Assembly: GCA_048938855.1 (NCBI GenBank)
Contig: JBHLLT010000026.1
Span: forward strand, 13,508-39,166
DNA length: 25,659 bases
Direction: 5' to 3'
Source: Promethearchaeota archaeon
Lineage (GTDB): Archaea > Asgardarchaeota > Lokiarchaeia > Sigyniarchaeales > SOKP01
Numbering within the stretch: the stretch's first letter is position 1; each line of letters starts with the position of its first letter. This document shows positions 1 through 25,659 of this stretch, one piece after another. The notes beneath the pieces were generated by a model. It saw only the letters and a list, made by a program, of their open reading frames with translations, made no database searches and was not told the DNA's origin. Both the position numbers and the translations under genes were made by a program.

Positions 1-722
1 ACTACATCTGGTAAGCTTTCAGTAATCTCGTCATCCCTATCAGCTAGTTTATCAGTTGCTCCTTTTTCAGAATGTTCTGTCGCCACTTCAATGTTTCCCA
101 TTAATGTAGCAAACATCCCAAGCATTCTAATTCCTGAGCGCTCTACGATTGGTTTACAACCACGACATGGAGTATTGTAATCTATACATCGTTCTTTACA
201 TTCCTTTGCAATAAAACCATTGCATAAATATCCAAGATCATTGAAACAAGTTTCTTCATCATCTAATTCAATTTGACGATGTACCTGTTCTAAATAATCG
301 CAAGTTTTTCGTCGACCGCAAACGATGCATAAATTCTTTAATTCTGGTAAATTTTCACTCTTAATTTCAGATTGTAGCTCTTCGATCTCACCTAAACAAC
401 CATTAATATTTATAACATCTTCAATTAAATCTTGACACGGTGTTACTTCATAACCTCGTTGATTTGATAAGGCAAAAACTCCTCCTGTAGTGGTACAATC
501 TCCATAAGCGATAACTTTTGTTGAATTTATCTTGATTTTATTCAAAATCTCTTTATCATTTGGTAATAAATAACCAGTGATTATAGAGACATCTGTCTTT
601 TGATCTTTCCAATTTTTAGGATCCGAAATAAATTCAACATTAAAACTTGAATCTCCTTTTAATAATATACTTTCATTAAAGCATTTATTGCATCCATTAA
701 ACTGAAATATTTTAACATCCAT
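1..722 (-). CDS. mvhG: MvhG-like Fe-S protein ([NiFe]-hydrogenase group 3c small-subunit family), 3' end truncated by window edge
   Basis: Not in the ORF track; translated by hand from ATG at 722 (11-bp overlap with the mvhD end): MDVKIFQFNGCNKCFNES...VIAYGDCTTTGGVFALSN...NGCLGE...NLCIVCGRR...TCFNDLGYLCNG...ECKERCIDYNTPCRGCKP...GIRMLG. Open to base 1. The Cys pattern fits a three-cluster hydrogenase small subunit, and it lies directly after mvhD. Confidence 0.8.
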   Translation of the reverse strand, partial: MDVKIFQFNGCNKCFNESILLKGDSSFNVEFISDPKNWKDQKTDVSIITGYLLPNDKEILNKIKINSTKVIAYGDCTTTGGVFALSNQRGYEVTPCQDLIEDVININGCLGEIEELQSEIKSENLPELKNLCIVCGRRKTCDYLEQVHRQIELDDEETCFNDLGYLCNGFIAKECKERCIDYNTPCRGCKPIVERSGIRMLGMFATLMGNIEVATEHSEKGATDKLADRDDEITESLPDV

Positions 723-1170
723 CCTTAAATGTCCCCTCCTCTCTTATTGCAGTAGCTAAACGCTCTACTAAATCTTCAAAATCTCCCACTGCTGTTTCTG
801 CTTCCGCAGCTCGTGAAGTATATTGATTTACAAATTGATCACTATACCCCAATTCTTTAAATAACTTTTTTAGAAGCTTAATTCTGTGCATTGAGAGAAT
901 ATTCCCATTAAAGAAATGACATGCTCCCAAGCAGCATCCTATGCAAGCAACTGCATCGGCTCCATTATTAAGTGCATCCATAATTTGAATTGGACCAACT
1001 TGACCGGTACATTGAACTCTAACGATGCGTATTGCTGGATTGTAAGACATTCTAGCCACACCAGCAGTATTAGCAGAACCTTGACCGCATTCATTACACA
1101 TGAAAACTACTATATTTTCCATTTTTTTGAGCACTTCTGGCTCGATAATTTTACATTCTGTCTCAGTCAT
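712..1170 (-). CDS. mvhD: MvhD/FlpD [2Fe-2S] hydrogenase delta subunit
   Basis: Motifs FMCNEC, AGVARMSY, IRIVRVQCTG, GADAV, GCCLGACHFFNGN. Start moved from 1209 to ATG 1170 (MTETEC), which follows a GGAGGTG SD and overlaps the hdrA stop (ATGACTGA). Confidence 0.9.
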   Translation of the reverse strand: MTETECKIIEPEVLKKMENIVVFMCNECGQGSANTAGVARMSYNPAIRIVRVQCTGQVGPIQIMDALNNGADAVACIGCCLGACHFFNGNILSMHRIKLLKKLFKELGYSDQFVNQYTSRAAEAETAVGDFEDLVERLATAIREEGTFKDGC

Positions 1171-3196
1171 CTGCGCATACACCTCCGCCTGATAAGGCAA
1201 TAATTTCATCTAATAGTTGATTATCCCTAAAGTTTAACAGTTGGATCGCTCCTGTTGGACATGCAGGCATACACATTCCACATGATTTGCACGCTACTTC
1301 ATTAATCATTGGTGTTCCATCGTCATTTATTTGAATAGCTGCTGGAGAACAAACAGTTTTACACAGCCCACATCTAACGCATAGATCCAAATCCACAGAT
1401 GGGATCAGCATTTCCTTTTCAATATATCCTTTCACTAGTGGAGCTGCAGCGATTGCTGCGGCACTACCCGCTTGAGCTACAGATTCTGAAATGTCTTTAG
1501 GACCTTGAATTGCACCCGCTAAGAAAATGCCTCCTTTGCTGCTCAGTGTTGGATTCATTTTAATATGAAATTCTTTAAGAAATCCTTCTTTTGAACGGAG
1601 GACTTGTAATTTTGAACCTAAAGGACCAATTCCCTCGGGTGGCACCATAGCTGCAGAGAGTACAACCAAATCGCCATTAAGCCTTAAAGGTGTTTGACTT
1701 AGAGTATCTTCAACGCTAACACTTAACTCTCCTGAGATAGGATCTTTAATGATCTCTGAAGGTCTTCCTCTAATGAATCGTACTCCAACTTCTTGAGCTG
1801 ATTTGTATAGTTCTTCGAAATTTAACCCTGGAGTTCTTACATCAATATAACATATGGTAACATTTGTATTAGGATACATTTCTTTTATAATTCTTGCATT
1901 TTTTACAGCAAACTTACAGCATACTCCAGTACAATATTTATTCCCCACCTGATCGTTTCTACTACCTACACATTGAATCATAACTACATTTTTTGGAATT
2001 TTCGCATCAGATGGTCTTAATACTTGACTGTTAGTAAGTGATCCAGGAGCTAACATTCGTTCCAGCTGTAGTTGGGTAATAACATTTTCATATCCTTCTT
2101 GTTTATAATGATAAGGTTCAATTTCAGAAGGATCATATTCATCATAACCCGCAGCAACTACTATTGAACCCACTTTAAATGTCTTCGTTTCTGGTTGCAT
2201 CGAAAAATCGATTGCTTGAACTGGACACACGTTTATACAGGTATTACATTCAATACATACTTTCTTATCTCTAACATAAGTAGCTGGTATTGCTTGTGGA
2301 TACGCTTTATATATTGCATTTCTCATCGAGATTCCGCTATCCCATTCACTGGGAACTTCCACTGGGCAATGTGCAGCACATTCGCCACATGAAGTACAAT
2401 TGTCTTTTACGTATCTTGGCTTGATTTCGATTTCAACTTCGAAATTTCCCATCGAACCTTCAACATTTTTAATTTGGGCATTAGTATATAATTCTATTAA
2501 GGGATGATTGGCAACTCCATTGGTTAATGGAGAGATTGAGCATTGTGGACATTCTAATGTTGGAAATGTTTTATTTAACTGTGTCATGTGACCTCCAATA
2601 GTCGAATTTCGTTCAACTAAATAAACTGGAATACCTAATTCCGCCATATCATTAGCAGATCTAAGCCCTGCTATACCTGCACCTATAACAAGTGCAGCTT
2701 TCGTGGTAGGTAGCTTCCTAGTTTCAACGTCTTCTAATTTTCTTGCTCTATTAACTCCTGCTTCTACAAGCTTCATTGCTTTATCTGTTGCTCTTTCTTT
2801 CTCTTTTTGATGAACCCAACTGCAATATTCTCGTACATTTACTTGCTGATGCCTATGTTTATTCAAGCCCATTTCTTCAATTGCTTTAGCGAATGTTCTC
2901 CCATGTTGATTCTTAGAACAAGATGCTACAACAGTTCTATTTACACCTAATTCTTTAATGGAATCCTTAACCATTTGTACTCCGGGTTTTGAACACATAA
3001 ACATATAATGTTCCGCTTTAACAACATTTGGTAATGTTGAAGCGTATTCAGCAACTTTAGCCACATCTACTGTTCCTGCTATATTATGTCCACAATGACA
3101 TACAAAAACTCCAATCTTTGGTTCATCACTCTCAGTATCTGCAACCTTTTCCCCTAAACTTTTGGTATTTTCTATTTTTTCTTCTTTTACAGTCAA
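1163..3196 (-). CDS. hdrA: Heterodisulfide reductase subunit A (FAD/Fe-S, full-length methanogen type)
   Basis: IGVFVCHCGHNIAG, REYCSWVH, FAD motif LVIGAGIAG, KTFPTLECPQC, inserted 2x[4Fe-4S] ferredoxin (CTSCGECAAHCP, CIECNTCINVCP), QCVGSR...YCTGVCC, GPKDI, C-terminal ferredoxin (CVRCGLC, CKSCGMCMPACP). TTG start preceded by GAGGAGG. Confidence 0.97.
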   Translation of the reverse strand: MTVKEEKIENTKSLGEKVADTESDEPKIGVFVCHCGHNIAGTVDVAKVAEYASTLPNVVKAEHYMFMCSKPGVQMVKDSIKELGVNRTVVASCSKNQHGRTFAKAIEEMGLNKHRHQQVNVREYCSWVHQKEKERATDKAMKLVEAGVNRARKLEDVETRKLPTTKAALVIGAGIAGLRSANDMAELGIPVYLVERNSTIGGHMTQLNKTFPTLECPQCSISPLTNGVANHPLIELYTNAQIKNVEGSMGNFEVEIEIKPRYVKDNCTSCGECAAHCPVEVPSEWDSGISMRNAIYKAYPQAIPATYVRDKKVCIECNTCINVCPVQAIDFSMQPETKTFKVGSIVVAAGYDEYDPSEIEPYHYKQEGYENVITQLQLERMLAPGSLTNSQVLRPSDAKIPKNVVMIQCVGSRNDQVGNKYCTGVCCKFAVKNARIIKEMYPNTNVTICYIDVRTPGLNFEELYKSAQEVGVRFIRGRPSEIIKDPISGELSVSVEDTLSQTPLRLNGDLVVLSAAMVPPEGIGPLGSKLQVLRSKEGFLKEFHIKMNPTLSSKGGIFLAGAIQGPKDISESVAQAGSAAAIAAAPLVKGYIEKEMLIPSVDLDLCVRCGLCKTVCSPAAIQINDDGTPMINEVACKSCGMCMPACPTGAIQLLNFRDNQLLDEIIALSGGGVCADD

Positions 3197-3197
3197 A

Positions 3198-4115
3198 TTA
3201 TACCGCCTCCTCTTCTTTTGTTACCTTAACTCCTCCAAAAATGTAATCCTTCCCCATTAATTGATATTGTAGACCAATGAATTCTTGATCCATTCCCATA
3301 CAATATGCTGTTAATTGAGAAAGATGAATTACTGGATAATCATAATTACAATTCTTATTTTTATTCAAATAGTCTTGTCCAGTCTCAAATTGCAGATGAC
3401 AAAATGGACAAATATCTAAAATGAAATCTGGTTTTACCTCATCAATATTTTTCATCTTTTCCCCAAAAATAGTCATACTAGCATTTCCATTATAGGCTTT
3501 GACACCTCCTCCCGCACCGCAACAAGTTAATTGTTCCTTGAATCTTACAGATTGAATCCCTAAAGCATCAACGAATTCTTCGATAATTGTTGGTCCTTCT
3601 GAGCTTTCAATTTCTCTAATTCTTGTTGGTTTGAGAAAATGACATCCATAATGTATTGCAGCTTTTGCGTTAACCTTTCGAACTATATGTTCTTCTATTC
3701 CCCATGGGCCAATTTCATATCCTAAAACCTCAGCAACATGTCGAACGTTGATAGTCCCCTTAAACTCATAATCCCCGATAAGTTTTAATCTATCATTTAC
3801 CATATTTCGATGTTCTTCATTTTCTTTTAAGTGTTTGTTGACTTCTTGGAGAGTACCAAAACATCCATTACAAACAGTTAAAATATCCGCATCCAACTGT
3901 TCAGCAATACACAAATTTCTTGCTGCAGTAACCATCCAATCAACTTTATTAAACGATCGGAAGACTCCTGGTGCAGGGCAACACGTTGCTCTTTCCATAT
4001 CTAAAATTTCATATCCTAATTTTTCCATTACAAATTTTGTTGATTTTTCAATCGCAGGATATCGATTTGGCATAATGCAACCTAAAAAGAACGCAAAAGT
4101 GTTTTCTTTGACCAT
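3198..4115 (-). CDS. hdrB: Heterodisulfide reductase subunit B (two CCG domains)
   Basis: AFFLGCIMPNRYP, CCPAPGVFRSF, VCNGCFGTL, HYGCHFLKP, CCGAGGGV, CPFCHLQF, PVIHLSQL: the non-cubane [4Fe-4S] ligand sets. Confidence 0.97.
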   Translation of the reverse strand: MVKENTFAFFLGCIMPNRYPAIEKSTKFVMEKLGYEILDMERATCCPAPGVFRSFNKVDWMVTAARNLCIAEQLDADILTVCNGCFGTLQEVNKHLKENEEHRNMVNDRLKLIGDYEFKGTINVRHVAEVLGYEIGPWGIEEHIVRKVNAKAAIHYGCHFLKPTRIREIESSEGPTIIEEFVDALGIQSVRFKEQLTCCGAGGGVKAYNGNASMTIFGEKMKNIDEVKPDFILDICPFCHLQFETGQDYLNKNKNCNYDYPVIHLSQLTAYCMGMDQEFIGLQYQLMGKDYIFGGVKVTKEEEAV

Positions 4116-4119
4116 TTTT

Positions 4120-4677
4120 TTATTTCTCCTCCTTTTCCTTCTTCTCCTCCTTGACAGGAGGTAAATCGAACATGAATTTTTCTATATTTTTTAAATCTTT
4201 ATCATCTCCTTCCTGCTTAAATTTAAATGCAGTAGGAGGTAATTCTTCTAAACCTAATTCAACTCGTCGTTTTCTTGTTTCGTCATTTATCGGTACTGCA
4301 TGTCCAAAATTCTTTAAATAACCTACTACCGCTCTATGATTAGGAGAAATATTCCCTAACTTAGTAGCATAATTACGTAATTCCATTATTACATCTGTAG
4401 GCCTCACATCACGCGGACATCGCTCATAACATTGATAACACGTAGTACAAAGCCAAATATCAGGATCCATTAATACTGATAAATCTCCTAAAACTACTTT
4501 TCTCACAATTGAACGAGTCTTTAAAGCAGTCCATCTTCCACTTTCACAGCTTGCGGTACATGTACCACATTGGATGCACTGCCAAATATTTGATTTTCTC
4601 TCAATATTTTTGAAAAAATCTTGATCAAAATCTTTATCTGTTTTATACTCACGGTGTTCTTCTTTTACATCAGACAT
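4120..4677 (-). CDS. hdrC: Heterodisulfide reductase subunit C (2x[4Fe-4S])
   Basis: CIQCGTCTASCESG and IWLCTTCYQCYERCPR ferredoxin motifs; C-terminal GHAVPIN...ELGLEELPPT typical of HdrC; adjacent to hdrB. Confidence 0.95.
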   Translation of the reverse strand: MSDVKEEHREYKTDKDFDQDFFKNIERKSNIWQCIQCGTCTASCESGRWTALKTRSIVRKVVLGDLSVLMDPDIWLCTTCYQCYERCPRDVRPTDVIMELRNYATKLGNISPNHRAVVGYLKNFGHAVPINDETRKRRVELGLEELPPTAFKFKQEGDDKDLKNIEKFMFDLPPVKEEKKEKEEK

Positions 4678-4698
4678 TTACCATCACTTTTTTAAATA

Positions 4699-4720
4699 TA
4701 TATAAAATAAAAAAAAAAAA
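4699..4720 (-). terminator. Oligo-T (T12) archaeal terminator-like tract after dsrE2, followed by a TATA-like TTTATATA
   Basis: A12 at 4709-4720 on + is T12 on the coding strand, 15 nt after the dsrE2 stop. TTTATATA at 4706-4699 starts 29 nt upstream of the hdrC ATG. Confidence 0.45.
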
Positions 4721-4735
4721 TTGTTAATTTTTAGC

Positions 4736-5161
4736 TTATAGAGAGACTATTCTGCCTCCATTACTCATTTCTAAAAATGAGGCTGCTCCAACTGGTGCTT
4801 CCGCAATATCTATTATATCTTCAACTTTAATCCCCATTAAATCCATAGTCATTTGACATGGATATAATTTTAAATTACCATTTTCAACGCCATCTTTAAT
4901 TAAAGCCCATGGATCTTCAATTCCAAACTTTTTCATCCTTTTTCTGAAAATTTTAGCTCCCATACCTTTCATAGGAGTTGGCATCCCAGCGACTTTAGGT
5001 TTAAAATTTTTTGTTATTAAATTCAAACCCCAAAAGGTAAAGAAAAAGTTCATTTTCATATCCATAGCATCACCTGTTGAACCAAGGATAGCCATCATAG
5101 CAAACTTCTCGAATGATTTATCCTTAACAATAAAATTTATTGTTTCACCATTTTCAGCCAC
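4736..5161 (-). CDS. DsrE2-family (DrsE_2) sulfurtransferase/peroxiredoxin-like protein
   Basis: FFFTFWGL and YPCQMTMDLMGI motifs, VGAASFL. Start placed at GTG 5161 behind AGGTGG; the ORF track uses GTG 5170. Confidence 0.88.
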   Translation of the reverse strand: MAENGETINFIVKDKSFEKFAMMAILGSTGDAMDMKMNFFFTFWGLNLITKNFKPKVAGMPTPMKGMGAKIFRKRMKKFGIEDPWALIKDGVENGNLKLYPCQMTMDLMGIKVEDIIDIAEAPVGAASFLEMSNGGRIVSL

Positions 5162-5287
5162 ATTTACCACCTTTTTATATTTTTTTTCGGAAATTTCCTT
5201 TTTTTTTTTTTGTTTAATTCTATTATTTTTCTGGTTTTAACCAGTATTTTTCAAAAAATTTTTTGAATTTGTTTTACTCATTTCTTA

Positions 5288-5629
5288 CTACATCCAAGAT
5301 ATTATTTTTGGTGTAGCATCTATCACATCGATTAGATCGTCATATTCTATAGATCTGATTTTATCATGAATGTATTCTGGAGATATACCGCGAGCTTTCA
5401 TATCTGATCTCATAGCAAATACAGTTATCCCTAACTCAAGAAGTTCTTCCATTTGGCTTGGAATCTTTCCCTTTTTCATTATGCCTATCACACCATCTTG
5501 AATTAGAACTAATCCAAGTTTTGTATTATTTTTGATTTGACTTTTTATAATAGGTAACAATATCTTTAACTGATTCCCTGTCAATCCACTAAATCCAAAC
5601 AAATATATAACATCGAGATTTTCTGTCAT
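5288..5629 (-). CDS. DsrH/TusB-family sulfur relay protein
   Basis: LVLIQDGV, DMKARGI, IEYDDLIDVI, terminal ISWM; third gene of a dsrEFH-like trio. Confidence 0.88.
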   Translation of the reverse strand: MTENLDVIYLFGFSGLTGNQLKILLPIIKSQIKNNTKLGLVLIQDGVIGIMKKGKIPSQMEELLELGITVFAMRSDMKARGISPEYIHDKIRSIEYDDLIDVIDATPKIISWM

Positions 5630-5645
5630 CTTTTCCTATCCTCCC

Positions 5646-6014
5646 TTAATATCTAAAACACGTGTCTGCTTTTGCAATTAAATCTGCTAATTCATCATAT
5701 CCAATAATGTTCAAGTTTTCAAATTCAATCAAATCATCTTTTGATATTCCAGCATCGCTTAACGCGGATTCAATAAGATACACTTCCAAATCAGATAATT
5801 CAGCGATTTCTAAGACCTCTGCTAAGGAATCCATCCCGACAGCCTCGGGATCGCAATTTTTATTAAATAAATACACTGCATCTCCAGTAAACACAATTTT
5901 ACAGTCTATGAATTCTCCTAACGCTGTAAATCCAGAACCAATTCTGATTGCTTCAATTGCATAATTTTTGCCAATAGGCGATTGATCACTTATTATGACC
6001 ACAGATTCTACCAT
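5646..6014 (-). CDS. DsrF/TusC-family sulfur relay protein
   Basis: SPIG..AIEAIRIG, VFTGDAVYLF, ELADLIAKAD. Start moved to ATG 6014 after a GGAGGT SD. Confidence 0.85.
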   Translation of the reverse strand: MVESVVIISDQSPIGKNYAIEAIRIGSGFTALGEFIDCKIVFTGDAVYLFNKNCDPEAVGMDSLAEVLEIAELSDLEVYLIESALSDAGISKDDLIEFENLNIIGYDELADLIAKADTCFRY

Positions 6015-6018
6015 TTTT

Positions 6019-6387
6019 TTAACCTCCTGCTCCAAATACAATTAATTTATCGGCATTAATTGCCCAGTTTGAAAAATCCCCCAATCCTTCTTCGGAGGCT
6101 CCTTCAATGAATTCTGTTTCTTTTAGACCAGTTATACTAACCCATGTACTACATCCAGCAATTGGAATTTTGTTCTCAGTAGCAAATTTTTCAATTTTAA
6201 TGGGGATATTTCTTAAGGTATTTCCACAACTAATGTCCTTTTTAATATTGTAAACTCCGGTTCCAAAGAAAAATATCCCTGTTATCTCATGTCCCTTTCT
6301 TAATGCAGCTTTTCCTATCTCAATCAAAGAATCTACTGCTTGATATTTATAAGGTTCTGTGCTAATAAAGAAAACATATTTGGACAT
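6019..6387 (-). CDS. DsrE/TusD-family sulfurtransferase
   Basis: EPY, AALRKGHEITGIFFFGTGVYN, active-site-position Cys in IAGCSTW, GLGDF, ADKLIVF. Confidence 0.9.
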   Translation of the reverse strand: MSKYVFFISTEPYKYQAVDSLIEIGKAALRKGHEITGIFFFGTGVYNIKKDISCGNTLRNIPIKIEKFATENKIPIAGCSTWVSITGLKETEFIEGASEEGLGDFSNWAINADKLIVFGAGG

Positions 6388-6414
6388 AATATCTCTTTAC
6401 TCCTTATGACGCAT

Positions 6415-6639
6415 TTAAGCCTTTTTAATAACGAAAATTAAATTTCCATTATCTTCTCTAAGTTCTACTAATTCATCTCCAATCTTATTGAGAAGAGCTG
6501 GAATATCCTTTTTAGCACCAACATCATCAACAATTACTTCAATAACTTGCCCAGAAGTTAAGTTTTTTAACTCCTTCTTCGTTTTCAGTACTGGCATTGG
6601 ACACTTTAAACCAGTATAATCAAATTTTTTATCAACCAT
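6415..6639 (-). CDS. tusA: TusA-family sulfur carrier protein
   Basis: 74 aa, DYTGLKCPMPVLKTKKEL (CPxP), GQVIEVIVDD, DIPA. Confidence 0.95.
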   Translation of the reverse strand: MVDKKFDYTGLKCPMPVLKTKKELKNLTSGQVIEVIVDDVGAKKDIPALLNKIGDELVELREDNGNLIFVIKKA

Positions 6640-6700
6640 TTTTTTCTCACTTTTATTTTTATACTTTTTTATAACTTTTTATTTACAATTCATAATTTTT

Positions 6701-6738
6701 TTTGTACTATATATTACAAACGTAAACTCATATTTAAA
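6701..6738 (-). promoter_or_regulatory. Putative tusA-cluster promoter (TTTAAATA) with a 20-bp near-palindromic operator over the expected start site
   Basis: TATA-like TTTAAATA at 6738-6731 on the minus strand; TTTGTACTATATATTACAAA (6701-6720) matches its reverse complement at 18/20 positions. Confidence 0.45.
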
Positions 6739-6815
6739 GTAACCATACATAGTATAAAAATATTCCCAAAAAAAAGCACAAATAATTATATATATTTATA
6801 AAGGGATATCACAAA

Positions 6816-6848
6816 CAAAAAGTTTATATTAATATTCTCATATTAATA
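6816..6848 (+). promoter_or_regulatory. Putative BRE/TATA promoter of the Lrp/AsnC gene with an overlapping inverted repeat
   Basis: CAAAAAG-TTTATAT (purine-rich BRE plus TATA), then TATTAATAT-TCTC-ATATTAATA (6827-6848). Confidence 0.35.
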
Positions 6849-6900
6849 AGTAGAAAAGTAGAAATTATTGATTTCATAATTATACCTTTAAAATAAAAAA

Positions 6901-7368
6901 ATGACAGAAATAATAGAGTTAGATGATTTAGATAAACAAATACTGAGTATACTCCAAAATAATGCGAAAGCTTCGCTTCGTGATATTGAGAAAGAGATTC
7001 AATTAACCCCGACTTCTATTAGAATGCGGATTAACCGTCTTAAAGAAAAGAAAGTAATAAAGCAATATGTTACACTTATTGATTGTCGATATTTAGGATA
7101 TCGAGAGATGGTAATGGCATCACTTCGAGTAAATTCATCGTATCCCTTAGAGGATCTTAAGAGAAAAATAGAGCTCATGGATAAGATAAAGTATGCGTAT
7201 ATAATTACTGGGGAATATCCATTGTTCATTATGGCAAAATGTCTTAATCATCAAGATTCTATGGGACTTATTGAAAATCTACGAAATCTTCCAGGAGTAG
7301 AGGAAGTCAAAACTCAAATTGTATTGGATAAAATTAAAGAAGATCCATCTGTAATTATTCCTGAGTAA
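6901..7368 (+). CDS. Lrp/AsnC family transcriptional regulator
   Basis: LDDLDKQILSILQNNAKASLRDI...RINRLKEKKVIKQY HTH; C-terminal RAM domain (YIITGEYP, LPGVEEVKTQIVL). Confidence 0.95.
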   Translation: MTEIIELDDLDKQILSILQNNAKASLRDIEKEIQLTPTSIRMRINRLKEKKVIKQYVTLIDCRYLGYREMVMASLRVNSSYPLEDLKRKIELMDKIKYAYIITGEYPLFIMAKCLNHQDSMGLIENLRNLPGVEEVKTQIVLDKIKEDPSVIIPE

Positions 7369-7408
7369 TAAGAATTCTTTTATATTTTCCCTTCTCCTTA
7401 TCAGAATA

Positions 7409-9817
7409 CTAAGAAGTCAATTCAATTTCATAATTAATATTTTCCCATCTATCTTGAGTTAACCAATAGAATGTAAAACTCACCTTTATCTGTTTGTTTA
7501 AATCTCTAGTTGGTAAATCTACATAATAGATGCCTAAACCTGTATCAATTGTGTCAGATTCTTGAAATGTCTTCCAATCATCAATGGACCATCGAACTCT
7601 GGCTTTATCTCGTAATTCAATTCTCAAGATCTTTCCTACATTCATTTGAGAACATTTATGATTATATTTCCATATTTTTAGATTTGAAGGATGGTTTTCT
7701 TTTACATATCTCTGTTTAGTTTGCGATGGCATATCAAAAATACTGTTGTCTTTTAATGATCGCACTAATTTTACATATTCAGAATGCGCCCATACTAAGG
7801 GCATAGCAGAACCTGAAGGATGTCCGTTAAATAGATTCTTTTGAGGTATATCTTCTGCATCCCAAACTTGTTCGGGAATGAGTCCTCCCGAACCAACTTG
7901 TGCTTCCATTACTTTTAAAAGCTTTTTTGCTCTATCAATATCTCCCTTTTCTAGTTCATAGTGGGCACGTTCACCGGCTAGAAGAGGCCATCCTCTACCA
8001 ATACCTGTACCATCAAAAGGATCCCCATTTAAATGTTCTCCATATCCATCTTTATTATAACGATGCCATACTGGTCCAGTCGAAGTTTCTGTTTTTAACA
8101 TAGTATCAATAACTTTTACGGTATTAACGATTCTAGGATCATCAGCAGCACGTAATCCAAATCGTACCAACGCTAGCGCATCAGGACTAACAATATATTC
8201 AAAAAGAGCTTTACTTTCACCAGGTGGTCTATTTTTAATAGGGACGTAACCATCCTTGGGAGAGGAGGCATCTGAAAGGTCAGGAGGACTTACTCGTACA
8301 TAATAGCCCTCAACATTCAATTTCTTGGCGAGATCCGTATTCTTAACATAAGTCCATGTTTCGATATTAGAATTCCAATAATCCGCTAATTCTATTAAAT
8401 ATTTTGCAATTAGCGATTCTCCGGCTTTTTTAGCAAATTCTGATGCTAAGACTAGAGCAGCAATTTCTACAGCTAGAGTGAAGGGAGAATAACCTGAATC
8501 TTCCTCCCATCGGTCTTCTTGAGAGACTGGACCGTTACATGCTATAAAGCCCACAGCCTTTTTGATAGTTGGCCAAATATTAATCTTTTTAAGATAACCA
8601 TTTTCATTTAGAGCATGTGCAAGTAATATGGGAAAAGCTGTTTCATCCATTTGTATTCCATGCCAATATTCGGTTCCATCTAACCACATATTTTGAGGCC
8701 AATGTCCATCTTCATTTTGAGTACTCATTAAATAAATCATGATTTGCTTAGCTTCTGAAGTCGCTCCAACTGCAAGGAGTCCTCCGGCGGTTTCAACAAG
8801 ATCTCTGGGCCAAACTAAGTGATATCCTCCTAAATCATCATCTCCTTTAGCAAATCCCCATGGAATGGATAAACTTGCTATGGAACCATCTGAAAATCGT
8901 TTATCCATATGAGTTTTTAAGACTGCAATACTTAATCGATAAATATCGAACCCTTTATTAACATTTTGACCTAAATCCGTACATCCTCTCTGGAATTGCA
9001 ACCAAGATGATTTATAATCCTGTATAATTTGGTCAACATCATTTATTAGAGTAGTGCGTGCAAGTTGCCCCGCTTCTGCTGGATTGTTCCCAAATGCGAG
9101 TACTATTGTAAATTTTCCATTATTTTCTTTTAAATCAATTTCACCTGTTAAAACCACATTACCATTTGAAGCTTGAGTAAAATATTGTGTCATACGATGA
9201 TTCTTTTTAATATCATGCCAACCGTCGCTTATTCCATTAAAACCGCAACTCATATTGATAAATGAACTTGAACATGCTAGGGCTAGTGCAATATCTTCTC
9301 TTTGAGCAAAAAGTATAGGTATTCCTTTATAATCTCCAACCCAACTATCATTTCCAAGACCAAAATTTTTAATGTGAGGATTTAAGATTGTGTAAAGATG
9401 GTAATCATCTAATCGAGCTTTTATTGGTGAAAACTTTACTTTTAAGATTAGTACATCTCTTCTAGGATCGGTAAGAATTACCTTTTCTATGGTATAACAT
9501 TTCTTATGTGATGTGTTTATAATTTTAAATGTTGGGACTCCTTGTTCAACTGTTTCAATTTTGTGTTCACAATTTTGTTTTTCTTCCTCAAAAAGATCAG
9601 AATTATCTGTCACAAGAAATTGAAAATCTCGAATATTAGCTTGATCTATTCTGGGATAATAAACCTCATTTATTATCCCTTCGGATAAAGTAAACCAAAC
9701 CAAACTACCATGAGATATAGATGTTCCTACTCCATCTTTTGCGCTCGATGTCCAGCTCGGTTCCACTCCTGGGCCTCCTGGAGCTTGACCTTTAGAGGAT
9801 ATAATTTTTTGTTCCAT
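7409..9817 (-). CDS. GH15 glucoamylase / glucan 1,4-alpha-glucosidase (glucodextranase-type N domain)
   Basis: APGGPG..WTSSAKDGVGT, VWFTL..GIINEVYYP, IASLSIPWG, YHLVWPRDL, DRWEE (catalytic acid), LIPEQVWD (catalytic base), MPLVWAHSEY. No signal peptide. Confidence 0.95.
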   Translation of the reverse strand: MEQKIISSKGQAPGGPGVEPSWTSSAKDGVGTSISHGSLVWFTLSEGIINEVYYPRIDQANIRDFQFLVTDNSDLFEEEKQNCEHKIETVEQGVPTFKIINTSHKKCYTIEKVILTDPRRDVLILKVKFSPIKARLDDYHLYTILNPHIKNFGLGNDSWVGDYKGIPILFAQREDIALALACSSSFINMSCGFNGISDGWHDIKKNHRMTQYFTQASNGNVVLTGEIDLKENNGKFTIVLAFGNNPAEAGQLARTTLINDVDQIIQDYKSSWLQFQRGCTDLGQNVNKGFDIYRLSIAVLKTHMDKRFSDGSIASLSIPWGFAKGDDDLGGYHLVWPRDLVETAGGLLAVGATSEAKQIMIYLMSTQNEDGHWPQNMWLDGTEYWHGIQMDETAFPILLAHALNENGYLKKINIWPTIKKAVGFIACNGPVSQEDRWEEDSGYSPFTLAVEIAALVLASEFAKKAGESLIAKYLIELADYWNSNIETWTYVKNTDLAKKLNVEGYYVRVSPPDLSDASSPKDGYVPIKNRPPGESKALFEYIVSPDALALVRFGLRAADDPRIVNTVKVIDTMLKTETSTGPVWHRYNKDGYGEHLNGDPFDGTGIGRGWPLLAGERAHYELEKGDIDRAKKLLKVMEAQVGSGGLIPEQVWDAEDIPQKNLFNGHPSGSAMPLVWAHSEYVKLVRSLKDNSIFDMPSQTKQRYVKENHPSNLKIWKYNHKCSQMNVGKILRIELRDKARVRWSIDDWKTFQESDTIDTGLGIYYVDLPTRDLNKQIKVSFTFYWLTQDRWENINYEIELTS

Positions 9818-9823
9818 ATATTC

Positions 9824-11218
9824 TCATCTCCCTAGTTCTCGTGGGTGTTTTCCACCACGCCAATGTTCTTCAATTTCTTCTAAGGTTCTACCCTTAGTTT
9901 CTGGAACATAAGCATATGTAAAAATAAATGCCAATATTCCAACAACAGCATAAAACCAGAACGTACCTGCGCGTCCCAATAATTGAATAAGAGTTAAAAA
10001 AGTTAAAGCAATGATTAAATTAGATCCCCAGTTAGCCTCTGTTACAATACTCATAGCAAGACCTCTAACTTTTAGAGGATATATTTCGGATATTAATAAC
10101 CAAAAGACTGGACCTAACCCAATAGCAAAAAAGCCGACATAAGAAATTAAACTAACTGCAGCTAATGTTCCTAATTGGTTTGTTAGGCTAGGTAAAAAGA
10201 ATACTATCCCTAACATTATGAGCATTCCACTCATACCCGCTATACCAATTAATAACAATTTACGTCGGCCAACGCGATCTAACAAAAACATTGCAACAAG
10301 AGTAAAACCTACATTTACAACGCCAACTAAGATTGTAGCAAAGATCGCAGCTGCAGCTGATTGAAATCCCGCAAATTCAAAAATAGTTGGTGCATAATAA
10401 ATCACGGTATTAATTCCAGTAACTTGTTGGAAAATCGCTAGTGATATACCCACAATCATTGCAGGTTTTATTAAAGGACCAAACAGTTCTTTCCTCCCTC
10501 CTTTTTGCATATCGAGGCTAGTGATGATTTCATTGAGTTCATTATTTATATTATTTGTCCTTCGAATCTCAATCAATGTGGAACGCGCTTTTTCCATCTT
10601 TCCATTATTAACTAGCCATCTTGGACTATTTGGCATAAAGCTCATTGCGATTAATAAAATAAAAGCGGGAATTGCCGCTAAACCAAGCATGAAGCGCCAA
10701 CCACTTATAGGAGTAAAAGCATAATCCACCAAGTAAGATAAAACAATTCCAATGGTAATAAATAATTGATTTAAAGATACTAATGATCCTCTAATCTTGG
10801 GTGGAGACATTTCAGAGATATAGAGAGGAGCAATAAACGATGCCATTCCTATAGCAATTCCTACAATTATTCTTCCTATGACTAGGAAAATTATATCGAA
10901 TGTCAATGAGGTTCCAATAGCACCCCCAGCAAATATAATTGCGGCAACAATTATCATTTTTCTTCTTCCATAACGATCAGCTAACGATCCACCTATAAAT
11001 GCTCCAATAATTGCTCCAATTAATACAGCACTAATAACTAATTCCTGTAAAAATGGTAAAAGAGTATATTCTTGCTTGATAAATAGAATAGCCCCAGATA
11101 TAACCCCAGTATCATAACCAAATAACATCCCGCTTATTCCTGATAACAATGCAATAATATAAATAAATGTATTATTCCTAGATTTGCGAAATAACATCTT
11201 AGCGATTGTTTTCCTCAT
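9824..11218 (-). CDS. MFS sugar porter family transporter
   Basis: LFGYDTGVISGA, DRYGRR, YISEMSP..IRG, QQVTGINTVIYYAP, DRVGRR, SEIYP..RG, PETKGRTLEEIE; about 12 hydrophobic segments. Confidence 0.97.
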   Translation of the reverse strand: MRKTIAKMLFRKSRNNTFIYIIALLSGISGMLFGYDTGVISGAILFIKQEYTLLPFLQELVISAVLIGAIIGAFIGGSLADRYGRRKMIIVAAIIFAGGAIGTSLTFDIIFLVIGRIIVGIAIGMASFIAPLYISEMSPPKIRGSLVSLNQLFITIGIVLSYLVDYAFTPISGWRFMLGLAAIPAFILLIAMSFMPNSPRWLVNNGKMEKARSTLIEIRRTNNINNELNEIITSLDMQKGGRKELFGPLIKPAMIVGISLAIFQQVTGINTVIYYAPTIFEFAGFQSAAAAIFATILVGVVNVGFTLVAMFLLDRVGRRKLLLIGIAGMSGMLIMLGIVFFLPSLTNQLGTLAAVSLISYVGFFAIGLGPVFWLLISEIYPLKVRGLAMSIVTEANWGSNLIIALTFLTLIQLLGRAGTFWFYAVVGILAFIFTYAYVPETKGRTLEEIEEHWRGGKHPRELGR

Positions 11219-11533
11219 ATTTTAATTATAAATCATAAAAATGTAAGCCAATCACTTTTATAATAGTATGGCGTAAAAATTATAAATCTCCCTCTCATAT
11301 TCGTCGTAAGAATTCTAATTGAAAGTCTTTATTATATTGATAAAATCTGTAAAAAAGTCAACTTACACCCTTAATAAGACTATAAATCAACGCTTTCTTG
11401 AAAAAAGTTAAATTAAATTAACATAGAAAAAAAAATAATTTATAATTTAAAGGAAAATATATTAAATGAGGTATTTCATAGTTACGTCTTTTAAAAGAAT
11501 GGATTAATATACTTTTTTTTTATTATAACATTA

Positions 11534-11788
11534 TTATTCTCTATAAATTATCAATTTATCTTTAGAGTATTTGTAATCTCCTTTAAAAACATAATAAGAG
11601 AGTAAATTCATTAACCTCTCACATTCTTTAAAACTTAGTTCAATTTTTTGATTTTTTTCTGAATTCTTAAATTTTTGATAGAGAATTGCCAAATTTTTAG
11701 TTTTTTGAATTACTATAAAAGTCTCTTTAAAAGGGACTTTTTGATTATTCTTTATATTTACGCTAATATTTTTCGATATCATTTTCAA
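11534..11788 (-). CDS. Hypothetical protein (84 aa, Lys-rich)
   Basis: ORF fills an otherwise empty gap and is divergent from the Nudix gene; no recognisable motif. Confidence 0.45.
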   Translation of the reverse strand: MKMISKNISVNIKNNQKVPFKETFIVIQKTKNLAILYQKFKNSEKNQKIELSFKECERLMNLLSYYVFKGDYKYSKDKLIIYRE

Positions 11789-11902
11789 TTATTTTTCTTA
11801 AATTTTTTGTTTTAAATGAGCTAATAATCATTAGATAAATCTATTGAATAATAACAAAAAGCTTTTTTGAAGAGAATCTAATTTAACATTTAGGAATCTG
11901 TA

Positions 11903-12346
11903 ATGAATCGTACTACTCGTTATCAAGGTGCTATCATTCTTAATGACCAGATTTTATTGATTAAGCATAGACAATATAAGGATGGCTTTGAGTATTGGGT
12001 ATTACCAGGTGGAGGGCGAGAGGAAGGAGAAACAGCAGAAGAATGCGTAAAGAGGGAGATGAAAGAAGAAACAAATCTCGATGTAGTTGTTGAGCGATTA
12101 CTGTTGGAAATACCAGGGCAACCTGATAATTATTACCCGTTCTATAAGACTTATTTATGCAAAACATTAACAGACAATGCTCAAGCAGGGTCCGAGCCGG
12201 AATTAGAAACGGGGGTAGGTTATGAAATATCAGAAGTGGGTTGGTTTGATTTACGTAGCAAAGAGAAATGGCCTAATGACCGAATCTTCAAGCGTTTAGT
12301 ATATCCACAATTGAAAATGGTACAAAAAATATTAGGGTATAAATAG
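11903..12346 (+). CDS. NUDIX hydrolase
   Basis: Nudix box LPGGGREEGETAEECVKREMKEETNL. Confidence 0.93.
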   Translation: MNRTTRYQGAIILNDQILLIKHRQYKDGFEYWVLPGGGREEGETAEECVKREMKEETNLDVVVERLLLEIPGQPDNYYPFYKTYLCKTLTDNAQAGSEPELETGVGYEISEVGWFDLRSKEKWPNDRIFKRLVYPQLKMVQKILGYK

Positions 12347-12423
12347 GTATTAATTACAGGTATCTCAAAAAGCGATCTGAATTATAATTTTATTACTCCT
12401 TTTTATTTCACGTAATTTAAGTA

Positions 12424-12459
12424 TAACCAAAATCTCACATTCTTAAACAATTTTGGTTA
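12424..12459. repeat. Perfect 10-bp inverted repeat between convergent genes (possible terminator hairpin)
   Basis: TAACCAAAAT-N16-ATTTTGGTTA. Confidence 0.5.
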
Positions 12460-12517
12460 AAGAGGTACTACAGAATATATGGTAGGAGGGTTAATTATTG
12501 TACCTAAAAAAAATAGA

Positions 12518-12787
12518 TTATGCTTTTTTGAGCTTTTTAATTTTCTCTTTGGTAGTTTTTTTAATCTGTTTTTTTAAAAGATTGATTGCAACATTTAATT
12601 CTGCTTTTTTCGTTTTTAAATCGGAAAGACCTGAATGATTTATTTTTGTTTTATCATGTAAGATGGCATTATCGACTTGTCTCAATTCTTTATGTTTGTT
12701 TGCTAATTTAATTTCTAAATCTTTTAATTTTCTATTATATTCTGCTTTTATTTTATTAACTTTATCCAGTTTTGAGGTATCAGACAT
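12518..12787 (-). CDS. Hypothetical basic coiled-coil protein (89 aa)
   Basis: Clean ORF with Lys/Leu heptad-like pattern; no family recognised. Confidence 0.7.
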   Translation of the reverse strand: MSDTSKLDKVNKIKAEYNRKLKDLEIKLANKHKELRQVDNAILHDKTKINHSGLSDLKTKKAELNVAINLLKKQIKKTTKEKIKKLKKA

Positions 12788-12950
12788 TATATCTATTAAA
12801 ATAGACCTAAGTTATTCAAATTATTAAATATTTAAAAGTAATAATGAAATATGAAATTAAAAATATTTTTGCTAGATATAAATTGATCTTTACATTAAGA
12901 TTTTGTTTTGATCTCTTGAAATGACTTCTATAAAAATGAATATGTTAAAG

Positions 12951-13076
12951 TTAGAGATTTAATTTTTCAAAACATCTTTGACAATAGTATTTCTCATCTA
13001 CCCTCCATGCCTCAGCGAGATTAATTTCCGCCCTACATTCTTCACAATTTCCCATTTCTTGAGTAGGTGTTGCCAT
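12951..13076 (-). CDS. Small Cys4 zinc-finger protein (41 aa)
   Basis: Below the ORF-track cutoff; hand translation MATPTQEMGNCEECRAEINLAEAWRVDEKYYCQRCFEKLNL*, with two CxxC pairs; GC-richer than its flanks. Confidence 0.75.
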   Translation of the reverse strand: MATPTQEMGNCEECRAEINLAEAWRVDEKYYCQRCFEKLNL

Positions 13077-13208
13077 ATTTATGTTATAGTTTTATTATTT
13101 TAATTTTTTTTTCCATCTTTTCTTGGTTTGGAAATATTTTTCTTTTATTAAAATAACTTATTCAACCTATTGATAATAGGGAATACATGATAAAAATGAC
13201 GGGATAAA

Positions 13209-13556
13209 TTATATGTACATACCTTCAGGAGGAGGTTTATAATACGGAGTTGAGTTTCTATATATCCTTCTCATTATTTCGATGAAACTTCTATAACTAT
13301 TTGTTCTAAAGAGATCACTCCAATCTGAGCTTTGAGGATTAAATTTAGCTTGATCATATATTCTACGTTTAACCGGGTCCTTTAACGTATCATATGCATC
13401 CTTTATTTCTATGAATTTCTCTTTTGCGTGGGGATCAGTCTTATTAAGATCGGGATGATATTTTTTAGCTAATTTTCTATAAGCTAATTTAATTTCTTCT
13501 TCTGTTGAATCTTTTTCAATCTCTAAAAGTTCATAATAATCTTTTTTTTTAATCAT
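13209..13556 (-). CDS. Small J-domain (DnaJ class C-like) protein
   Basis: KDYYELLEI...[19 protein letters not shown]...[23 protein letters not shown]; HPD motif intact; no G/F, zinc or C-terminal substrate-binding domains. Confidence 0.93.
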
Positions 13557-13683
13557 ATTCTATTGATAGAAAAAAATTCAGATATTAAAACCTATAGTAC
13601 ATGGATTATTAAAAATATTTTATGGTTTTTTTAGAAAAACAATAAATTAATAATTTTTCTTTAAGAGCATAATTTTATTTTTG

Positions 13684-14694
13684 TCAAGAATTATTAATTC
13701 TAGCCCCTGTATCACTTTTATTTCTCTTGATTTTAGAACTTTTAAGATTTACAAGAGTTATACCTAATACTACTAGTGATAATGAAAGAGGATAGATAAA
13801 AACATCAAATTGTTCTCCTAAAAATATAGCAGAAAAAACGACACCAAATAATGGTACTGATGTTTGAAAAATAGCAGCTCTACTTGCACTTAAACGTTTG
13901 ACACCTTCTAAATAAAATGTATAAGCACCTATTGTCGACAAGAACGCTAAATATATGATTCCAATCCATATTCGAAGAGGAATAGTTAAATATTTGATCG
14001 GGTTAAGATATTCTGGTCCGATGATGAAAGCTAGAGGAACAGTTGTTAAAAAACCAAAAAAAGATACCCATGTAATTATCCACAATGAGCTAGGTTGATT
14101 TAACTTATGGTTATCATTTACTTTGTTCATAAAATGACGTGATATAACCGTATATGAAGCATAAGCAACTGCAGCAATTAAAATCAAAACATCTCCAAGT
14201 AATCGATTTGAGACTTCTTCATTTGGCGAAAATCCAAAGACAATAATAACTGCAATAAAAGCCATTAGAGTTCCAACAATCTTTTTCCAATTAAAAAATT
14301 CTGTTTTTAAGAAGAGATTAGAGAGAATTACAACCCATATAGCATTTGTAGCGACCATAATACTAGCATCACTTGCAGCGGTAAATATTTCCCCTATAAG
14401 ATATCCCATCTGGTAAACAGTAACTGATAATAATCCCATTAACAATAAAATTTTCCAATTTTTCTTTGCAAACTGCCAATTTAAAGTTCCTTCTTTAACT
14501 TTTAGAACTATAAAAAAGCAAACGACTGCTAAGAAATATCTTATTGCGGCTATCATAAATGTAGGAATCGTTGGGCCATATAAAGGATCTACTATCCATT
14601 TTCCAATTGGCCATGTACCTCCCCATATTACCATTGTTAAGATTAACAGTAAATACGCAACGATTTCGTATTTTCTTTTACCACTAGACGACAT
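13684..14694 (-). CDS. DMT/EamA family transporter
   Basis: IWGGTWPIGK, AAIRYFLA, LFLKTEF..KKIVG, GDVLILIAAVAYASYTVISR, SAIFLGE; two EamA repeats. Start probably ATG 14694 (11-bp overlap with the upstream gene). Confidence 0.92.
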   Translation of the reverse strand: MSSSGKRKYEIVAYLLLILTMVIWGGTWPIGKWIVDPLYGPTIPTFMIAAIRYFLAVVCFFIVLKVKEGTLNWQFAKKNWKILLLMGLLSVTVYQMGYLIGEIFTAASDASIMVATNAIWVVILSNLFLKTEFFNWKKIVGTLMAFIAVIIVFGFSPNEEVSNRLLGDVLILIAAVAYASYTVISRHFMNKVNDNHKLNQPSSLWIITWVSFFGFLTTVPLAFIIGPEYLNPIKYLTIPLRIWIGIIYLAFLSTIGAYTFYLEGVKRLSASRAAIFQTSVPLFGVVFSAIFLGEQFDVFIYPLSLSLVVLGITLVNLKSSKIKRNKSDTGARINNS

Positions 14695-15358
14695 GTTCTT
14701 TATTCTCCGGGATGCTCTCATTATACCATTTACTAATTAAATTACGTTTCTTAATATATCTGAGAAGATAAAGCGATATTATTAACATAATAGTATCCTC
14801 GACAAACCAAATGAGTTGATATACTGTTAAATTACGGTCAATTCTTATTGGCCCTATAAAAATAGGACCGAAATCAACAAATGAATACAATAAGAAATCA
14901 GGATTTTGCATTATTAATGGAAAAAAAAGGGGATTCACACCATGCGCAGGAAGATCAATTATAATATGTGTTAAACCCCCAATTAAGGCAGAGTAAGTAG
15001 CAACTAAAAAGAATTTTGAGTTAAATTTCTTACTGCTTAAATTATCCCATCCATCTAAACCAAAAAATCTTAAAGGTGAATATATTCTGCTCTTTTTTTT
15101 CGCAATTCTGGCAACCAATGGGCTAATATAACTACAAAATAAAATAGTCAAAATGAGAGTTAACGGAATAGTATAAATTAGTTGCCCTAGTAAACTATGA
15201 GTAATATTCCTAAACGAAAATGGTAAAAAGTAGTCAACTATAATATTTAAATCAGGAACCAATGAACCAATGCATAATGCTGTCCCATCAAAATTTCTAG
15301 GATATTTAATTTTTAGTAGTAATCCTGGTGCTTGGTGAGAAACTAATCCATTTGGCAT
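14684..15358 (-). CDS. DUF4184-like membrane protein (putative metal-dependent hydrolase), paralog 2
   Basis: SHQAP, ALCIGSLVPD, THSLLG, IGGLTHIIIDLPAH motifs. Confidence 0.8.
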   Translation of the reverse strand: MPNGLVSHQAPGLLLKIKYPRNFDGTALCIGSLVPDLNIIVDYFLPFSFRNITHSLLGQLIYTIPLTLILTILFCSYISPLVARIAKKKSRIYSPLRFFGLDGWDNLSSKKFNSKFFLVATYSALIGGLTHIIIDLPAHGVNPLFFPLIMQNPDFLLYSFVDFGPIFIGPIRIDRNLTVYQLIWFVEDTIMLIISLYLLRYIKKRNLISKWYNESIPENKEHVV

Positions 15359-15406
15359 CTGACTATTTTTCCTTTTTTTTCCATTATATTTTTCCTAAAT
15401 AATATA

Positions 15407-16063
15407 TTAACCTGGTGGTATTTCATACCATTTCTTAATTAATTCATGCTTTTTTATATATCTGAGAAGATAAAGAGATAAAACAAAAGTAACTACTGTT
15501 TCAATAAACCATAAAAGATTATAAATAGTAAGATTAGCTTCAAATGTGAAAGGCCCAACTGCTATTGTACCATAGTCTAAAAGGGAATATTGGAAAATTT
15601 CGAAATTCAATCCTACAAACCATGGGAACAAAATTGTAAAATATTTGTGTGCAGGGAAATCTAATAAAATATGTGTTATTCCACCTATAAAAGCAGAATA
15701 AGAAATAATGAACCAAGATTTTCTTGAGTATTTCTTCTTTTTTAAAAGATTCCATTGATCAACACCAAAATATCTTAGGGGTTCATAAAATCTACTTTTT
15801 TTGGAAGCTATTCGTGCACATAAAGGTCCAATATACCTAGAGAATATAACAGTAGCTATAATAGTGATTGGAATCGTCCATAAAAACTGACCTAATAAAC
15901 TATGCGTAAACACGTAAAAATTAGTATTTAAGAACAAATCAAATATAAAGTTAAAATCAGGGATAAGAGCCCCTAGACATAGAGCTGTTCCATCAAATAT
16001 TTTAGGATATTTAATTTTTATTAGCAACCCAGGAGCTTGATGGGAAAATACACTACTTGGCAT
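15407..16063 (-). CDS. DUF4184-like membrane protein (putative metal-dependent hydrolase), paralog 1
   Basis: SHQAP, ALCLGALIPD, THSLLG, IGGITHILLDFPAH; tandem paralog of 14684-15358. Confidence 0.8.
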   Translation of the reverse strand: MPSSVFSHQAPGLLIKIKYPKIFDGTALCLGALIPDFNFIFDLFLNTNFYVFTHSLLGQFLWTIPITIIATVIFSRYIGPLCARIASKKSRFYEPLRYFGVDQWNLLKKKKYSRKSWFIISYSAFIGGITHILLDFPAHKYFTILFPWFVGLNFEIFQYSLLDYGTIAVGPFTFEANLTIYNLLWFIETVVTFVLSLYLLRYIKKHELIKKWYEIPPG

Positions 16064-16108
16064 CTGCTTTTAAATTTCTTTTAATTAATATTTATTTTAA
16101 GTTAGCTT

Positions 16109-16924
16109 TTAACTTTTTGAAAAACCTCCATGGTGAAATTCAATTTCATAGTTAACATTTTCCTGTTGACAATAATTCTCAATTTCATGTTCAAGTATGT
16201 CCCAATAACTACGATCTTTTTGAATTTCTTTATATATTGAAAGTAATTTCGGATAATACTCTTTAATTATTCTCATTATTCTAGGGATGTTATGTGGCCG
16301 GAAATTTAGGTTTTCAAAAAGGAATCGGTCAGTATAATCCTTAATCTCCTTAATAATGGCCTTAAAATTAGTTATCTCTGGAAAATATGGAGATATAAAA
16401 GTATATGTTTCAATTCCTGCTTTAGATATTTGTTTAATAGCTTCTAGTCTGTCTGATGGTTTTGAAGCAGCTCTTTCAATAACTTTTGCGAATTCCACGT
16501 CCAAAGTACTTATTGAAATACCGACTCTAATATTTTTAAATTTCTTAAATAAATCAAGATCCCTTAGAACTAGTTTTGATTTAGTTAGGATTGAGATCTC
16601 TGCTTCAGTTCCAATCAGTTTTTCTAGTATTTTTCTAGTATTTTGGTATTTTTTTTCTAAAGGTAAATATGGATCGGTTACCGAACTTAGCAGAATAACC
16701 TTTCCCTTGTATTTCTGTGGTTTAATCTTATCCAAATCAAAAGTCTTAATATCTAAGAATTGTCCCCATTTATCTCCTTTATGTCCTGTAAATCTTATCA
16801 TAAATTCGGCATAACAGTAAATACATCCATGTTGACAACCAGTGTATGGATTTATTACATAATCGATTGAGGGAATATTACTCTTAGTTATTATATTTTT
16901 AGCTTCTCGAAATTCAATTTTCAT
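16109..16924 (-). CDS. Radical SAM protein, SplB-like/Rv2578c-type
   Basis: INPYTGCQHGCIYCYA (CxxxCxxC), SSVTDPY, ILTKS.LVLRDLD, ISIST. Confidence 0.9.
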   Translation of the reverse strand: MKIEFREAKNIITKSNIPSIDYVINPYTGCQHGCIYCYAEFMIRFTGHKGDKWGQFLDIKTFDLDKIKPQKYKGKVILLSSVTDPYLPLEKKYQNTRKILEKLIGTEAEISILTKSKLVLRDLDLFKKFKNIRVGISISTLDVEFAKVIERAASKPSDRLEAIKQISKAGIETYTFISPYFPEITNFKAIIKEIKDYTDRFLFENLNFRPHNIPRIMRIIKEYYPKLLSIYKEIQKDRSYWDILEHEIENYCQQENVNYEIEFHHGGFSKS

Positions 16925-17031
16925 TTCATTTAATCTCTATTATCATATACTAGAAAATTATATTAGGTTCTTCAAAAAATAACCTCTTTTTAATATTAAT
17001 TATAAAAAAAATGGGGGTTAGAGTGCTTTTA

Positions 17032-17832
17032 TTAAACACCTTTAAAGTTGGGCTCCCTTTTTTCAAAAAATGCTTTAATTCCTTCTTGAAAATCATCACT
17101 CCCAGCACTCTCTACGATATTTTTTATCTCTAGTCTAATTTGAGTATCATAATCATTACAAAATGAAGTTTCAATCAAATTACGAGCATTTGTAAATGCA
17201 ATGGGAGCGATCTTACTTAATTTAAGAGCAATTTTTTTTGATTCTGTAATAAGAGAATCTACAGATTCATAAACTCTGGAAACAAGATTAAAGTGTAAAG
17301 CTTCTTCAGCCGTTAGAATTCTATTTGTTAAGATTAAATCTTTACTGATTGTTAATCCAAGTATTTTAGGTAAATGATATGTTAAGCTACTATCGGGAGA
17401 GAGACCTAAACCTGTGAATGCACTTCCAAATTTTGCATTATTTGAACATATCCTTAAATCGCATGCACTAGCTAAACCCAATCCTGCTCCAAAACATGCT
17501 CCGTTAATCACTGCTAATGTTGGTAGGTTGCTTGTTTTCAATAACTTCAAAGCTGTATGGAATTTGTCTGCTAAATCATTCATATACGCCATAGGATTTG
17601 TAGCTTTCTTGAAATCATTAATATCACCACCTGCACAAAATGCTTTTCCTTTCCCTGTGATCAAAATTGCCCTAATTTTATGATGCTCAGATATATATTG
17701 CAGACAAGAATACAAGTCTTCAGCCAATTGCATATTTAATGAATTTAAACTATCTGGTCTATTTAAGTGAATTATTACAAATTGTTCAATTTCTTCTAAT
17801 ATAATTGCTTTAAATTCTGCCATTTTTATCAT
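17032..17832 (-). CDS. Enoyl-CoA hydratase/isomerase (crotonase) family protein, PaaG-like
   Basis: LNRPDSLNSL, GKAFCAGGDI, INGACFGAG, AFTGLGLSPD, DFQEGIKAFFEKREPNFKG. Alternative start at 17823. Confidence 0.93.
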   Translation of the reverse strand: MIKMAEFKAIILEEIEQFVIIHLNRPDSLNSLNMQLAEDLYSCLQYISEHHKIRAILITGKGKAFCAGGDINDFKKATNPMAYMNDLADKFHTALKLLKTSNLPTLAVINGACFGAGLGLASACDLRICSNNAKFGSAFTGLGLSPDSSLTYHLPKILGLTISKDLILTNRILTAEEALHFNLVSRVYESVDSLITESKKIALKLSKIAPIAFTNARNLIETSFCNDYDTQIRLEIKNIVESAGSDDFQEGIKAFFEKREPNFKGV

Positions 17833-17856
17833 TTTCTAATTTTAGTAATATTTATT

Positions 17857-18501
17857 TTAAGGTATTGTCGTTAAATTAAGAAGTTTTAAAAATTGTTTCA
17901 TAAAATCAGGTAATCCATCCCAAGATGGTGCAGTTACTAAGTTATCTTGCGTAAAAGCAATATTTCCAGGATATTCATCCTCAATTATGGCACCTAGTAA
18001 AGTGCACTCTAAAGCGATTGAGGGGTATGGATAAATTTTCTTATCTTTCAAAAAATCAATTTCTTCGAAAGCAGCATCCGTGTAAGCTAGAACCTGAGGA
18101 CCATGGCAAATCGCACCAATTGGTTTTTTTTTCTCCATGAAATGAAAGACAAGTTTTTGAACTTCTGGAATTAAAGCCAAGTATTCAGGAGCTCGTCCAC
18201 CTGGAATAATCAAACCATCATAGTCTTCAACTTCTTGCTCGATGTTTTCCCAATCAAAATCTTCATCAAGTTTATATGGGTGTCCAAGTGATTCTGAATA
18301 TGTAATCGGCTTTCTGTTTAGCGCTAATTCCCAATCTTCTATTGAAATATAATGAATAGCTGTTTTTATAAAATCTCCTCTACCTCTGCCAGGACAAATA
18401 ATTTTAACTTCACATCCAAACATAGTAAGTATAGAATAAGGGACCATTAATTCATAATCATCGACGTAATCTCCTGTTAAAATTAGAATTTTATGAGTCA
18501 T
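17857..18501 (-). CDS. DJ-1/PfpI family protein (glyoxalase III/deglycase-like)
   Basis: TGDYVDDYE, IIPGGRAPEYL, nucleophile elbow AICHGPQ, DNLVTAPSW. Confidence 0.93.
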   Translation of the reverse strand: MTHKILILTGDYVDDYELMVPYSILTMFGCEVKIICPGRGRGDFIKTAIHYISIEDWELALNRKPITYSESLGHPYKLDEDFDWENIEQEVEDYDGLIIPGGRAPEYLALIPEVQKLVFHFMEKKKPIGAICHGPQVLAYTDAAFEEIDFLKDKKIYPYPSIALECTLLGAIIEDEYPGNIAFTQDNLVTAPSWDGLPDFMKQFLKLLNLTTIP

Positions 18502-18669
18502 ACGAATAGTTTTACATTAAATTTTTAAAAATTTTCTAAAATATTTAATTAAATTCTTGGTTATTTTGACTAAAGCGAATTTGATGATTGGTAAATTTAT
18601 TTTTAAAGAACTTAGTTTAGTTTCTTAAGGATCATTCTTAATATAAAAACTGGTTATAAATTATATAAT

Positions 18670-19683
18670 TTGAACACGAAGAGACATTTTTCATTATTCC
18701 TTAAAAAAAAAACTTACCTTGTCATAGTTATAGCAGCCTCATTAATAGGGGCCTCATTAATAATTAGCAACATTATCATTCTTAATAATAAATCTAACAT
18801 TAGGGGATATCCAGATTTTATTACAAAAACAGAAGATTATTTTATAACAAGAATTGGTAATGTCCCAAATATTGACCCAAATAATTATAGACTTAACGTA
18901 TGGGGGCAAATAAATAATTCGAAGGAATTCACTCTTACTGAGCTGCGAGGTTTGAACTTAATTCAACGAGTATTAACAACAGAATGTATTGGGAATTATA
19001 TTAATGGTCCTCTTGTATCTACTGCAATATGGAAGGGGTTTTCAATATATGATTTAATAGAATCTCTTGGTTTGAAAGAAAATGCGACAGGAGTAAAATT
19101 TACAGCTGCAGATGGGTATTATACCTCTCAAACACTTGAACAATTAAAAAATAATAGTACAATTGGAGCTCTCTACATGAATGGAAAAATTATACCTCCT
19201 ATTCAAGGTTTTCCACTTCGAGTTGTGAATCCTGGTGCATTTGGAGCTAAACAACCTGCGTGGGTAATTGATATTGAAGTAATTGATAAACCAATGAGTG
19301 ACTACTGGGATGATAGAGGTTGGGATACTTCACCTCCTATGGACGTCGATTCAAAAATATTTTTTCCGAGTAATGATGTAGATGTAGATGTTGGAGTTCC
19401 ACTTGAAATTGGAGGGGCAGCTTATGGAGGAAGAAGAATATCAAAAATTGAGTACACGATTGATGGAGGCAAAACCTGGGACCAAGCTGTTATAATAAAG
19501 GACATGGATTTAGATCATGTTTGGGTTTTCTGGAAAATAACAATTATGTTTGGGAGTTCAGGGACTTTTACACTTAATACGAAAGCTACGGATATTAATG
19601 GTAATGCACAGCCTAAATCTGATTCGGTTTATTATAATGGAATAAACAGCTGGCCATCATTAATTATAAATGTAATGAGTTAA
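18670..19683 (+). CDS. Sulfite-oxidase-family molybdopterin oxidoreductase with N-terminal membrane anchor
   Basis: TTECIGN (Mo-ligating Cys), STAIWKG, AADGY, GFPLRVVNPG, YWDDRGW; C-terminal Ig-like dimer domain (GAAYGG..ISKIEYTIDGGKTW, KATD..GNAQP); hydrophobic residues about 16-38; TTG start. Confidence 0.92.
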   Translation: MNTKRHFSLFLKKKTYLVIVIAASLIGASLIISNIIILNNKSNIRGYPDFITKTEDYFITRIGNVPNIDPNNYRLNVWGQINNSKEFTLTELRGLNLIQRVLTTECIGNYINGPLVSTAIWKGFSIYDLIESLGLKENATGVKFTAADGYYTSQTLEQLKNNSTIGALYMNGKIIPPIQGFPLRVVNPGAFGAKQPAWVIDIEVIDKPMSDYWDDRGWDTSPPMDVDSKIFFPSNDVDVDVGVPLEIGGAAYGGRRISKIEYTIDGGKTWDQAVIIKDMDLDHVWVFWKITIMFGSSGTFTLNTKATDINGNAQPKSDSVYYNGINSWPSLIINVMS

Positions 19684-19718
19684 GTAGCTTTTCAGTGAAG
19701 AAAATAGATCTTTAAAAC

Positions 19719-20528
19719 CTAATTAGTTGTATAAGATCTTTTCTTAATTAATTGGTAATAAAATAATAAGACAAATAGATTTGTAAGTAAATGGAATAGC
19801 CAGGGATACAATATTCCCATTTGAATTAAAGCAAGTGAATATATAATTGACGATAAAAGCGTAGAAATTACATGCCCCCAATTTTGCGACGTAGAAAAAT
19901 GCACTAGTCCAAAGATAATTGATATAAAAATGATAGTTAAAAGATAATTCCAATTTAGGTAATATGTTAATACACTAATTAGAAGCGTTCTATAGATCAA
20001 TTCCTCTATAAAAGCTACTAACGGAAAGAAAATTATTAAAAGGATAATTTTTTTATAATTTAGATTCTTAGTAAAAAACTGAAAAATCTCATCTCCCTTT
20101 CCCTCTTCAAGGATTGTTACATTTCTAGAGAAATAGATCTTGATCCCAATTAATTTTAAGAAGACTATCGAGAAATAGATTAAAAAAAGAAAAATATTAT
20201 GGTGATGGATTACCCCTACTAAATTATCGAACGGTATAAAAATTGTAATCGAAGTATTATAAAATAAGATAACATTTGCAATTAAAGAAAAAGGTATAAG
20301 GAAAAGCAATACATAAATAAGAATATCTTTTCTATTGAAACCGTTTTTAAGTTCTATTATTAACTTTACTAAAATAATCAAAAAAATTGCAATACATATC
20401 CCATATAACATTAAAATATTTTCAAATGAAGAAAAATAAAACCAGAATACAAAAATCAAAAGTATAATTAAATTGTATACCATACTATTTTTTATTCTGT
20501 TTTTTACTTGATTTTCATCGTACGGCAT
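19719..20528 (-). CDS. CPBP family (Abi/CAAX type II) intramembrane glutamic protease
   Basis: FIEELIYR, IFGLVHF, FHLLTN motifs; multiple TM segments. Confidence 0.9.
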   Translation of the reverse strand: MPYDENQVKNRIKNSMVYNLIILLIFVFWFYFSSFENILMLYGICIAIFLIILVKLIIELKNGFNRKDILIYVLLFLIPFSLIANVILFYNTSITIFIPFDNLVGVIHHHNIFLFLIYFSIVFLKLIGIKIYFSRNVTILEEGKGDEIFQFFTKNLNYKKIILLIIFFPLVAFIEELIYRTLLISVLTYYLNWNYLLTIIFISIIFGLVHFSTSQNWGHVISTLLSSIIYSLALIQMGILYPWLFHLLTNLFVLLFYYQLIKKRSYTTN

Positions 20529-20624
20529 TTATATGAACTTGAGCTTTTTTATCAAATAGAAATTATAAATATTAATTCAACTTTAAAACTTAATAACATA
20601 TACTTTATAAGATAAAATATCGAA

Positions 20625-21173
20625 ATGGATATATCAAAAGGCATAAAAACTAAAAGACTTACTCTTAGACCTATTAATAAAGATGATTTTGAAAATTTTT
20701 TGAGAATTATTAATGATAAAGATATTCTTGAAAATGCGCATTACTTCTTAGAAAACGTTGATCTCTCAAGGCCAAAATTATTGTTTAAATTAATGATAAG
20801 TCCCTTAGAAACTTTGAATCCTATTTTTAGTTTAATAATTTTAAAAAAAGATACAAATGATTGCATTGGTTTCTGTGGATTTAACCTTTTAACAGAAAAT
20901 AAAGAAGCAATTTGCTTTTATTATTTAATTCCTCTATATAGGGGTTCTGGTTTTGCTATTGAATCAGTTAAAAAGCTTATAGAGTTTGGATTTATAGAAT
21001 TAGGTTTAGATAAAATTTCCATATTTATTAATCCAAAAAGTAAAGAAATATGGAAAGTTGCTGAAAGATGTGGGTTGAAATATTTGGGGCACGTTGACAT
21101 CCCTGATACTAGTTCAAAAGCTATGTATTTCTCTATAGGGAAAGAAGAATTCAACACACAACACTTTATTTAG
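20625..21173 (+). CDS. GNAT acetyltransferase, RimJ/RimL type
   Basis: IKTKRLTLRP, IGFCG, YRGSGFAIES (acetyl-CoA motif A), KVAERCGLKY. Confidence 0.9.
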   Translation: MDISKGIKTKRLTLRPINKDDFENFLRIINDKDILENAHYFLENVDLSRPKLLFKLMISPLETLNPIFSLIILKKDTNDCIGFCGFNLLTENKEAICFYYLIPLYRGSGFAIESVKKLIEFGFIELGLDKISIFINPKSKEIWKVAERCGLKYLGHVDIPDTSSKAMYFSIGKEEFNTQHFI

Positions 21174-21741
21174 CATATCCAATTGGAATAATATAAAGTG
21201 GCTCAATTTTTTTTGGAAGTTTAAGGACCTCTTTTACTCTTTCATCCTCAAATGCCCCAACGGGTACCGATGCTAGTCCTAAAGCGACAGATTCTAAGTG
21301 AATGTTTTGCGCACAATGACCCACCTCAATAAATACGTATCTAACGCCTCTTTCTCCATATCTAATAGTAGTTCTTGAGAATTCAGCACATATTATTATA
21401 TTCATGTATGCTTCAGCAATAAAATTCTGATCCCAAGAAGCTCTAGCAAGTTTTTTACTTAAATCTTCTTCGCTAATTAAATCCAGTGTATGATTTTTAA
21501 CATTGTAATTAAAAAAACCCTTATCTTTGAGAGTAACATATATTTCTAATGGATAGGTAGCACCTGCTGAAGGAACAGTTCTATTTTCTCCCTTTTTCCC
21601 TTGAGTTGCCCACAATATCTGCGAGACTTTTTCAATATCAAAAGCTTTAGCATGAAAATATCGTATACTTTCACGTTCATAAATGCATTCTTCAAGACTT
21701 TTGTCTCCTTTTTCTACAGGTTTTGGAAGTGAAAAACTCAT
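21166..21741 (-). CDS. SagB/ThcOx-family nitroreductase-fold dehydrogenase (stand-alone)
   Basis: RESIRYF, RTVPSAGATYPLEIY, RYGERGVRY..IEVGHCAQNIHL, VGAFED. Start moved to ATG 21741 (MSFSLPKP), which avoids overlap with the divergent gene. Confidence 0.92.
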   Translation of the reverse strand: MSFSLPKPVEKGDKSLEECIYERESIRYFHAKAFDIEKVSQILWATQGKKGENRTVPSAGATYPLEIYVTLKDKGFFNYNVKNHTLDLISEEDLSKKLARASWDQNFIAEAYMNIIICAEFSRTTIRYGERGVRYVFIEVGHCAQNIHLESVALGLASVPVGAFEDERVKEVLKLPKKIEPLYIIPIGYAK

Positions 21742-21806
21742 TATTCTTACAGCTTTATTTTTGTGATAATAAGAACCTTTATTTTTGATAATATTAATGT
21801 ATTCGT

Positions 21807-22163
21807 ATGGCGTCAAAACCTAGTTTGAAAGATATGTTCGAGGAGTGGAACTCTTTAAATTCTAAAGCTCAAGAATCCATGGGAAATTTTGATTTTGAGA
21901 CTATCAAGAAAATCAGAGAAAGTCAAAAAAAGCTAGAAGATACTGTTTTCGAAATCTTAAAAGAAAATGCTCCAAAAAATATTAAGGAGATACTACCCGA
22001 GGATTGTGGAGAGATGGAAGTTGGTTATGATACAGAAGGTAAAACATTTTATTTTGTTATGGTAGATGAAGAGGATAGTACTGATGAGGAAGTAAAGCTG
22101 AATGCTATTACAATTGATACCAATAAAAACGTTGAATTAATTGAAAATTTTGAAATGGAATAA
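21807..22163 (+). CDS. Hypothetical acidic protein (118 aa)
   Basis: Clean ORF with protein-like composition; no family recognised. Confidence 0.75.
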   Translation: MASKPSLKDMFEEWNSLNSKAQESMGNFDFETIKKIRESQKKLEDTVFEILKENAPKNIKEILPEDCGEMEVGYDTEGKTFYFVMVDEEDSTDEEVKLNAITIDTNKNVELIENFEME

Positions 22164-22232
22164 TAGAAGAAGTTCAATTTATTTTCAATAAAAGAAAAAA
22201 GAATGAAAAAAAGAAATTAATATAATTATTAT

Positions 22233-23765
22233 TTAGAATTTATCAGAATCCTCATACCATTTAGGAAACCATTGATAATGATCTTTGGAAAATGCTTTTT
22301 GTAACCCTTCATAAGTTGCTTTTACTAATACTATTTTCTTTTGCCTATCTCTATGACATACAATCAATTTTTGACTCTCTAAAGTTTCAAATATTTTTCT
22401 TATTGTGGAACGACTACCCCCTCCAATATCCTCTCTTACATCATCTGGAGTCATGTATAACCCAGGATTAATTTTATAATCATGAGCTATCACTTTTAAA
22501 ATGTTTTCTTCGTTCAATTCTAAACCATTGAATTGAGAATCTTTGTTTGATATTAAAGGAGCTTTAACTTCCTCATCCCATCTGAGTCTTATTGAGTTAT
22601 TGTATCTAGGAAGCATAGCGCTAAATCGATATATAATCATTTTTTGAACTTCATTAGTCCCAGCGACAATCTCCCCTATTTTTGCATCTCGCAAAAAGCG
22701 TTCTGCTGGATAAAATCTGGTTAACCCATCACCCCCTAGAATTTGAATGGCTTTAGAAGCACAATCCCTCCCAAATTCTGTAGTCATCAATTTTGCGACT
22801 GAGGCTTCAACCATCGGTTCTTTCCCTTCATCTAATAATTTTGCAACATAATAGGCAAATGTTCTTGCAACTCTGTATTTAGAAATTATTTCAGCAATTC
22901 CAAATTGAATTCCTGGAAATTGGTTTGTTGTTCGATTAAATTGAACTCTTCTTTGAGTAAAGTGAAAAAGTAATTGAATCATATCTTCGAATGCCCCTCC
23001 AAAAACAGCAGATCCTATTAATCTTTCAAAATTCAACCCTGCCATCATAACATTCCATCCTTTTCCTATAGCTCCTATTCGATTTTCATCAGATATTCTC
23101 ACATGATCAAAATCTAAATAGCCATTTGGAACATTATCAAGACCTATTAACGGATTAATCCTCTCCAATGTAAACCCAGGAGTACCCTTCTCAACAATAA
23201 ATGATGTAATATGCCCATATTGTTTTCGAATAGCAGGATCATCACTGGTTTTAGCATAAATGAAATATCTATCAGAAACACCAGCACCGGTGATATATCT
23301 TTTTTTTCCATTAATTATCCATTCGTCTCCTTCCTTTTTAGCTGATGTGAAGACATTTGCTGCATCAGAACCCGCAAATGGTTCTGTAATACATACTGCT
23401 CCTAATTCTTCACCCTTTGCTAATTTTGGAAGCCATTTCCTTTTTTGTTCTTCTGTAGCATACCTTAGAATTTGCTCCATCCCAGCTAATATACTTACTG
23501 TGAACACATGTCCCACAGAATAAAGGCGTCCTAATTGTTCTGCTACAATACAGCTTCCTGTAGCCCCTAGTTCCAAACCACCATACTCCTTTGGGATCCC
23601 AGCACCAAAAAACCCTTCTTTTGCAACCTTTTTAACCAAAGGCCAAGGGAATTTATTTTTCCAAAAATAGTATTCTGCTTCTTCAATATTATTATCTACA
23701 AATTGTTTTGCTCTCTCAGAAAGTTTTATATGTTCTTCAGTCCACCAAAAAAATGGTTCACTCAT
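22233..23765 (-). CDS. Acyl-CoA dehydrogenase with C-terminal extension
   Basis: IPKEYGG, CITEPFAGSDA, WIINGKKRYITGA, GLNFERL, RVQF, AIQILGGDG, RDAKIGEIVAGTNEVQKMII; about 125 extra C-terminal residues. Confidence 0.95.
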   Translation of the reverse strand: MSEPFFWWTEEHIKLSERAKQFVDNNIEEAEYYFWKNKFPWPLVKKVAKEGFFGAGIPKEYGGLELGATGSCIVAEQLGRLYSVGHVFTVSILAGMEQILRYATEEQKRKWLPKLAKGEELGAVCITEPFAGSDAANVFTSAKKEGDEWIINGKKRYITGAGVSDRYFIYAKTSDDPAIRKQYGHITSFIVEKGTPGFTLERINPLIGLDNVPNGYLDFDHVRISDENRIGAIGKGWNVMMAGLNFERLIGSAVFGGAFEDMIQLLFHFTQRRVQFNRTTNQFPGIQFGIAEIISKYRVARTFAYYVAKLLDEGKEPMVEASVAKLMTTEFGRDCASKAIQILGGDGLTRFYPAERFLRDAKIGEIVAGTNEVQKMIIYRFSAMLPRYNNSIRLRWDEEVKAPLISNKDSQFNGLELNEENILKVIAHDYKINPGLYMTPDDVREDIGGGSRSTIRKIFETLESQKLIVCHRDRQKKIVLVKATYEGLQKAFSKDHYQWFPKWYEDSDKF

Positions 23766-23976
23766 TTTTTCTACTCTTTAATATGTTTTTTTTCTTTTTT
23801 TAATAATAAATGGATTAGTAGTAAATAGAATTTCAATCTTTTTTATTAATAAAGATCGGTTAAAATTATTTTTTTTAAAAGGATAAAAATAAATAATCTT
23901 GTTTAAATTATACTTTTAAATGCATAAATTGAAGTGCTGAATTCCTTATAACTAAAACTTTCAATAAATTTAATAA

Positions 23977-25602
23977 AGTGATTTTGAAATTTCATTACCA
24001 GCATCTTTAAGAGTAGGTCCGCGAACCACAAATACTCTTGCTAAGAGAAAGTATCTGATTATCTATTTTGCGATAATAATATTATCTGCTCAACCAACAT
24101 TCATTTGGATATGGTACTTTTGGCATTTCTTTCCTATTCTTGATTTAATCTTTTATGTAACCTTTCCATTCGCGTTTTTCTTTGGAATTCTTATTTTAAT
24201 ACTTAGTTCAGCTATAGTGGGGAGAATTTTTTTAGTTTTTATAAATGCCATCCACAAACCGATTGAGGGGATTTTCAATAGAAATAAAAATGACAAAAAC
24301 TATTGCTTTTGGAGTTTAAGAGCAATAGTAAGAAAATGGCCTACTTGGTTAGCAAGACAGTTATCATTACCTTTACTCGAAACCTTAGTTTTGAAGATAC
24401 TCGGGATTAAGACTTCCTTTTCGAATTCGTTACATGAGGGATGGATAGACTGTGAATTTATTAAATTTGGAAAAAATGTTAAAATTGGTCAAGGAAGTTT
24501 TGTCATATCTAATATAATTATTAATGACAAATTAATTCTAAAGCAAGTTACCATAAAAGATAACGTAATCATAGGTGCTCATTCTATTGTATTACCTGGT
24601 ACAACGATTGAAACTAATACCATTTTAGATGCCATATCCATGACAACAGTCAATCAGAGATTAGAAAGTAATTCAATTTATCATGGAAATCCCGCAAAAA
24701 AGACTGAAAATATAGGATTTAATAGGACTTTTGAACATGTTAAAAATGAAATTTTTGATAAAACATCTTTAGAAGAATATGATACTGAAATGCTTAGATC
24801 ACATACCAAGGAATTATCTGTTCCATTTCATTTTTATATTATTTCTGGATGGTTAATAATTGGTTGTTCCTTTATATTACCTGGATTTCTATTTTTTTTC
24901 TTTTTATTTATTATATTAATCCCTAATTTTTTTTCTATTCCCTTATCTTTAAGTTATATCTTAAATCCAATAATATTTACTCTAACTTTGCTCACTCCAA
25001 TAATTTTTGTTTCTCTCTATCTTTTACATTTATTTTTTGTAGCATTATTTACAAAATGGTTTTATAAGATGGCAGACAAAAGAGGACCTGCCCAAGGTGT
25101 ATTTGATCGAAATTTAAATGAGAGTTCTCATATGTTAAATTATTATCATTTTAGATCTTTTCTATTTAAATACCCGATTTTTGCTTTTATTCGATCTCCC
25201 TTTCCTTGGCTTTTAAATTGGGAATTAAGATTTATTGGTTCAAATAAAGTTGGTAAAGGTACAGTTTTTGAAGATACATTCTTCCACAGTCATATTGATT
25301 TTGGTAGGAATTGTTATATTGGAACCTTTTCTCATATTAGTAATCATGTAGTTGATGGGGTATATGGAGAAGAAAATTTAACTTTTTTCGGAGTAAACAT
25401 TGGAGATAATTGTGTTTTTAGTTTATCGAACGGCGCAATGCCAGGTTTAGAAATGGAGGATGGATCAACAATACTACCTCTTTCTGCTAGTATAAAATAT
25501 GATGAAATTGGTAAAGATGGAATATATGGGAGATTTCCCACGAAAAAACTAAAAACGGAGGAAATTCAAAAACTTATGGGAGGATTTTATAATGAAGAAT
25601 GA
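23977..25602 (+). CDS. Membrane protein with two tandem (TM hairpin plus left-handed beta-helix) modules; acyltransferase-like, resembling the Pls/NRPS terminal domain
   Basis: Hexapeptide repeats (FGKNVKIGQGSFV, IKDNVIIGAHSIVLPG, IGDNCVF) and Y.G.P.KK module ends. The frame is open from 23977, 80 codons upstream of the track's GTG at 24217; the true start is uncertain. Confidence 0.75.
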   Translation, partial: SDFEISLPASLRVGPRTTNTLAKRKYLIIYFAIIILSAQPTFIWIWYFWHFFPILDLIFYVTFPFAFFFGILILILSSAIVGRIFLVFINAIHKPIEGIFNRNKNDKNYCFWSLRAIVRKWPTWLARQLSLPLLETLVLKILGIKTSFSNSLHEGWIDCEFIKFGKNVKIGQGSFVISNIIINDKLILKQVTIKDNVIIGAHSIVLPGTTIETNTILDAISMTTVNQRLESNSIYHGNPAKKTENIGFNRTFEHVKNEIFDKTSLEEYDTEMLRSHTKELSVPFHFYIISGWLIIGCSFILPGFLFFFFLFIILIPNFFSIPLSLSYILNPIIFTLTLLTPIIFVSLYLLHLFFVALFTKWFYKMADKRGPAQGVFDRNLNESSHMLNYYHFRSFLFKYPIFAFIRSPFPWLLNWELRFIGSNKVGKGTVFEDTFFHSHIDFGRNCYIGTFSHISNHVVDGVYGEENLTFFGVNIGDNCVFSLSNGAMPGLEMEDGSTILPLSASIKYDEIGKDGIYGRFPTKKLKTEEIQKLMGGFYNEE

Positions 25603-25659
25603 TTCAATTAAAGGAAACGATGAAAAAGATATATCTGTTGATATCACTAGAATTCCTAT
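25592..25659 (+). CDS. 5' fragment of the next gene (truncated by window edge)
   Basis: ATG 25592 after a GGGAGGA SD, overlapping the upstream stop; MKNDSIKGNDEKDISVDITRIP, open to the window end. Confidence 0.6.
   Translation, partial: MKNDSIKGNDEKDISVDITRIP

Follow-up and report, generated by a model that had tools for sequence, protein, structure and literature searches.

Sulfur-carrier genes linked to a predicted bifurcating, methanogen-type heterodisulfide reductase in Lokiarchaeia point to carrier-bound sulfur as a candidate substrate

The window analyzed here is a 25,659-nucleotide stretch of DNA from a non-methanogenic Lokiarchaeial (Asgard) archaeon whose genome is 97% complete. The original prediction described ten co-oriented genes, a sulfur relay followed by an hdr module, and a divergent Lrp/AsnC gene. 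Pfam searches confirmed all of them, with the ten genes on the minus strand throughout, and showed that the block is larger than described. The first letter of the window falls inside a gene (mvhG*), and a scaffold gap of 100 N, with an exact 77-nt duplicate on its flanks, lies just before the window. Intact orthologues have a single mvhG* gene of 411-418 aa at the position of the gap. The block continues over the gap beyond the left edge of the window, adding frhB::gltD and tusA2, for a total of 12 co-oriented genes: tusA-dsrE-dsrF-dsrH-dsrE2 followed by hdrC-hdrB-hdrA-mvhD-mvhG*-frhB::gltD-tusA2. The features are as follows.

6901..7368, plus strand: Lrp/AsnC regulator, divergent (Pfam HTH_AsnC and AsnC_trans_reg)
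6415..6639, minus strand: tusA1, sulfur carrier, 74 aa, CPMP (Pfam TusA, E=3.5e-24)
6019..6387, minus strand: dsrE/tusD-like, 122 aa, active-site Cys79 in GCSTW (Pfam DsrE)
5646..6041, minus strand: dsrF/tusC-like (Pfam DsrE family); translation likely starts from the ATG at 6014, and orthologues start at MVES
5288..5629, minus strand: dsrH/tusB-like, 113 aa, without cysteine (Pfam DsrH, E=1.4e-11)
4736..5170, minus strand: dsrE2, DsrE2B-type soluble carrier, 144 aa, Cys105 in YPCQMT (Pfam DrsE_2)
4678..4735, minus strand: intergenic; T12 tract, TATA-like element and ribosome-binding site GGTGATG, in that order (read from the sequence)
4120..4677, minus strand: hdrC, 185 aa (TIGR03290; Pfam 4Fe-4S dicluster)
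3198..4115, minus strand: hdrB, 305 aa, catalytic subunit with two CCG domains/motifs (TIGR03288; Pfam)
1163..3196, minus strand: hdrA, 677 aa, full-length bifurcating type (Pfam; match to 5ODC_A)
712..1209, minus strand: mvhD, 165 aa, [2Fe-2S] connector (Pfam FlpD, E=7e-32; NCBIfam VhuD / HdrA2 C-terminus)
1..722, minus strand: mvhG*, N-terminal 240 codons, hydrogenase small-subunit-like (Oxidored_q6)
Outside the window, G000:C24:12817-13407: remainder of mvhG*
Outside the window, C24:10346-12814: frhB::gltD fusion, 822 aa
Outside the window, C24:10078-10311: tusA2, second TusA

Six proteins of the block belong to small sulfur-carrier families (TusA1, DsrE, DsrF, DsrH, DsrE2 and TusA2). As predicted, TusA (CPxP), DsrE (GCSTW) and DsrE2 (PCQMT) keep their motifs and cysteines. 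Cys13 of TusA1 is invariant among 18 Lokiarchaeial orthologues, Cys79 of DsrE and Cys105 of DsrE2 are likewise present in 18/18, and Cys47 of DsrF is present in 17/18. By contrast, DsrH has no conserved cysteine among 17 orthologues. All relay proteins score below the NCBIfam equivalog cut-offs, including TusA1 against the TusA equivalog and DsrE against TIGR03012 (50.5 bits, cut-off 89 bits). The best solved relative of DsrE2 is 2QS7 (SSO1126), a homologue of the DsrE2B prototype; DsrE2B from M. cuprina did not react with any sulfur compound in vitro. Conservation within the block is highest in TusA2, with 73% identity to its counterpart in the isolated strain P. syntrophicum MK-D1, which also carries the block (HdrA, 70%; HdrB, 65%). 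MK-D1, Sigynarchaeum and most Thor sequences lack the second cysteine of TusA2, so not every TusA2 could carry a DsrC-like trisulfide.

HdrB and HdrC exceed the NCBI equivalog cut-offs for CoB-CoM heterodisulfide reductase (NCBIfam; HdrB, 371 bits against 345 bits for TIGR03288; HdrC, 175 bits against 160 bits for TIGR03290). HdrB matches the methanogen HdrB in 5ODC_B/9SFI_C (E=1e-92) and retains all cluster cysteines and the equivalents of H154 and E87. HdrA aligns with 5ODC_A across residues 24-665 (E=2e-195), whereas the sHdrA 6TJR aligns to residues 343-585 only. In the HdrB tree, the protein is sister to Methermicoccus HdrB (support 99/97; 54-57% identity) and lies apart from the paralogues of its own genome, which has 12 or more HdrA and some 19 CCG proteins; the Hdr of the block is one distinct paralogue. 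These data agree with the original prediction that HdrABC, judged by its sequence, is of the methanogen, electron-bifurcating type and not sHdr. In the sHdr-LbpA system with TusA/DsrE2/DsrE3, TusA is the proposed last carrier (PMC11094781, PMC4175335), and in Aquifex it copurifies with sHdr (PMC11094781). The block resembles that system in having TusA and DsrE2B-type genes beside hdr genes, but its HdrA is long and of the ferredoxin-domain type, it has one HdrB, one HdrC and no lbpA, and its host is an anaerobic fermenter.

Compared with MvhADG-HdrABC / VhuADG-HdrABC from hydrogenotrophic methanogens (5ODC, 9SFI, 8RVU), HdrA, HdrB, HdrC and MvhD are full-length homologues that retain the two CCG motifs and the residues of the proton path. 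HdrB differs at two positions adjoining the CCG motifs. In 24/24 TusA2-linked HdrB proteins, G53 is replaced by R/K and R/K208 by a non-basic residue, unlike in the 63 canonical and 2 solved HdrB. Only 8 Asgard-conserved HdrB positions differ from Methermicoccus, mostly by conservative changes, and of 154 columns that canonical HdrB conserves, 75 are unchanged in the TusA2-linked clade, all cluster ligands included. Thus, the HdrB pocket is not visibly rebuilt. The block also differs from the methanogen complexes in its added FrhB::GltD, TusA and DsrE genes, in a host without Mcr and in the lack of a [NiFe] large subunit.

The HdrABC-MvhD(G) module of the original prediction is not an Mvh hydrogenase. 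MvhG*, which weakly matches MvhG 5ODC_E, joins a small subunit to a Cys-free remnant of a hydrogenase large subunit. The best genome-wide match of an HMM of its C-terminal domain was the N-terminus of a [NiFe] large subunit; the RxCGxC cysteines are replaced, with loss of nickel ligands, and no [NiFe] large subunit was found near the block. By these features the hydrogenase arm of the block is predicted to be dead and H2 is not the expected donor here. Electrons probably enter through the FrhB flavoprotein with its inserted GltD module. The GltD/NfnB-like insert in FrhB of this genus looks NADH-specific; its second Rossmann strand terminates in Asp. The host genome also encodes CofE. In Elp-Hdr from Methanothermobacter marburgensis, Hdr is fed by an FrhB-type subunit and MvhD together with an FdhA relic that has lost its cofactor (PMC12350162). 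The block is similar in that Hdr is fed by an FrhB/FdhB-type flavoprotein, not H2, through a cofactor-less catalytic subunit and an MvhD homologue. However, the relic here derives from a hydrogenase, the NADH-type GltD insert is extra, and ElpABC-HdrABC itself has no sulfur carriers and reduces CoM-S-S-CoB. Flx-Hdr (FlxABCD-HdrABC) of sulfate reducers is similar in that an NADH module reportedly feeds HdrABC-MvhD (Ramos et al. 2015).

The predicted adjacency of carrier and hdr genes is conserved and is not a chance arrangement. The arrangement recurs in 43/55 Lokiarchaeial loci, including three named strains, and occurs with rearranged gene order in Thorarchaeota. A Methermicoccus-type methanogen contig carries hdrCBA-mvhD-mvhG*-frhB-tusA2 in the same order with two DsrE-like genes upstream. 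This core is invariant in the three lineages, and the DsrE-family genes lie upstream, downstream or beside it in an order that differs among them. The same scan found carrier genes at 0/63 canonical methanogen hdrCB loci. Across the genus, HdrB occurs in 29/53 species, TusA2 in 34/53 and both in 28, with mismatches mostly at contig breaks; near-complete genomes with neither exist. The block is absent from about one third of the species, including 99% complete genomes. The carrier-Hdr association is conserved, persists through rearrangement and is acquired or lost as one unit. Among the carriers, the tightest association with Hdr is that of TusA2, outside the window, rather than that of DsrE2.

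The original prediction described the relay and hdr genes as co-oriented and tightly spaced. The T12 tract and TATA-like element between dsrE2 and hdrC recur as a pattern in six other genomes of the genus and are a probable terminator and promoter, suggesting that the block may be two tandem transcription units. The Lrp/AsnC gene, conserved in position, is divergent here; in the MK-D1 family it separates dsrE2 from hdrC, and in MK-D1 itself an lrp gene lies in this interval. In MK-D1 grown without added S0, the block genes were all transcribed at ordinary, even levels (RPKM 182-348). The probable terminator and promoter would suit an absence of direct functional coupling, with the genes being neighbors through shared regulation (Lrp) or inheritance and the carriers performing unrelated thiolation. 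Minimal tusA-dsrE2(-tusA2) loci without Hdr and the low equivalog scores of the relay proteins point the same way. We consider this very unlikely given that the hdr unit includes TusA2 in three lineages, that DsrE-family genes stay adjacent despite changes in order and that the genes are jointly present or absent within the genus.

Consistent with the prediction of a non-methanogenic host, McrA, ComA, DsrC/TusE and NIR_SIR-type sulfite reductase were not found in the 97% complete genome. Therefore, known sources of known Hdr-type substrates were not found. ComD and ComE equivalogs are encoded in the genome. Their neighbors, alcohol dehydrogenases and a PhpK-like radical SAM enzyme, fit sulfonate or phosphonate metabolism, and ComE occurs in 50/54 species of the genus whether the block is present or absent. 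Thus, ComE does not track the block.

The presence of ComD and ComE favors a rival reading in which the substrate reduced is a small molecule, either a heterodisulfide or a persulfide (CoM-S-S-CoB, a related pair of low-molecular-weight thiols or a thiol persulfide), with TusA and DsrE as accessories that make or repair the thiol or feed sulfur to it rather than serving as HdrB substrate. The equivalog scores and the closeness of HdrB to solved and Methermicoccus proteins also favor this, as does the same core in a methanogen with CoM and CoB. In Methermicoccus shengliensis, 'FrhBG-HdrA2B2C2' was putatively assigned as an F420H2:CoM-S-S-CoB oxidoreductase, HdrA1B1C1 and HdrDE were also reported for heterodisulfide, and TusA is mentioned nowhere in that paper (Kurth et al. 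2021, PMC8630106). The Methermicoccus version shares the sister HdrB and core gene order but lacks the GltD insert and the DsrEFH/DsrE2/TusA1 set. We regard a small-molecule substrate as rather unlikely because McrA and ComA were not found, ComE is independent of the block, the ComDE neighbors suggest other metabolism, TusA and DsrE never occur at canonical hdrCB loci, and Methermicoccus is reported to have other enzymes for the heterodisulfide. The original prediction that a persulfide relay replaces CoM-S-S-CoB in a non-methanogen stands as to the link between carriers and Hdr. It does not stand as a peculiarity of non-methanogens; the core with DsrE-like genes and TusA2 in a methanogen contig indicates that the carriers are not simply a replacement for CoM-S-S-CoB where a cell has none.

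An Hdr without a working hydrogenase joined to six carriers in a non-methanogen makes carrier-bound sulfur a candidate substrate, and a testable one. We tentatively favor, at somewhat less than an even chance, a bifurcating Hdr with a decayed hydrogenase arm that acts on TusA2-carried sulfur, with the relay loading or unloading it. We infer a single complex and, for it, the donor, substrate and direction. HdrABC-MvhD would be a soluble flavin-based electron-bifurcating (or confurcating) complex, with MvhG* as an Fe-S wire fused to a nickel-free large-subunit stub and fed by the FrhB-type flavoprotein (F420), in this genus with the inserted GltD/NfnB-like module. The noncubane clusters of HdrB would act on sulfane sulfur or a di/trisulfide on, or released from, TusA2, and TusA1, DsrEFH and DsrE2B may load or unload TusA2. 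Canonical HdrB equivalog status, the Methermicoccus core, DsrE2B inertness and the T-tract were counted against TusA2 as substrate.

The original prediction named this the best candidate for an undescribed system, but the idea has already been described. The CCG enzyme DsrK has been demonstrated to reduce the DsrC protein trisulfide to sulfide (PMC10861901). The block would likewise have a CCG/noncubane subunit acting on protein-bound zero-valent sulfur, as proposed from its genes, but it has no DsrC, DsrAB or membrane module, and its candidate carrier is TusA, without the two-Cys arm of DsrC in many orthologues. Reduction of carrier persulfides by Hdr is already sketched in passages of a 2025 preprint on Nerearchaeum marumarumayae, a Promethearchaeaceae strain, which propose that cytosolic Hdr reduces TusA-/DsrE-bound persulfides and assume that H2 is used through a group 3c hydrogenase and that TsuA imports thiosulfate (bioRxiv 10.1101/2025.07.22.663070). 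The block is not analyzed comparatively or biochemically in those passages. In contrast to that proposal, the host genome here shows no YeeE/TsuA and the block's own hydrogenase arm is predicted to be dead.

Running reductively, the complex would use NADH or F420H2 to turn carrier-bound sulfur into H2S with ferredoxin reduced alongside, which would make sulfur an energy-saving sink for electrons or a route of assimilation. A persulfide couple lies near -260 mV. With NADH as donor, ferredoxin reduction would thus be weakly driven, which counts against the reductive reading. The reverse, from sulfide to carrier persulfide, could also occur. As an oxidative biosynthetic route, reduced ferredoxin and sulfide would reduce NAD+ or F420 by confurcation and make the TusA2 persulfide, and, in a sulfidic habitat, DsrEFH, DsrE2 and TusA1 would hand that sulfur on to the synthesis of Fe-S, tRNA or cofactors. 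Hdr complexes are in principle reversible, these relay families are used in biosynthetic sulfur delivery, the energetics of an NADH-type module may fit better this way, and the block is evenly transcribed in MK-D1 without added S0. Even so, we think a biosynthetic route improbable. No acceptor such as TusE/DsrC was found in the host genome, and MnmA gave weak generic matches only. A second dsrEFH set and another tusA occur elsewhere in the genome, and in the MK-D1 gene table a tusA-dsrE pair that could serve biosynthesis adjoins a cysteine desulfurase. The absence of the block from about one third of species also indicates that it is not a housekeeping route.

Pfam searches bore out the original prediction of ten co-oriented minus-strand genes and a divergent Lrp/AsnC gene, each in its predicted place. 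The ten genes make up a relay half of sulfur carriers and an hdr half.

Sulfur-carrier and hdr genes in the window, with families assigned by Pfam
Relay half, minus strand: TusA, DsrE, DsrE/F, DsrH and a PF13686 DsrE2-type protein
hdr half, minus strand: HdrC, HdrB (two CCG domains), HdrA (677 aa), MvhD and a hydrogenase small-subunit-like protein

A 100-N scaffold gap lies directly before the window with an exact 77-nt duplicate on its flanks (window 1-77 and G000:C24:13331-13507, on the same contig of the studied Lokiarchaeial genome), and this assembly join cuts the MvhG-like gene (mvhG*). The duplicate looks like an uncollapsed k-mer overlap. Deleting 177 nt at the gap gives back a 411-aa mvhG* frame, and orthologues without the gap are single ORFs of 411-418 aa. 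Downstream, beyond the gap, are genes for an 822-aa protein containing a complete GltD/NfnB-like module (two [4Fe-4S], FAD and a nicotinamide site) inside an FrhB domain, and then for a second TusA (TusA2). Based on these two genes, the unit is tusA1-dsrE-dsrF-dsrH-dsrE2 followed by hdrC-hdrB-hdrA-mvhD-mvhG*-frhB::gltD-tusA2, which we call the block. The remainder of the window encodes unrelated metabolism, including a glucoamylase, a sugar transporter and beta-oxidation enzymes. It also holds two features that we record separately.

Other features in the window
18670-19683, plus strand: sulfite-oxidase-family molybdoenzyme (Oxidored_molyb and Mo-co dimerisation domains), in an anaerobic Asgard genome in which sulfite reductase was not found
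14684-16063, minus strand: two tandem DUF4184/YdjM-like membrane metal-hydrolase paralogues

Within each half of the block the intergenic gaps are 1-27 nt, or the genes overlap. The spacer between dsrE2 and hdrC contains a T12 tract, then a TATA-like element and then a ribosome-binding site, a pattern kept across the genus; P. syntrophicum MK-D1 has a T9 tract at this position. This conserved pattern suggests that the halves are likely two tandem transcription units. In MK-D1, the thirteen genes DSAG12_01139-01151 had RPKM values of 182-348, near those of typical genes, in a narrow-range data set from one condition; because of that range and single condition, such evenness is weak evidence for co-expression.

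The original prediction held that the Hdr is methanogen-type rather than sHdr. Residues 24-665 of HdrA align to residues 2-646 of 5ODC_A (E=2e-195), making it a full-length type, which comprises an N-terminal cluster domain, a FAD domain and both inserted and C-terminal ferredoxin domains, with MvhD (Pfam FlpD) alongside; the sHdrA structure 6TJR aligns only to residues 343-585, the flavin core. HdrB matches solved methanogen HdrB (E=1e-92) and retains all cluster cysteines and the proton-path His and Glu. The ten Cys of both CCG motifs align to 5ODC_B and are invariant in 17 orthologues, and HdrB (TIGR03288) and HdrC both score over the NCBI equivalog cut-offs. There is a single HdrB and a single HdrC, with no lbpA in the cluster; GcvH-like genes are on other contigs. 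In a maximum-likelihood tree, block HdrB forms the clade (Methermicoccus,(Thor,Loki)) with support of 99/97, and the remaining HdrB-like proteins of the genome lie outside it. Identity between block and Methermicoccus HdrB is 54-57%. Thus, by alignment and phylogeny, the block Hdr is of the methanogen type. CCG proteins number about 19 in this genome, and at least 12 HdrA paralogues are present, each no more than 42% identical to the window HdrA. On contigs C20, C77, C79 and C86 of this genome, several HdrA paralogues occur as three consecutive pieces in permuted order (about 170-580, then about 25-260, then about 335-670), each adjoining MvhD and FrhB-like genes. They look like split or rearranged HdrA forms.

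The MvhD/MvhG module is not an Mvh hydrogenase. Both of the [NiFe] large subunits in the genome are encoded on other contigs, and the remnant in MvhG* has no nickel-site Cys. Over its first 240 residues MvhG* has retained the Fe-S cysteines but matches MvhG weakly, and the last ~190 residues contain no Pfam family and no conserved Cys. The genome's 9,927 ORF fragments were all searched with an HMM of this C-terminal domain. The top match was the N-terminus of a group-3-like [NiFe] large subunit (E=0.005; the next was 0.1), covering the RxCGxC nickel site, where MvhG* has Gly, Ser and Lys. This match gives weak but specific support to a fused, nickel-free large-subunit remnant. An AlphaFold2 model of MvhG* from an 8-row alignment had a mean pLDDT of 46, too poor for a fold search. 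Judged by the replaced nickel-site residues, this hydrogenase arm is dead.

The GltD insert is similar to NfnA/NfnB (E=3e-90 to 2e-70). Its second Rossmann strand ends in KVHLVD and, by a general Rossmann-fold rule, such an end points to NADH rather than NADPH. The insert is missing in one genome of the genus, Harpocratesius, Thorarchaeota and Methermicoccus, so the ancestral donor subunit is plain FrhB. The genome encodes CofE and therefore probably makes F420. The closest characterised parallel is Elp-Hdr, in which Mvh is replaced by an FrhB-type subunit, a relic of FdhA that has lost its cofactor, and a homologue of MvhD (PMC12350162). The gene-level architecture of the two donor arms is alike, with a scaffold of different origin; for the block, an assembled Elp-type arm that would take electrons from F420H2 or NADH is a candidate reading. 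The MK-D1 genes annotated 'MvhG' and 'sulfide dehydrogenase' would be parts of a hydrogenase-less donor arm, correcting a common annotation.

Synteny supported the predicted link between the two halves. In a DsrE2 profile search, dsrE2 is followed by hdrC in 43 of 55 Asgard loci, including those of MK-D1, Ca. L. ossiferum, Ca. Harpocratesius and Sigynarchaeum; in the MK-D1 family an lrp gene lies between the two. The twelve other loci comprise four at contig ends, one decayed and seven minimal tusA-dsrE2(-tusA2) arrangements. The decayed block (CP070831.1, closed MAG bin108) retains tusA-dsrEFH and a truncated dsrE2 (121 aa), and its entire hdr part is gone. Among 400 sampled genomes of the phylum, 62 of 134 members of the studied genome's family have an HdrB orthologue, as do 7 of 14 in the MK-D1 family and nine genomes of family f31, where one HdrB is named Thorarchaeota. 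Among 53 other species of the genus, which are related genomes and not independent samples, 29 have HdrB, 34 have TusA2 and 28 have both. In three of the six species with TusA2 only, it lies ~6 kb from the start of a contig, as far as a break in the assembly between hdrB and hdrA would put it, and genomes that are 99% complete exist without either gene. By this joint presence and absence, the block is an accessory trait whose genes are inherited and lost together.

Related modules occur further afield. In Thorarchaeota the genes run hdrCBA-mvhD-mvhG*-frhB-tusA2-dsrEFH, and tusA1 and a further DsrE-like gene are close by. In two of these loci (L104:3199-3972 and L105:3909-4682), the stretch from tusA1 to the dsrEFH/tusA2 end encodes a DUF5400 membrane protein of 131 aa and a DsrE-like protein of 120 aa. 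In a metagenome scan, a Methermicoccus-type contig contained two DsrE-like genes, then hdrCBA-mvhD-mvhG*-frhB-tusA2, adjoining fae-hps, and its HdrB is 92% identical to that of the Methermicoccus shengliensis cluster. None of the 63 canonical hdrCB loci in the same scan had a carrier gene. The contig's cluster is evidently the 'FrhBG-HdrA2B2C2' to which Kurth et al. (PMC8630106) ascribed putative CoM-S-S-CoB reduction. Occurrence of the same module in Methermicoccus suggests that the trait predates the Asgard lineages. A second, divergent pairing of carriers and Hdr is present in a Promethearchaeota MAG (JBHLMN010000025.1), where tusA-dsrE2-tusA is followed by mvhG-hdrA-mvhD-hdrC-hdrB; its proteins are 25-45% identical to the window's.

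The carrier-Hdr link is thus well supported by comparative genomics. The original prediction placed its emphasis on DsrE2, and the link centres on TusA2 instead. Of all the block's proteins, TusA2 is the best conserved. Its relatives in a profile search are Asgard sequences, in 173 clusters of which the best 120 have Asgard or generic names throughout. Active-site Cys are invariant over 18 Lokiarchaeial orthologues of the carriers, with none in DsrH; the DsrEFH set (Pfam DsrE, DsrE, DsrH) has active Cys79 in 18/18. The DsrE2 protein is of the soluble DsrE2B type (PF13686; 2QS7/SSO1126, E=8e-16; Cys105 in 18/18; linked to tusA and hdr). No carrier scores as high as the NCBIfam equivalogs for the Tus proteins of E. 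coli or the DsrE2 of A. vinosum, and DsrE2 reaches 52 bits against the A. vinosum-type cut-off of 210. In six genomes of the MK-D1 family (G025, G028, G032, G035, G038 and G039), DsrE2-like segments lie within open frames of 829-856 aa, suggesting that DsrE2 is there one domain of a large fusion protein. A second dsrEFH set in the studied genome (G000:C17:1-1004, C67:4518-5521 and C50:15-170; two or three short contigs) is 38-53% identical to the window's and may reflect duplicated assembly or the 7% contamination.

In Asgard archaea, the candidate partner of Hdr would be TusA2, fed by DsrEFH and DsrE2. We rejected a DsrC-like trisulfide on a TusA2 CxxxC motif as a general mechanism since the second Cys is absent in MK-D1, Sigynarchaeum and most Thor sequences. 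Selenium handling by TusA/YedF-like carriers was considered from weak YedF matches and the known Lokiarchaeota selenoproteins, and nothing specific supported it. A complex prediction for HdrB, HdrC and TusA2, made with alignments and without controls, scored 0.00 and has no bearing either way.

Searches of the 97% complete genome for mcr, CoM synthesis, dsrC/tusE and sulfite reductase detected no McrA, ComA, DsrC/TusE (DsrC family) or NIR_SIR-type sulfite reductase; YeeE/TsuA was likewise not matched. In a DsrEFH/TusBCD relay, DsrC/TusE would be the acceptor, followed by rDsrAB or MnmA. The MnmA Pfam model gave weak generic PP-loop matches of at most 26 bits and also matches every control genome, making it uninformative. 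ComD and ComE (sulfopyruvate decarboxylase) score over NCBIfam equivalog cut-offs at G000:C34:66447-67536 (L110:8447-9536); the flanking genes encode two Zn alcohol dehydrogenases and a radical SAM enzyme of PhpK-like type. Of 54 species in the genus, 50 have ComE. We dropped ComDE as specific evidence of CoM use by the block Hdr because ComE is near-universal in the genus and the block is not; ComDE may act in the metabolism of sulfonates or phosphonates and not in CoM synthesis. As to supply of CoM-S-S-CoB, then, McrA and ComA were not found and ComDE is distributed independently of the block.

A rival explanation, that block HdrB acts on a small-molecule substrate, remains alive. HdrB is near-canonical, and the module is also found in a methanogen that contains CoM and CoB. 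Among columns conserved in canonical HdrB, the TusA2-linked clade has the same residue at 75 of 154, and only eight Asgard-conserved positions differ from Methermicoccus. Re-specification of HdrB for another substrate is thus mostly not visible in these alignments. Two changes hold in all 24 TusA2-linked sequences when compared with 63 canonical and two solved HdrB, a canonical set of low diversity (median identity 78%): G53 becomes R/K and basic residue 208 becomes Y/A/G/F. These positions are notable because they border the two CCG motifs and the changes are shared by all 24 sequences. As a possible sign of altered substrate specificity they are a lead only.

The original prediction was that a carrier persulfide or disulfide could replace CoM-S-S-CoB. 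Carrier-bound sulfane sulfur is a plausible partner of HdrB because the known substrates have no visible source, a CCG enzyme reduces a protein trisulfide (PMC10861901) and TusA is the terminal hub for sHdr (PMC11094781). The stronger proposal is that bifurcating HdrABC in Lokiarchaeia, Thorarchaeia and Methermicoccus has a persulfide or polysulfide carried by TusA as its physiological high-potential partner; this is tentative and, in our view, somewhat unlikely. The reaction may run in either the reductive or the reverse direction.

Hdr complexes are central to hydrogen- and sulfur-syntrophy models of eukaryote origin and, to our knowledge, the Hdr substrate in non-methanogenic Asgard archaea is unsettled. 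If the TusA proposal were true, it would add a third Hdr system to those of CoM-S-S-CoB reduction and sHdr oxidation, one in which sulfur, with NADH or F420H2 as the driving donor, is an electron sink that conserves energy in the archaea most closely related to eukaryotes. The idea that an Hdr reduces carrier-bound persulfide is already set out in a figure legend of the Nerearchaeum preprint (bioRxiv 10.1101/2025.07.22.663070), which assumes H2 as donor. In the MK-D1 paper, Hdr figures solely as a component of a confurcating hydrogenase and is given no thiol partner, and our full-text literature search found no paper that analyses the block. The block is present in three named strains, of which MK-D1 is isolated, and so the question can be addressed by direct biochemistry and by culture work with sulfur species.
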